DNA from: Candidatus Kuenenia stuttgartensis
Lineage (GTDB): Bacteria; Planctomycetota; GCA-002687715; CAIWVZ01
Direction of reading: 5' to 3'
DNA length: 64,000 nucleotides
Assembly (NCBI GenBank): GCA_945860915.1
Contig: CAMARR010000005.1
Coordinates: 85,018 to 149,017 of the forward strand
Below the pieces are notes generated by a model. It worked only from the letters and a program-made list of their open reading frames with translations, searched no databases and was not told where the DNA came from. How positions within the stretch are numbered: position 1 is the stretch's first letter; every line of letters starts with the position of its first letter. Below are positions 1-64,000 of this stretch, piece after piece. Position numbers and translations under genes: made by a program.

Positions 1-642
1 CCATCGGCTACGACCGGCCTTGCCGATGCGAACGTTGATGTGATCCGTGTTTCCGATGGTGCCCAGCGTCGCGCGGCACTTAAGCGGAACCATGCGCATT
101 TCTGTGGATGGAAGGAGGACCGTTGCATAGTCGCCTTCCTTTGCCACGAGTCGGGCAACCATGCCCGCACTGCGAACGAGCTGACCACCGCGGCCGGGAC
201 GAAGCTCGATGTTGTGGATTTCCACACCGACAGGGATGTCGGCGAGTGGCATGCAATTCCCAACGCGGGGATCGACGCCAGGTCCGGACTGAACCTTTTG
301 CCCTGCAGTTAGGCCGAGGGGCGCGAGGATGTACCGCTTCTCACCGTCTGCATAATGCAACAGCGCGATATTCGCCGAGCGGTTCGGGTCGTATTCGACG
401 GTCGCAACGACGGCAGGAACGCCATCCTTATTGCGACGGAAGTCGATGAGGCGGTACGCCTGCTTGTGGCCACCGCCACGGTGACGCGACGTAACGTGAC
501 CGTGCGCGTTTCGTCCACCAGAGCCCTTTTGGGGCTGCATGAGGGACTTTTCCGGCTCCACGCGCATGACTTCGGCCTTGAAGTCAATGACCGAGCCGAG
601 TCGGCGCGCGGGGGATGTTGGCTTAAACCTGCGAAGTGCCAT
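1..642 (-). CDS. rplB: 50S ribosomal protein L2 (3' end cut by window edge)
   Basis: Minus-strand ATG at 642 reads [14 protein letters not shown]. In the same frame, the reverse complement of ~439-486 encodes [16 protein letters not shown], the L2 signature. It is absent from the ORF track because the ORF runs off the window. It follows L23 as in S10 operons. Confidence 0.93.
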
Positions 643-668
643 GGTGTTTCCTCAGTGATCCGTGGGGA

Positions 669-950
669 TCAAAGGATGTCGATCTTCTCGCCTTCCTTGA
701 GCTGCACAATCGCCTTCTTCACGTTCGCTCGTTGGACTTGTCGCAAGCCAACTCGCTTGCGCGCGCCCTTTTTCACGAGCGTACGGACGTCGAGAACCTT
801 CACACTGAAGAGCTTCTCGATCGCCTGGCGAATCTCGACCTTGTTCGCGTCCTCAACTACTTCGAAGGAGTACACCGACCGCTTTTGCACGCGGTCCATG
901 TTCTTCTCCGTCATGAGAGGACGAACGATGATGCCTTGGGGATCACGCAT
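669..950 (-). CDS. rplW: 50S ribosomal protein L23
   Basis: ORF 669..1016 trimmed to the ATG at 950 (MRDPQGIIVRPLMTEKNM...). L23-like sequence, located between L4 and L2. Overlaps the rplD stop by 8 nt. Confidence 0.9.
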   Translation of the reverse strand: MRDPQGIIVRPLMTEKNMDRVQKRSVYSFEVVEDANKVEIRQAIEKLFSVKVLDVRTLVKKGARKRVGLRQVQRANVKKAIVQLKEGEKIDIL

Positions 951-1572
951 TGTCGTGAATCTCCTTAATTGCGGCCAAGCCGTCCTCGGTGACGAGGATG
1001 TGGCGGTAAAGCGCAACGTCGTAGGCGTTCAGATCTCTAGCCGACATCACCTTCACGCGAGGAAGGTTGCGAACGGCCAAGAGCAAGTTGCGATCAGCAG
1101 CACGCACCACGATGAGGCACGACGCCAAACAACCCACCGTTCGAAGGAGCTTCGCGAGATCCTTGGTCTTCGGGGAGGTCAGCCCGAGGCTGTCCACGGC
1201 GGAAACCTGATTGTCGCGAAACTTCGCGAGGAGAGCGGAGCGCAGCGCAACGCGTAGAGCCTTGCGAGGAAGCGCGTAGCGATACTCGCGAGGGTGTGGT
1301 CCGTGAGCGACACCACCACCGCGGCACTGAGGCACCTGAGGGTGCTTCACGCGCGCGTTACCGGTGTGCTTCTGCTTGAAAAGAGGCTTCTTGGCGCGAG
1401 CAACTTCTGCTCGCGTCAGCGTGTCGTGAGTGCCCTGACGCTTGTTCGCTTCGTACATGACGACAGCGTTGAACAAGGTACGGGCAAGCACCCTCTCGCC
1501 TAGGAACGCGGTGTCGACGGGCAATTTGCCCGACTTTCCGCCCTTCATGCAAGGAATGTCCATGGTGCCCAT
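943..1572 (-). CDS. rplD: 50S ribosomal protein L4
   Basis: 209 aa containing ...QCRGGGVAHGPHPREYRYALPRK..., typical of L4. S10-operon order. Its ATG shares 1 nt with the rplC TAA stop. Confidence 0.93.
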   Translation of the reverse strand: MGTMDIPCMKGGKSGKLPVDTAFLGERVLARTLFNAVVMYEANKRQGTHDTLTRAEVARAKKPLFKQKHTGNARVKHPQVPQCRGGGVAHGPHPREYRYALPRKALRVALRSALLAKFRDNQVSAVDSLGLTSPKTKDLAKLLRTVGCLASCLIVVRAADRNLLLAVRNLPRVKVMSARDLNAYDVALYRHILVTEDGLAAIKEIHDNA

Positions 1573-2285
1573 TACTTCTTACCCTTGGCAGCGGAAGCCT
1601 TCTGCGGGTTCTTCTTCTTGAGGTCGACCGCGGCGACCTTCTTGATCTTCTTCACCCCGGTCTTGGCGGTTTGGACGTAAACCAGCCCACCCTGGGGACC
1701 TGGGACGGCGCCCTTCACGAGCAGGATGTGATTCTCTTCATCAACCACGATGACCTCAAGGTTCTTCGTGGTTTGACGAGTCGTTCCGTAGTGCCCAGCC
1801 ATCTTCTTGTTCTTGAAGACGCGGCCTGGATCGGAGTGCATTCCGATCGAACCAGGTCGGCGATGGCACATGTGGCCGTGCGACGCTGGACGACCGTGGA
1901 AGCCGTGGCGTTTCATAACGCCCGCCGTGCCGCGACCCTTGAGCCAGCCGATGGCATCGACAAGGTCGCCTGCCTTGAAGACGGTGCAGTTGATCACCTC
2001 ACCGGCCTTCTGGGAGGGCTCGGCGTCGAGACGCCATTCGCGGATAACGCGATGGGCTGCTACGCCGTGCTTCTTTAGATGTCCGAGCTCGGGCTTCGAG
2101 ACGGACTTCTCTTTGATGGGGTCGAACGCGAGCTGGATGGCGTTGTAGCCGTCAGTGCCCTTGGCCGACTTGACTTGAGTGACTGTGCATGGCCCCGCCT
2201 CGACGATCGTGACCGGCACAGCCTGGCCCGACTCGTTGAAGACTTGAATCATGCGGCCTTTTCGGCCAAGGATGAAGTGTCCCAT
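1572..2285 (-). CDS. rplC: 50S ribosomal protein L3
   Basis: MGHFILGRKGRMIQVF... is a typical L3 N-terminus. GAGG lies about 6 nt upstream of the ATG at 2285. The ORF-track start at 2318 is a TTG and looks like an over-extension. Confidence 0.92.
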   Translation of the reverse strand: MGHFILGRKGRMIQVFNESGQAVPVTIVEAGPCTVTQVKSAKGTDGYNAIQLAFDPIKEKSVSKPELGHLKKHGVAAHRVIREWRLDAEPSQKAGEVINCTVFKAGDLVDAIGWLKGRGTAGVMKRHGFHGRPASHGHMCHRRPGSIGMHSDPGRVFKNKKMAGHYGTTRQTTKNLEVIVVDEENHILLVKGAVPGPQGGLVYVQTAKTGVKKIKKVAAVDLKKKNPQKASAAKGKK

Positions 2286-2392
2286 GACAACCTCTGAAAT
2301 CCGTTCGTTGCGTTCCAATTCGTGCTGCCGGTCTCTGCGGGAGCATTGCCGCAGGATTCCGGCCCGGGGCTACCCCCGGTCCCGGTACGACC

Positions 2393-2701
2393 TCACGCCT
2401 TGATGGCGATATTCACACCCGCCGGCAGGTTGAGCTGCGAGAGCAGGTCGACCGTACGCTTGGTGGGCTGACTGAGGAAGATGATCCGCTTGTGAGTGCG
2501 GACCTCGAACTGCTCGCGGGATTTCTTATCCCCGTGAGGGCTTCGCAAAACCGTGAACCGCTCGATACGAGTGGGTAACGGCACTGGCCCTGTCACCTTG
2601 GCCTCCGTCCGCTTGGCCACTTCGACAATCTCCTTCGCGGAGCTGTCTAGGGCCTCGTGGTCGTAGGACTCGAGGCGAATCTTGATCGGTTTATCCGACA
2701 T
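2393..2701 (-). CDS. rpsJ: 30S ribosomal protein S10
   Basis: [14 protein letters not shown]...[31 protein letters not shown] matches the S10 pattern. GGAG abuts the first ATG (2707) but lies 6 nt before the second ATG (2701), so 2701 is the preferred start. Confidence 0.93.
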
Positions 2702-3165
2702 TTCCATCTCCGAGAGCCAGACACTCGTCTGACTCCATCACGGTTTTGCCGTGAAATAACCCAACGGGAGACGGCACGATCGCCGAGGCACAGAGGCGAC
2801 ATCCGCAAGCGGATTGCCCATGCTTTGCCGGTGTCTTTGGCGCAGTCTCCCCCAGGCACGAGGCCTTCCGGAGACCGCCTGGCGATCGCAAGGATCACCG
2901 CACCCAAAGGCCAACAGTAAACTGCCAGCACCGGACTGCCACAGGGGAACGATCAGCTCGTCACCCCCATTGAGGGACGGGCAATATGGCACAGGCCGGT
3001 CCCCCTTCAAGCCCAACCACAAAAAAAACTCCAGTTACTTGACAAACACGCTGCGAGGACGATAAAGCGCCTGCTTCGGGGCCCCCTATAAAGTGCGACA
3101 CCCCCCGGCCTGCGCCAGAGGGTGTTGCCATTTCGCCCGGGGTCACCCCTTGGGGCGCGCATCGA

Positions 3166-5232
3166 TCACTTCTGGTCGACTTTGATGTTCCCAGGGACAG
3201 CCAGATACTCGAACGGCTCCATCTCGCAGGAAGCACGGCCCTGCGAAAGCGAGCGCAGCACCGTGGAGTAGCCGAACAACTCGGCCAGAGGCGTTGAGGC
3301 GTGAACCTCATTCGGCTCTTTCGACGTGTTCAGTTCTCCGATCGAGGCGCGGCGCTTGTTCAGGTCGCCGATGATCGGCGACAGGAACTCGGACGGAACG
3401 TAGACGACCACCTTCATGATCGGCTCGAGCATCTGAAGGCCAGCGGCCTTCGCCGCGTCCTGGAACGCCATAGATCCTGCGATTTGGAAGGCCATTTCAC
3501 TCGAGTCGACGTCGTGGTACTTACCGTCGGTCAGGCGCACCTTGGTGTCGATGACCGGGTAACCCGACCCGCAGCCGCTTTCGGCGGCTTGGCGAGCACC
3601 GGCTTCGATCGGCGAAATGAATTCCTTCGGAATCGATCCGCCGGTGATCTCGTTCACGAACTCGAAGCCCTTGCCAGGATTCGGCTCGATCTCGATTCGG
3701 ACCTGCGCGAATTGACCGCGACCACCCGACTGCTTCGCGTACTTGAGGTCGATGCGTCCGGACGGCTTCTGGATGGTTTGACGATAGGCAACACGCGGCT
3801 TGCCGGTGTTCGCCGGCACGCCGTGATCGCGCGTGATACGCGTCGTCAGGATTTCGAGGTGAAGTTCGCCCATTCCGTAGATGATGAGCTGCCCGGTTTC
3901 CGCATCAACCGAGTACTTGAACGTCGGATCTTCGCGCATGAACCGCGCAAGGATTTCGCCAAGCTTCTCTTTGTCATCCGAGTTCTTGCACTCAATCGCC
4001 ATCGAGATAACGGTCGGCGGGAACGTCGGCGCAGGAAGTTGCATGAGCGACTCCCTCAAGCACACGGTGTCACCCGTGAAGGTAGTGCGGATGCCGACGG
4101 CCGCGCAGATTTGGCCGGCCTTCGCCTCTTCCATGGCCTGACGCGAGTTGGCATGCATCAGGTAGAGGTGAGCGATGCGCTCGACCTTGCCCGTACGCGG
4201 GTTGACCATCTGCATGCCGGGCTGAATCGTTCCCTGGTAGACACGAAGGAACGTCAAATCGCCGTGCTTGTCTCCAACGGTCTTGAAGACTAGCGCGCAT
4301 GGCGGCTTGTTGGGGTCGGTGCTGAGCTCAATCACCTCGTCCGTCTTGGGATTGATCGCGGTGACGATCGGCTTATCCAACGGCGACGGGAGGAAGGCCC
4401 GGACACCGTCCAACAGTCGCTGAACACCCTTGTTGCGCAACGCTGTCCCACAGAACACCGGGGTGATCTTGGAAGCGCAGGTGGCCTCGCGGATGCCACG
4501 AACTAGATCATCGAACGTGATCTGCTCGCCGTTGAGGAATTTCTCAGTGAGAGAGTCCGAGGACTCGGCGACGCGCTCTTCGAGCTTCTCGCGCCACTCC
4601 TGAGCGAGTTCCTTGTACTTCTCGGGGATTTCCTCGAGGATGAAGCGTGCGCCCTGCGATTCTTCGTCGTAACGAATCGCCTGCATTTTCACGAGATCGA
4701 CGACGCCTTCGAATTCCTTCTCAGCGCCCATGGGGACCATGACCGGAACCGGATTGGCTCCAAGCTTGTCCTTCATCGACTTGATGGCCTTGAAGAAGTC
4801 CGCGCCGGTGCGGTCCATCTTGTTGATAAAAGCCAAACGCGGGACGTTGTACTTATTCGCTTGGCGCCAAACCGTCATGGATTGAGGTTGAACACCGGCG
4901 ACGGCACAGAACACACCGATGGCTCCATCAAGCACGCGAAGCGATCGCTCGACTTCGGCGGTGAAGTCCACGTGGCCGGGAGTATCGATCAAATTGATCG
5001 TGATGTCCCGCCATTGGCAGGTTGTCGCCGCCGACTGAATGGTGATTCCGCGCTCCTGTTCATCCTGAAGGAAGTCCATTGTGGCGGACCCTTCATGGAC
5101 TTCACCGATGCGGTGTTCCTTGCCGGTATAGAAGAGGATACGCTCGGAGACGGTTGTCTTACCTGCGTCAATATGCGCGACGATTCCGATGTTACGGATC
5201 TTCGTGATGTCGTACTTGCTCACGGCATTCAC
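3166..5232 (-). CDS. fusA: Elongation factor G
   Basis: 688 aa with G-domain motifs [17 protein letters not shown] and NKMDR. Sits downstream of rpsL-rpsG. Confidence 0.97.
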
Positions 5233-5342
5233 CTCGGGCCCGAAATTGGGTCCTAATGATTAGCAAGGAGGCGCCGGAAGTCCACTCGGACGACCGACGC
5301 CGCTTGTCTCAACTACCGACGATCAACGTCGGCTTAACTCAC

Positions 5343-5816
5343 TCACCACGCGAGGTGAGCATTCATTTTGTTCGCCTCTGCCATCTTGTGCGTGTTCTCG
5401 CGGATCGAGATCGCGGCGCCTTCGTTCTTGTAGGCGGCGAGGATCTCGTCGGCGAGACGCACGGACATCGGACGACCTGGACGATCGCGGCAAACGTCGA
5501 GAATCCAGCGGAATGCCAGCGATTGCTGACGGCTGCGCTTAACCTCGATCGGCACCTGATAGTTGGCACCACCAACACGCTTCGAGCGAACCTCGACAAC
5601 GGGCTTCAGGTTGTTGACTGCTTGTGCGAAGACTTCGTCAGCCTTCTGATCAGGCAGCTTCTTGGTGACCGTCTCAAGCGCTGCGTACACGACGCGGCGC
5701 GCTGTGGTCTTCTTGCCCTGCTTCATCACGCTGTTGACGAACTTCGAGATGAGGCGCGATCCGAATTTCGGATCGGGCTTCAGGAATCGCTCGGTGGATG
5801 CGAACTTCTTTGCCAT
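5343..5816 (-). CDS. rpsG: 30S ribosomal protein S7
   Basis: 157 aa with ...VEVRSKRVGGANYQVPIEV... S7 core. str-operon position. Confidence 0.96.
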   Translation of the reverse strand: MAKKFASTERFLKPDPKFGSRLISKFVNSVMKQGKKTTARRVVYAALETVTKKLPDQKADEVFAQAVNNLKPVVEVRSKRVGGANYQVPIEVKRSRQQSLAFRWILDVCRDRPGRPMSVRLADEILAAYKNEGAAISIRENTHKMAEANKMNAHLAW

Positions 5817-5879
5817 GTGCGTGCTCGATAACCGCCTCGAAGGCGGCCCTCTCCCCCGGCTATGCGCCAGGGGCGTGTA

Positions 5880-6251
5880 TCACTTAGGACGCTTCGCGCC
5901 GTACTTAGACCGGCTGCGCTTGCGATCTTCCACGCCGCCCGAGTCAAGCGTGCCGCGGACGATGTGGTAACGGACACCAGGAAGGTCGCGGACGCGACCG
6001 CCGCGCACGAGCACGATCGAGTGCTCTTGCAGATTGTGGCCTTCGCCCGGGATATAGACCGTAGTCTCTTTCCCATTCGAAAGGCGCACTCGGGCGATCT
6101 TGCGAAGAGCCGAGTTTGGCTTCTTCGGGGTCATCGTCTTGACCTGCAGACAGACGCCGCGCTTCTGCGGGCATCCATCGAGCACGGGGCTCTTGCTCTT
6201 GGCCTTGACGCGTTCGCGGCCCTTGCGGACCAGTTGGTTGATCGTGGGCAT
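5880..6251 (-). CDS. rpsL: 30S ribosomal protein S12
   Basis: ORF 5880..6338 trimmed to the ATG at 6251 ([13 protein letters not shown]...). Contains [10 protein letters not shown] and the [14 protein letters not shown] motifs. Confidence 0.96.
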
Positions 6252-6365
6252 GGATCTCGAATTCCGAATCACCCCCGCCTTGGACATCCAAGGACGGGGT
6301 AAGGGGAAAGATGGTACCCGCCTCTCGTCCCCCTTCAAGGAAGAGGTTCAAGGGGCGGAATCTCG

Positions 6366-9300
6366 TCAGGACGCCGAAGCGTCCGACGACTTGACAGGAG
6401 CGCCGGCGCCCCCCATTTCGAACTGATGCTTGATTACCGTGCGGTGGTAATCACTGAATCCGGTACCGGCCGGGATGAGGTGCCCAAGGATGACGTTCTC
6501 CTTGAGTCCCATGAGGTTATCGCGCTTACCAGCCATGGCCGCTTGCGTAAGCACCTTGGTGGTCTCCTGGAAGGAAGCCGCCGAGATGAACGAGTCGGAC
6601 TGGAGAGCGGCCTTGGTGATTCCAAGAAGAAGCGGCTCAGAGACGGGCGGCTTGCCTTGGGCCTCGCGGATACGCAGTGCTTCGCGCTTGAAGAAAGCGC
6701 GATCAACCTGTGTCCCCGGGAGGAAGTCCGAGTCGCCCGACTCGATCAACTTCACCTTGCGCAACATCTGACTGACGATGATTTCGATGTGCTTGTCGTC
6801 GATTACAACGCCTTGGGCGCGGTAGACCTTCTGCACTTCGTCGAGCAGGTACTCCTGCACCTTCTCAACTCCCGAAATCCGCAGCACATCCTGTGGATAC
6901 AGCGGGCCTTCAACCAACGCCTCACCGGCGCGGATCGTGTCCCCGACGTGAACCCTCAGATACTTGCTCTGCGGCACGAGATGCTCGCGAACTTCACCAG
7001 TCTGCTGATTCGTCACAATGATCGTGCGCTTGTTGCGCTTGCGATCAATCGCGGTGATGGTCCCGTCGATTTCAGCCAACACCGCAGGATCCTTCGGCAA
7101 ACGGTTCTCGAAGAGTTCCGTCACGCGTGGGAGACCCGAGGTGATGTCCTGTGTACCGCCCGAAGAACGAGGACGCTTCGCCAACAACATACCGGCGCGC
7201 ACCTGCTGACCATCCTTGACTTCGATTTCAGCCAATTCCGGCAAATGGAACTGACTGAGGGTCTTGCCGGACTTGTCACGCAAGAGAATTTGCGGATGCA
7301 AGGAGTCCTTCGACGCGCGCTGCTCCTTGATGAGCATCCGGCGCTTCTTGGAACCCGGGTCCTGCTCCGTCTTCATCGTCACACCTTCAACGATGTCCTC
7401 AAAGTGGACCATTCCGTCGAACGTGGCGATGATGGGGCTCGTGTGAGGATCCCATTCGCAAGCCTTACGGCCCTTCTTGGCGTCAACCGCGGAGAGCTCG
7501 TCGCCGTCCTTCACAAGCATCGTCGCACCAAGCGGCACCGAAAAGTTGTCAACTTCAAGGCCACGCGCGTCTACGACGGAAATGGTTCCGTTTCGCGACA
7601 ACGCAGTGACCCGACCTTCGGAGTCCGCTGGCGAGGTGAGCAACTGAGCCGAGAAGCGAATGGTTCCAGGCTTCTTCAGAATAATCTCGCGCTCCTGTGC
7701 TGCACGAGTCGCCGTACCACCGATGTGGAACGTACGCATCGTGAGCTGGGTTCCAGGTTCGCCGATGGACTGCGCGGCAATGACGCCGACTGCAGTTCCG
7801 ATTTCGACAAGCTTCTTGCGCGAAAGATCCATGCCGTAGCAACGAGCGCAAAGCCCCTGAGGGGCATCGCACGTCATGGGCGTACGCACCTTAATGGCCG
7901 GGAAGTCAAGCGACTCGAGGCGTGCCGCCGCTTCGTCGGTGATCATGTCATTCGCACGGACGATGACCTCGCCGCGCACAACATCTTCGACGGTTGAGAC
8001 CGCAACACGGCCGCGAACCTGCTGCGACAGCGGGACCGCGACCTTGTCTTGGACGATGACCGCGGACTTGTTTAGTCCGTTCGTGGTGACGCAGTCCGAC
8101 ATCGTGATAACGACGTTCTGGGTCACGTCGGCCAATTTGCGGGTCAGATAACCCGAGTCGGCCGTCTTGAGGGCAGTATCCGCGAGACCCTTGCGCGCAC
8201 CGTGGGTCGAGGAGAAGTACTCCAGAACATTAAGGCCTTCGCGGAAATTCGACTTGATAGGCGTCTCGATGATCTCGCCGTTTGGCTTGGCCATAAGGCC
8301 GCGCATACCGGCGAGCTGCAACACCTGAGTGACCGATCCACGAGCGCCCGATTCCGCCATTAGGTGGATCGGGTTCTTGTATGGGTCATTCGGGCGAATG
8401 TACATCTTGAGTTCGCTCATCATCACGTCGCCCAAGTCGTCCTTGGCCTTCGTGTAGGTGTCGACGACTCGGTCGTAGCGCTCCTTGTCAGAGATGGCGC
8501 CAGCCTCGCGCTGACGCTCGGCCTCTTCTACTTCGCGCTGCGCGCGAGCAAGAATATCCTTCTTCTGATGAGGAATCAGGATGTCGTCCTTGCCGAACGA
8601 GAGCCCGGCAGCCGTAGACGCCTTGAATCCAAGAGACTTCAGGTCATCTAGCAACTTGATTACAGCTTGGGTCCCGAGAATCCGGTCGCAGTCTGTGATA
8701 ACGCGTTGAAGCGTCTTCTTGTCAAGAAGACGATTGTAATAGGGCATGCCCTTCGGAAGGATGTCATCGAAGATCACTCGACCAACGGTCGTCTCGATCC
8801 AACCGTTGCGTACGTGAGACTCGCCCTTCTCCCCATACACCGCACGCTCTCCGCGAACGCGGATGCGGATGCGTTGGTGTGTCTGGGCCTTGCGGCGTCC
8901 ATCGCGACCCGAATCGCCGTGTGCACGGAACACTTCCATCGACGAGGCGTAGGACTTGAGGTATTCCTGGTCCTTGCCGTTGACAGACTTTCTCGTGACT
9001 TCGACGGTTCCCGGTCCGTTCGCCGTGAGATAGGCGCATCCAAGAACGACGTCCTGGGTCGGCGCCATGATCGGTCGGCCGTTCGCTGGCGAGAAGATGT
9101 TGTTGGTAGACAACATCAACGTGCGAGCCTCAACCTGCGCTTCAAGGGAAAGCGGAAGGTGGACCGCCATCTGGTCGCCGTCAAAGTCGGCGTTAAAGCC
9201 GGTGCAGACGAGCGGATGGATACGAATGGCGTTGCCTTCGATCAGAACTGGCTCAAACGCTTGGATTCCGATACGGTGAAGCGTCGGTGCGCGATTGAGC

Positions 9301-10568
9301 AGAACCGGGTGGTTCTGAATAACTTCTTCGAGGATGTCCCAGACCTGTTCGTCGCGACGCTCGAGCATCTTCTTGGCCGAGCGGATGGTGTCCGCCAACC
9401 CAAGTTCGCGCAGGCGACGGATGATGAACGGCTGGAAGAGTTCGAGCGCGATCTTCTTAGGAAGTCCGCACTGATGCAACTTCAAATCTGGTCCGACGAC
9501 GATGACCGAACGGGCGGAATAGTCGACACGCTTTCCGAGAAGATTCTCGCGGAAGCGGCCCTGCTTGCCCTTGATCATGTCGGTCAGCGACTTGAGTGGG
9601 CGATTGCTTGATCCGAGCACCGGGCGCTTGCAGCGGCCGTTGTCGAAGAGCGCGTCCACCGACTGCTGCAACATGCGCTTTTCGTTCCGGATGATGACTT
9701 CCGGCGCGTTGAGGTCGAGGAACTTCTTTAGGCGATTGTTGCGGTTGATCAAACGACGGTAAAGGTCGTTGAGATCGGACGACGCAAAGTTACCCGACTC
9801 GAGAAGAACTAACGGCCGAAGCTCCGGTGGGATGACCGGCACGACGTCGAGAATCATCCACTCAGGACGATTACCCGACGACTCAAGATCGTTGACGGTC
9901 TTGAGACGCTTAATGAGGTCCTTCTGCTTCTGCTTTGAGCGGGTCTCGGTCAACTCCTCGCGGAGCTCGCCTTCGATACGCTTCAAATCCATGCTTGAGA
10001 GGAGGCGATGAATCGATTCGGCTCCCATGCCAGCTTCGAAGGTAAGGCCACGTTCGCGCAACGCGCGATACTGGTCTTCCGTCAGAATCTGTCGCACTTC
10101 GAGCTTGGTCTGATCGGAATTCCCGGCGTCGATGACGACGTAATCCTGGAAGTAGATCACCTTCTCGATGTCAGACGCCTTCATTCCAAGAAGCGCGCCG
10201 AGGCGTGACGGCATCGCCTTGAAGAACCAAATGTGAGCAACCTTCGCCGCGAGGGTGATGTGTCCCATGCGGGTGCGTCGTTCACGCGAGTGCGTGATTT
10301 TGACGCCGCAACGGTCGCAGACGATGCCCTTGTGCTTGATGCCCTTGTACTTACCGCAGAAGCACTCGTAGTCGTTCTTCGGTCCAAAGATCCGCTCGCA
10401 GAACAAGCCGTCCTTCTCAGGGCGGTAGGTGCGATAGTTAATGGTCTCCGGCTTGCGAACCTCGCCGTAGGACCAGTTGCGAATGTCGGTGGGAGACGCG
10501 AGGCGAATCGTCACCGCAATGATGTCGTTAACGCGCTCGTACCGGGCGTCGGGATCGATGTTCGTCAT
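6366..10568 (-). CDS. rpoC: DNA-directed RNA polymerase subunit beta'
   Basis: 1400 aa. Has the catalytic NADFDGDQM motif and N-terminal zinc-binding cysteines (CERIFGP...CFCGKY...CDRCGV). Confidence 0.98.
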
Positions 10569-10581
10569 GACTTTGATCTCC

Positions 10582-14340
<3,759 letters not shown>

Positions 14341-14464
14341 GGCCGCAGCCGCAACTACACTTCAAATGGGACGGGGAGCCTCCGCCCGGTACCCACTACG
14401 GGCACTGGTCGGCTGGGCTCCTCGGGCGCTAGGCCTCGTTACGTTTCGGTCCACGCGTCAGGTA

Positions 14465-14523
14465 CCTCAGGGCGAACCCTGAGGATGCCGTCCGAACGCG
14501 CCGCCCTGTGAGGGAGCGGCGCG
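14465..14523 (-). terminator. Two hairpins in the rplL-rpoB spacer (candidate attenuator)
   Basis: cctcaggg-cgaa-ccctgagg is a perfect 8-bp stem at 14465-14484. A GC-rich stem cgcgccg/cggcgcg lies at 14497-14523, starting 13 nt after the rplL stop. An rplL-rpoB attenuator is known in E. coli. No clear U-run is present. Confidence 0.35.
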
Positions 14524-14535
14524 CCGGAGAGTCGG

Positions 14536-14925
14536 TCACTTCACCTCGACGGTAGCGCCGGCCTCAACGAGCTTCTTCTTCATATCCTCAGCGTCGTCCT
14601 TCGACACGCCGGTCTTCACGGGCTTCGGTGCGCCGTCAACCAAGTCCTTCGCCTCCTTGAGGCCAAGTCCTGTGATCTCGCGGACAACCTTAATCACCCC
14701 GATCTTGTTCTGGCCAGCGCCGGCAAGGATGACGTCGAAGGTCGACTTCTCAGCCGCCGCTTCGCCCGCACCCGCACCTGCCGCAGGAGCGCCAGCCATC
14801 ATGACCGGTGCAGCTGCTTCGACCTTGAACTCGGTCTTGAATGCTTCCTTGAGCTCGACGAGCTCGCGAACCGTCATTCCGCCGATTGAGTCCAGGATGT
14901 TCTTTACTTTGTCTGAGTACGACAT
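14536..14925 (-). CDS. rplL: 50S ribosomal protein L7/L12
   Basis: Trimmed to the ATG at 14925 ([26 protein letters not shown]...). Ala-rich hinge and the C-terminal ...[24 protein letters not shown]... block. GGAGAG upstream. Confidence 0.95.
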
Positions 14926-14974
14926 TGTTTCTCTCCAACTGCAGGATTCCCCCGCAGCCATTCTGTTGTTGGTA

Positions 14975-15508
14975 TCAGGCCCCGCCTTCGGCGGATTCCT
15001 TTTGTTTCACGAGCGCCTCAAGGAGCCCGTGCATTTCGGTAAGCGGTCCATCGAGATTTGCTGACATGCCGCTTACCGCGCCAAACATGCCGTGCAACGT
15101 CATGCCGAGGAGTTCCACGCGTCCAGGCACCTTGGAAAGGGCCGTGACACCAGCATTGTCGAGGACTTCGCCCTCGCTGTAGCCGCCGTGGATCTTCAGC
15201 TTCTTGTTGGCCTTGAGCGACGCGACGAGATGCTTCGCAATTGCGATCGCACCTTCGCCTCCGTACACAACAGCGCTTGGCCCACTGAGCCGCGCCCCAA
15301 GACCGACCATTTTTCTACGATCGAAGGCAACGCCCGCGAGAGTGTTTTTCACTACTCGCATGCGGAAACCCTTCTCACGCAACTTCGCTCGGATCGTTAC
15401 GGTCTCCGATGAGGTCCAACCCTCGCATCCAATTACGATGCAAGAATCACACCCATCGAGGTCCTTCACGACTACGTCGAGCATCGCAGCATTCATGCTT
15501 TTTGACAT
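14975..15508 (-). CDS. rplJ: 50S ribosomal protein L10
   Basis: 177 aa with ...[19 protein letters not shown]..., an L10-like block. Sits between rplA and rplL. Confidence 0.9.
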
Positions 15509-15523
15509 GGCGGGATCTCCTCG

Positions 15524-16204
15524 TCAGACCTTCAAAGGGATCCCGGGGCTATGCGTCGAGCAAATGGATGCCTTCATGACAAAGGTTCCTTTCGCCGTAG
15601 CAGGCCGCAGGGTCGAGATGTGATCAATGAACGCCGTGATGTTCTGGCCAAGCTTGTCCTTAGCAAAGGAGCGCTTGCCCATCGGTGCAGCGATGTTGCC
15701 GCCGTCGTCGTTGCGGAATTCAATCTTTCCAGCCTTGAATTCCCTGACTGCGGTAGCCACATCGGCTGTAACCGTACCAGCCTTCGGGGTGGGCATTTTG
15801 CCCTGCGGACCGAGGACCTTACCGAGCTTACCGACGTGCTTCATCATGTCAGGTGCCGCGATTGCGATGTCGAAGTCAAACCACCCGCCAAGCACCTTCT
15901 CGGCCAGATCCGCAGATCCGACTTCGGCAGCACCAGCAGCGCGGGCCTCTTCGGCTTTCGCACCTTCCGCGAACACAACGACACGACGCTCCTTGCCGAT
16001 CCCGTTAGGGAGGCTGAGGGAGCCACGTACGATCTGGTCAGCTTTCTTGGGATCAATCCCAAGACGAACAACCAGCTCGACAGTCTCGTCCGACTTCCCC
16101 TTGGGGAAGCCTGACAGGATCGCAACAGCCTCCTCAACGGAGTACTGGCGAGTCCGGTCGACCTTCCCGGCGGCTTCGCGATAACGCTTGCCGAATTGGG
16201 GCAT
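15524..16204 (-). CDS. rplA: 50S ribosomal protein L1
   Basis: Trimmed to the ATG at 16204 ([30 protein letters not shown]), a typical L1 N-terminus. Also [15 protein letters not shown]. The weak SD makes the start less certain. Confidence 0.9.
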
Positions 16205-16319
16205 AAAAAGTCGTGAGCCCTTCTGCAGACGCAATTCCAAACCAGTGGTGCGGCTACGTCTGCCAACGCCTTCCACCGGGGGCCCGCAACCCGACAAGGG
16301 CTGCGGGATTATGTTCTAT

Positions 16320-16745
16320 TCAGTCAACAACCGTGATGCCCATCGAGCGGGCCGAGCCCTCAATGATGCGCATCGCTGCTTCGATGGAGCCCGATGTGAG
16401 CTCCTTCTTCTTGACTTCCGCGATTTCGCGGACCTGCTTGCGGGTCACCTTGCCGACCTTCGTGGTCTTGGGGTTCGCCGCGCCCTTGTCAGCACCTGCC
16501 GCCTTACGGAGGAGTACCGACGCGGGTGGAGACTTGAATTCGAGTTCGAAGGTACGATCTTCGAACACGGTGATGACGACCGGAATGATCGTGCCCATTT
16601 GCGAACGCGTTCCTTCATTGAAACGCTTCACGAATTCGCCGATGTTCACGCCGTGCTGTCCGAGTGCCGGACCGACGGGAGGAGCCGGGGTGGCTTGTCC
16701 TGCCGGGCACTGGAGCTTGACTCTTGATTTGACCGCTTTCGCCAT
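16320..16745 (-). CDS. rplK: 50S ribosomal protein L11
   Basis: 141 aa with ...[24 protein letters not shown]..., the L11 signature. Confidence 0.96.
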
Positions 16746-16792
16746 GATTCGTTACCTTGCAGCGAGGTCGTCACCGACCGCGCCGCCAATTT

Positions 16793-17380
16793 TTACGTGG
16801 TTTCCACTTGCCAATACTGGAGTTCAACCGGCGTCGCGCGACCAAAAATGGTCACGATGACGCGCACAAGGCCCTTCTCGTCATTGATCGATTCGACGAC
16901 GCCGTCGAAGTTCTCAAAGGGGCCTTCCTTGATCTTGACCTTGTCGTTGACGCCAAAGTTGATCTTGATCTTGGCCGGCGCCGAATCGCTGCCGGCTGAG
17001 CCGAAGATCTTCGTCACTTCTTCGGGAGAAAGCGGGAACGGCTTGGGGATCTTTCCCAACGTCGAGCGAACGTTGCCGCCGCCTCCGACGAAGTCGCCGG
17101 CACCTACCGTCTCACGAACGAATGCCCAAGTCTCGTCGTCCATGAGCATGCTGACGAGAACGTAACCTGGGTAAGTCTTCTGAGTGCGAGTGCGCTTCTT
17201 GCCGTCCTTGATTTCCGCGATCCGTTCGGTCGGAACTTTGACCTCGACGATGCGGTCGCCGAGTCCGCGGATCTGGATCTTGCGCTCCAGATTGCGACGA
17301 ACGGAGTCTTCCTTGTTGGCAGACACTCGAATGAGGTACCAAGCCGGAGCATTCGACGGATCGAGGACAGTTGAGTTCAC
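16793..17380 (-). CDS. nusG: Transcription termination/antitermination factor NusG
   Basis: WYLIRVSANKE NGN start and a KOW-like C-terminus (GDKVKIKEGPFENFDGVVESIN...). Overlaps the secE stop by 4 nt. Confidence 0.93.
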   Translation of the reverse strand: MNSTVLDPSNAPAWYLIRVSANKEDSVRRNLERKIQIRGLGDRIVEVKVPTERIAEIKDGKKRTRTQKTYPGYVLVSMLMDDETWAFVRETVGAGDFVGGGGNVRSTLGKIPKPFPLSPEEVTKIFGSAGSDSAPAKIKINFGVNDKVKIKEGPFENFDGVVESINDEKGLVRVIVTIFGRATPVELQYWQVETT

Positions 17381-17826
17381 TTGGCGCCTCCTGCCAACAC
17401 CAGGCGAACGACTGCACTCACAGCCGCGTCGAAGGCGACGATGGTTCCTGTCAATGTCACCACGAAGATGATAACCACCGTCGATGACTTGTAGGCATCA
17501 TCCCAAGTGGGCCATGTCACCTTCTTCAATTCCGAGTCGGTGTCAATGAGGAAATCAGCGGTCTTGGGAGAGTTGAGCCACCCGAGAATCAGCCGCGAAA
17601 CCAACACCGTGAGACTCCAGCAGAGAAAGAATGCGGGGTCGATGTACTGCTCGATAACGGGGATCTGGTACCCCCCAAGCAGGCGATGATCCTTGAACCA
17701 TGGGAGCTCGTACAACCAGTCGTACAACTGGAAGCCAAAGCCCCAAATGGTGAGAACAGCGAGGGTCACGAACGCCGCGCGGCGCACCGTCGTGCCGTGA
17801 CCATCCTTATGGACTGCAGTTCCCAA
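17377..17826 (-). CDS. secE: Preprotein translocase subunit SecE (long, multi-TM form)
   Basis: C-terminal ...ELKKVTWPTWDDAYKSSTVVIIFVVTLTG... is the conserved SecE segment. Extra N-terminal hydrophobic helices. Conserved secE-nusG position. Confidence 0.85.
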   Translation of the reverse strand: MGTAVHKDGHGTTVRRAAFVTLAVLTIWGFGFQLYDWLYELPWFKDHRLLGGYQIPVIEQYIDPAFFLCWSLTVLVSRLILGWLNSPKTADFLIDTDSELKKVTWPTWDDAYKSSTVVIIFVVTLTGTIVAFDAAVSAVVRLVLAGGAK

Positions 17827-17917
17827 TGTTCTTTTCCTTAGGCTTGCGCGAGGGCTTGGACCCCCGCGCTAGCTACGCCTACCCCGAATTGACGAGGTAG
17901 GCGATTGCCAATGTTGA

Positions 17918-19138
17918 TCAGGTCAAGATCTTCGACACCACGCCGGCGCCGACGGTTCGGCCACCTTCGCGAATGGCGAAGCGGAGTCCCTGCTCCATCG
18001 CGATGGGCGCAATGAGTTCTGCGCTCATCTTGATGCGATCACCAGGCATAACGACTTCAGCGTTGGTGCCGTCGTCAGCCGTGAACGCACTGATGGTGCC
18101 AGTTACGTCCGTCGTGCGGAAGTAGAACTGAGGCTTGTATCCCGCCTTGAACGGGGTCGAGCGTCCGCCCTCTTCCTTTTTGAGGATGTAGACCTCGCCG
18201 TCGAACTTCGTGTGGGGCAGGATGGAACCCGGCTTCGCGAGGACTTGTCCACGCTCGACCTCTTCCTTCTTCAAACCACGGAGAAGAACGCCGACGTTGT
18301 CGCCAGCCTGACCTTCATCGAGGAGCTTGCGGAACATTTCGACGCCCGTGCACACCGTCTTCTTGGTGGGAACGAGACCGATAAGTTCGAGCTCTTCGTT
18401 GACCTTGACGCGGCCACGCTCGACACGACCGGTGGCCACGGTGCCACGGCCTTCGATCGAGAAGACGTCTTCGACCGGCATGAGGAACGGCTTATCCGTC
18501 TCACGAATCGGCGTCGGGATCCAAGAGTCCACGGCGTCCATGAGCGCGTGGATGGGCTTGCACTCTTCGCCGTCGGCATTGCCGTTGGCCTCGAGTGACT
18601 GGAACGCCTTCAGGGCCGAGCCCTTGATGACCGGCGTCTTCTCGCCGTCAAATCCGTGCTTCGTGAGAAGCAAACGAATCTCTTCCTCGACGAGCTCGAG
18701 CATGTCGGGATCGTCGACTTGGTCGACCTTGTTCATGAAGACGACGATCTTCGGAACGCCGACCTGCTTCGCGAGCAGAATGTGCTCGTGAGTTTGCGGC
18801 ATCGGGCCGTCGGTCGACGCAACGACGAGAATCGCTCCGTCCATCTGCGCGGCACCCGTGATCATGTTCTTCACATAGTCAGCGTGGCCTGGGCAGTCGA
18901 CGTGAGCGTAGTGACGCGCGAGCGTCTCATATTCGACGTGAGCCGTATTGATGGTGATACCACGGGCACGCTCTTCTGGAGCGTTGTCGATCTGGTCATA
19001 CGCCTTCTTCTCCGCGAGGCCTTTGGTGGCCAACGCGAATGTGATGGTCGCAGTGAGCGTGGTCTTGCCGTGATCGACGTGACCGATGGTGCCGATGTTG
19101 ACGTGCGGCTTCGTCCGTTTGAATGCTTCCTTTGCCAT
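17918..19138 (-). CDS. tuf: Elongation factor Tu
   Basis: 406 aa with [17 protein letters not shown] and NKVD. Preceded by the classic Thr-Tyr-Gly-Thr tRNA set. Confidence 0.98.
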
Positions 19139-19224
19139 GATCCTCGAGACTCCTTGCTAAACTTTTCTAACTTGGGCCACGCCACCTCACCGATTGTCCG
19201 GCGAGGCATTGAGACCGACCTTTA

Positions 19225-19300
<76 letters not shown>

Positions 19301-19375
19301 CTTGACACTTCTGTTGGTCCGGCGCGCGCCGGACCTGTCCTAGACGTCGAACCCCCGCACGAGGCGTGGGCCGAG

Positions 19376-19446
19376 AGCGGGTGAAGGGAATCGAACCCTC
19401 GTAACCAGCTTGGAAGGCTGGCGCTCTACCACTGAGCTACACCCGC
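19376..19446 (-). tRNA. tRNA-Gly (UCC)
   Basis: Reverse complement GCGGGTGTAGCTCAGTGGTAGAGCGCCAGCCTTCCAAGCTGGTTACGAGGGTTCGATTCCCTTCACCCGCT. Anticodon loop CTTCCAA. No CCA encoded. Confidence 0.92.
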
Positions 19447-19465
19447 GTTGCACCCGGGACATCAA

Positions 19466-19548
19466 TGGCGAGGGACGGATTCGAACCTTCGAAGACATAA
19501 GTCAACAGATTTACAGTCTGTCCCGTTTGACCGCTTCGGTACCTCGCC
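19466..19548 (-). tRNA. tRNA-Tyr (GUA), long variable arm
   Basis: Reverse complement GGCGAGGTACCGAAGCGGTCAAACGGGACAGACTGTAAATCTGTTGACTTATGTCTTCGAAGGTTCGAATCCGTCCCTCGCCA. Anticodon loop CTGTAAA. The T-stem GAAGG/CCGTC has one A-G mismatch. Confidence 0.88.
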
Positions 19549-19598
19549 GACGTTCGGGAGATTCGTATTGTCAACCCATCTCTACTCCCGTTAGATAG

Positions 19599-19671
19599 AG
19601 CCAGCGAACGGACTTGAACCGTCAACCTGCGGTTTACAAAACCGCTGCTCTACCGATTGAGCTACGCTGGC
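19599..19671 (-). tRNA. tRNA-Thr (UGU)
   Basis: Reverse complement GCCAGCGTAGCTCAATCGGTAGAGCAGCGGTTTTGTAAACCGCAGGTTGACGGTTCAAGTCCGTTCGCTGGCT. Anticodon loop TTTGTAA. Confidence 0.92.
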
Positions 19672-19726
19672 GCAGCAACCCGGGATCGGAGTTGGGGCGG
19701 GAATGGTACGGAACCGCGGCTCTATG

Positions 19727-20881
19727 TCAAGCCCGGGACGCGCCTTCAGGAAGAGTCAGGCCATTCGCACGCATTCGGAGGGCCGTGACGCCGGAGACAA
19801 ATTGCTCCACATTGTCTCCCGCGACGACTTCAAGAAGCGCGTCGAGAAGTACGAGAGCGGTCATCGCTTCAGCAACCACGGAAGCCGACGGTACCGAGCA
19901 CACGTCGGAACGCTCCCAGACCGCATCTTCGGCCAATCCAGTAGTTAAGTTGATACTGGCCAAGGGCTTACGGACAGTTGGAATGGGCTTCATAGCCGCC
20001 CTGACCACGATCGGCATGCCGTTGGAAATTCCGCCTTCTATCCCGCCGGCACGATTGGAGGGGCGGGCAACCCCGCCGAACCCGTCCGGAAGTATCGGAT
20101 CGTGATACGTAAGTCCTTGTGCTGATGCACTTTGGGATCCAAATCCGATTTCGACTGACTTGATGGCCGGGATGGACATCACCGCTTGGGCAATGCGGCC
20201 GTCAAGGCGCGAATCCCATTGAGCGTGGCTCCCCAAACCAACAGGAACCCCGCATGCGACAACCGAGAACTCGCCCCCCACCGTGTCCCCCGCATCGCGA
20301 AGTGATTCAATCAACTTCACAATCTCTGGGTCAGCCTTGGGATCCAAACTTCCGATCACCGAAGCCTCGCGGACGGTTTCAGCATCCCGGTGGAGCGGAT
20401 CTCCCCCGCAGCGAACCCCACCAATTTGGGTCACATAGCCAAACACCGAAATACCGATGGAACGAAGTACGGAAGCCGCCAATCCGCCAGCGGCCACCCG
20501 CGCCGCAGTCTCGCGGGCCGAGGCGCGTTCCATGATATTCGCAACGTCGTGAGTCCCATATTTGATGGCGCCGGCTAGGTCGGCATGTCCAGGCCTCGGG
20601 CGATGAAGCTCACGATAGTCGTCGATGCGTTGGTCCTTGTTTCGCACCCAAAGCGTAATGGGCGCACCGATCGACTTCCCCCGCTTTGCCCCCGTCAGAA
20701 TCTCGACCGAATCCTGTTCCAAGTTCTGGCGCGCGCTTCGCCCGAAGCCACGCTGTCGGCGGCGCAGCATTTTGTCGACAGCCTCGATGTCGAGAGTGAT
20801 CCCTGCCGGGAGGTTCTCCAAGATGGCGAGAAGCCCTTTCCCGTGAGACTCGCCCGCGGTGCGAAATCCGAGTCGTTTCAT
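19727..20881 (-). CDS. aroC: Chorismate synthase
   Basis: 384 aa. FRTAGESHGKGL... N-terminus plus ...RQRGFGRSARQ... and ...RPGHADLAG..., the chorismate synthase motifs. Confidence 0.93.
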   Translation of the reverse strand: MKRLGFRTAGESHGKGLLAILENLPAGITLDIEAVDKMLRRRQRGFGRSARQNLEQDSVEILTGAKRGKSIGAPITLWVRNKDQRIDDYRELHRPRPGHADLAGAIKYGTHDVANIMERASARETAARVAAGGLAASVLRSIGISVFGYVTQIGGVRCGGDPLHRDAETVREASVIGSLDPKADPEIVKLIESLRDAGDTVGGEFSVVACGVPVGLGSHAQWDSRLDGRIAQAVMSIPAIKSVEIGFGSQSASAQGLTYHDPILPDGFGGVARPSNRAGGIEGGISNGMPIVVRAAMKPIPTVRKPLASINLTTGLAEDAVWERSDVCSVPSASVVAEAMTALVLLDALLEVVAGDNVEQFVSGVTALRMRANGLTLPEGASRA

Positions 20882-20892
20882 CGATAATCAGA

Positions 20893-22374
20893 TTACCGCA
20901 CTTTGACCCAAACGTCACCAACGAAGTCTTTGAGCTCCGGATCCCCCGCGTCCCCGTCGGGCGCAGGCGTCCAATCGCCGACCACCGCCTCCCGCGCAAG
21001 CCGAACGAAGCCACACGTTTCGAGACAACTATCGACATCGCCACGGGAGATTCGCCCGTAGCGCGTGGCGAACTTGGACTCGACCATGGCGACCGAACCG
21101 GTTGGCGCAAGTTCGAGCGCGGCTCCACTAAAATTGTGCGCATCGAGATTCGGGTCGCGATCCAGCGCGAATGCCGCCCATGGATGATCTGCGATCAACC
21201 ATGCCCCCGGCGACGCCGAGAGCTTTGATCTGACGACCGGGACGGCCCGATCGATCCACGACTGATCCGTCGCAACGGCCGTCGCTCCGCGCTGCGGCAT
21301 GACGAGCGGAATGACAACTATCACCCAAGGCAACATGACTCGAGCATGACGCCACGATTGGGAGTTCGACGCGCGGGTGACGAGAGCGATCACGTGGGCA
21401 AGCCCGATCGCGCAGGCGCCTCCGATCAATGGCGCGAGTGTGACGAGGTAGCGCGGGTACCCAGCGGAACCCATCGACCCCAACGCGTAGAGAACGCCGT
21501 GCAAGACGGTCACAAAAACAATGACCATGATCTCCATTCGATGCCGTGCGCGCCACGCGATTCCAAGCCCCGCGACGAAGAATGGCCACAACCATGGCGT
21601 GACGACCGATACTAAAAATGCGGCGAAAAGCAGCGGATGCCCATGGCCGTAGATGCTCGACGCTGCCCAGTTTCGAGGCCACCATGTGATGAACCAATCG
21701 GGCTCCGCGTAAGCGGCAACACCCAACCACCACCACGCCGCTATCGGAATTGCAAGCAACCCGACGAGCGACCATCTCGACCCCGAGAAAGGAGGAACCG
21801 TCGCAATCGACTTTGACTGAAGCAGCCAGCACGCCACGAGAGGGCCGATCCAGAATCCCTCTGGTCTCGCAAGCGGTAGAAAACCGAACGAGAGCGCTGC
21901 CAGCCGAAGCCGTCCTTCTCGTGCAAAGACAAATGCCCACCCAAGCAACGACGCAAAGACAATTTCGGTAAGGAGTGACGCCGCCTGTTCGGACACCAAA
22001 GGCAAGCCCAACGTACACGCGACCGCCAAGTCGGCGGAATCTAAGTGTCGGACAGCCCTGACGGATTGAACGAGTCGACGCGCTGCAAACGCCGCACTGA
22101 CTGCCACAAGCACCGTCGTGAGGCGTGCAAAGAATGGGCCGAACTGGGCACCGATCCACCACAACAGCGTGACGAGCGGACGGCCCCATATATCAACTAC
22201 ATACCGAAGATCCTGATGGGCCCATTTTGCATAACCCAAGTGCGAAACTTCGTCTGCTTCCCGAAATCCTTTGGAATTCCACGCGATCCACACAAAAACC
22301 ATCGCGATGACACCCGTCAGCACATTTGCGCGGTGTCGAACCGAGGGCGATTCGGAAGTTCTCAGGTCAGGCAC
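20893..22374 (-). CDS. Polytopic GT-C-fold glycosyltransferase (PMT_2/ArnT-like), copy 1
   Basis: 493 aa and multi-TM. First predicted loop carries FREADEVSHLGYA followed by WGRPL, a GT-C-type acidic motif. Soluble C-terminal ~100 aa. Paralogous to 23629..25065. Confidence 0.7.
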   Translation of the reverse strand: MPDLRTSESPSVRHRANVLTGVIAMVFVWIAWNSKGFREADEVSHLGYAKWAHQDLRYVVDIWGRPLVTLLWWIGAQFGPFFARLTTVLVAVSAAFAARRLVQSVRAVRHLDSADLAVACTLGLPLVSEQAASLLTEIVFASLLGWAFVFAREGRLRLAALSFGFLPLARPEGFWIGPLVACWLLQSKSIATVPPFSGSRWSLVGLLAIPIAAWWWLGVAAYAEPDWFITWWPRNWAASSIYGHGHPLLFAAFLVSVVTPWLWPFFVAGLGIAWRARHRMEIMVIVFVTVLHGVLYALGSMGSAGYPRYLVTLAPLIGGACAIGLAHVIALVTRASNSQSWRHARVMLPWVIVVIPLVMPQRGATAVATDQSWIDRAVPVVRSKLSASPGAWLIADHPWAAFALDRDPNLDAHNFSGAALELAPTGSVAMVESKFATRYGRISRGDVDSCLETCGFVRLAREAVVGDWTPAPDGDAGDPELKDFVGDVWVKVR

Positions 22375-22383
22375 ACCGGGAGT

Positions 22384-23499
22384 CTAGCGGGACGCGGCGG
22401 GCGGCGTCGCCCAGATTCTCTGCAGCCCGAGTTCTCGGTAACGCGCCTCAAGGCGTTCTGCGTAGTGGGAACGAATCTCCCCAAAGCAAGGCCACAGGAG
22501 CTTCGCATTCCCCACCCACGTGTTGGTGCCCATCCGTTGGACGTAAAGCAATTCCGGTATGTGATGAATACGACATTCGAGAAACATGCGGATCATCACG
22601 TCGTAGTCGTCGGCCCAAACGAGGTCCCTGTAGCCCCCGATTTTGCGAAGGGTCTCGGCGCGAAATGCGCGCACGTGATTGGGGCACACATTCATCGCGT
22701 CCATCACGGGGACCGTGTTGCCGTCGAAGGAGTACATGCCCATCGCATCGTGCTGCAAGGACTCCTTGGCGATGAGACCATTCCACGGCGTATCGCGATA
22801 GGTCCAATACGGGACATTGTAGACGTTGAATTCGGTCGTACCCGCGTACCACTCGGCGCAGTTCGAATACACCATGCCGGCGTCGGGGCTCGTTTGGAAC
22901 GCCTTGACGATCGTCTCGAGCGCATGTGGCAGGAGAAAATCGTCGTGATCGAGCTCGACTAAGTAATCACCTCTAGCGAGCGAACACGCGAGATTCTTCA
23001 GATAGCCGATGCGCCCGATCGGCTGCATTTTGAAGATGCGAATGCGCGGGTCGCGAAGGGCCTCGAGCATCGCAACGCTCGCGTCCGAGGAGCCGTCGTC
23101 GACAACAACCCACTCGAAGTTCGTCCACGTCTGAGCCTGGACGGTCCGCGCGGTTTCCAAAATGAATGCGGCCGCATTGTGAACGGGCGTCGTGATGCTG
23201 ACAAACGGAATCTTGTAGGTCCCCGGACGCGTATAGCCCCAATAGCAGTTCTTGCAGGTTTCGATGAGCGCCGCGTCGTCCGGCTTCGAAGGCAGATGCA
23301 CCCAGCGTCGCCTGGTGAAATAGGGCTGCGCATTGAGGGTGCTCCAATTCCCCTCACCAAACGTAACGATGGCGTCCCATTCGCGAAGACAAAGCGCCGA
23401 AATGAGCGCGTGGTCGTCGCGAGTGATGGTGACCTTAATGCTGCCGAGGTTGGCAGTCGAAATCTCATTTCGAGGGTCGTGAATTAGGAGCTGGTACAT
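22384..23499 (-). CDS. Family 2 glycosyltransferase with ~95-aa N-terminal extension
   Basis: FVSITTPVHNAA...WVVVDDGSSDAS... and ...ELDHDDFLLPHALE (DxD) are GT2 (GT-A fold) hallmarks. No TM segment noticed. Confidence 0.82.
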   Translation of the reverse strand: MYQLLIHDPRNEISTANLGSIKVTITRDDHALISALCLREWDAIVTFGEGNWSTLNAQPYFTRRRWVHLPSKPDDAALIETCKNCYWGYTRPGTYKIPFVSITTPVHNAAAFILETARTVQAQTWTNFEWVVVDDGSSDASVAMLEALRDPRIRIFKMQPIGRIGYLKNLACSLARGDYLVELDHDDFLLPHALETIVKAFQTSPDAGMVYSNCAEWYAGTTEFNVYNVPYWTYRDTPWNGLIAKESLQHDAMGMYSFDGNTVPVMDAMNVCPNHVRAFRAETLRKIGGYRDLVWADDYDVMIRMFLECRIHHIPELLYVQRMGTNTWVGNAKLLWPCFGEIRSHYAERLEARYRELGLQRIWATPPAASR

Positions 23500-23628
23500 C
23501 GTTCAGTTCGCGCTGCTCGCACATTCAGCGTCACGTTCCATGGGGATCGACTCGGACCGAGGCGGCCATTGAGTCTATCGAGACTATGGCCAATTCGACT
23601 CATTGAGTCATCTTTATTGGAGCGAACC

Positions 23629-25065
23629 CTACCTGCGAATATATGCGCTTGGAGTGAAGCCGGCGAGATACGGATAGCCCGTTGTGTCTCCGAGCGACAT
23701 ATCAATACCCAATGCCACAAGATCAAGCCGCTCGAACCCGAGTTGCGTCAATCTCTCGGGCCGGACGTTGCGCGTTGATGGCAGGTAAAGGCGATCCTCC
23801 ACCAAAACGATCGCCCCAATCGGCAGGCCCGTGATCGTCGCCTCGCTGAAGTCGCCCATGTCCTCAAATCGCGATCCGGGCGTCGTTTCCCAACCAAGGT
23901 AGAAGAACGGGTGCGCGGCGTGAGCCTCGCTTTTGGGGAATGCCCGTTGCAGTGACTCACCTACCCGGGTCAAGACCCGCGCGTCAGGAGGGGGTGCCTT
24001 GCGGGTCCAAGTATTGCGTTCGGTCCACGCTGACAGGACCCAGATCACAAGTAGGGCCAAGACCGGATGCCGCCTGATCCCCGACTTCGGCAGCCAGTCC
24101 CCGATTCGTTCCCATCCCTGCGCCATGAGGATCGCCAACAACGGGCACAACGTGAGGAAGTAACGCGCATATCCAGCACTTCCGAAGGAGCCAGTTGCCC
24201 AGAGCGCCGTGTGAACCGCGAAGACAGCGAGCGTCACCGCAACGATGGGTGCGATCGTGCGTGAGCGCGGGCGAAGCACCCCGGCCATGAGCAACGGGAT
24301 CAAACTCCACGGAAGCAGATCGCGAACGACCGTGAGAATCCACGAGACGGCTCCCTGCCCGTAAGACGACCCGGGAGCCCAGTCGTGGGGCCAATGATGA
24401 ACAAGCCACCACGGATCTCCCGATGACAGCGCCGCAACAACAGCCCACACGAGGGTGCCAACCGGAATGCCAAGGAGCGAGGCAAAACGAGAGATCTTGC
24501 CCTCACGGCTTCGCCAGCACCCCAGAAGCGCGCAACACCCGTCAACGAATCCGACGATGAATCCCTCGGGTCGCATCAGCGGCAGAAGCCCGGTGATCCA
24601 GCCTGCTGCAACGTGACGATGGGTCAATCGAAGCCATAGCCACACGCCGAGCATCGCGGCGAACGGCCATTCGGTCCAGACTCCACCTAAAAGCGCAATG
24701 ACCATCGTCTGCATAAGAACCAGCAGAACAGCGGTCGATGGTGCCCTCAAACCGAGCTCACGCGCACACTTCCATACGGTCCATCCGATGACGATGAGCG
24801 ACAAAGCCGAAGTCCATCGCACGGCGTCGATCGAGAATGCAGCCAGCGGCCACCACAACAGCGTGCAGAGCGGTCGGGCCCAAACATGCAGGAGATTCAT
24901 GGGCACGGAACCCACCTCTCGTGCATAGAGATAGTGCAATACCTCGTCTGCTTCCCGCAGATGATCCGTCTTGATACTGAAAATCGTCAGGGCGACGGCC
25001 ACGATGCAAAGCAGCATGAGTGCCCATCGGCCCTGCACCTCTGGGCGAACGTCGTCGACCTTCAT
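23629..25065 (-). CDS. Polytopic GT-C-fold glycosyltransferase (PMT_2/ArnT-like), copy 2
   Basis: 478 aa and multi-TM. LREADEVLHYLYA...WARPL matches the loop motif of copy 1. Its ATG overlaps the mutS2 TGA (ATGA). Confidence 0.7.
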   Translation of the reverse strand: MKVDDVRPEVQGRWALMLLCIVAVALTIFSIKTDHLREADEVLHYLYAREVGSVPMNLLHVWARPLCTLLWWPLAAFSIDAVRWTSALSLIVIGWTVWKCARELGLRAPSTAVLLVLMQTMVIALLGGVWTEWPFAAMLGVWLWLRLTHRHVAAGWITGLLPLMRPEGFIVGFVDGCCALLGCWRSREGKISRFASLLGIPVGTLVWAVVAALSSGDPWWLVHHWPHDWAPGSSYGQGAVSWILTVVRDLLPWSLIPLLMAGVLRPRSRTIAPIVAVTLAVFAVHTALWATGSFGSAGYARYFLTLCPLLAILMAQGWERIGDWLPKSGIRRHPVLALLVIWVLSAWTERNTWTRKAPPPDARVLTRVGESLQRAFPKSEAHAAHPFFYLGWETTPGSRFEDMGDFSEATITGLPIGAIVLVEDRLYLPSTRNVRPERLTQLGFERLDLVALGIDMSLGDTTGYPYLAGFTPSAYIRR

Positions 25066-27134
25066 CCTCTCGCCTTCGGCGGCGTAACGAACGATATGTC
25101 GTCAGCCGGGAGTTCCATTGCCATGACACCAATCAACACGGTGACGCGCCCCTCGGTTCGGTGGACTTTTTTCACTCGCGCGAGCTGGCCTAGACGGGGC
25201 ACCCACACTTCGTCGTCCTTTTTGAGCGTCGCGAGAAACGCTCGACGGCGCTCGGCGAGCGAAGGCAACGCCGCTCGATCCCGGACTAAGCGAGTCAATG
25301 CTTCTACGTCGGAAACCAGAGCCTTCGGGACATTCTTAAGCGCATTGAGATGGGGCGCGGCGGCGCGTTCGAGTTCGTCGAGCACGCGACGCGTTTCCGA
25401 TTCGGCTTCGCTTTCTAGGCGACCGCGCTCCTTGCCCGCTTCCTCGAGGCGCACACGAGCCTCGACATCGGCTTGCCTGGACGCCTCGAGGATGTCCTCC
25501 GAGTGCCGGCGATCTCGTTCAGCAGCTTCACGTGACATCCGAAGAGCATCGATAAGGTCGTGCGTCGGATCTCGCCCCTCCGCCAAGAGGGCGTCGGCTG
25601 CCGCAACGACGTCGCCCGGCATCCCGTGACGTGATGCGATGAGCAGAGCCATCGAGCGGCCCGGAGTGCCAGTTATCAATCGGTAGGTCGGAGCAAGCGT
25701 GGCCTCGTCAAACTCCATGCTGGCGTTCTCGACTTCGGGACGAGAGAACGCATACGTCTTCAGACTGCCGAGGTGCGTCGTCACGGCTGCGAGGGTACCG
25801 CTCGCACGGAGTCGCTCGAGAATAGCCTGTCCCAAGGCTGCGCCTTCGGTTGGATCCGTGCCCGCGCCAAGCTCATCGAGCAACACCAAGGTGTGAGGTC
25901 CCGCTCGCCCCAATATCGCGGCGATTTGCCGCACGTGCCCCGAAAACGTCGACAGGTTCTGTTGGAGACTCTGCTCATCGCCGATATCGGCGAGAATCTC
26001 ATTCATGATCGGCATCTCCGTGCCGACGGCAACGGGCACGTGCAATCCCGCCTGGAACATCATCTGAATGAGTCCGAGCGTCTTAAGCACCACCGTTTTC
26101 CCGCCCGTGTTCGGGCCCGTCACCACCAAGAGGCGCCTTCTCGGGCCAAGTTCAATCGTGAGCGGCTCGACAACGGGGCCCGACCGCTCGATCGATTGCA
26201 GAACGAGGAGCGGGTGGCGTGCTTTGCGAAGAAGAAGATGCCCATCGTCGGCGACCCGCGGAGCCATCGCGTCCATTTCACGACTAAGGGAGGCTCGCGC
26301 TTCCGTGAAAGCCAGCCACGCAATGATCGACGAAGCATCAGCAATCATCTGGCTTGCGGTGAGAATTGACCGCGTCAACTCCCAAAGGACGCGGGTTTCT
26401 TCTCGTGTCGCATCGAGGCGCGCCTCACTCACCTCATTCGAAATTGCAACAACTTCGCGGGGCTCGACGAAGGCCGTTGACCCACTTGCGCTTTTGTCAT
26501 GCAAGATGCCTGGAACGTGCCCCTTCATTTCCAAGCGGACCGGAAGCACATAGCGACCATTACGCACCGACCAAGATCGCTCCTGCAGCCAAGGGCGGAA
26601 TCGCGGTGAATCAAGTAGTCCGTCCATCACGGCGCGCGCGCGGTGTTCGTGGCGGATGATGTCCTGACGCAGCCGCTGCAACTCATCTGACGCGCGATCG
26701 GCAACGACACCAGGTGATTCAATGCAACGCTCAAGCATCGCGACAACGGTGTTTGGGACCTCGATCCGCTCAGAGATCTCGGCCAACGTCGGGGCGCGAC
26801 TCGACCTTTCACGCATCCAGACGCGCACTTGGGCGGCAGTCCGAAGAAAAGTCGCAATATCGTACGCCTCGTAAGCCTCGAAGGGGCGACTGCGTTCGCG
26901 AACACGGGCGATCAGCGCTACGACATCTCGAACGCCTCGAAGGGGCATCGCCTCGCCGCCGTCGATGAAGCCGCGCGCTTCATCAACCTGTCGGAGCGAA
27001 GCCTCGACGCCCTTTCGGTCGGTTGACGGAGCCATCCGCTCGATGACGGCGCGTGCAATTTCCGACGGCGCGTGACGCGTGAGGGCGGCACGGACGCGAT
27101 CGAATTCGAGGACCGCTGCGGCGTGAGCATCCAT
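25062..27134 (-). CDS. mutS2: MutS2-family ATPase (no recognisable Smr domain)
   Basis: 690 aa. Walker A VVTGPNTGGKTVVLKT and MutS domain V blocks (LLDELGAGTDP). The C-terminus ends in a KOW-like segment (...DDEVWVPRLGQLARVKKV...), with no HGxG-type Smr motif after it. Confidence 0.85.
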   Translation of the reverse strand: MDAHAAAVLEFDRVRAALTRHAPSEIARAVIERMAPSTDRKGVEASLRQVDEARGFIDGGEAMPLRGVRDVVALIARVRERSRPFEAYEAYDIATFLRTAAQVRVWMRERSSRAPTLAEISERIEVPNTVVAMLERCIESPGVVADRASDELQRLRQDIIRHEHRARAVMDGLLDSPRFRPWLQERSWSVRNGRYVLPVRLEMKGHVPGILHDKSASGSTAFVEPREVVAISNEVSEARLDATREETRVLWELTRSILTASQMIADASSIIAWLAFTEARASLSREMDAMAPRVADDGHLLLRKARHPLLVLQSIERSGPVVEPLTIELGPRRRLLVVTGPNTGGKTVVLKTLGLIQMMFQAGLHVPVAVGTEMPIMNEILADIGDEQSLQQNLSTFSGHVRQIAAILGRAGPHTLVLLDELGAGTDPTEGAALGQAILERLRASGTLAAVTTHLGSLKTYAFSRPEVENASMEFDEATLAPTYRLITGTPGRSMALLIASRHGMPGDVVAAADALLAEGRDPTHDLIDALRMSREAAERDRRHSEDILEASRQADVEARVRLEEAGKERGRLESEAESETRRVLDELERAAAPHLNALKNVPKALVSDVEALTRLVRDRAALPSLAERRRAFLATLKKDDEVWVPRLGQLARVKKVHRTEGRVTVLIGVMAMELPADDISFVTPPKARG

Positions 27135-27220
27135 CAGGGGGCGACGGCCCCCTCATGGCGGGAGCGGTCGGGGGCGAACCTAGCACGCCCCCGATGCCGC
27201 CACCTTTCTCGGTCACTCAC

Positions 27221-27568
27221 TCACTGATCATCGTCGTGACTGATGCTCAGCGGTTCGTCGATAGGAACGCTGCCGTTTTCCTCAAGGCCGTCGACAGCCG
27301 CTTTCATGCTGCGTCCGACCTTGAACTTCACCACCTGCTTCGAAGGAACTTCGACCTTTTGAAGGGTTCGAGGGTTCTGGGCCTTGCGGGCTGCCCGCTG
27401 CTTGATTTCGAAGACACCAAACTCTCGGAATTCGAGGCGATTGCCTCGACCGAGTTCTCGCACGATTTCATCAAGGAACATCTGAATCACATCCTTGGTG
27501 ACCAGCTTGGTTTGCTTGGTCATGTCTGAGATGCGATTGACCAGCTCCTTTTTGGTGATGGTCGTCAC
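27221..27568 (-). CDS. HU/IHF-family DNA-binding protein with acidic tail
   Basis: GTG at 27568 (GGAG upstream) gives VTTITKKELVNRISDMT...FREFGVFEIKQRAARKAQNPRTLQKVEVPSKQVVKFKVG..., a classical HU/IHF fold sequence. The ORF-track 5' extension is likely spurious. Confidence 0.88.
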   Translation of the reverse strand: MTTITKKELVNRISDMTKQTKLVTKDVIQMFLDEIVRELGRGNRLEFREFGVFEIKQRAARKAQNPRTLQKVEVPSKQVVKFKVGRSMKAAVDGLEENGSVPIDEPLSISHDDDQ

Positions 27569-27821
27569 TTGGGAGACTCCATGCAGCCCCGTCGGGCGAA
27601 AGGCCCAAAGGCGGGAACTGCTCACTTGCCAACGATCGGGAGCCGTTTCCCTGCGCCACACACAACGCTTGGAACTGACGGCGACGAAGACTACCCCGCG
27701 TTAAGGCACGGTGCGGACTCGAATTGTGACCAAATTTGCCGCCTTCGCGGCCCATCGCAGAATGGCCGCAATCCCTTGAGATGGCGACGGTTGGCGCGAA
27801 AACGGTGTCCATCAAGGCGAA

Positions 27822-28298
27822 GTGGATGACCCCCAAGCACCCAACTCCCTCAGACGAAAGGGGCAACACCGATTCCAGTCGCTCCTCGGCGCCACGGCCT
27901 TCGCGACAATCCTCCTCTTGCTGGCGTACGTGGCCTCAAAACGGGGGGTCGCTCCAGAAGTCGAACGAACCTATGTCCATCCATCGTTCGCGCCTTGGTA
28001 CACCATGGCGCCCCTCGAAGGTCTCGGACCGGTCGCTGCGCGCCGGATTGTGGCCGGTCGTCCTCCTGAGTTGGCGGACGCATCTGCTTCGTTCGGACTC
28101 GTGCGCGGGATTGGCTCGAAGGCTCTCGATCGATGGACACCATGGCTCACACTCCCTCAATCTCACTCCGCGACGACTTCCTCACTGACTCTGGATTCAG
28201 CACCCTCATCCGACTTGCCCTCACCGAAGACGGAGTGTGGCACGACCTCACGGCCCAGGGACTCGTTCCGCAGTCTGCGACTGGACGCGCCGAAGTGA
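27822..28298 (+). CDS. Possible ComEA-like helix-hairpin-helix membrane protein
   Basis: One N-terminal TM (LLGATAFATILLLLAYVA), then LEGLGPVAARRIVAGRP...LVRGIGSKALDRW, HhH-like repeats. Its last ~166 nt overlap nadC in another frame, so the end and even its reality are uncertain. Confidence 0.4.
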   Translation: MDDPQAPNSLRRKGQHRFQSLLGATAFATILLLLAYVASKRGVAPEVERTYVHPSFAPWYTMAPLEGLGPVAARRIVAGRPPELADASASFGLVRGIGSKALDRWTPWLTLPQSHSATTSSLTLDSAPSSDLPSPKTECGTTSRPRDSFRSLRLDAPK

Positions 28299-29053
28299 GG
28301 ATCAAAGCCGAAGGAGTCATCGCCGGACTGCCCCTGCTTGCGCCGAGAAGCCCACTCATGTCGGCCTTCCCTCGCGTGACTACAACGTGCGCGACCGTCG
28401 ACGGCGCGAAGGTAGCGAAGGGCGACATCGCGGCTCGTCTCGTTGGCCCGGCGCGTGATCTTCTGGCCCTCGAACGAACGCTTCTCAATTTCCTGCAGCG
28501 CATGTCAGGCATCGCCACTGAAACCGCTCGTTACGTGACCGCGGTTTCTGGAACACGCGCGAGGATTCAAGAGACGCGCAAGACAGCCCCGGGACATCGA
28601 CTCAGTGACAAATACGCCGTGGCCGTCGGAGGCGGGCTCAACCACAGAATGGGGCTTCATGACGCCGTGTTGGTAAAAGAAAACCATCTCGCTTTCGCTG
28701 GGGTCCTGCGAAGCCCAGAAGCCGTAAGAAACGCCATTTCCATATTGCGCGGTCGAATCCCTCGCGGCCGGATCATCGAGGTCGAAGTCGAAACCATGGA
28801 TCAGTTCGAGGCCGCGCTCGAATCGGGCGCAGACATCGTCATGCTAGACGACATGGACCCCCGCGACCACATCGAAGCCGTGCGCCTTCGGGACGCACGA
28901 AAAAGCTCGACTCTCGTCGAAGTCTCAGGTGGAGTGACCCTCGATCAGGTCGCCGCGATCGCAGCACGGGGCGTCGATCGAATCTCGGTTGGAGCGCTAA
29001 CCCACTCAGTTAAGGCTCTCGACATCTCACTCGACATGTTCCCCACGCCATGA
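28133..29053 (+). CDS. nadC: Nicotinate-nucleotide pyrophosphorylase (carboxylating)
   Basis: 306 aa. ...IRLALTEDGVWHDLT..., ...ERTLLNFLQRMSGIAT... and ...KTAPGHR..DKYAV..GGG.NHR... are QPRTase blocks. Confidence 0.92.
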   Translation: MDTMAHTPSISLRDDFLTDSGFSTLIRLALTEDGVWHDLTAQGLVPQSATGRAEVRIKAEGVIAGLPLLAPRSPLMSAFPRVTTTCATVDGAKVAKGDIAARLVGPARDLLALERTLLNFLQRMSGIATETARYVTAVSGTRARIQETRKTAPGHRLSDKYAVAVGGGLNHRMGLHDAVLVKENHLAFAGVLRSPEAVRNAISILRGRIPRGRIIEVEVETMDQFEAALESGADIVMLDDMDPRDHIEAVRLRDARKSSTLVEVSGGVTLDQVAAIAARGVDRISVGALTHSVKALDISLDMFPTP

Positions 29054-29859
29054 CCCAACATTTCGTTACCACGCCGCTGCGCTTCTCGGTCCTGCAATCA
29101 ACGCTTGCCGGCTTGCGTTTCGGTCGTCATATCCACCGCTTCGGCATCGTCGACTCCACACAACGCTATGCCGTGCGGCTCGCCAACGAAATCGATGTCG
29201 ACGGAACTCTCGTGATTGCCGATGCTCAGTCACAGGGCCGCGGGCAACGCGACAATCAGTGGTCTTCGCCTTCGGAAACAGGAGTGTATCTTTCCGTCAT
29301 CGTTGACCATCGGACAAGCCCAGCGCTACTCGCAGCAGCTACAGGTCTCGCCCTTGTCGACGCCGCATTAACGGTGGGCGTGCCCGCAGGAATCAAGTGG
29401 CCGAACGACTTGGTCGTAGCAAACGGCAAGGCAGGCGGAGTCCTTGCCGAAGCACTCACAGCAACCCGAGCTATCATTGGGATCGGCGTCAATCTCATTC
29501 CGCCTGCGAAAGATCAACTCGACGGAAGACTTCCCGTCATGGAGCCGGTAGGACTGTGGTTGCCGGGGGCGACTTGGGGGCGAGAAGACCTTGTAGTCGC
29601 CATCCTCCGATCCTTGGAACGACGGCTCGCCATGGCCGAAGCCGACTCGGCCGCGCTTTGCGAGGAGTTCGCTCAAGCTGACGCACTGAAGGGCCGCATG
29701 GTGATTCTCGAAACCAATGGAGGTCGTCGATCCGGAACGCTCGTTCGATCTCACCCGCTCGAGGGCGTAACCCTCAAGGACGAAGCAGGACGTTGCGAGA
29801 CATACCGCGCCGAATGGACACGCATCGTTGCAGTTGCCGAACCGGCATGTGAGTCGTAG
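29050..29859 (+). CDS. birA: Biotin--[acetyl-CoA-carboxylase] ligase (no HTH domain)
   Basis: 269 aa. GRGQRDNQWSSPSETGVYLS matches the GRGRxGRxWxSPxG biotin-ligase motif. Also KWPNDL. 4-nt overlap with nadC. Confidence 0.9.
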   Translation: MTQHFVTTPLRFSVLQSTLAGLRFGRHIHRFGIVDSTQRYAVRLANEIDVDGTLVIADAQSQGRGQRDNQWSSPSETGVYLSVIVDHRTSPALLAAATGLALVDAALTVGVPAGIKWPNDLVVANGKAGGVLAEALTATRAIIGIGVNLIPPAKDQLDGRLPVMEPVGLWLPGATWGREDLVVAILRSLERRLAMAEADSAALCEEFAQADALKGRMVILETNGGRRSGTLVRSHPLEGVTLKDEAGRCETYRAEWTRIVAVAEPACES

Positions 29860-29877
29860 CGTCGGTTTGGCTGATTC

Positions 29878-31911
29878 ATGGCGACACTCCATCACGCAAC
29901 TGCGGATCCGAAGGCCGGGACCCGGACCCTTCACGACAAGCTGGGCCTCACAACCCGGCTTTTGGCCTACACGCTGCGTCGGCGCGGCATGGTCGCGCTC
30001 GCCCTAGCCACAATGCTCGTCGCGGGAGCAACCGAGACGGGGCCGATTTTCTTGGCGAAGGCCTTCGTTGAGCAGATACTTTTCACCTCGAAGTCTCTTG
30101 AAACGGGATCCCTCCCGACCGGAGGCCGAGCCGTGCTCGTCACGGTGGAAGAAGGCCCTCGACTTTTCGAGGAAGTGCATTCAAAGGGCGTATTTGTCGA
30201 AGCCTCGCCTCTGCGAGCTCAAGCTGCCAAGGAATCGGGCCTCAACTCGGACGACGTGACACGCGGCCTCGGCGAGGCCATTTCTCGCACGCTTGGCTTT
30301 CGCGCGGATGGTCGGCTCGCAAGCCTTTTGGCAATCGCCATTCTCATACTCGTTGTTTCACTCGTGGCTGCCGCTGCGTCTTACGCCAATAGTTACATCG
30401 CGGTCTTACTCGCATCTATCACCGTCAATGATCTTCGACTCGATATGTTCGAAGGGCTCATGCGCGCGCCGCTCGCGCGTTTCACTAAGGAGAAGTCGGG
30501 TGACCTCGTGTCACGATTCGCGACCGACGCGGAGCAGACGCGACTCGCGGTGAGCGTAGTCATCTCTGAACTATTCTTGCAGCCGATCCTAGTTGTGGCC
30601 GGCGTTGCAGCTGGATTTTGGATCAGCCCTCGCCTCGCTTTGGGCGCCTTCATCGTCGTACCTCTTCTCGCCATCCCTCTCGCCATTCTCGGCAAGAAGA
30701 TGAAGAAGCGCACGCGATCGGGCCTTATCGCACGCGCGGACGCAAGCGAAGTCTTTGGTCAGACCATCGACGGCATCGTTACGGTCAAGACTCAGGGAAT
30801 CGAAAGCCATCGCATGGATGCGCTGCGGGTGGCGTCCGACCAAATCCAACGCGCAGAAGTTCGTATTGCGCGAACGCGATCCGAAGGCAAGGCGCTCGCC
30901 GACATTTCATACGGAATCTCGCTCGCGGTGGTTCTCGGGTTCGGAGGCTGGCTTGTAATGGGTGGGCAATGGGCCACGACTCCAGGTGAGTTCATCGGGG
31001 TCCTCGTTGCGGTCGCGACGGTCTTTCGGCCCATGAAGCGCATCGGTGACGCGTGGCAGAGCTGGAGCCAAGCATTGGCCGGGGCCGAACGCCTCTTCGA
31101 GATCGTCGATTCGCCAAGTGACCCTGCTCTAAAGGGCGATCAGACTCCTGTCGCTCCGCTCCGCGATAAGTTGGTGTTCCACAATGTCGGATTTTCATAC
31201 CCCACTGCGCAGAACGAGCAGGTCCTAAAGGGCCTCGACCTCGAGATTCCGGCGGGTAAGACAGTTGCCATCGTTGGGGCCTCGGGCGCCGGCAAGAGCA
31301 CGATTATCCAACTGCTCATGCGGCTTTACGATCCGACGCACGGTGAAGTCACCTACGACGGCAAAGTTCTCACATCGATCGCTCGCCCCGCGCTCCTCAC
31401 GCAGGTCGCCGTGGTCTCACAGCAACCATTTCTTTTCAACGACACGGTCGAATCGAACATCAGAGTTGGTCGCCCGGACGCGACGGATGCAGACATCAAG
31501 CACGCAGCGAAGCTCGCGCGTGTCGACGAGTTCATCTCGAGGCTCCCGCAAGGGTATGCCACCGTCGTCGGCAATCGCGGTGCTTCGATTTCAGGTGGGC
31601 AAGCGCAGCGCATCACGATCGCACGAGCCATCCTTCGCAATGCGTCGGTCCTGTTACTCGATGAGGCCACGTCCAACCTCGATCCAGAATCTGAATCACT
31701 CGTGCAAGAAGCGCTTGCCAACGCACAGGCAGGACGCACTACGATTGTGGTTGCACATCGACTCACCACCATCGAGCGTGCCGACAAGATTGCGGTCGTG
31801 GATTCGGGTCGTGTCGTCGAAGAAGGCACGCATGCGGAGCTCCTTTCCCGCAATGGCGCTTACGCTCGGATGCACCGGCGCGGAGACGATTCGGGGCTAG
31901 GCTTGGCCTGA
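29878..31911 (+). CDS. ABC exporter, fused permease/ATPase (MsbA-like)
   Basis: 677 aa. Six-TM exporter region, then Walker A GASGAGKST, signature ISGGQAQR and Walker B LLLDEATS. There is a ~90-aa insert between TM1 and TM2. Confidence 0.88.
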   Translation: MATLHHATADPKAGTRTLHDKLGLTTRLLAYTLRRRGMVALALATMLVAGATETGPIFLAKAFVEQILFTSKSLETGSLPTGGRAVLVTVEEGPRLFEEVHSKGVFVEASPLRAQAAKESGLNSDDVTRGLGEAISRTLGFRADGRLASLLAIAILILVVSLVAAAASYANSYIAVLLASITVNDLRLDMFEGLMRAPLARFTKEKSGDLVSRFATDAEQTRLAVSVVISELFLQPILVVAGVAAGFWISPRLALGAFIVVPLLAIPLAILGKKMKKRTRSGLIARADASEVFGQTIDGIVTVKTQGIESHRMDALRVASDQIQRAEVRIARTRSEGKALADISYGISLAVVLGFGGWLVMGGQWATTPGEFIGVLVAVATVFRPMKRIGDAWQSWSQALAGAERLFEIVDSPSDPALKGDQTPVAPLRDKLVFHNVGFSYPTAQNEQVLKGLDLEIPAGKTVAIVGASGAGKSTIIQLLMRLYDPTHGEVTYDGKVLTSIARPALLTQVAVVSQQPFLFNDTVESNIRVGRPDATDADIKHAAKLARVDEFISRLPQGYATVVGNRGASISGGQAQRITIARAILRNASVLLLDEATSNLDPESESLVQEALANAQAGRTTIVVAHRLTTIERADKIAVVDSGRVVEEGTHAELLSRNGAYARMHRRGDDSGLGLA

Positions 31912-31952
31912 ATTCTCCGTGTGGCTAGCGTCGAGGCTGCGGAGGAACGACT

Positions 31953-32681
31953 GTGCAAAGAACTGACCGAAGCCACGATGCGTTGCGCCCCCTGACGTTC
32001 GACACGTCCTTTCTCAAGAGCGCTGCGGGTGCATGCCTCGTGAGTTTTGGCAACACGCGCGTGCTCTGCGCAGTCACCGTCGAGGAGTCCGTCCCGAATT
32101 GGATGTCGGGCAAAGGTCGTGGTTGGGTGACTGCGGAATACAACATGCTCCCGGCGTCCACCGGACGGCGAAAAGCTCGCGATGGCCGCAAAGGCGGGGG
32201 CATCGACGGACGCACGGCCGAGATCCAACGGCTCGTAGGGCGTGCCCTGCGCCCGGTTGTCGACTTGGCCGCGCTCGGCGAGCGCACGTTGTGGATCGAC
32301 TGCGATGTTATTGAGGCCGACGGCGGGACGCGATGCGCCAGTGTCTGTGGCGCCTACGTCGCGCTCGCGATTGCGATACGCCGTTTGCTCAAGGCCGGAA
32401 CGATCAAGAAGAACCCGCTGGTCAACAGCGTCGCAGCGGTTTCGGTCAGCGTGCACGATGGACAAGCGCTTCTAGATCCCAACTACCTCGAAGATGTAGG
32501 AGGCGATGCCGACATGAACGTCGTGATGGACGGAACCGACCGCCTCATAGAGCTTCAGGCCACTGCAGAAGGCACGCCTGTTGAGGAATCGACCGTCATC
32601 GAAGCCCTTGCGTTGGCAAGGCGCGGACTAGCGCAAATCCGCGTCTTCCAGGAAGCAGCGATCAGCGGAGCCCTCACGTGA
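31953..32681 (+). CDS. rph: Ribonuclease PH
   Basis: GTG start with GGAGGA 6 nt upstream. ...RPLTFDTSFLKSAAGACLVSFGNTRVLCAV...GWVTAEYNMLP..T are RNase PH blocks. Confidence 0.94.
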   Translation: MQRTDRSHDALRPLTFDTSFLKSAAGACLVSFGNTRVLCAVTVEESVPNWMSGKGRGWVTAEYNMLPASTGRRKARDGRKGGGIDGRTAEIQRLVGRALRPVVDLAALGERTLWIDCDVIEADGGTRCASVCGAYVALAIAIRRLLKAGTIKKNPLVNSVAAVSVSVHDGQALLDPNYLEDVGGDADMNVVMDGTDRLIELQATAEGTPVEESTVIEALALARRGLAQIRVFQEAAISGALT

Positions 32682-33286
32682 CACGTGTTCTTTTGGTCGG
32701 CTCGGGCAACCGAAAGAAGCTCGAGGAACTGCAACGGCGCCTGACCGACGTCGATTTGCGGCTCATTACGCCATCCGACCTCGACCCGTCACCGCCTCCG
32801 CCCGACGAGACCACCGGAACCTTCGTCGGAAATGCGACCGAGAAGGCCCTCTACTACGCAATGGCAAGCGGTTATCTGACCCTTGCTGACGATTCGGGCC
32901 TCGAGGTAGATGCCTTAGAGGGACGCCCAGGGGTTGACAGTGCCTACTTCGCTGGCCACCCTTCGGACGATCAGGCCAACAATCGAAAGCTCCTCGACGA
33001 GCTCCGGAACATCCCCCTCGAAAAACGAACGGCCCGCTATCGCTGCGTCCTTGTCCTAGCGAGCCACGAGGGGGTAATTTGGACCGGAAACGGCACTTGT
33101 GAAGGCCGGATCGGACTTGAGGCGAGAGGTTCGGCCGGATTCGGCTACGATCCTCTGTTTCTAGTAGGGGACGGAACCCGGACGTTCGGTGAACTGCCGC
33201 CTACTGAAAAAGACCTGATCTCACACCGAGGCAAGGCCCTAGCGTCCCTCCGCGAGGCGCTTCCGACCCTGCTTCGAGAACACTGA
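32678..33286 (+). CDS. rdgB: dITP/XTP pyrophosphatase (RdgB/HAM1 family)
   Basis: 202 aa. ...GSGNRKKLEEL..., ...DDSGLEVDALEGRPGVDSA... and ...GFGYDPLF... are HAM1 motifs. Conserved rph-rdgB pairing. Confidence 0.92.
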   Translation: MTRVLLVGSGNRKKLEELQRRLTDVDLRLITPSDLDPSPPPPDETTGTFVGNATEKALYYAMASGYLTLADDSGLEVDALEGRPGVDSAYFAGHPSDDQANNRKLLDELRNIPLEKRTARYRCVLVLASHEGVIWTGNGTCEGRIGLEARGSAGFGYDPLFLVGDGTRTFGELPPTEKDLISHRGKALASLREALPTLLREH

Positions 33287-33289
33287 CTC

Positions 33290-35101
33290 ATGACCACGGA
33301 CCGCCCGCAGGACCGCATTCGCAATTTCAGCATCATTGCGCATATTGACCATGGTAAGAGCACCTTGGCTGATCGGCTGCTGCAGATCACCAAGACGGTC
33401 GCCGACCGTGAAATGAAGGCGCAACTTCTTGATGACATGGATCTCGAGCGCGAGCGCGGCATCACGATCAAGGCCCGCGCCGTCCGGATGCGCTACAAAC
33501 TCGACGGAACCGATTATCAGATCAACCTGATCGACACGCCTGGACACGTTGACTTCACATACGAGGTCTCTCGCTCCCTCGCTGCGTGCGAAGGAGCGTT
33601 GCTTGTCGTCGACGCTGCACAGGGGATCGAAGCCCAAACCGTCGCGAACACCGACCTCGCGTTGCAGGGCAATCTCGAGATCATTCCTGTACTCAACAAA
33701 ATCGATCTACCCACGGCCCGCCCGCTCGAGGTGGCCGAGGAAATTGAGAATGTTCTCGCCATCCCCGCCCTCGACGCGAATCAAGTCTCGGCGAAGACGG
33801 GAATGGGCATCGAAGCGCTGATGGCCACCATCATCCGTCGCGTGCCTGCGCCGAAGGGCGATCCGAACGCGCCTCTCCGCGCGCTGGTCTTCGACGCCGT
33901 ATTCGACGACTACCGAGGCGTCATCATTTACATCCGAGTCGTTGATGGCCGCGTCCAACTTCGCGATCGCATCGAGCTCGCGTCAACCGGTGGTCGTTAC
34001 GAAGTACTTGAAGTCGGCGCGATGACGCCAAATCAGCTGCCGACAAAATCGCTCGAAACAGGCGAGGTCGGTTATCTCATCTGCAACATCAAGACGCTGT
34101 CGGATGTCCGCATCGGTGACACGGTCCGACCGATCGGTGTCGAAGTGGTACCGCTCGCAGGATACCGCGAGCCCCAACACGTCGTGTTCTGCGGCCTCTT
34201 CCCTACACAACACAACGATTTCGAGAACCTGCGAAAGGCACTCGAGAAACTGCACCTCAACGACTGCTCGTTCCGCTTCGAACCGGAAACCTCCGAAGCA
34301 CTGGGATTCGGATTCCGCTGCGGCTTCCTCGGCCTTCTTCACATGGAGATCGTCCAGGAGCGCCTTGAACGCGAGTCGGGCCTGTCCTTGGTCCAGACGG
34401 CGCCGAACGTCACCTTCGAGGTCGTTGACCGCGCGGGCCGCGTGGTTCAAATCAACAATCCTGCCGAGCTCCCTCCGGAAAGCGACATCGAGGAAATCCG
34501 GGAGCCCATGGTCTCCCTCAATGTTCTCGTGCCGGCGACCTGCATCGGGTCGGTGATGACGATCTGCATCGAGCGCCACGGCGAGTTCAAGAAAACCGAG
34601 TGGCTCTCGCCCGAGCGTGTTCTTCTGACATTCGAAATGCCGCTTGCCCAAATCATCTTCGATTTCTATGACAAGTTGAAGTCGTCAACCAAGGGTTACG
34701 GAACGATGAACTACCAGATCCTCGGCTATCGGGCCGCCGATCTGGTCAAACTTCGCATCCTCGTGAACGCGGGCGAGATCGATGCGCTCTCGTCCATCAT
34801 TCGCCGATCCGACGCCGATGCCTTCGGTCGAAGACTCCTCGCCAAACTTCGCGAGGAAATTCCGCGGCATATGTTCGAAGTTCCACTGCAAGCAGCCATC
34901 GGCGGACGCATCATTGCTCGCGAGACAATCAAAGCCTTCCGAAAGAACGTCACCGCGAAGTGCTACGGCGGCGACATCTCCCGAAAACGCAAACTCCTCG
35001 AGAAGCAAAAAGACGGCAAGCGTCGCATGAAGTCCGTGGGCAATGTGGAGATCCCACAGGCCGCATTCTTCGCTGCACTGAGACTCGACCAGGACGACTG
35101 A
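33290..35101 (+). CDS. lepA: Translation elongation factor 4 (LepA)
   Basis: 603 aa. [30 protein letters not shown] and NKID, plus the LepA-specific C-terminus. Confidence 0.97.
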   Translation: MTTDRPQDRIRNFSIIAHIDHGKSTLADRLLQITKTVADREMKAQLLDDMDLERERGITIKARAVRMRYKLDGTDYQINLIDTPGHVDFTYEVSRSLAACEGALLVVDAAQGIEAQTVANTDLALQGNLEIIPVLNKIDLPTARPLEVAEEIENVLAIPALDANQVSAKTGMGIEALMATIIRRVPAPKGDPNAPLRALVFDAVFDDYRGVIIYIRVVDGRVQLRDRIELASTGGRYEVLEVGAMTPNQLPTKSLETGEVGYLICNIKTLSDVRIGDTVRPIGVEVVPLAGYREPQHVVFCGLFPTQHNDFENLRKALEKLHLNDCSFRFEPETSEALGFGFRCGFLGLLHMEIVQERLERESGLSLVQTAPNVTFEVVDRAGRVVQINNPAELPPESDIEEIREPMVSLNVLVPATCIGSVMTICIERHGEFKKTEWLSPERVLLTFEMPLAQIIFDFYDKLKSSTKGYGTMNYQILGYRAADLVKLRILVNAGEIDALSSIIRRSDADAFGRRLLAKLREEIPRHMFEVPLQAAIGGRIIARETIKAFRKNVTAKCYGGDISRKRKLLEKQKDGKRRMKSVGNVEIPQAAFFAALRLDQDD

Positions 35102-36498
35102 TGCCTCCTAGGCCCCCCCGATCGCGCATCGTGGCAATTGCCCTTCGAGTGTTGGTCGTGCTCGTCCTCATCAAGTTCTTTGTCGTTGACTCGGTAGCTG
35201 TACGAACCCGCAGCATGGATCCAACCCTGCCGGCGCGTGCAAATTCACCCGAATCCGTCCTCATTGATCGAACCGCCGCGTGGCGCGATCCCGGCCGCTT
35301 CGACGTGGTGGTGTTTCGCTACCCAAACCACCAGTCCATTTCGTACGTGAAGCGAGTCATAGGCCTACCCGGAGAACAGATTGCGCTCCGTTGTGGCTTT
35401 GCATGGATGCTGCCTCCATCTGAAGTCGGCGACCTTGAGTCGGCTTGGCGCGCGGGCACCGTGAAGCTGCTACGCAAGCCACGCCCTCTCTGCGACGCAT
35501 TCCTATCTCGACTCCCGGTGGTAGATCCGTTGGATTTGCGCGGATTTACGCCATCAGCGTTCGATCGTCTGTGCGTAGTGGCACCTGAGGCTCGGGGGCG
35601 ACTCAAATTCACAGACGACTATGCGCTCGAAATCTCAGGACAACAGGCCACGCTCATCGAATGGAGAAAGTCTCCGGTCGATTCACTTCCCGATGTCGCC
35701 GCGCTCCTCGAGAGACGTGAGCCCTCTGCGCAGGAAACCGGCGGAGAGAATTTCGTATTCGGAGTCGCTGTCGGCGGTGTCGTCACTGCCTCAACTGATG
35801 CTCAAGCAGTGCTCGAGATCCGATTGCCGGATGCAATCCACCGGGTCCGCGCCCGTATCCCCGTCGAGGGGGCAATGACCATCGAGATCGACGGCGCGGT
35901 TGTCGCAACGGCGCCGACATTGTTGATGGCCGGTGTGCCTACTCTGGTGAGACTCGACACGTGTGATGCAACCGCGACCCTTCGTGTTGGTGACGCCGAT
36001 GTCCTAAGTGCAGACTTGACCATCGTGCCGAGGGAATCGCCCCGACGTGTGGGTGCTGCAGCTGCCTTTGGATCCGCGGGGGGCACCTGTCGGTTCACCC
36101 GTCCGATCTTCGCGCGCGACCTCTATTGGCGAGACGATGGCCTCTCGCGATTCGAGATTCCCAGAGACCAAATCATGGTGCTCGGCGATCACCCCGCAGC
36201 CAGCGCAGACAGCCGACATTGGAAACGGCTCTACGTTAGAGACCTGCGCGATGGGAGCATCTTTGCGGGCGACGTGCGGACCCGCCATGTAGGGTCAGAC
36301 GCCGAGGGACCCAATCCAGCCTCCAACGAGGATGGCACGATGGAATTCACAGATATCACGGGTGATGTCCATAAAGCTCCCATGGGGACATTCGAGGTGG
36401 TCGGCAGCGAGATCACCCCCTTCGTGCCGTTGAAGGCGCTTCGCGGGCGGGCGTTTGCTATCGCCTGGCCACTGAGCCACACGAGTTGGATCGAATAG
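35101..36498 (+). CDS. lepB: Signal peptidase I, enlarged (465 aa)
   Basis: The ATG at 35101 shares 1 nt with the lepA TGA. One TM helix, Ser box RSMDPTLP, Lys box YVKRVIGLPGEQI and box E VLGDHPAASADSRHW. About 290 aa separate the Lys box from box E. Confidence 0.88.
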   Translation: MPPRPPRSRIVAIALRVLVVLVLIKFFVVDSVAVRTRSMDPTLPARANSPESVLIDRTAAWRDPGRFDVVVFRYPNHQSISYVKRVIGLPGEQIALRCGFAWMLPPSEVGDLESAWRAGTVKLLRKPRPLCDAFLSRLPVVDPLDLRGFTPSAFDRLCVVAPEARGRLKFTDDYALEISGQQATLIEWRKSPVDSLPDVAALLERREPSAQETGGENFVFGVAVGGVVTASTDAQAVLEIRLPDAIHRVRARIPVEGAMTIEIDGAVVATAPTLLMAGVPTLVRLDTCDATATLRVGDADVLSADLTIVPRESPRRVGAAAAFGSAGGTCRFTRPIFARDLYWRDDGLSRFEIPRDQIMVLGDHPAASADSRHWKRLYVRDLRDGSIFAGDVRTRHVGSDAEGPNPASNEDGTMEFTDITGDVHKAPMGTFEVVGSEITPFVPLKALRGRAFAIAWPLSHTSWIE

Positions 36499-36553
36499 CC
36501 CCTTCCCGCCGCGCTCCCGAAGGCGCATCCTGTGGACGTTCCTGAGCCGCCCA

Positions 36554-38107
36554 ATGTCCCAACACGCATCTGCATCACCGTCAAAGACCTCGCTTTTCCG
36601 AGCCTTCATCGAGGGGCTCATGTTCAGGAAGGTAGCGGCGCCCGAGCGAGCCGAGATGGGCGTCGTGCGATCGAACCTCGAAGGCTTCGCGGTCGCGATC
36701 GCGATGGCGCTGCTTCTTAAGCAGTTCTACTTCGACACGTTCACCGTTCCGACAGGTTCGATGGAGCCCACCATCATTGGACGCCCCGGTTTCTTCGAGG
36801 GCGATCGGCTCCTTGTCGATCGGGCTTCCATCCCTCCCGATCGCTATTCCGTCACGGTCTTCCGATACCCGCTCTCGCGCCTTATGAACTACGTCAAGCG
36901 TGCAGTCGGCACGCCCGGGGAATCCATCAAGATTTGGAAGGGTCAAGTTTTCGCAAAGACGGGCGATGGTCCGTATCTCATTACGCGCAAGCCTGAAGGC
37001 ATTCAGGAAGCGATCTTCCGCAACAATCCCGTCGCCCCGCCGGAAGCTCGTGAGTCGTTCCGTGCAGTGACTTTCTTCAACTACTGGGAAGTGAAGACCG
37101 GTAACCCGCAATTCCCGGGTGACGGCACGATCACAATCGAGTCCAATAAAGGCGACGATCGCTGGATCGCTTCGAAATTCCGAGTTGACGATCGTCGCCG
37201 TGACATTTGGGCACCATCTGAGCACGAGCAACTCATGGCCGGGCCGTTCGACGACACCGCCGATCTCCGTCTCTCGACCGTGGTTACCCCATCGGCTGGC
37301 AGCGATCTCATCATTCTCGACATCGTGGATCCCGTCATCCCCGACCGTGCGATTCGAGCAGAAGTTGCCGTTGAAGGCTCTTCATCGTCCACGCGGCTTA
37401 TTCTCGGATTCGAAGACATCGCCAAGGGCTCTTGTGCACTGGTCCGAATCCCCGCAGGCAAAGCGTCGCGCGTCTCATTCGACCACGTCGATGCGATCAT
37501 GACCCTGCGTATTAATGGCAACATCGTCGGTCGCGCGACCTACGAGGTTACCCCCATCGATCCGCAACGACTCGGCGCGGCGGCCCGAGCGCGTTTCGGA
37601 GTTCGGAGTGGCAAGGTCATCGTTTCCGAACTCAACGTACAACGCGACACCTACTATCGCGCCCTCGACAATGGCATCACCGAATTCACTGTCCCGGACG
37701 GGCATTGGTTCATGATGGGCGACAATCCACGAGGTTCTCTAGACTCCCGTGGGTGGCGCAAATCTCGAATCCGATTAACGGATGGGCGCATTTTGGAAGG
37801 CGACGCCGAGGCCGTCTCGGATCGGCCGGACGTTCCGCGGTCACGGTCCAACCCATTCCCTGTGAAAGAAGCGGGTGAATTCCGCTTCGTCGATACAGAA
37901 GGCAACCTTTGGCACCTCAAGCCGGGTGAGTGGGATCTCCTCGATGCGACGTCGGGAGAAGTCAAGCTGGCAAAGGTGACCGAATTGACCGACATCCCAG
38001 ACTACGCGTCGGCATGTGCGTATGCGCCATTTGTTCCGACGGATCATCTCGTGGGACAACCGGCATTGACGTTCTGGCCCCCGGCTCGATGGGGCTTCGT
38101 CCGATGA
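36554..38107 (+). CDS. lepB: Signal peptidase I, second enlarged paralog (517 aa)
   Basis: GSMEPTIIG, YVKRAVGTPGESIKI and MMGDNPRGSLDSRGW boxes. Large insert between the Lys box and box E. Confidence 0.88.
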   Translation: MSQHASASPSKTSLFRAFIEGLMFRKVAAPERAEMGVVRSNLEGFAVAIAMALLLKQFYFDTFTVPTGSMEPTIIGRPGFFEGDRLLVDRASIPPDRYSVTVFRYPLSRLMNYVKRAVGTPGESIKIWKGQVFAKTGDGPYLITRKPEGIQEAIFRNNPVAPPEARESFRAVTFFNYWEVKTGNPQFPGDGTITIESNKGDDRWIASKFRVDDRRRDIWAPSEHEQLMAGPFDDTADLRLSTVVTPSAGSDLIILDIVDPVIPDRAIRAEVAVEGSSSSTRLILGFEDIAKGSCALVRIPAGKASRVSFDHVDAIMTLRINGNIVGRATYEVTPIDPQRLGAAARARFGVRSGKVIVSELNVQRDTYYRALDNGITEFTVPDGHWFMMGDNPRGSLDSRGWRKSRIRLTDGRILEGDAEAVSDRPDVPRSRSNPFPVKEAGEFRFVDTEGNLWHLKPGEWDLLDATSGEVKLAKVTELTDIPDYASACAYAPFVPTDHLVGQPALTFWPPARWGFVR

Positions 38108-38871
38108 ACCAGGTGGTGCTTTCTGCCGATGGACTGCGCAAGCGCTACGGGTCGCGCACCGTGGTGGACGGCGTGAATTTCAACGTATCGCGCGGCGAGA
38201 TCGTCGGACTCCTCGGCCCGAATGGAGCGGGAAAGACGACTACTTTCAAAATGCTGATGGGGCTCGTCCGCCCCGATTCAGGCGAGGTCGTTCTTGATGG
38301 CCGCCAGATAACCCGAGAGCCGGTTCATGTTCGCGCTCGACTAGGCCTCGGCTACCTCGCTCAAGAACCGAGCATCTTTCGAAGCCTAAGCGTCGCCGAA
38401 AACGTCGTGTCTGTTCTAGAGTGGATCCCAGGGATACCGAGCTCGGGGAGGCTAACCCGAGCGCACGAGCTTCTTGAAGAGCTCGGGATTTCACACCTTG
38501 CAGGGCAATTGGCCGGCACGCTTTCCGGTGGAGAGCGCCGGCGACTTGAGCTGTGTCGCGTCCTTGCCCTGACCCCGAAAGTGATCCTTCTGGACGAGCC
38601 GTTCAGCGGTGTCGATCCGAAGGCCGTCGAGGAAATCCAAGCCCTCATGCACCAGATGAAAAACCGGGGCATCGGGATCGTCCTTACGGATCACAACGCC
38701 CACGAAACGCTAGCGATTACAAACCGAAGCTATGTCATTGCTGCGGGTACGATCGTAGCTCAGGGTACCCCTTCGACCCTGGCCGCCGACCCAATGGTCC
38801 GGCACGTCTACCTCGGCGACACCTTTAGTTTGAAGAGGGTCAGCGCTCCCGAAATGCCACGCACCGACTGA
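38104..38871 (+). CDS. lptB: LPS export ABC transporter ATP-binding protein
   Basis: ATG at 38104 (ATGA overlap with the preceding stop). MNQVVLSADGLRKRYGSRTVVDGVNF..GEIVGLLGPNGAGKTTTF, LSGGERRRLE. Size of 255 aa is typical of LptB. Confidence 0.88.
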   Translation: MNQVVLSADGLRKRYGSRTVVDGVNFNVSRGEIVGLLGPNGAGKTTTFKMLMGLVRPDSGEVVLDGRQITREPVHVRARLGLGYLAQEPSIFRSLSVAENVVSVLEWIPGIPSSGRLTRAHELLEELGISHLAGQLAGTLSGGERRRLELCRVLALTPKVILLDEPFSGVDPKAVEEIQALMHQMKNRGIGIVLTDHNAHETLAITNRSYVIAAGTIVAQGTPSTLAADPMVRHVYLGDTFSLKRVSAPEMPRTD

Positions 38872-38973
38872 GGTCGCCGCCGACATCCGCGTCGCAAGTT
38901 GAGTTGCGAACGCGCGGACGATCGCTCGCGAATTCCCGTTTGTGAAGATACCTTGGCGTTCCCCGGTTTGGGC

Positions 38974-39002
38974 GTGACAAGTGGCCCGTCATCCCCTATG
39001 AT
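38974..39002 (+). promoter_or_regulatory. Sigma70-like promoter candidate for the HD-GYP regulator
   Basis: GTGACA (38974-38979), 17-nt spacer, TATGAT (38997-39002), about 105 nt upstream of the ATG at 39109. Confidence 0.35.
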
Positions 39003-39108
39003 GACCGCGCAACTTGATCGGTCACCACCCGGTTTAGCTGCGTGCTTACGCGTCCGACACTCTCCTCGCCCAACGGATCGAATCAGACGCATCGGAGTTC
39101 GACCCCAC

Positions 39109-40158
39109 ATGTCGGCAACCCCAAAGTCCACCGTGACCGATCGCTCGCGCGCTGCGCGCGCCGTCGTCACGCCATCCCGGGTCCTGATCGTTGATGACGA
39201 ACCCGGCATTCGTCGGCCGCTCGCAATGTACTTGGAGGCACAGGGTTACGAAGTGCGTGACGCCGACAACGTGGCGTCGGCGCTCGCGATGTTCGAGAGC
39301 GAGCAGTTCAGCGTGGTGATCTCTGACATTGCCATGCCGGGCAAGGATGGCATCGAGTTTCTTGAGTGGATCAAGTCGCGCGACCCGGACATCGAAGTGA
39401 TCATGATCACGGGCTACCTCGACATTCAGTACGCGATCAAGGCGCTGAAGCGCGGTGCGTTCGATTTCTTCATGAAGCCTTTTGACTACGATCGACTGAT
39501 CGTTGCTATTCAACGGGCGGAAGAACGACGCGCACTTAAGCGGAGCGCTCGCGAAACTGAGCATCTTCGCATCGAACAAGCTGCCATGGCGAAGGCCGTG
39601 CTCGAGACGACGCTCGGATTCGCTCGTGCCGTCGAGGAACGCGATCGCTGCAATATCGGACATGGCCAGCGCACTGCGACACTCGCCGCGATGCTCGGAG
39701 GGGCAATCGGTCTTGACGAACCGCACCTACAGCGCCTTCGCAACGCCGCACTGCTACATGACGTGGGCAAGATCGCCATCGACGACGCCATCTTGAACAA
39801 GCCAGGTCGCCTCACTCCAGAGGAGTTCGCGATGATTCGTCGCCATGCCGAGATTGGCGACTACATGCTGTCGCCGATCTCGTTCTTAGGTGAAATCCGC
39901 AAGGCCGTCCGTCACCACCATGAGCGCTATGACGGGACGGGATACCCCGACGGTCTGAAGGGCGAAGACATCCCGCTCGACGCACGCATCCTCAATATCG
40001 CGGACTACTTCGATTCGATAACTTCGACTCGTCCATACCGCGAACCAATGACCGTCGACGAGGCGGAATCGACGATGCGCGCCGATGCGGTGGCATTCGA
40101 TCCCAAGCTGCTTGAGCTCTTTCTCGAGAGGGTCCGAACAGCCCTCGCGGAGACGTAG
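39109..40158 (+). CDS. Response regulator with HD-GYP (c-di-GMP phosphodiesterase-type) output domain
   Basis: Trimmed to the ATG at 39109. REC domain (RVLIVDDEPGIR...VISDIAMPGKDG...ITGY), then HD-GYP (LLHDVGKIAI..., HHERYDGTGYPDGL). Confidence 0.88.
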   Translation: MSATPKSTVTDRSRAARAVVTPSRVLIVDDEPGIRRPLAMYLEAQGYEVRDADNVASALAMFESEQFSVVISDIAMPGKDGIEFLEWIKSRDPDIEVIMITGYLDIQYAIKALKRGAFDFFMKPFDYDRLIVAIQRAEERRALKRSARETEHLRIEQAAMAKAVLETTLGFARAVEERDRCNIGHGQRTATLAAMLGGAIGLDEPHLQRLRNAALLHDVGKIAIDDAILNKPGRLTPEEFAMIRRHAEIGDYMLSPISFLGEIRKAVRHHHERYDGTGYPDGLKGEDIPLDARILNIADYFDSITSTRPYREPMTVDEAESTMRADAVAFDPKLLELFLERVRTALAET

Positions 40159-40263
40159 TTTCTGGCGTAGTTGCCTCCGAGGGGTCTCCCTCCTATCGTG
40201 CGGGGCTGCTTTCCGGTCATTGGACGGCAGCATGGCCATTCAGACTGGCCGCCTCACCTACCG

Positions 40264-41013
40264 ATGAAGATCATAGTTTGCCTCTGCCGGGTGCCCGATA
40301 CGGCCACCCGCATCGTTATTGGCGCGTCCCAAACGACCATCGAGACTCAGGGCGTGCAGTACATCATCAATCCATTCGATGAGTTTGCCCTCGAGGAAGC
40401 CATTCGACTTAAGGAGAAGATCCCGGGCTCCACCGTGATGGTATTAACCGTCGGTAAGGAGGACGCGCAGAAAGACCTAAAGACTGCGCTCGCGAAGGGC
40501 GCGGATGAAGCCATCATCATTAAGGCGGATGGCCCACTCGACTCACTCGCCATCGCTCGGCTCCTCGCGGACACGATCACTGCCGCAGGCGGTGCCGATG
40601 CGGTGTGGTGTGGCAAGCAATCTGTCGAGGACGATGCGGCAGCCGTCGGCCCTATGTTGGCCGCCATGCTTGACATCCCATGTGTTACCCGCCTCATTGG
40701 ATTCGAAGGCGATGCCGCAGGATTCACCGCGACTCGCGAAGTCGAAGGTGGTCGTGAGTCCGCCAAGGGATCTTTTCCTTGCGTGTTCACCGCGGACAAG
40801 GGTTTGAACAAACCCCGCCAGGCGGGGCTCAAAGAGATCATGGCCGCCGGCAAGAAGCCACTCAGAACTCAGGCGGGATCGGCCCAACCAGGATCGAACG
40901 TTCTGCAAATGGTGTTGCCGGCAGATCGGGCCGCCGGGCGCATCGTCGGAGAGGGCGTCGCAGCGGTTGCGCCTGTCGTAGACCTGCTCCGCAATGAAGC
41001 GAAGGTAATCTGA
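40264..41013 (+). CDS. etfB: Electron transfer flavoprotein subunit beta
   Basis: Trimmed to the ATG at 40264 (MKIIVCLCRVPDTATRIVI...NPFDEFALEEA...), a typical EtfB N-terminus. Confidence 0.9.
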   Translation: MKIIVCLCRVPDTATRIVIGASQTTIETQGVQYIINPFDEFALEEAIRLKEKIPGSTVMVLTVGKEDAQKDLKTALAKGADEAIIIKADGPLDSLAIARLLADTITAAGGADAVWCGKQSVEDDAAAVGPMLAAMLDIPCVTRLIGFEGDAAGFTATREVEGGRESAKGSFPCVFTADKGLNKPRQAGLKEIMAAGKKPLRTQAGSAQPGSNVLQMVLPADRAAGRIVGEGVAAVAPVVDLLRNEAKVI

Positions 41014-41020
41014 GAACGTC

Positions 41021-42010
41021 ATGAATCACGGAATTTTGGTGTGGCTTGAAGTGCGAGACGGTGTGTTCCGCAAGGCTTCGATTGAGGCTCTCGCGGCGGC
41101 GCGTAGCCTCGCGACAACCTTGGGCGGCGACGTCATCGGGGCGGTCACCGGGTCCGGGGTCTCGGACCTCGCCGCGACAGCCGGGACGTTCGGCGCTGAC
41201 CGCGTCCTAGTAATGGATCAGGGGTTCCTAGCAAAGCCCACCATCGAGGGTCACGGGCGGGCTCTGGCGCAACTTTCGACGCATTCGAACGCTTCCGTCA
41301 TTATCGCCGCCGGAACTCTGAACGGCCGTGACGTCGCGGCCTATGCCGCCGCCCGACTCGGAGCGGGCTATATTGCGGACTGCACGGCGCTACGCCACGA
41401 AGGGGCTCGTCTCCTCGCAACACGTCCCGTTTTCGCCGGGAAAGCCATCACAACGGTCACCACCACCACTTCGATCTCCGTGGTGACGGTTCGTCCCAAG
41501 TCCTATGACGCAATGCCGCCAAGCCCAGGCAAGACGGTCTCGGTCGAGACGGTGTCGCCCGCATTCGACGCAGCCCTCGCTCGGGCGGTCGCAGAAGCCA
41601 TCGTCGGTAATGCAACCGGCACTCTCGATGTATCGGAAGCCGATGTCGTGGTCAGCGGCGGACGCGGACTGGGCAGTCCTGAGGGCTTCAAGCCTCTCGA
41701 GGAACTTGCGGCGGTTTTGGGTGGCGCGGTAGGCGCCTCGCGCGCGGTCGTCGACGCCGGGTGGCGCGACCACGCGGCCCAAATCGGCCAAACAGGAAAG
41801 ACCGTGGCGCCATCCCTGTACATCGCCTGTGGCATCTCCGGAGCCATCCAGCACCTCGCCGGGATGCGCACGAGCCGTGTGATCGTCGCTATCAATCGCG
41901 ACCCGGAGGCCCCGATCTTCAAGGTAGCGACCTATGGAATCGTTGGGGACGTGACCGACGTGGTTCCCGCGCTGACCAAGGCCTTTAGGTCGGCCCTCGC
42001 GTCCCGGTAG
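41021..42010 (+). CDS. etfA: Electron transfer flavoprotein subunit alpha
   Basis: 329 aa. The C-terminal FAD-binding block ...[27 protein letters not shown]... is diagnostic of EtfA. Confidence 0.92.
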
Positions 42011-42080
42011 TCCGGAAGTTTCCGCAACGCGCGCCGCCCGTCTCCACGACCGGCCGCGCGCGTGCTACGTTCCGGGTGCC

Positions 42081-43892
42081 ATGACAGATCAGAACCGCCC
42101 TCGGATCAACCCCAAGCCGCAACAACCCCAAGACGACGCATTCGCGCCTTCAGACGCGCCAACATCCGCGCAGAAAGGGCGGTCCACCGCGCGCCCGGTT
42201 ACGACCGTCGCGCGGGCTCCTCGCATCGAAGCGAAGAAGCCGCCTATGGCATTGTTTGTTGGTGGCGGAATCGCCGTTGTGGCAATCATCGCATTCGTGA
42301 TGACTCGGGGCGGCAACGAGCCGAAGACGGTCGACGACTCGACGACCACGCCCGATTCGGCAGCGGTGAAAACACCCGATGCTCCTAAGGCTCCAACCTT
42401 TGATGCAAAAGCCCGGATCGCCGAGCTAAAGAAGGCCGGATCCACTACGTCGGCATCATCACTCGTCGCCCTCGCGAAGTCCTTGGCCTCAGAAGCGACG
42501 ACGTGGAAGGACAAGTCGGCGCCGACTGAAGCCGTGAATGAACTCCGAACGGCTGAGGCCGACATCTACGATGACGTCATCAAACTCGACAAGGACAATG
42601 CAGAGGCTCGCGCCTACCGCGGTGAAGTCAAGTATGCGAATGAACTTGAGGAACTGACCAGCGCTCGCTTTATCGTAAGCAGCGAACGCGAAGCGATCCG
42701 CAAGACCCACCTCGGGCTGCTGGAACAGGCCGGCAAGACAGGTGGCTACGTCCGCAAAGGCGACTTCGAGCGCAAGGTCGCGCCCGTCATCGAGAAGCAC
42801 GCCAAGGAGAAGGCCGCCTTCGACCAGATCGAAAAGTCGGCTTTTGGCAAAGCTCTCAAGGATATCGAAGCCAAGACTCAGTCAGATCTGACCAAGGCCT
42901 TCGAAGGCAAGGTCACATTCTTAGCGACCATTCAGCGCCCCTATGTGATTTTCGTCGAAGAAACACCCTCATGGGAGGCGCTCAACGTAGGGAAATCGGT
43001 GGCCGATCCACTCTTGCAGCTCAATCGCATGTTCATGGATGAGTACGCCAAGTCCTGCGAGCTCAAGGAAATCGACGACCCGATTCCGGTTGTCTACTTT
43101 GAGTCCGACACCAAGTACCGGACTTACAACAAGGCGACAGGCGGACCTCAAACACCGGGAGTCCTCGCCCACTTCGAACATGAGTCCGGCCGTCTCGTGG
43201 TCCATCGCCAGTGCGATTTCACAACAATCATGCACGAGGGCACGCACCAGCTCTTCGCCAAGCACACGCGATCCGCGCCATCCTTCATCCGACGTTCGTA
43301 CTGGTTCCAAGAAGGTGTTGCCGAGTGGTTCGGCGGCTCTTCGCAAAAAGTCGACTCGCAAGGCAATTTCACTTATCAGGTGGGGCTGCTTCAAGTCGGC
43401 CGCCTCGAGGGCATGCGTTCAATTCCGGAAGCCGACTACTTCTCGGTGAGCGAACTCGTCCAACGCACGTATGGCGACCGCATGCTGTTCGAGTCTATGG
43501 GCGGCAAGGGACAGACCAAGATTCAACTCATCTATGCGCAGGGATGGTTGCTCATCTACTTCCTGAATCACTTCAATGCGGACAAAGACGGATACGTCGT
43601 CTTTGGCAAGCCTGGCAAGTACTCCGATGGCTGGAAGAAATACCTCAAGGCCGAACTCGATGGAAAAACTGGCAAGAAGCCGTTCATGGAGGCGTTCGGC
43701 GTCGACGACGACGGCATGAAGAAGATGAACGAAGAGTTTCAGGCCTACTACGACTTCATCATGCGCAAGCTTCAGCTCGACCAGGTGAAGGACAAGCAGC
43801 TCATCTCTTGGGACTCCTACGTCAATAGAGTTGGCGAGAAGACCGGAGAAAAGTCCGACGACTTGTTGGTCCAGCCGAAAAAAGGCAAGTAA
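42081..43892 (+). CDS. Membrane-anchored hypothetical protein with HExxH motif (putative zinc metallopeptidase)
   Basis: 603 aa. Low-complexity N-terminus, one TM (MALFVGGGIAVVAIIAFVM), a helical/charged region, then TIMHEGTHQLF (HExxH). From memory it resembles DUF1570/MA-clan planctomycetal proteins; this is unverified. Confidence 0.6.
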   Translation: MTDQNRPRINPKPQQPQDDAFAPSDAPTSAQKGRSTARPVTTVARAPRIEAKKPPMALFVGGGIAVVAIIAFVMTRGGNEPKTVDDSTTTPDSAAVKTPDAPKAPTFDAKARIAELKKAGSTTSASSLVALAKSLASEATTWKDKSAPTEAVNELRTAEADIYDDVIKLDKDNAEARAYRGEVKYANELEELTSARFIVSSEREAIRKTHLGLLEQAGKTGGYVRKGDFERKVAPVIEKHAKEKAAFDQIEKSAFGKALKDIEAKTQSDLTKAFEGKVTFLATIQRPYVIFVEETPSWEALNVGKSVADPLLQLNRMFMDEYAKSCELKEIDDPIPVVYFESDTKYRTYNKATGGPQTPGVLAHFEHESGRLVVHRQCDFTTIMHEGTHQLFAKHTRSAPSFIRRSYWFQEGVAEWFGGSSQKVDSQGNFTYQVGLLQVGRLEGMRSIPEADYFSVSELVQRTYGDRMLFESMGGKGQTKIQLIYAQGWLLIYFLNHFNADKDGYVVFGKPGKYSDGWKKYLKAELDGKTGKKPFMEAFGVDDDGMKKMNEEFQAYYDFIMRKLQLDQVKDKQLISWDSYVNRVGEKTGEKSDDLLVQPKKGK

Positions 43893-43911
43893 CCTCCTTC
43901 GCCTTTCCAGA

Positions 43912-43955
43912 GGCTGCCGGCGCGTATCCTCGCATCGGCAGCCATTCGCTTTTTA
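43912..43955. terminator. Hairpin between convergent genes (candidate bidirectional terminator)
   Basis: ggctgccg (43912-43919) pairs with cggcagcc (43936-43943) across a 16-nt loop, followed by attcgcttttta. Confidence 0.4.
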
Positions 43956-43961
43956 CGGCAA

Positions 43962-45047
43962 TCAACCGCCAGCGGCGTCGAGAAGCGTGCGACCAAGTTG
44001 CCCGCAGCCTGCGAACTGATCCTTGCCACCTGAATAACGCACCTTGACCGGAAAGCCGAGCCCCCTGAGCCTTCCTGTGAAATCACGCGCCTCTTCCATC
44101 GTCGGCGGCACTAGGTCGTTGCCGATCGGATTGAGCGGGATCACATTCAGAATCAGGTTGAATCCAGTGAGGTGGGTCCTCATGGCTTCGATATCGTCGT
44201 CGCCCATAGTCAGATTTTTGATGGCGACGTACTCAAGTGTGACGTGCTTACCACGACGATGCCGCTCGTAGCGCTTCACTGCATCTAGGAACGCATCGAA
44301 TCCGAACCGCTCCTGAATCGGCATCAGTTTCAGACGCTTCTCAGGAACGACGGCGCCGAGCGAAAAGACCAGCTTCCATGGGTGGTTTGCCTCGATGAAA
44401 CGGTGAATCGCGGGCACAACACCTGAAGTCGAGATGACAATACGCTTACGCGAGATCTGGAGACCGGGCGTCGCCATCATGATGGTCGCGGCTTGATACA
44501 CCGCATCTTCATTGAGGAGAGGCTCTCCCATTCCCATGAAGACGATGTCCGAGACCCGAATGCCGGCATCGCGACCGACAGCCACCACCTGATCTACGAT
44601 CTCCCAAGCTTCGAGGTTCCGCTTAAGGCCCATGAGCCCGGTCGCGCAAAACCGACATGCGAGCGGACAACCGGCCTGCGAGGACACGCACACTGTCCAA
44701 AGGCCGTGGTGGTGCAGAAGGACTGATTCGACGATGTTCCCATCTGCGAGGCGAAATGCGTACTTGGCGCTTTTGTCCCACGATCGATTGACAGAGACCA
44801 TTTCGAGACTACCGGTAGAGAAGAGTCGCTCGGCCGTGGCGCGCCTATCCGGCGCGATGCCCGGGATGTCCGCAATCGCACGGTGTCCGTCCTGCAGAAT
44901 GCCTCGGTAGATGCGCGAGGCCAAGGTAACGCCCGCATCCTCCCCTCCCAAAAGGGCGATGCGCGATGCGACCTCGTCGAATGTGAGGCCTTTGATGTTG
45001 GGAGGAATATCCACGGCGGCCACCATGCTAGGAACTTGGGCGACCAC
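43962..45047 (-). CDS. rlmN: 23S rRNA/tRNA adenine-C2 methyltransferase RlmN (radical SAM)
   Basis: 361 aa. CVSSQAGCPLACRFCATG radical-SAM cluster and ...VFMGMGEPLLN... An alternative ATG at 45026 would avoid the overlap with rodA. Confidence 0.92.
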   Translation of the reverse strand: MVAQVPSMVAAVDIPPNIKGLTFDEVASRIALLGGEDAGVTLASRIYRGILQDGHRAIADIPGIAPDRRATAERLFSTGSLEMVSVNRSWDKSAKYAFRLADGNIVESVLLHHHGLWTVCVSSQAGCPLACRFCATGLMGLKRNLEAWEIVDQVVAVGRDAGIRVSDIVFMGMGEPLLNEDAVYQAATIMMATPGLQISRKRIVISTSGVVPAIHRFIEANHPWKLVFSLGAVVPEKRLKLMPIQERFGFDAFLDAVKRYERHRRGKHVTLEYVAIKNLTMGDDDIEAMRTHLTGFNLILNVIPLNPIGNDLVPPTMEEARDFTGRLRGLGFPVKVRYSGGKDQFAGCGQLGRTLLDAAGG

Positions 45048-46200
45048 GTTCTACTGACGGTCGATTCAACGGGATGATCTGGTGCACAGAAACACTGAGA
45101 ACGAGACCAACCGCCATCATCATGCTGACGAGGGCTGATCCCCCGCTCGACAGAAATGGCAACGCAATGCCGGTGGTCGGCACCATTCCGATGGCAACCC
45201 CCGCATTGACAAGGGCCTGCGCAGCAATCAGAGTCCCGACTCCTGTGCAGATAATGCGCCCAGCTGGATCCCGACAAACGAATCCGACTCGATAACATGC
45301 CAAAACGAGAAGCAGGACACCCAACAGCAGAAGGCCTGCCCCAACGAACCCATGTTCCTCAGCGATCGTGGCAAAAATGAAGTCGTTGTATGCATGGGGC
45401 ATAGTCCCGGACTGAGTAACCAAGCCGAGGCGAAACCCCTGACCGGAAACTCCGCCACCTTCGATCGCACGCAATGATTGAAGTAATTGGAATCCCTCAC
45501 GCGCCTGCTCGTAGTCTGCGAGGTTTTCCCGAAAGAAGGTACTAATGACTCGCTCGCGCTGGTAAGGGTGCAGAAGAAATCGGAATGCAGCCCAAGCAAT
45601 CCCGGCCCCCGTCACCGCCATGGCGACGATGGCGCGCAACGGGAGGCCTCCAACGAACAGAACAGCCAGCGCAATTGGCACGTACATCAGCGCTGTGCCC
45701 AAATCCGGCTGACGGGCCACAAGAAAAAACGGCACAAGGGCTAGCGCAAGAAGAGGCAACCAATCCCGTACTCGCTTAAGCGGATCCCCGCGTTTGAAAC
45801 ACGCCGCGAGCATCAGGATGAGTCCTGTCTTCATGGGCTCCGAAGGTTGGAACTGGAAGAACCCAAGCATCAACCATCGTCGCGATCCGTTCACCGTCGT
45901 TCCCACGGTGGCGACTCCGATCAACAGCAGCAGAAGTCCAATGTACGCGGCAGGTCCCAATTGAATCCATCTCGAGTAGGGAACCAGCGCGACGACGACC
46001 ATGCCGATGCAGCCGTAAACAAAGAACCGGGACTGAATCTCGGCCAACGGACGTTCAGATGGAATCGACGCCGATTGAATCAGGACGATCCCGACCGCAA
46101 CAAGCGACAACGTCAAGACGAGAACTGCGGGATCAAATCGAGCAAACTTCGCGAGCCAAGGTCGGAAGTTCACGGTCGCCCCCCGAGGACGTCGTAACAC
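45028..46200 (-). CDS. rodA: SEDS-family peptidoglycan glycosyltransferase RodA
   Basis: 390 aa, ~10 TM, FtsW/RodA blocks (...QPSEPMK..., ...PDLGTAL..., ...HAYNDFIFA...). Downstream of mrdA. An alternative GTG at 46173 forms a GTGA overlap with the mrdA stop. Confidence 0.9.
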   Translation of the reverse strand: MLRRPRGATVNFRPWLAKFARFDPAVLVLTLSLVAVGIVLIQSASIPSERPLAEIQSRFFVYGCIGMVVVALVPYSRWIQLGPAAYIGLLLLLIGVATVGTTVNGSRRWLMLGFFQFQPSEPMKTGLILMLAACFKRGDPLKRVRDWLPLLALALVPFFLVARQPDLGTALMYVPIALAVLFVGGLPLRAIVAMAVTGAGIAWAAFRFLLHPYQRERVISTFFRENLADYEQAREGFQLLQSLRAIEGGGVSGQGFRLGLVTQSGTMPHAYNDFIFATIAEEHGFVGAGLLLLGVLLLVLACYRVGFVCRDPAGRIICTGVGTLIAAQALVNAGVAIGMVPTTGIALPFLSSGGSALVSMMMAVGLVLSVSVHQIIPLNRPSVERGRPSS

Positions 46201-48761
46201 GCATTAATGACCTGAATCGCTACGGGGGAACAGTCTGCGCCGTCTCCTTGGTAACGATCGAACATCACCGCAAAGGCATACTTGGGGCGATCATGGGGCG
46301 CGTATCCAACTAGCCACGACGCGTAGAGCGGATTCTCGCCCGAACTCAACTGTGCAGTCCCTGTCTTTCCGGCGACGTGAAGTGGCGTCAACTTTGATCG
46401 ATACTGCTTGCCCGCCGTGCCGCTCGACGTCTCACAGACACGGCGCATGCCCTCGCGCACAATAACGAGATTGGATTCGCTGGCGAACGGTTTGCCGAGG
46501 GCGATGTGGCCTTCCGTCTTCGCAAACCACGGGTGTACGACGCGACCGGACGCGAGCGAGGCCGCAATGCCAGCCACGCGAATCGGAGCAAAGGTCAGAC
46601 TCCCTTGCCCAATCGCATCGTTGCGGGGGTCGTCGGGACGTCGCTTGAGGAGCCGCTCGAACGCAGCACCCTCAGAATTTCCAATAAGCCCGGGCACCGC
46701 GTCGAAGAGGCCCATCTGTCGATAAAAAGCAACCAGCATCGCCGTCGATGCATCCTTCGTTGGCGACAACTTCAGCGCAGCTTCGTAGCAATAGTGATTG
46801 CAGGACTTTTCGATGGCACCCCACAGATCAAGCGGTCCGTGATGGTGACACCCAAAGCTTGAGCGCGGTCCAAGCTGGCAATCGAGAACATCTTCCGGCC
46901 TTGCGCCGCCTCGCTCCAACGCGAGCAGAAGCGTTAACACCTTGAATACCGAGCCGGGAGGGGTCTGGCCGGCGGAGGCCACTGCCCTATGCATGGCCGA
47001 GCTCGCGAGTATCTGTTCTCGCAACGCACGAGCCTCGGTCCTCATTTCGCGGTCACCATGGCGGGCTGCGGCGCGCGCCATGGAGAGTCTTCCCTCAAGC
47101 GATGCGAGTGCTGCCAGTTCGTCCACGGGGTCGTCGCCGCGAGGAGCGGGCGAGGTCGTCGCTGCAAGGATGCCTCCCGTTGCGATATCGACGACCGCGA
47201 TGGCGCCGGGCCGAGGAAGGAGCCTCTCGATCTTGGTCTGAAGCGGAAGAGAAAGTGACAAGGTCACGTCGGACCCATGACTCACGGGACGTGCCACTTC
47301 GGCGCTTCCTTTGTGGTGAATCAAAATCGACCCCGGCGCGCCGGTGAGCATGTCGTTCGCGAATGTCTCGACCCCGCGACCAACCGGCGATCCCGATTCT
47401 GTCACAGCCCCAAGAAGCAGCATGAGGGAGTCGCCCTTCGCTGCCCGTGTGTGGTCTCGCAGAAACTCTGGCTCTACCCGGAACCCCAATGACCTGAGTC
47501 CGACGGGGCCCTCGATGAGATCGGCGAGGCCGAAATCCGGCGCGCGCCCGATGCGATGCGTGCGATCATTGCGAAGATCACCGACCGTTTGCTGCCGCTT
47601 GCGCGCGTCCTGATAAGCATCCCGTCGCGCTGTCTCGAAATCAGACTTACTCCGAATCGCCGAACAAAACGCCCCAATTGCAGCTGCAGGCATGGGGTCG
47701 ACCAATTTCCATTCCGATGCAACCTCCAATGCGCTGACTTCATCGGACTCCTCGAGTTCGACCCCTGGGGCGAGTGCCCCATCATCGTCGGTGGAATCTG
47801 GAAGGATCCCCTGAAGAATGGCTGTTGTGTGCGCAACAGCTTTCCCCGCGGCGGCCGTCCGAGCGAATCCTGGCATTGCCGTGTGGACAAATGCCGCATA
47901 GGCCTCAGTTCCCATCGCTTTCGCTGACGGCGTGCGATGCCCCAACTCTTGTAGACAGATAGCATCATTCAATCGAGAGTCGAGTGCCAAACCTACGACT
48001 GTCTGCCACTGCGCATCGCATCGAGCCGTGATTCGATCCCGGAGCCCATGCGCATCAACGAGGCCCAACGCGGCGGCGAGTCGGTCAAGTAGCCGCTCCT
48101 CTGCATGGAGATCCTCGGCTAACGCCGCCGGTGTTAATTCTAATGCTTCCCCCAGCGTGGGCGAGACGAGGAGTCGTCTTCGCGTTGCCTTTGTTGTAAG
48201 AGGGCGACCCCGAGGCACAATCGACGTCGCAGCATCGACGATACGCGCTCGCCCGTCTGCCGTCGTGAGTATGAGCGTTCCCTCTGGTTCTACGAGGCAC
48301 TCCATTGGTCCGGCCAGTGTGGCGGTCGAGACCGCCGGCTCGAGCCGAAGTACGTCGAGCCGTAATGCAAGTACAGCTTGCGCCGCGCGGTAGGGGTCGC
48401 GGAGGGCCTCGTCGAGACATCGCTTGCGCCAGGCGGCCCCTTCAGCACGACCAGGCGCATACGAGTCGAGCAACACTCTCAGATCCGCGATGCAGTCAGC
48501 AATCGAATGCTCTCGAAAACGAGAGGGCACGACGCCTATCATCACCGCGTCACGTGACGCACGAAGCACACGGCCGTCGCGATCGAAGATCGCGCCCCGA
48601 ATCGCAGGAACCGAAGCTTTCTCTGACTGGAGTCGACCAATATCAGTCCGCACTCGATCTGGATCACCCTGTACCAGCTGGACATGAAACAACCTCGCAG
48701 TCAGCGCAATGAATGCGATGACGACTAGCGTTGCAAGGATTCCAAGTCGAGATGAGGACAC
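46170..48761 (-). CDS. mrdA: Penicillin-binding protein 2 (class B transpeptidase) with large N-terminal-module insertion
   Basis: 863 aa. TM anchor, RGAIFDRDGRVL (aa ~55) and GRGVETFANDMLTG (aa ~461). Transpeptidase motifs SVFK (SxxK), SCN (SxN) and KTGTA (KTG). mreBCD-mrdA-rodA context. Confidence 0.9.
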   Translation of the reverse strand: MSSSRLGILATLVVIAFIALTARLFHVQLVQGDPDRVRTDIGRLQSEKASVPAIRGAIFDRDGRVLRASRDAVMIGVVPSRFREHSIADCIADLRVLLDSYAPGRAEGAAWRKRCLDEALRDPYRAAQAVLALRLDVLRLEPAVSTATLAGPMECLVEPEGTLILTTADGRARIVDAATSIVPRGRPLTTKATRRRLLVSPTLGEALELTPAALAEDLHAEERLLDRLAAALGLVDAHGLRDRITARCDAQWQTVVGLALDSRLNDAICLQELGHRTPSAKAMGTEAYAAFVHTAMPGFARTAAAGKAVAHTTAILQGILPDSTDDDGALAPGVELEESDEVSALEVASEWKLVDPMPAAAIGAFCSAIRSKSDFETARRDAYQDARKRQQTVGDLRNDRTHRIGRAPDFGLADLIEGPVGLRSLGFRVEPEFLRDHTRAAKGDSLMLLLGAVTESGSPVGRGVETFANDMLTGAPGSILIHHKGSAEVARPVSHGSDVTLSLSLPLQTKIERLLPRPGAIAVVDIATGGILAATTSPAPRGDDPVDELAALASLEGRLSMARAAARHGDREMRTEARALREQILASSAMHRAVASAGQTPPGSVFKVLTLLLALERGGARPEDVLDCQLGPRSSFGCHHHGPLDLWGAIEKSCNHYCYEAALKLSPTKDASTAMLVAFYRQMGLFDAVPGLIGNSEGAAFERLLKRRPDDPRNDAIGQGSLTFAPIRVAGIAASLASGRVVHPWFAKTEGHIALGKPFASESNLVIVREGMRRVCETSSGTAGKQYRSKLTPLHVAGKTGTAQLSSGENPLYASWLVGYAPHDRPKYAFAVMFDRYQGDGADCSPVAIQVINACYDVLGGRP

Positions 48762-48794
48762 GTAGGACTCGTGCGGACCCGTGAATCTAACGTC

Positions 48795-49244
48795 TTACGC
48801 GCGCGACATGGATTCTCGAAAGGAACCTTGGCGCGAAGCTAGAAGGGAAAGGAGTCCGGTAAGGACGGACGTGGAAAGCACGGTGCCCCAAACCGGAGTC
48901 GCCGGTGCGCCCATGACCCTCAGTGCCCCTTCACCGAGCAACGTGGCCGGGATGGTCATCAACGCGGTCGAAACCGGGCCGCGTCCGGGAATGACGCTTC
49001 GGATGCCATACGCGAACCACGCTTCGACGAGCCCCGCCATAGGCAATGACAACCACGAGGTGCCGAGCGTGAGTCCTTCAACAAGACCGGTCAGTATCGA
49101 AACCCGCACAACGCGGAGGTGCGGGTCGAATCGTGAGGCGAGGACCACCGTGGCAAACGTCACGTCAGGTACGAATGGGACGCCGGCTAGTCGGAGCCAG
49201 ACGGCGATGACGGCGAGTGGCATTCCAAGGATTGCGAGAGTCAT
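48795..49244 (-). CDS. mreD: Rod shape-determining protein MreD
   Basis: Small polytopic membrane protein between mreC and mrdA. The ATG at 49244 forms an ATGA overlap with the mreC stop. The ORF track extends it to 49277. The call rests mainly on position and hydrophobicity. Confidence 0.7.
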   Translation of the reverse strand: MTLAILGMPLAVIAVWLRLAGVPFVPDVTFATVVLASRFDPHLRVVRVSILTGLVEGLTLGTSWLSLPMAGLVEAWFAYGIRSVIPGRGPVSTALMTIPATLLGEGALRVMGAPATPVWGTVLSTSVLTGLLSLLASRQGSFRESMSRA

Positions 49245-50440
49245 CCGCGCCTTCCATCTGGATGCAGTTTCCTCCACGCCGGGATCTCGAGAAAGATCGG
49301 GATGACGGCATGTCGAGGGATGTGGGGTTGGGCGATCAATCGCCAGCGCCCCCCTTCTGGAACGAGTCTTCCGACCGCGAGCCCCTGCGGGATGAGCGCC
49401 TGCCCGCCCGCAGTCGAAGCCTGCATTGGGAAGCCGGGTGCCTGCCCAGCAATGACAGTCAGGTCATAGAGCCCGTCGAGCGTCGCGGTCAGCGTGCCGC
49501 TGCCGGTTTGACCCAGCTCGTCAACCCACCGCACGATCACCTCATGTCCAATGTCTGTAACAAGGGAAACACGTGCTGCAGAGTCGGATGTTTCAATGAT
49601 CCGTCCTAGGAAACGCCCGCCGTGTGTCAACGCAAGCCCAGGACAAGCATCGCGAAGGCCAGACCCACGCACGAGTGCTTCGCCCACCCGCGTGAGTGGA
49701 TAGGCGGAGATCGTGACGGCCTCATCGTGAAAGAGGGCCGACTGAGACTTCAGTTGTTGCCGTACAACGACCTGGCCGACCGCCGTCGGATCTGCTGCGA
49801 GCTTCACGCTCGGCACCGGGCCCGCCACGCTGATGTGGCCGACAAGGAGCCTCTCCGGAACTCGGCTGCCTTCCCCACCAACCGTGACCAAGGCATCGCC
49901 CACAACGAAGGCCTCAGGCATCGGCGATTTAACGAGACGCGGAGGATTCGCCCCCTTCAAGAGACCAATTCGACGAACGATGGCGCCCGACGACGCAGGT
50001 CGGGAGTCAGCCGCGATAACCGCAACCGACGCTTCGTCATCCGTGAGCAGTTGAACGCGAGCCACATGCAACTCAACTCGGTCGACGAATCCCACGAGCG
50101 CGTCCGCGAAAGTGACTGCTTCGCCGAGCTCGATCCCGGATTCGGATCCCGCGCCGATCACCAATGTCCCGAACTTCAAACGGACATCGAGAACTGGAAC
50201 CCATGTCGATCCCGATGGGACGGCGGGAGCGATCAGTGCGGAGTCCACTCCCCCGGCAGGTGCTGCCTTATCCCGAGGAGCGAGCCACGCCTCAACAGGC
50301 GCGACAGTCCAACCAAGGACCGCCAATCGGTTTGATGCGACGAATTGGGGGGCGACATACATGACCACGCCCAACACGACGAGGGCCACTCCGACCCGCG
50401 CTGAAACACCCATGGGGCGACGAGTGCCCCTCGCGGTCAT
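49241..50440 (-). CDS. mreC: Rod shape-determining protein MreC
   Basis: 399 aa. N-terminal TM, then two beta-rich segments with MreC-like ...GDALVTVGGEG..P..LLVG... blocks. 4-nt overlap with the mreB stop. Confidence 0.82.
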   Translation of the reverse strand: MTARGTRRPMGVSARVGVALVVLGVVMYVAPQFVASNRLAVLGWTVAPVEAWLAPRDKAAPAGGVDSALIAPAVPSGSTWVPVLDVRLKFGTLVIGAGSESGIELGEAVTFADALVGFVDRVELHVARVQLLTDDEASVAVIAADSRPASSGAIVRRIGLLKGANPPRLVKSPMPEAFVVGDALVTVGGEGSRVPERLLVGHISVAGPVPSVKLAADPTAVGQVVVRQQLKSQSALFHDEAVTISAYPLTRVGEALVRGSGLRDACPGLALTHGGRFLGRIIETSDSAARVSLVTDIGHEVIVRWVDELGQTGSGTLTATLDGLYDLTVIAGQAPGFPMQASTAGGQALIPQGLAVGRLVPEGGRWRLIAQPHIPRHAVIPIFLEIPAWRKLHPDGRRG

Positions 50441-51495
50441 GGCTCCTCGGCGGTATCGAGAATCTGCTTGAGCATCTCTAGGTTGTCGAGGACATAGGCC
50501 GTTCCGCGCGCAACCGCCGTGAGGGGGTCTTCTGCGACGTAAACCGGCAATCCCACCGCGTCAGAAATGCGCTTGTCGATCCCGCGAAGAAGCGAGCCGC
50601 CACCGCACATATTGATGCCCTTTTCGACCAAGTCCGCGGCGAGTTCGGGCTTCGCCGCCTGCAAAGTGGCCTTTACGATGCCGACGATTTCGCTCACCGG
50701 CTTATCAAGCGCTTCGCGAACCTGAATGCTGGTGATCGTTGCAGCGCGCGGGAGCCCCGACTTGAGGTCCTGTCCGCGGACCGTCATTTCGAGTTCCTTC
50801 TCGAGTGGCCAAGCAGAACCGATTTCGAGTTTGATCTTCTCGGCCATGAGCGGACCGATCTGCAGGCCGAAGTTGGCCTTGACGTAAGCCACGATGGACT
50901 CGTCAAGTTCATCGCCCGCGACGCGTAGACTTTTCTTGACATCGATTCCGGCGAGTGCCAAGACCGCAACTTCGGTCGTGCCGCCGCCGATATCAACGAT
51001 CATGTTGGCCGACGCGCCCGCAACGGGGAGTCCGATACCGATCGCACCTGCCATCGGCTCTTCGATCAAGTAGACCTTGCGTGCGCCGGCACGTTCCGCC
51101 GAACCTACGACGGCTTGCTTCTCGACCGGAGTAATGCCCGATGGAACCGCAATAACCACGCGTGGGTTGGCAAGGAACTTCCTATTGCCTTGCACCTTTT
51201 GAATGAAGTAGCGGAGCATCGCCTCACAGATTTCAAAATCTGCGATGACTCCATCTTTCATGGGGCGGATGGCTTCGATGCCGGCGGGAGTTCGCCCAAG
51301 CATTTCCTTCGCCCGAACGCCGACCGCCTGGCCATCAAGCAGCACGCGATTCGTTCCGCGGTGCACAGCGACCACCGAAGGTTCGGAGAGGATGACGCCC
51401 TTACCTGGCACGCAAACCAAGGTGTTGGCGGTGCCGAGGTCGATTCCCATGTCCACGGCGAATAGGCCGACCATCCTGTCGAGCAACCAAAACAT
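50437..51495 (-). CDS. mreB: Actin-like rod shape-determining protein MreB
   Basis: 352 aa. VDMGIDLGTANTLV, ...EPMAGAIGIGLP... and ...VDIGGGTTEVAV... are actin-fold phosphate/adenosine motifs. Confidence 0.97.
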   Translation of the reverse strand: MFWLLDRMVGLFAVDMGIDLGTANTLVCVPGKGVILSEPSVVAVHRGTNRVLLDGQAVGVRAKEMLGRTPAGIEAIRPMKDGVIADFEICEAMLRYFIQKVQGNRKFLANPRVVIAVPSGITPVEKQAVVGSAERAGARKVYLIEEPMAGAIGIGLPVAGASANMIVDIGGGTTEVAVLALAGIDVKKSLRVAGDELDESIVAYVKANFGLQIGPLMAEKIKLEIGSAWPLEKELEMTVRGQDLKSGLPRAATITSIQVREALDKPVSEIVGIVKATLQAAKPELAADLVEKGINMCGGGSLLRGIDKRISDAVGLPVYVAEDPLTAVARGTAYVLDNLEMLKQILDTAEEP

Positions 51496-51580
51496 CGTTT
51501 TCCCCCGGTAGCCGCGTACTCAGGCACCGTTCATGCCGCAATCGCGGCTCCGCACTCTAACCCGCTTCCCCCCTAAACGC

Positions 51581-51644
51581 GACAACCCGGGGAAACCCGG
51601 GTTGTCGAGAGAAGCGGAGGCCCGCACCCCTTCTGGGGTACGGG
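51581..51644 (-). terminator. Two tandem GC-rich hairpins after the 51-aa ORF
   Basis: On the minus strand, cccguacccc-agaa-ggggugcggg (51644-51621, 10 bp with one G-U) begins 7 nt after the stop. A perfect 10-bp stem gacaacccgg/ccgggttgtc lies at 51581-51606. There are no clean U-tracts, so termination efficiency is unknown. Confidence 0.4.
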
Positions 51645-51651
51645 AGGGATC

Positions 51652-51807
51652 TCACTTCATCATGCCCATACCAAACCACTGTCCGAGCGCCTTCTGGCCA
51701 ACGAAAATTGAGGCCGCGAGAAGCACGGTGGTGATGATCACCAGAATGGTGGTCATGCCCTTGGCGTTGTCAATCGGGGCGGGACCTGCGTCGTTGTCTT
51801 CAGCCAT
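51652..51807 (-). CDS. Small (51 aa) single-TM membrane protein, absent from the ORF track
   Basis: Hand translation gives MAEDNDAGPAPIDNAKGMTTILVIITTVLLAASIFVGQKALGQWFGMGMMK*. GGAAGGAG lies 5 nt upstream of the ATG, and only 17 nt separate it from the stop of the upstream coiled-coil gene. Confidence 0.7.
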   Translation of the reverse strand: MAEDNDAGPAPIDNAKGMTTILVIITTVLLAASIFVGQKALGQWFGMGMMK

Positions 51808-51824
51808 GGTAACTCCTTCCGGAC

Positions 51825-52676
51825 TCAGTTGAGGGTGTTGGTTGCCTTGTCGCCAACCTGCACGGACTGGCCAGGAGCCACGACCGTGAGGGTGCCGGCA
51901 CAGGACGATTCGAACACCTGATCAACCTTGATACGACCGATGTACGTGTTGCCACGAACGATGTCGAGAACGTATCCACGGGAGACCTTCGCGTTCTTGC
52001 CCGCATTGACCTGAACGAGCTTCATGCCCATGTCAACGTTGAGGACCGAGGCGTTGACCGGCTCCATCAAGATTCCGCCCTTAAGGTCGAAGCCTTGCTT
52101 TTGCGCGATCTCGATGAGAAGGCCCTGCTGATGCATTTTGTCATCAGCCGACTTCGCCATCTTTTCCATGTCCGCGATTTTGTTGTCGCGAGCCACGACG
52201 TCCGTGTGCTCTTTCTCGAACTTCGAGTTGGCCTCGCGCTCCTTCTGTTGAGCTTCGGCGGTCTCGGCGCGGAGCTTCGTGTTCTCGTCCACCTTCGCTT
52301 GGAGCCCGTCTTGCGTGCGCTTCAAGTTCTCGGTGACCGAGGCCACGTTCTTCTGCGCTTGGTCGAGCTGAGCATCCTTGGCCTTCTTGTCCGCTTCAGC
52401 GGCTTCGACCTGAGTCTTCAGCTGCTGGTTGGCGGCAGTGGCTTTGGCCTCTGCGTCACGCGCGGCGTTAAGGAGTGATTCCTTTTCGCCAAGTGCCTTG
52501 TCCTTCTCCGCGAGGGTGGCCTCGTGTCGAGTGACTAATGCCTTCAGCTCCTTAGCCTTGTTCTCGTGCTTGCCCTTCCAGTCGTTGTTTAGACCGAGGA
52601 AGGTGGCAGCCGTGAAGAGGAAGCCCGCTGCGAGCAGCAGGTTGAGTACGACAAAGATGCGGGCGATCTGGCTCAT
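51825..52676 (-). CDS. Membrane-anchored coiled-coil protein with C-terminal beta-rich domain (hypothetical)
   Basis: 283 aa. N-terminal TM (IFVVLNLLLAAGFLFTAATFL), ~170 aa of heptad-like K/E/A/Q-rich sequence, then ...VNASVLNVDMGMKLVQVNAGKNAKVSRGYVLDIVRGNTYIGRIKV...GQSVQVGDKAT. Confidence 0.8.
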   Translation of the reverse strand: MSQIARIFVVLNLLLAAGFLFTAATFLGLNNDWKGKHENKAKELKALVTRHEATLAEKDKALGEKESLLNAARDAEAKATAANQQLKTQVEAAEADKKAKDAQLDQAQKNVASVTENLKRTQDGLQAKVDENTKLRAETAEAQQKEREANSKFEKEHTDVVARDNKIADMEKMAKSADDKMHQQGLLIEIAQKQGFDLKGGILMEPVNASVLNVDMGMKLVQVNAGKNAKVSRGYVLDIVRGNTYIGRIKVDQVFESSCAGTLTVVAPGQSVQVGDKATNTLN

Positions 52677-52761
52677 TTATGTCTCCTGGACGAGATTCTC
52701 GACCTGTCACGGATCCCTTCGCGACATCGAGTCGATCGAGAACTCCGACTCCGGGGCGTGG

Positions 52762-52789
52762 ATTGTAGGTGGGGGGAAATGGTTGTCAA
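52762..52789 (-). promoter_or_regulatory. Near-consensus sigma70-type promoter for the coiled-coil/small-ORF unit
   Basis: Minus strand: TTGACA (52789-52784), 16-nt spacer containing a C6 run, TACAAT (52767-52762). About 85 nt upstream of the ATG at 52676. Confidence 0.55.
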
Positions 52790-52818
52790 CCGGCTACCCA
52801 GATTGAGGTTCTGCGTGG

Positions 52819-54450
52819 TCATCGACGACGGATACAAAGCAGCAGCGCCAAGCCGCCAAGAATGGCCCAAGGCCAATCCCCGAATCTTACGAAAGGCGTG
52901 ATTTCCCGAGAAATCGGAAGCCGTTCCGCGAAGCCGCCGGCGACCTCCTTGCGGGCTCCGGCCCCATCTTCGACCACCGCAAGGCGACGGCCGTCGGGTC
53001 CAAAAATCGTCGAAATTCCTGAATTTGAAACACGGATCACGGTTCGACTGCACTCGACCGCGCGGAATTGGGTCGCAACATCCATTAGGTCCAGCTCTTC
53101 GGAATCGAAGAACCAAGCATCGTTCGAGATGTTCACGACGAAATCGGCACCCGCCACCACGCTTTCTCGGAAAAAGCGGGGAAAAATGGCCTCGAAGCAG
53201 ATCGAAAGCGCCCCGCGCCGCTCACCCCCCGGGGATCGCACGTTAAAGAGCCCCATCGCCGTCCCGGGCTCCAGATCCGGGACATACCCACCTACCTCTG
53301 CGATCCACCGGGTCACCGTTTCCTTGCCCGGGAAACCCGCTGGCCATGGGACATACTCACCAAACGGACAGAGGATTCGCTTTCCGTACCGAACGTCGTG
53401 TGTTGTAGGCACCCCGCCATTAAGGACCCACGCAACGTTCTCGGAGAGATAGCCGTCGTGGTCTTCATCCCGAGCTTCTGCCTCAACATCGCCTTTCACA
53501 ATCGCTTTTCCGACCGTGACACCTAAGACTGTGACTTGCCCAGGTCCCCGTAACACCGAGTCCCGGAAATGAACGACCGTATCGCCGGTTCTCGAGAATG
53601 CGGAGGGTCGGTCTAGGATGTACTCCAACGTGCGCTCGCTCGGTTCGCGAACTCCGGGAAAACAGGTCTCCGGCAGCACGAGCAGATCGGGGGCAGGGTC
53701 CAAGAATCGTTCAAGGATGCCCGCTTGGACTACCGCCTGACGCCCCGGCCCTTCGCGCAAGCGTTCCGCCTGGGGCACGTTTGGCTGAACCGCTACCGCG
53801 AGCGGCCCCGCGAGATCAACTTCCGGGCGCCACAACGTTCCTACCGCAAGGCCAACTCCAAGACAGATAAGAGAGGCATACACCCCGCGACGGGCCCGCG
53901 ATTGATGCTCGCGGTCACGACGACGGACAAAGGCGTACGAGACGGCGGCGGCGAGCGAGAGCATCAGCCATGAAATCAGATGCACTCTTCCGATCGCCGC
54001 GAGTCGCATCAAAGAGGCGATGCTTGCCTGTGTGTACCCTGGATTCGCCCACGAAAGTCCGATCAACAGGTCGCGAAGGACCGCGCATGAAGTCACCACC
54101 GTCGGGTAGAGAAACCAAGGCGCGACTCCCCTCGCGCGTCCGATGTCAAGCCAGCGACCCGTCAACCAAGCCGTAGGCATTCCAAGAAGCGGAACAAGGA
54201 AAATGAGCGGCGGCGCGAGCGTGCGGAGCCAGGCGAGCGTACTCGCCACGATGAGAAACTCGCCAAGCATCCAGATGCGGCCTGAACGTGGATCTCCCGC
54301 GACGCGCGGATCCATGTGCCTGATCATCCACGGCAGCGGCGCGATCCACGCGAGCGGCCATGCGTTGATGGGATGGAAGGCAGCGGCGAGCAAAGCCCAC
54401 GAAGCGACCATCGCGACCGCATCCCCCCGGTGCCGCGTCTTCATCATCAT
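52819..54450 (-). CDS. lnt: Apolipoprotein N-acyltransferase
   Basis: 543 aa. Polytopic N-terminal half, then a CN-hydrolase domain (...LLVLPETCFPG..., ...SICFEAIFPRF..., ...VNISNDAWF...). Confidence 0.9.
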   Translation of the reverse strand: MMMKTRHRGDAVAMVASWALLAAAFHPINAWPLAWIAPLPWMIRHMDPRVAGDPRSGRIWMLGEFLIVASTLAWLRTLAPPLIFLVPLLGMPTAWLTGRWLDIGRARGVAPWFLYPTVVTSCAVLRDLLIGLSWANPGYTQASIASLMRLAAIGRVHLISWLMLSLAAAVSYAFVRRRDREHQSRARRGVYASLICLGVGLAVGTLWRPEVDLAGPLAVAVQPNVPQAERLREGPGRQAVVQAGILERFLDPAPDLLVLPETCFPGVREPSERTLEYILDRPSAFSRTGDTVVHFRDSVLRGPGQVTVLGVTVGKAIVKGDVEAEARDEDHDGYLSENVAWVLNGGVPTTHDVRYGKRILCPFGEYVPWPAGFPGKETVTRWIAEVGGYVPDLEPGTAMGLFNVRSPGGERRGALSICFEAIFPRFFRESVVAGADFVVNISNDAWFFDSEELDLMDVATQFRAVECSRTVIRVSNSGISTIFGPDGRRLAVVEDGAGARKEVAGGFAERLPISREITPFVRFGDWPWAILGGLALLLCIRRR

Positions 54451-55697
54451 GAATCCAAATTCGGGAGCGGAACGCGTCGTGGGAGCATGATGACATCGAC
54501 GACATCCCCATCCTGACCAACGGTCCCCATGGGGAGAACCGCGAGGGCGTTGGCCTGCGCCAACCCACGAAGATCACCCGATCCGTTCCATCGGACGGGC
54601 GAAACCGTTGCTCCATCGGCGCCCACGCGCAGCGTGGCGGGAACATGTTGTGTTCGGGGTATTGCCTTGATGGCCCGATCGACGCGCAGTCGCGCGCTGA
54701 TGGTCGCGCCAAGAGGCGCCAACGAACCTAGTCGTGCGAGCAGCCATGGCCGCACGAAGAGCTCCATCGTCACACAGGAAGAAACCGGGTTGCCCGGCAA
54801 TCCGAACACGGTGCACACGTGGCCGTCGGTCCGAACGACATCGCCAAACAGGAACGGCTTGCCCGGCTTGATGGAGACCTTTTCTATGGCCACGCGCAAT
54901 CCGCGCTCCTTAAGCAACACGCCGACGAGGTCGAGGTCTCCCATCGACACACCGCCGGACAACACCAGAACGTCGTGATCGAGTCCCACATCGAAGAACG
55001 CGTTCAAACTGGCACGGTTGTCTCGCGCAATTCCGACCCGCGTGACGCGGAGTGAAGGCACGACCTCAAGTAATTGCGATTCGAGCAGCGTGCCGTTGCT
55101 TTCGTAGATGGCGCCCGGTTGCACAATCGCGTCACCCGGTGGCACAAGCTCATCTCCCGTCGGGACGACACATACCCTCGGCGCAGTGAACGACGGAACT
55201 GGGTCGCGCCCCAACATCGCCAAGAGTGCCAGCACTGGCGCGTCCATGATCGTTCCGCGCGCGACCACGACGTCTCCCTTGCGAAAGTCCTCACCGCGTC
55301 GGGCAACGTTCTGCCATGGCTTCACAGCGCGCCGCAGTTCGACATGCGATCCGCCATGCATCATCGCTGTGTCTTCCACCGGCAAGACTGCGTCGGCCCC
55401 CGGCGGCAGCGGCGCGCCGGTCATGATCTTGGCCGCGGTACCGCGTTGGAGTGGCGCACCCTCCATCCCCGCGACAATACGCCCAGAGACCGGCAGTATC
55501 GTCGGCGACGCTACGTCGAGCGCGGCCACGGCGTATCCGTCCATCGTCGACTTGTCGAACGGCGGAAAATCGGACCCCGCCGAGACATCTGCAGCGAGCG
55601 CGCGCCCACGAGCATCAGAAAGCGGGACCTCTGAGGCCCTCCTCCCGGCGACACCATGCGCCAGAATAATGGCGATTGCCTCCTCTTTGGTCATCAT
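54447..55697 (-). CDS. moeA: Molybdopterin molybdenumtransferase MoeA
   Basis: 416 aa. ...FPPFDKSTMDGYAV..., ...GDELV.PG... and ...LSGGVSMGD.D... are MoeA/gephyrin-E blocks. Confidence 0.9.
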   Translation of the reverse strand: MMTKEEAIAIILAHGVAGRRASEVPLSDARGRALAADVSAGSDFPPFDKSTMDGYAVAALDVASPTILPVSGRIVAGMEGAPLQRGTAAKIMTGAPLPPGADAVLPVEDTAMMHGGSHVELRRAVKPWQNVARRGEDFRKGDVVVARGTIMDAPVLALLAMLGRDPVPSFTAPRVCVVPTGDELVPPGDAIVQPGAIYESNGTLLESQLLEVVPSLRVTRVGIARDNRASLNAFFDVGLDHDVLVLSGGVSMGDLDLVGVLLKERGLRVAIEKVSIKPGKPFLFGDVVRTDGHVCTVFGLPGNPVSSCVTMELFVRPWLLARLGSLAPLGATISARLRVDRAIKAIPRTQHVPATLRVGADGATVSPVRWNGSGDLRGLAQANALAVLPMGTVGQDGDVVDVIMLPRRVPLPNLDS

Positions 55698-55699
55698 GA

Positions 55700-57031
55700 C
55701 TAAAGAGGGACCGATCCGCGCTTCGCGTCAAGAACATCCATAAACGCCGAGACGCTGAAGACTGCATTGCCGATCCCAGGATCACCGTAGCCGGGCGGCG
55801 CCGCCAGACCGTGGCGTTCCAGAGCAGCCTTATAGAGGTCTAGAAGCCCTGCGTGATAAGCGAGCGGTGCCGGCGGGTTCGTCGCACCCAACTCCGAGAG
55901 TGGTTCCGGGCACCACGTCGTGAACCGGGGAATCACGCCGCGGGACATCATGTAATCAAGACCCTCGCCTGTAGACTTCAGTGCGTCCTCGATGCGGCTA
56001 AATCCAAATGGCTTCGACATCTCGACGCCACCCACGAAATTCGGAATGACCTTGCCTCGTCCGAAAACGTCCACCGAATCCAAAATCCTCCGAATCCACG
56101 TATCACGACCCACGTATCGCTCCTTGCCAGGGCAAATCAATTTGAACTTTTCTGCATCCCAGATCTCGTAGTTCGGATGGTAGATCCGAATGCCCGACGC
56201 GTGGATGCGCCGCACGGACTCCAACGGCAGCGCCTGCACGACCATCTTCCCGATCCACCGACCGGGAAACTCCGCCTCGATGGCCTCGGCGTAGCGCACA
56301 TAGAAGGAAGCCTCATCGAGTCCATCGAGCTCGGACGTGATGCTGCCGCCCGTCAACGTGTATGCCCGCGCTTGCGCGCCCGACGCGACAACCCGACGTA
56401 ACGCATCGAGCACGCGTTCGACCGGCTTGACCGGAAAGTAAGGCCGACCTGATGCCTTCTGTTGTCGGAAGTTCTCGTTGATATCGCAGAAGCGGCACTC
56501 TTCGTCGCGCCCGAAGTACTGGCACAGCCTGAATACCGTTAGGTAGAGCAGGTACCCCCACTCGATGGTCGGCGCCACTTCGATCACAGGCGTGCCATCG
56601 TTGGTCAGCTGGCCGTAGTACGGCGGTTTGGGAGCGAAGCCGACGTCGGCGATCGGCTCGCCACCATCGCATCGCAAAACCGCGCGTCCGTCGACGGCAT
56701 CAACCTTCCACGAGCTCGACGGATTCAGCCGGACCGAAACAATGACCCTCCGAAATCCCCAAGTGCCTCCCGTGAGGCTGATCTCCTCCGGCGCCGCATC
56801 GCGTTCAGCGCCTTCCATTTCCGCCAACGGCCGGTGGTCGAACGAGAAGATGAAATAGGACTTCTCCGCGTACTCGCGATGAACCGCCAGGGCTTCCGCC
56901 GAGAACCACACCCCCTGACGCAGGAGGTCTTCTTTTACGAGCGCCTCGACGGGTAACTCTGGATACCGAGCATGAAGCGCGTCAATCTCTGCGAGTGAAC
57001 CGGACCCATCGCGAGTAACGATCGAAGACAT
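55700..57031 (-). CDS. Radical-SAM-like Fe-S protein with atypical cysteine spacing (function unknown)
   Basis: Cys triad LCQYFGRDEECRFCD (C-x8-C-x2-C by my count), followed by ...AYTLTGGSI... (GGE-like) and TIM-barrel-like alternation. The start is uncertain: ATG at 57031 or GTG at 57136, and neither has a good SD. Confidence 0.6.
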   Translation of the reverse strand: MSSIVTRDGSGSLAEIDALHARYPELPVEALVKEDLLRQGVWFSAEALAVHREYAEKSYFIFSFDHRPLAEMEGAERDAAPEEISLTGGTWGFRRVIVSVRLNPSSSWKVDAVDGRAVLRCDGGEPIADVGFAPKPPYYGQLTNDGTPVIEVAPTIEWGYLLYLTVFRLCQYFGRDEECRFCDINENFRQQKASGRPYFPVKPVERVLDALRRVVASGAQARAYTLTGGSITSELDGLDEASFYVRYAEAIEAEFPGRWIGKMVVQALPLESVRRIHASGIRIYHPNYEIWDAEKFKLICPGKERYVGRDTWIRRILDSVDVFGRGKVIPNFVGGVEMSKPFGFSRIEDALKSTGEGLDYMMSRGVIPRFTTWCPEPLSELGATNPPAPLAYHAGLLDLYKAALERHGLAAPPGYGDPGIGNAVFSVSAFMDVLDAKRGSVPL

Positions 57032-57487
57032 ACGCCATGTTCGCAACGTCGGGGTACGCCGGGAAGCAGGAGCCAATCGGAAATTCGCATCTTGAACTTG
57101 CTCGAAACGACAAGACTCCGATCGTGCGAGAACCACGGCGTATTATGGGTCGCGACGCACTCGGGGCTCTTTGGCCTACGCAAACTTGCCTAATTGCCTA
57201 ATAAGGCAGCGCCCGTCGTAGGCGTTTGCTGGGCACGACAGAACGAAGCGCTGCGGCTTGATAAAGCCCGGACTACCCAAGTCGCCGGTTCGCATTTGCC
57301 TCCTCGCGTGAAGGCCGCATTGAGGGCTCGCGTGAAGCCCTAGGGTCGAAGGTTGGCTTAGTCTAGTGGGATTTCCCCATAAATCTCACAGCAATGGCGG
57401 TGGCCCAAACCTTGCCCCATAAATCGTTGGAGGACCGGGGCTTAGATGGGCGATTTGGCCGAATCGCCCGCGCATTCCGTCTTTTTT

Positions 57488-57517
57488 TTGCACATCGGAC
57501 GGTGCGTCCCTTATAAT
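57488..57517 (+). promoter_or_regulatory. Sigma70-like promoter of paralog 1
   Basis: TTGCAC (57488-57493), 18-nt spacer, TATAAT (57512-57517). A T8 tract abuts the -35. Same architecture upstream of copies 2 and 3. Confidence 0.55.
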
Positions 57518-57578
57518 CCCTGCGTGTGCTAGGGGTCCGCCGAACGCGTGGGCCTCACTAACCTCCAAGGAGTTCAAC

Positions 57579-59273
57579 ATGAAGTTCCGTTCACTCGCCG
57601 CGGCGTTTGCCGCCCTCGCTTCGCTTGCTGCTGCCCAAGGCTCCGTCTGCGGCACGCCGTTCACCACATTGGCATCGGGTGGAAACGGTCAATCCGGCGT
57701 GATGTTTGATATCGAGAACATCTCCGCGAATCCCATCACGATTTGTGGCATGGATGTCAACCTCGATATGAGTGCGGTTCCCCAGGCAATTGGCGTCTGG
57801 ACCGTTACTGCTGGCACGTCCCACGTGCCGGTTGCGACCACCGCTGCCTCGTGGACGCAGCAGGCGTTCGGAAGCACCTTGTCACTTGGAACCAATACCA
57901 CCGGCGTCAACAATCCATTCACGCCGATCCCTAGCGCGCTCTCCATTGTCATCGCGCCAGGGCAAAAGCTCGGATTTGCAGTAGGGTGCACGACGAATAC
58001 TTTCATCAACTACACCAGCGGGACCAATTTAGCGACCAGCGTAAACCAACCTCAATCGAACGACGGCGTCCTTCGGTGGTGGGCCGGCTACGGAAAGTCG
58101 AACGTCGCGGGCGTCGGTCCGTTCGGAACCAACTTTGGGTCGCTCACGACCGGCGGTCGGCTTGCAAACGTACGCGTCGGCTACTTCGGTGGTGTCACGA
58201 CGCCAAACTGGGAACTCAACGACGCTGCATCATCGATGGATCTCGATGGCGTCGCGACGCAGTTTGCATCGGCGATAGCGCCTTCGGTTCGTAATCAGTG
58301 CGTCAACAACACGACCAACGTGAACCTCGCCTCCACTAATGTTGGATTGGGTTACGAAGTCGTGTACGGACTTGCACCGTTGGTCGCAGCTGGAGCTGGC
58401 GCCATCGCATCGACAGGTGGTCAGCTCTTAAACGTTGACTTGACCGATCCAACCGTCACGTTCCTCCACGGACTCAGCTTGGCGGTTCCATTCGCCAACC
58501 AATCGATTCCTTTTGCCGCGCCCATCCCACTAGGCGTATCGGCACAGATGGCGAATATTGATCCGGCCAACCCGGACCTCATCGCACTCTCCGCTGCTGT
58601 GCGATTCCAGTCCAATCCGACATCCTCAACAATCACGTACGGCCCCTCTGGCCTTTCGGATGACGGTTTCTACAACCTCACGGCCGGGGCACTTCCAACG
58701 TCACCGACATGCCTGACCGCGATCCCTGCATTCAGCTTCTACGGGACCACCTTCACGGAATACTCCGTGGCAATGAACGGACGCATCATGATTGGTGCGA
58801 CGACGTTCGCGGGTGACTTCTCGGCAACGGTCGCTGAAGGGCTCTCGCAGACGCCATTCGCGGGATGCTGGACAGATATGAACCCTCTCGCAGGTGGCGC
58901 AACCGCTTCCGTCGCCGTGGACTGGACCTCGGGTACCAACCTGAATGTCGCCTACAACAACATCGTCTACTTCGGAACCACGTCACCTCAGTTCTCCTAC
59001 TCGATCAATCTTGACTCGGCGACCGGCGCAATCTGGATCAGTGGGATCAACAACCTCCCGGCAGGCACCGCCTCCATGTTTCTTGGCATGACTCGTGGCA
59101 ACACAGGTGCGACGGACCCGGGTGCGACTGCGTTCGCGGTTGGCAACGGATCTGCGGCCAATGCGAACGACATGCTCTACGCCTTCGGAACCAATGGTTC
59201 CTTAGCACCAGGCGTGGCGTCGATCGTCTTCACCCCCAACATGGGTGGCGGCTACGACTGGGTCGGCTTCTGA
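57579..59273 (+). CDS. Secreted Cys-containing, charge-poor protein, tandem paralog 1 (unrecognised family; NIDO-like C-terminal half)
   Basis: 564 aa. AAGGAG 6 nt upstream of the ATG. Signal peptide MKFRSLAAAFAALASLAAAQG. Rich in G/T/S/A/N with very few Lys. Ends ...IVFTPNMGGGYDWVGF*. Confidence 0.9.
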   Translation: MKFRSLAAAFAALASLAAAQGSVCGTPFTTLASGGNGQSGVMFDIENISANPITICGMDVNLDMSAVPQAIGVWTVTAGTSHVPVATTAASWTQQAFGSTLSLGTNTTGVNNPFTPIPSALSIVIAPGQKLGFAVGCTTNTFINYTSGTNLATSVNQPQSNDGVLRWWAGYGKSNVAGVGPFGTNFGSLTTGGRLANVRVGYFGGVTTPNWELNDAASSMDLDGVATQFASAIAPSVRNQCVNNTTNVNLASTNVGLGYEVVYGLAPLVAAGAGAIASTGGQLLNVDLTDPTVTFLHGLSLAVPFANQSIPFAAPIPLGVSAQMANIDPANPDLIALSAAVRFQSNPTSSTITYGPSGLSDDGFYNLTAGALPTSPTCLTAIPAFSFYGTTFTEYSVAMNGRIMIGATTFAGDFSATVAEGLSQTPFAGCWTDMNPLAGGATASVAVDWTSGTNLNVAYNNIVYFGTTSPQFSYSINLDSATGAIWISGINNLPAGTASMFLGMTRGNTGATDPGATAFAVGNGSAANANDMLYAFGTNGSLAPGVASIVFTPNMGGGYDWVGF

Positions 59274-59307
59274 TCGCCTAGTTCATTAGAGTCCATTTTC
59301 GGCTCTT

Positions 59308-59349
59308 GAAGGCGCCCTTCGACTTCTGTCGAGGGGCGTCTTCATTTCT
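59308..59349 (+). terminator. Hairpin terminator after paralog 1
   Basis: A 16-bp stem gaaggcgcccttcgac / gtcgaggggcgtcttc (two G-U pairs), loop ttct, then atttct. Homologous in position to the copy-2 terminator. Confidence 0.55.
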
Positions 59350-59562
59350 AATCCGCCTGTCCAACTGAGAACGCGCTCCGCGATCTGTCTCGTACATCAG
59401 CGCTCCGGGCGCACACGCCCCGGAAACCGCAAGAACATCGAAAAATCTTGCTTGAGTAGCACGACAGTGGCTTGCGTGACTTACCGGACCAAAGTCGTTA
59501 CCGGACAAGCTGTTAGCTAGGCAGATCGTTGGCGAGGGCTTGCGAACATTGGATTTGATTGT

Positions 59563-59592
59563 TTGCACAATTGCCAATGCGTCCCTTATGAT
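59563..59592 (+). promoter_or_regulatory. Sigma70-like promoter of paralog 2
   Basis: TTGCAC (59563-59568), 18-nt spacer, TATGAT (59587-59592). Lies within a block nearly identical to the copy-1 upstream region. Confidence 0.55.
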
Positions 59593-59653
59593 CCCTGCGT
59601 GTGCTAGGGGTCCGCCGAACGCGCGGGCCTCACTAACCTCCAAGGAGTTCAAC

Positions 59654-61375
59654 ATGAAGTTCCGTTCACTCGCCGCGGCGTTTGCTGCGGTGGCATCTCT
59701 CGCAGCAGCCCAAGGCTCAGCCTGCGGCACGCCGTTTACAACCTGGAATATTACTGCCCAAAACGGCCAAAACGGTGTGATGTTCGACGTCGAGAACATT
59801 TCGTGCAATACAGTCACGATTTGCGGCATGGACATCAACCTTGACTCATCGGCAGCTCAGCAAACGATCGGCGTCTGGACCGTGACTGCGGGCACGTCCC
59901 ATGTGCCGGTTGCGAGCACGGCTGCCGCATGGACTCAACAGGCCTTGGGGCCTACCACGTCACTCGGGATCAACACCACGGGAATAGGCAACACATTTAC
60001 GCCGATCCCCAGCGCCCTCAGCATCACGATCGCGTCAGGACAACGGCTCGGATTTGCGGTGGCATGCTCGACTGGCACTTTGGTCAACTATCAAACCGGG
60101 ACCGCCGCCACTCAGAGCGTAGGCATGCCCATGTCAAACGACGGCACGCTCAAGTGGTATGCCGGCTTCGGCAAGGCTTACTTAGCGGGTGTCGGACCGT
60201 TCGGAGGAAGCTTCGGTACAGCAACCACCGGCGGCCGCCTTGCGAGCGTCCGGCTCGGCTACACAAGCGGACCCCCGTCGTTTGCGCCGTCATGGGAACT
60301 CAACAGCGCGGCCTCTTCATTGGACATCAATGGGGTCTCGACGCAACTAGCATGTGGTCTCAACGCGGCCGTAAGCAACCAGTGCGTTGGCGTCTCGTCA
60401 AACGTTGCACTCAATTCGACCAACGTCGGCTTCCCATTCGACGTGGTGTATGGGTCGTTGCCCTTGGCGCCGGGTGGCTCCGCAGGTTCCTTCGCGACAG
60501 CCAACGGTCAGCTCGTAAACGTCGACGTCACGGATCCAAACCTTGGGTTCCTGCTTGGACTCGCGTTCACGTCTCCGTTTGCCAACGCGGTGATTCCGTT
60601 CTCGTCACCCGTCCCGCTCGCCATCTCGTCGCAGTTGCTGAACATCGACGTGTCCAATCCGGACGGATTCGCGCTCTCGGCCGCCGCACGCTTCCAGGTG
60701 AATCCAATAGCGACCAGCCTGACTTTAGGCCAAAGTGCACTTGCGGACGACGGATTCGTCTCATTGCCTAGCGGGCTCGCTCCGACTTTCCCCGCCTGCC
60801 TCGGCACTGGTCCAGTGATGCCGTTCTACGGAACGAACTACACGCAGACTTTCGTGGCGTCAAACGGCCGTGTTCTCTTTGGCGCCAGCGCAAACGCAGG
60901 CGACTTCAGCCCAACGGCCACCGAACCCGTTACGCAATCACCGTCCATGGGATTCTGGGTCGACCTTGAGCCGAACCTCTCCGTAGGTTGCTCGTTGGTC
61001 GTCGACTGGAGCACCTCCGTTGTGACCGTCGCCTACAACAACATGCGGTATTGGGGCAACGCGGCTTTGTTCCTGAATGGGTCGATGTCATTGGACACGG
61101 CAACCGGTGTCATCACGCTTTCGGGAATGAACACGTTCCCGGTATTCCCGGTGACGGCGGGATCCGACAACAACATGTTCCTCGGTATCTCACGCGGCGG
61201 TGGACTTGCGACGAATCCAGGCCCGACGGCGTTCGCCGCAGCCGGTTCAGGCAGCGCTGCCTTGGCAACCGACATGCTGTACGTCTTCGGCCAAGCCGGT
61301 ACGCTCGCACCGGGCGTCGCATCGATCGCCTTCACCCCCAACATGGGCGGCGGCTATGACTGGGCCGGCTTCTGA
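59654..61375 (+). CDS. Secreted Cys-containing, charge-poor protein, tandem paralog 2
   Basis: ORF 59540..61375 trimmed to the ATG at 59654 (AAGGAG 6 nt upstream). 573 aa. Signal peptide MKFRSLAAAFAAVASLAAAQG. Ends ...IAFTPNMGGGYDWAGF*. Confidence 0.9.
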   Translation: MKFRSLAAAFAAVASLAAAQGSACGTPFTTWNITAQNGQNGVMFDVENISCNTVTICGMDINLDSSAAQQTIGVWTVTAGTSHVPVASTAAAWTQQALGPTTSLGINTTGIGNTFTPIPSALSITIASGQRLGFAVACSTGTLVNYQTGTAATQSVGMPMSNDGTLKWYAGFGKAYLAGVGPFGGSFGTATTGGRLASVRLGYTSGPPSFAPSWELNSAASSLDINGVSTQLACGLNAAVSNQCVGVSSNVALNSTNVGFPFDVVYGSLPLAPGGSAGSFATANGQLVNVDVTDPNLGFLLGLAFTSPFANAVIPFSSPVPLAISSQLLNIDVSNPDGFALSAAARFQVNPIATSLTLGQSALADDGFVSLPSGLAPTFPACLGTGPVMPFYGTNYTQTFVASNGRVLFGASANAGDFSPTATEPVTQSPSMGFWVDLEPNLSVGCSLVVDWSTSVVTVAYNNMRYWGNAALFLNGSMSLDTATGVITLSGMNTFPVFPVTAGSDNNMFLGISRGGGLATNPGPTAFAAAGSGSAALATDMLYVFGQAGTLAPGVASIAFTPNMGGGYDWAGF

Positions 61376-61413
61376 TAGCCTAGTTCACTAGAGTCGACTA
61401 ACGGCTCTTGAAG

Positions 61414-61450
61414 GCGCCCTCCGGCACAGGTCGGAGGGCGCTTTTGTTTT
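61414..61450 (+). terminator. Rho-independent terminator after paralog 2
   Basis: Perfect 10-bp stem gcgccctccg (61414-61423) / cggagggcgc (61432-61441), 8-nt loop, then TTTTGTTTT. Confidence 0.8.
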
Positions 61451-61614
61451 CGACGGCGGCATCCTCTCGGACGACTTTCGCGGACAGTTATTCGCATCAA
61501 TTCGATGCATAGTGATGGCAGCGATTCGGATCGCAACTGCAGATAGGCTAGGCGGTCCCGTGCGCAAGCTAGCCGCCCTCCCCCGCACATACGAGGCAAT
61601 CCGACGCGCGTTAT

Positions 61615-61644
61615 TTGCAGGAACCGCGTGGCGGCCCATATGAT
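61615..61644 (+). promoter_or_regulatory. Sigma70-like promoter of paralog 3
   Basis: TTGCAG (61615-61620), 18-nt spacer, TATGAT (61639-61644). About 60 nt upstream of the ATG at 61705. Confidence 0.5.
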
Positions 61645-61704
61645 TGTCTCGTCTACATAGGCGTCAGCAATCCCGCGAGTCTCTCGATTCCTAAGGAGTT
61701 CGTC

Positions 61705-63414
61705 ATGAGGTTTCGTCAAATCTCCGCGGCGTTTGCTGCGGTGGCATCTCTCGCAGCAGCCCAAGGCTCATCCTGCGGCACGCCCTTCACGACTTGGAAC
61801 ATCACGGCATCGAACGGCCAAAACGGTGTGATGTTCGACGTCGAGAACATTTCGATCAACCCGGTCACGATATGTGGAATGGATATCAATCTCGACAGTT
61901 CAGCTATCCCGCTAACGATCGGCGTCTGGACGGTCACCGCCGGTACATCGCATGTACCGGTGGCGTCCAACGCGGCGGCCTGGACTCAACAGGCCTTGGG
62001 GCCTACCACGTCACTCGGGATCAACACCACGGGAATAGGCAACACATTTACGCCGATCCCGGGCGCCCTTAGCATCACAATCACCCCCGGGCAAAAACTT
62101 GGAATTGCGGTCGGCTGTTCACAGTCGACATTCATCAATTATCAATCGGGAAGTGCGGCTCAAGGCGTCGGCACAGCCATCTCCAACGACGGCGTCCTCA
62201 ACTGGTACGCGGGTTACGGCAAAGCTTATCTTGCGGGTATCGGCCCTTTCGGGAACAGCTTCGGTTCGGCCGCCGGTGGACGACTCGCCAGCGTCCGGCT
62301 GGGCTATACGCAAGGGACCGGATCGATTTATTGGGAATTGAACAGCGCCGCCTCATCAATGGATATTGACGGTGTCGCGACGCAATTCGCTTCCGCAGTG
62401 TCACCCTCGGTTCGAAACCAGTGCGCCAGCATCACGTCCTACCTCAACGTCGCGTCAACCAACGCTGGAAGTCCGTTCGAGATAATCTTCGGTACAGCGC
62501 CACTTGTTCGGGGGAGTTTTGGTGCGCTTGCCACTCCGGGCGGCCAATACGTGAATGTGGATCTCGCAGATCCGAACATCGGATTTGTACTCGGGCTCAC
62601 CTTCAGCGTTCCATTCGCATCGGCGACCGTGCCGTTTGCCTCCCCTACGCCTATGAACATTTCAACGCAGCTCGTCAACATCGATCCAACGCATGTTGAT
62701 GGACTTGCGTTATCCGCCGCTTGTCGCCTCGCAATCACGGGCCAGTCGACTTTAGTCACTTTGGCTGGGTCTCAATTGTCCGACGACGGTTTCTATACGC
62801 TCGGCTCGCCGCCGACCACCCCCACGTGCGTGGCATCGGTCCAACCATTTTCGTTCTATGGCATCAGCCATTCGCAGTTCTCCGTTGCAATGAACGGTCG
62901 CCTCTGCATCGGGCCCACGTCCTTCGCTGGAGAGTATTTACCCTCCGTGACCTCGGCAATGACACAAACACCGTTTGCTGGGTTCTGGGCTGATTTGCAC
63001 CCCGGCATCGCAGCAACGCTTCCCTTGCCCGCGTCCATCGTCATTGACTGGACAACCGGAACGAACCTTCACGTCGCCTACAACAACATCGTTCTGTTTG
63101 GCACGGCAGCACCGCAGTTCTCGTTCTCGATCGACCTCGATTCCTCGAACGGTGCCATCACTCTCTCTGGCGTCAACCAGATTCCAAACCCGGGCACGGG
63201 AGGCGGAGGTGGCTCCATGTTCCTCGGCATGTCGCGCGCGGGCACAGGTGCAACGGACCCTGGAGCGACTGCATTCACCATCGGCAGTGGCTCGGCGCCC
63301 AATCCGAACGCCATGCTTTACGCCTTCGGACAACCTGGAACGCTCGCACCCGGGGTGACTTCGATTGTCTTCACCCCGAACCTCGGAGCGGGTTACAACT
63401 GGGCTGCATTCTGA
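61705..63414 (+). CDS. Secreted Cys-containing, charge-poor protein, tandem paralog 3
   Basis: ORF 61615..63414 trimmed to the ATG at 61705 (AAGGAG 6 nt upstream). 569 aa. Signal peptide MRFRQISAAFAAVASLAAAQG. Ends ...IVFTPNLGAGYNWAAF*. Confidence 0.9.
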   Translation: MRFRQISAAFAAVASLAAAQGSSCGTPFTTWNITASNGQNGVMFDVENISINPVTICGMDINLDSSAIPLTIGVWTVTAGTSHVPVASNAAAWTQQALGPTTSLGINTTGIGNTFTPIPGALSITITPGQKLGIAVGCSQSTFINYQSGSAAQGVGTAISNDGVLNWYAGYGKAYLAGIGPFGNSFGSAAGGRLASVRLGYTQGTGSIYWELNSAASSMDIDGVATQFASAVSPSVRNQCASITSYLNVASTNAGSPFEIIFGTAPLVRGSFGALATPGGQYVNVDLADPNIGFVLGLTFSVPFASATVPFASPTPMNISTQLVNIDPTHVDGLALSAACRLAITGQSTLVTLAGSQLSDDGFYTLGSPPTTPTCVASVQPFSFYGISHSQFSVAMNGRLCIGPTSFAGEYLPSVTSAMTQTPFAGFWADLHPGIAATLPLPASIVIDWTTGTNLHVAYNNIVLFGTAAPQFSFSIDLDSSNGAITLSGVNQIPNPGTGGGGGSMFLGMSRAGTGATDPGATAFTIGSGSAPNPNAMLYAFGQPGTLAPGVTSIVFTPNLGAGYNWAAF

Positions 63415-63495
63415 CGGCGAACTAACACATCATGGCGACGTGGTGCAACGGCGTAGCCTTGCTATCGTGCCAAGCCTCGTAGGAGGTTTGACATC

Positions 63496-63999
63496 ATGCC
63501 GACCCCACTTACCGGATCTCCCGATGGCCGCGGACGCAAGGTCGCCATCGTGGTGGCGCGCTTCAACTCAGAGATCACGGACCGCCTTCTCGCAGGGGCA
63601 CTCAGGGGTCTTGCGGCAGCTGGCGTCGATGACGCGAACATCACCGTAACCTCCGTCCCAGGAGCGGTGGAAATCCCCTTCGCAGCCCAGCGAATCGTGG
63701 GACGCAACGATGCGGTGATTGCCCTCGGGGCAGTGATTCGCGGCGAGACCAGCCACTATGACTACGTATGTGACATAGTCTCGAACGGCGTTATGCGGGT
63801 AATGCTCGACTCGGGCTGCCCAATCGCCTTCGGAGTGCTGACCTGCGACACCGACGCGCAGGCGCTTGCCCGCGCCGGCGACGGCGACGACAACAAGGGC
63901 TTCGAGGCAGCGCGAGTCGCCCTCGAGATGGCGGACCTCACCAAGAAGGTCTCCGCGCTTGGCGCCCCCCTATCGCTCGGCTTCGGAGGTCGCGCGTGA
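63496..63999 (+). CDS. ribH: 6,7-dimethyl-8-ribityllumazine synthase
   Basis: 167 aa. AGGAGG upstream. ...KVAIVVARFNSEITDRLL.GA...VPGAVEIPFAA..., ...AVIALGAVIRGETSHYDYV... are lumazine synthase blocks. Confidence 0.94.
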   Translation: MPTPLTGSPDGRGRKVAIVVARFNSEITDRLLAGALRGLAAAGVDDANITVTSVPGAVEIPFAAQRIVGRNDAVIALGAVIRGETSHYDYVCDIVSNGVMRVMLDSGCPIAFGVLTCDTDAQALARAGDGDDNKGFEAARVALEMADLTKKVSALGAPLSLGFGGRA

Positions 64000-64000
64000 C

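Follow-up and report, generated by a model that had tools for sequence, protein, structure and literature searches.

Three consecutive plus-strand genes in the analyzed window, a stretch of 64,000 nucleotides, encode paralogous members of a probable surface-protein family which is new, large and without a database name, and otherwise fairly ordinary. Our leading explanation, to which we assign a probability of roughly 40 %, is that these are abundant, non-enzymatic cell-surface proteins that build an S-layer-like coat or surface matrix around an uncultured planktonic Planctomycetota bacterium.

The three open reading frames (57579-63414, + strand) code for proteins of 564, 573 and 569 amino acids. 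A first-pass annotation of the sequence had described them as tandem paralogs, and a pairwise identity of 60-62 % over the full length confirms this. Copy 1 (57579-59273) consists of a signal peptide (aa 1-19, 57579-57635), an N module (aa 20-205, 57636-58193), a middle module (aa 206-358, 58194-58652) and a NIDO-like C module (aa 359-564, 58653-59270). Copy 2 (59654-61375) has the same layout of signal peptide and three modules, and copy 3 (61705-63414) is followed 82 nt downstream by the start of ribH at 63496.

Upstream of each gene, on the same strand, we found a promoter-like element with an 18-nt spacer. The elements comprise TTGCAC (-35, 57488-57493) and TATAAT (-10, 57512-57517) for copy 1 (57488-57517), TTGCAC (59563-59568) and TATGAT (59587-59592) for copy 2 (59563-59592), and TTGCAG (61615-61620) and TATGAT (61639-61644) for copy 3 (61615-61644). 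The element of copy 1 is preceded by a T8 tract. Its leader covers ~55 nt (57524-57578) and carries AAGGAG at 57567-57572; the same motif is located at 59642-59647 in copy 2 and at 61693-61698 in copy 3, and its distance to the ATG is 6 nt in all three copies. Direct reading bears out the arrangement proposed earlier, and every copy has TTGCA(C/G)-N18-TAT(A/G)AT, a leader of ~55 nt and AAGGAG. The leaders of copies 1 and 2 are 98 % identical, and the predicted fold of the copy 1 leader was no better than that of its shuffles. A promoter scan of the region returned 2 promoter-like sites versus 2.6 expected from shuffled sequence; the copy 3 element was read directly off the sequence and is absent from the scan output. 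As there is no overall excess of such sites, the argument for promoters is their repeated position and their conservation in the relatives L005 and L009, in both of which the architecture of the copy 1 promoter recurs. Furthermore, two 14-nt direct repeats, TT(T/G)CCCCATAAATC, lie 40 nt apart upstream of the copy 1 promoter (57372-57425, + strand) and may be a regulator site; an 11-mer from these repeats occurs 4 times in the window versus 0.47 times expected.

The strong hairpins that had been noted behind copies 1 and 2 hold up as intrinsic terminators. The first one (59307-59352, + strand) combines a 17-bp stem with a T-rich tail behind it and has a folding energy of -33 kcal/mol (z = -8.5), the second one (61410-61451, + strand) reaches -32 kcal/mol (z = -4.3), and in both cases none of 200 shuffles folded as well. 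We found no terminator in the 82-nt gap between copy 3 and ribH, and the copy 3 transcript may read through into ribH-nusB. Taken together, an own transcription start for each gene is well supported.

Assembled contigs of relatives provide a second view on transcription. Eight contigs of 1.76-1.87 kb, originating from seven JGI samples and one SRA run, contain a single gene of the family, comprising orthologs of the sister lineage (P0004, P0223) and a less closely related protein (P0007). They begin 45-64 nt upstream of the ATG, and the start of one of them (L006) corresponds to the position 15 nt past the -10 box of the genomic locus L009. Both the length and the start position strongly suggest that these contigs are monocistronic mRNAs. 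The codon adaptation of the three window copies is mid-range (0.63-0.68 versus 0.81 for EF-Tu), which counts against the leading explanation.

All three window proteins start with a signal peptide of the pattern M(K/R)FR...LAAA with QG behind the predicted cleavage site, as in MKFRSLAAAFAALASLAAA followed by QG. With its positively charged n-region, its hydrophobic core and the small residues at -3 and -1, the peptide has the features expected for Sec export and cleavage by signal peptidase I. Across the family (48 members), the prepeptide measures ~20 aa and has a hydrophobic core. In 47 of 48 relatives, A, G or S occupies position -1 and the best 10-residue hydropathy is at least 1.9, and 47 of the 48 members have Q at the aligned position after the cleavage site. 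The near-identical, cleavable-looking signal peptides of the earlier description are therefore substantiated, with an A-Q site that is nearly invariant throughout the family, and by these sequence features Sec export of the three proteins is well supported. A lipoprotein reading was rejected: G-S-(V/A/S) with G at -3 precedes C24 in place of the lipobox [LVI][ASTVI][GAS]C, and Cys24 is found in only 19 of 48 relatives.

The composition of the mature proteins, described before as rich in Gly, Thr, Ser, Ala and Asn and net acidic, was reproduced by our counts. These five residues make up 51-53 % of each protein, there are 2 Lys and 4-5 Glu per protein, the pI is 4.05-4.43, and K+R+E+D amount to ~6 % versus 26 % in the other proteins of the window. 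Such a composition is typical for cheap, abundant extracellular structural proteins. All five cysteine positions highlighted previously are present in the three copies, but only C241 and C378 are conserved family-wide. These two co-occur in 39 of 47 family members and probably form a disulfide that joins the middle and C modules.

The conserved cysteine pair would also suit an oxidising compartment. Searches with Pfam and NCBIfam detected no outer-membrane translocation or anchoring signal in the window proteins (T9SS C-terminal domain, SLH, lipobox or PEP-CTERM), leaving the Sec signal peptide as the only targeting signal. The proteins might accordingly be abundant, Sec-exported and retained components of the periplasm, for example with a structural or buffering function in the enlarged planctomycete periplasm. 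We regard this as rather improbable: homologous modules occur in T9SS-sorted proteins, which cross the outer membrane, and NIDO-like and Ig-like modules are typically extracellular. The lack of an anchoring signal counts against the coat as well. The window proteins themselves were rejected as T9SS cargo, having no C-terminal Por_Secre_tail or CHU_C sorting domain; this sorting domain is confined to the Bacteroidota proteins that carry the N module.

No match at E <= 1 was obtained with the three proteins in Pfam and NCBIfam, a sequence-profile search of the PDB gave 0 hits, and Foldseek against the PDB gave no hit at E <= 1e-3, its fold matches being only generic (Ig, beta-sandwich, carbohydrate-binding-module and phage-fibre-like). 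The mature proteins have no recognisable catalytic motif. Hence, the statement that the proteins match no named family stands. The family is, however, neither small nor an orphan: an exhaustive HMMER search recovered 793 clusters at 50 % identity, with shuffled modules, and nearly all relatives with an organism name come from Planctomycetota MAGs. An AlphaFold2 model (pLDDT 87) predicts three all-beta domains of the beta-sandwich type and contains neither a barrel nor a transmembrane segment. An outer-membrane beta-barrel, either a porin or an autotransporter, had to be considered from the C-terminal aromatic residue, as all three copies terminate in ...Y(D/N)W(V/A)(G/A)F. This possibility is effectively refuted, since the last strand of the three-sandwich model is packed within the C domain (pLDDT ~98), family members differ in their terminal residue (F, Q, L, Y, S or G) and no outer-membrane-protein family was matched in Pfam or NCBIfam.

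Judging from profile alignments, the C module is probably distantly related to the NIDO (nidogen-like) domain of metazoans (Pfam PF06119). When the whole-family alignment (A4) was compared to a NIDO alignment by hhalign, the C module was the single hit (P = 0.0036, probability 9 %). A C-module alignment of 183 sequences raised the probability to 64 % (E 6e-5, 122 columns), and the NIDO score of 36.6 exceeds those of all 61 reversed or shuffled controls, the highest of which is 25.6. The NIDO query sequence itself was confirmed by Pfam (E 2.9e-61). The Pfam NIDO HMM gave no match at its gathering score: the three window proteins had no hit at E <= 1, and among the relatives the best result was one of 48 members at E 0.12 and none of 10 N-C proteins. 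We found no solved NIDO structure for a fold comparison.

The N, middle and C domains behave as separable modules and are widely shuffled among other architectures, including protease fusions, a pattern that fits binding modules better than dedicated lattice proteins. The N module is fused to trypsin-like proteases in Planctomycetota and recurs in multidomain, adhesin-like T9SS proteins of Bacteroidota together with LTD (lamin tail), HYR (hyalin repeat), P_proprotein and Por_Secre_tail domains, and the body of middle and C module pairs with many alternative N-termini. Combined with weak fold matches to carbohydrate-binding modules and to the C-terminal domain of the glycoside hydrolase BuGH158, these architectures would be in line with secreted or loosely surface-attached binders, such as adhesins or proteins binding glycans or particles, in which the N module would bind the ligand as a head domain, without assembly into an ordered layer. 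We consider such a function possible, though on balance unlikely. There was no significant match to characterised binding modules, and within the array no other part is as well conserved as the N module (69-82 % versus about 50-60 % elsewhere), which is contrary to a diversification of ligand specificity among paralogs.

The locus had also been singled out as accessory-looking. In the sense of a foreign island this does not hold, since GC and GC3 are native and the array lies beside ribH in related MAGs too; tandem arrays adjoining ribH are found in L005, L009 and L010. Both codon usage and synteny point to vertical inheritance of a native locus and not to a recent island. The three window copies group as a single clade in the tree, and their identities are mosaic along the array, including homogenised 5' ends. 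This mosaic pattern, the recurrent lineage-specific duplication and the separate promoter of each copy could also be expected from a variation system, in which surface antigens or phage-receptor variants alternate through differential expression and are shuffled by gene conversion. Such a system is very unlikely here: near-consensus promoters precede all three copies, none of which looks like a silent cassette, 15 close orthologs have 11-18 % variable sites in each domain and thus no hypervariable domain, and no invertible elements or recombinase genes were found near the array. Likewise, we found no assembly or secretion gene that is conserved in the neighbourhood, a finding that counts against the coat role.

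Returning to the surface coat as the leading explanation, each gene would be transcribed separately from a strong promoter of the sigma-70 type, its mRNA beginning with ~55 nt of leader that carries a consensus ribosome-binding site, and terminators would close the transcripts of copies 1 and 2. The Sec-exported precursor would be cut by signal peptidase I after A-x-A, exposing an N-terminal Gln, and the mature protein of ~55 kDa, strongly acidic and with few charged residues, would fold into an N head, a middle module and a NIDO-like C module, each of them a beta sandwich. The last two may serve as a conserved body for assembly or attachment, and the N module as an exposed interaction domain. 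The array would have arisen through lineage-specific tandem duplication with partial homogenisation by gene conversion, and the paralogs may co-assemble or replace one another. An extracellular setting is suggested by the N module in T9SS surface proteins and by the alignment of the C module to the NIDO domain of the extracellular matrix; we infer outer membrane crossing, protein abundance, formation of a coat or lattice and a structural role. The more specific proposal that the family is the major S-layer protein of uncultured Planctomycetota abundant in fresh water and estuaries, assembled via a bacterial NIDO-like domain, appears doubtful. If true, the NIDO fold would for the first time be placed in a functional and structural context beyond animals, and the proteinaceous envelope of planctomycetes, a subject of long debate, would become accessible at the molecular level.

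With about 800 unannotated clusters, a definition of the N, middle and NIDO-like C domains would annotate many hypothetical proteins, both in Planctomycetota and among the surface proteins of Bacteroidota. The probable NIDO link hints at a bacterial reservoir of a domain so far discussed only in the animal extracellular matrix. If the proteins form the surface coat of planktonic planctomycetes, phage adsorption, grazing and the attachment to particles in rivers and estuaries would take place through them, and they would be good targets for cell-specific labelling.

Aa ~387-510 of copy 1 align in register with NIDO, the motif run FYG...V.SNGR..F, F.PT, P..G.W.DL.P, V.Y..VPYFG and F.I..D being paralleled by FY...V.TNG.I, FPPTF, VAPF.ADLD, V.TWE.VAPY and NTFQAVL. 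Both are non-catalytic and extracellular (predicted for the window proteins), but NIDO belongs to metazoan extracellular-matrix proteins (nidogen, alpha-tectorin, MUC4, SNED1), whereas the C module is bacterial, is joined to two further unannotated beta modules and matches below Pfam detection. Genes for S-layer proteins are often monocistronic and strongly expressed, and their paralogs may be silent or co-assemble, e.g., TfsA/TfsB of Tannerella. Like TfsA/TfsB of Tannerella forsythia and slp of Lactobacillus, the window proteins are acidic, non-enzymatic, beta-rich, exported and in the range of ~50-60 kDa or more, and their genes are probably monocistronic, with a predicted strong promoter, leader and terminator (here copies 1 and 2) and adjacent paralogs. 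In contrast, they match no known S-layer protein or anchor (SLH, CWB2, T9SS C-terminal domain) in sequence or fold, and they contain several cysteines each, which is unusual in classical S-layer proteins. The Bacteroidota T9SS surface proteins have the N module in common with the window proteins (HMM positions ~1-182; whole-protein E 1e-38 to 1e-114), but they are much larger, contain neither a middle nor a C module and possess a T9SS sorting domain, which the window proteins do not have.

In the window, three tandem genes on the plus strand adjoin ribH and encode copies 1, 2 and 3 of one protein (57579-59273, 564 aa; 59654-61375, 573 aa; 61705-63414, 569 aa). The ORFs are 60-62% identical from end to end, with a mean column identity of 77% in the alignment, which bears out the tandem paralogy reported in the first-pass annotation. 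The promoter-like boxes, leader and AAGGAG it had listed for each copy were seen in all three intergenic sequences. Read on the plus strand, the promoter-like elements are TTGCAC-N18-TATAAT at 57488-57517 for copy 1, TTGCAC-N18-TATGAT at 59563-59592 for copy 2 and TTGCAG-N18-TATGAT at 61615-61644 for copy 3, each followed by a leader of about 55 nt with AAGGAG 6 nt ahead of the ATG. A generic promoter scanner also listed the elements of copies 1 and 2. Since the same scanner found no excess of promoter-like sites across the whole region (2 found versus 2.6 expected), the argument rests on the repeated position of the elements and on conservation of a TTGCA-N17/18-(T/C)ATAAT layout upstream of relatives in other genomes (loci L005 and L009). 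The leader RNA folded no better than shuffled sequence, and an Rfam search of the region gave no match. That all copies carry near-consensus promoters argues against a variation system with alternately expressed paralogs; a hypervariable domain was sought and none was found, and we consider such a system very improbable.

The strong hairpin terminators claimed for copies 1 and 2 were confirmed by folding: both hairpins end in a T-rich tail and reach -33 kcal/mol (z = -8.5) and -32 kcal/mol (z = -4.3), respectively, and none of 200 shuffles folded as well in either case. No terminator was found after copy 3, and ribH starts 82 nt downstream, so that transcription of copy 3 may continue into ribH-nusB. 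The description "independently transcribed" therefore stands for initiation, each copy having its own promoter-like site, but not for the end of copy 3. Upstream of copy 1, a gene-free stretch of 440 nt holds two 14-nt direct repeats, TT(T/G)CCCCATAAATC (57372-57385 and 57412-57425, 40 nt apart), of which an 11-mer occurs four times in the window versus 0.47 expected; they may be a regulator-binding site.

Though confined to its lineage, the array is native and syntenic. Proteins identical to copies 1-3 are present in the MAG GCA_947493275.1, as well as in ENA assemblies from the same population. A family-profile scan of species-representative genomes returned 133 relatives, almost all from Planctomycetota MAGs, with sources including Delaware Bay, Río de la Plata, a membrane bioreactor and Tara Oceans bins; other MAGs with relatives are labelled Isosphaeraceae, Pirellulaceae or Brocadiaceae. 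In the closest relatives (loci L009, L010 and L005), two tandem copies, 52-61% identical to the window copies, precede a ribH whose product is 73-74% identical to the window RibH. Because related MAGs share this context and because GC content, GC3 (0.66-0.70) and codon usage of copies 1-3 are ordinary for the source genome, we rejected a recent, horizontally acquired island, and the earlier "accessory-looking" label does not hold in the sense of a foreign block. That these are three native tandem genes with independent transcription starts is firmly established.

In a distance tree, the window copies form one clade, whose sister is the copy next to ribH in the related MAGs; the upstream copy of these MAGs branches outside both. 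This topology suggests that the copies duplicated within the lineage, evolved in concert, or both. At the DNA level, the segment from promoter through leader to signal peptide is 98% identical between copies 1 and 2 (57500-57640 and 59575-59715), and their 3' ends, terminators included, match at about 92% (59200-59345 and 61300-61445); copies 2 and 3 share a 60-nt tract at 97%, and the coding bodies are 55-70% identical. Such a mosaic bears the mark of gene conversion, or of untranslated regions under strong constraint.

The acidic composition rich in Gly, Thr, Ser, Ala and Asn that had been counted by eye was reproduced: each mature protein contains 2 Lys and 4-5 Glu at a pI of 4.05-4.43, and the five residues make up 51-53%. 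Charged residues (K+R+E+D) account for about 6%, versus 26% in nine other window proteins. All five cysteine positions reported as conserved are common to the three copies. Cys241 and Cys378 are found together in 39 of 47 family sequences, so a disulfide joining the middle and C modules is probable; the remaining ones are specific to the window-copy clade.

The cleavable signal peptide proposed earlier is likewise supported. A prepeptide of about 20 residues with a positive n-region and a hydrophobic core precedes a cleavage region (A/G/S)↓Q in 47 of the 48 relatives in the whole-family alignment. These sequence features make the N-terminus a textbook signal peptide for SPase I, and support for translocation across the inner membrane is thus good. 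The Gln directly follows the predicted signal-peptidase I site in copy 1 (57579-57641) and at the equivalent positions of copies 2 and 3, and therefore the mature proteins would begin with Gln, which may be present as pyroglutamate. A similar 'Q-rule' has been described for secreted proteins of Bacteroidetes; here the pattern is seen in Planctomycetota. For the relative P0007, the public gene call (contig L091, 1-240) is truncated; from the real ATG at L091:65 it regains a signal peptide, MKLIASAAAAALVSCLAFA↓QGAACGS. A lipoprotein was rejected, as a lipobox is absent, and cargo of the type IX secretion system (T9SS) was rejected because Pfam and NCBIfam revealed no known sorting domain; nor did they reveal a known anchoring domain in copies 1-3.

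AlphaFold2 with a 5-sequence alignment reached a pLDDT of 32 and was set aside. With the 48-sequence alignment, the model had a mean pLDDT of 87, a pTM of 0.60 and 334 residues at pLDDT ≥ 90. It consists of a low-confidence N-terminal helix, corresponding to the signal peptide, and three all-beta domains (about aa 25-205, 210-355 and 360-564), with the C-terminal strand packed into the last domain. The model contains no barrel or transmembrane segment, and an outer-membrane barrel was rejected accordingly. Using the whole three-domain model as query, Foldseek gave no match at E ≤ 1e-3 in the PDB. The PDB matches were Ig-like, FN3, carbohydrate-binding-module and cupredoxin-like sandwiches (query-normalised TM 0.09-0.14), and the viral BFVD library yielded low-TM matches to phage tail/fibre-like beta-sandwich arrays only; across both libraries the query-normalised TM-score was ≤ 0.26. 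These generic beta-sandwich folds agree with the earlier statement that no named porin, S-layer, adhesin or autotransporter family is matched. We are confident that the gene products are Sec-exported, acidic, non-enzymatic proteins of three beta-sandwich modules. Our preferred interpretation, put forward tentatively (confidence 0.4), is that of an S-layer-like protein, abundant in a coat or matrix at the cell surface.

The C module contains a run of motifs (FYGT.YT...V.SNGRV.FG, F.PT, P..G.W.DL.P..GG, V.Y..VPYFG, F.I..D..TG) that recall the nidogen-like NIDO domain of metazoan extracellular matrix (Pfam PF06119), and this relation was therefore tested. As query served a segment of human nidogen-1, which Pfam confirms as a full-length NIDO domain (E 2.9e-61); sequences collected with it were aligned. 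Against a single NIDO sequence hhalign gave no signal; it took profiles for both partners to obtain one. The whole-family profile then gave one match to the NIDO profile, in the C module and in the expected register (P = 0.0036, probability 9%), and a 183-sequence C-module alignment raised the probability to 64% (E 6e-5). The aligned length grew from 93 to 122 columns once the NIDO alignment was trimmed. The real score of 36.6 compares with 11.9 for the reversed NIDO profile and with at most 20.9 and 25.6 for 30 column and 30 block shuffles, respectively. As the Pfam NIDO model does not detect the family and the PDB holds no NIDO structure for a fold check, we classify the C module as a probable remote NIDO-like domain and not as a member of PF06119.

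Pfam and NCBIfam scans of copies 1-3 gave no match at E ≤ 1, a Pfam scan of 48 relatives noise-level matches only, and a profile search of PDB sequences no match at E ≤ 10. The family was thus rightly called unrecognised as regards curated libraries, and literature searches for a published account of such a surface protein in planctomycetes returned nothing relevant. A word-index protein search, unsuited to a low-complexity family, recovered the three window proteins and two orthologs only (5-6 proteins even with the 48-sequence profile), and a single-protein scan of genome contigs gave no match. An exhaustive HMMER search with a 5-sequence profile revealed 793 clusters, counted as 50%-identity representatives, at E ≤ 1e-3, 203 of them at E ≤ 1e-30. 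The family is therefore large and unannotated; its modular build is likewise firm, as is its mostly planctomycetal membership where genomes carry an organism name.

Many of these matches cover profile positions ~205-565 only, behind unrelated N-termini. An HMM from the 48 full-length members, run on six-frame ORFs of the fetched loci, separated three modules: N (HMM positions 1-182), middle (182-330) and C core (~363-490). Planctomycetota combine them as N-middle-C, the window architecture, and as N-C, N-N-C, N-C-C or N alone. Planctomycetota MAGs encode trypsin-N-C fusions (L022 4861-7377 and L034 4531-7578), with a trypsin-like match above the Pfam cut-off in L034 and a weaker one in L022; the protein P0089, with partial module coverage, has a weak, below-threshold Trypsin_2 match upstream of the family region. 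Since trypsin-like matches precede N and C modules, the family modules may be accessory or anchoring domains of secreted enzymes. In P0066, a lamin tail domain (LTD) stands ahead of middle-C. In Bacteroidota, the N module lies inside large proteins with LTD, HYR (hyalin repeat), P_proprotein and Ig-like domains, which also carry the T9SS sorting signal Por_Secre_tail.

All recognisable partner domains are extracellular, and on this company we infer passage across the outer membrane; a periplasmic role is accordingly judged quite unlikely. The promiscuous reuse of modules, protease fusions included, favours the main rival, in which a binding protein or adhesin is secreted or sits at the surface but builds no lattice; we consider this rival somewhat unlikely. 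In a surface coat, the middle module and the NIDO-like C module could form a 'body' for assembly or attachment, and the N module would be an exposed head.

Seven JGI samples and one SRA run together supplied eight contigs, 1764-1874 nt long, that carry the ribH-proximal ortholog P0004 or P0223 (52-60% identical to the window copies) or the more distant relative P0007. The Ga0255xxx and Ga0256xxx data sets among these sources are probably river metatranscriptomes. Each contig contains the family gene alone, with 45-64 nt ahead of the true ATG; the exception, L089, reaches 86 nt further upstream. The three P0004 contigs start within 3 nt of one another, 15 nt past the -10 box CATAAT in the matching genomic locus L009, and cluster membership includes further contigs of the same size. 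This geometry looks like that of assembled monocistronic mRNAs. Among the window genes compared, codon adaptation lends no support to exceptional expression of copies 1-3 (0.63-0.68; EF-Tu 0.81; RpoB and RpoC 0.74-0.76).

Conserved neighbour genes were limited to ribH/nusB, shared with close relatives, and to moeA, which recurs in three lineages. The molybdopterin molybdenumtransferase gene moeA adjoins or lies near a family gene in three distant planctomycete lineages (window 54447-55697, minus strand; L019 7715-8806; L048 7697-8752), which may reflect old synteny, and modABC-like transporter genes follow a few genes downstream of the array in the source contig. The divergent neighbour (55700-57031, minus strand) encodes a 'variant radical SAM' protein (NCBIfam NF045502, E 3e-51) with a C-x8-C-x2-C cluster (CQYFGRDEECRFC) in place of the canonical CxxxCxxC; no homolog stands beside family genes in the other loci examined. 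Between lnt and mreB, a 283-aa protein (51825-52676, minus strand) with weak coiled-coil-type matches only (SMC, PspA) has the third-highest codon adaptation in the window (0.776); it may serve in the cytoskeleton or envelope and be strongly expressed. A tRNA cluster on the minus strand (19225-19671; Thr(TGT)-Tyr(GTA)-Gly(TCC)-Thr(GGT) in transcription order) directly precedes the EF-Tu gene (17918-19138), with the rplKAJL-rpoBC block further downstream, an ordinary, conserved bacterial organisation.

Interest centres on the bacterial module that is probably NIDO-like and on the possibility that the family coats the cells of planktonic planctomycetes that are abundant but uncultured. Small tandem arrays for a secreted, surface-type protein of several beta-sandwiches are of a familiar kind, and the window array implies no unusual mechanism. 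S-layer proteins are commonly built of Ig-like or other beta-sandwich domains (bioRxiv 10.1101/2024.05.28.596244), and the window array parallels known S-layer loci in gene organisation, composition, domain types and the side-by-side placement of paralogs.
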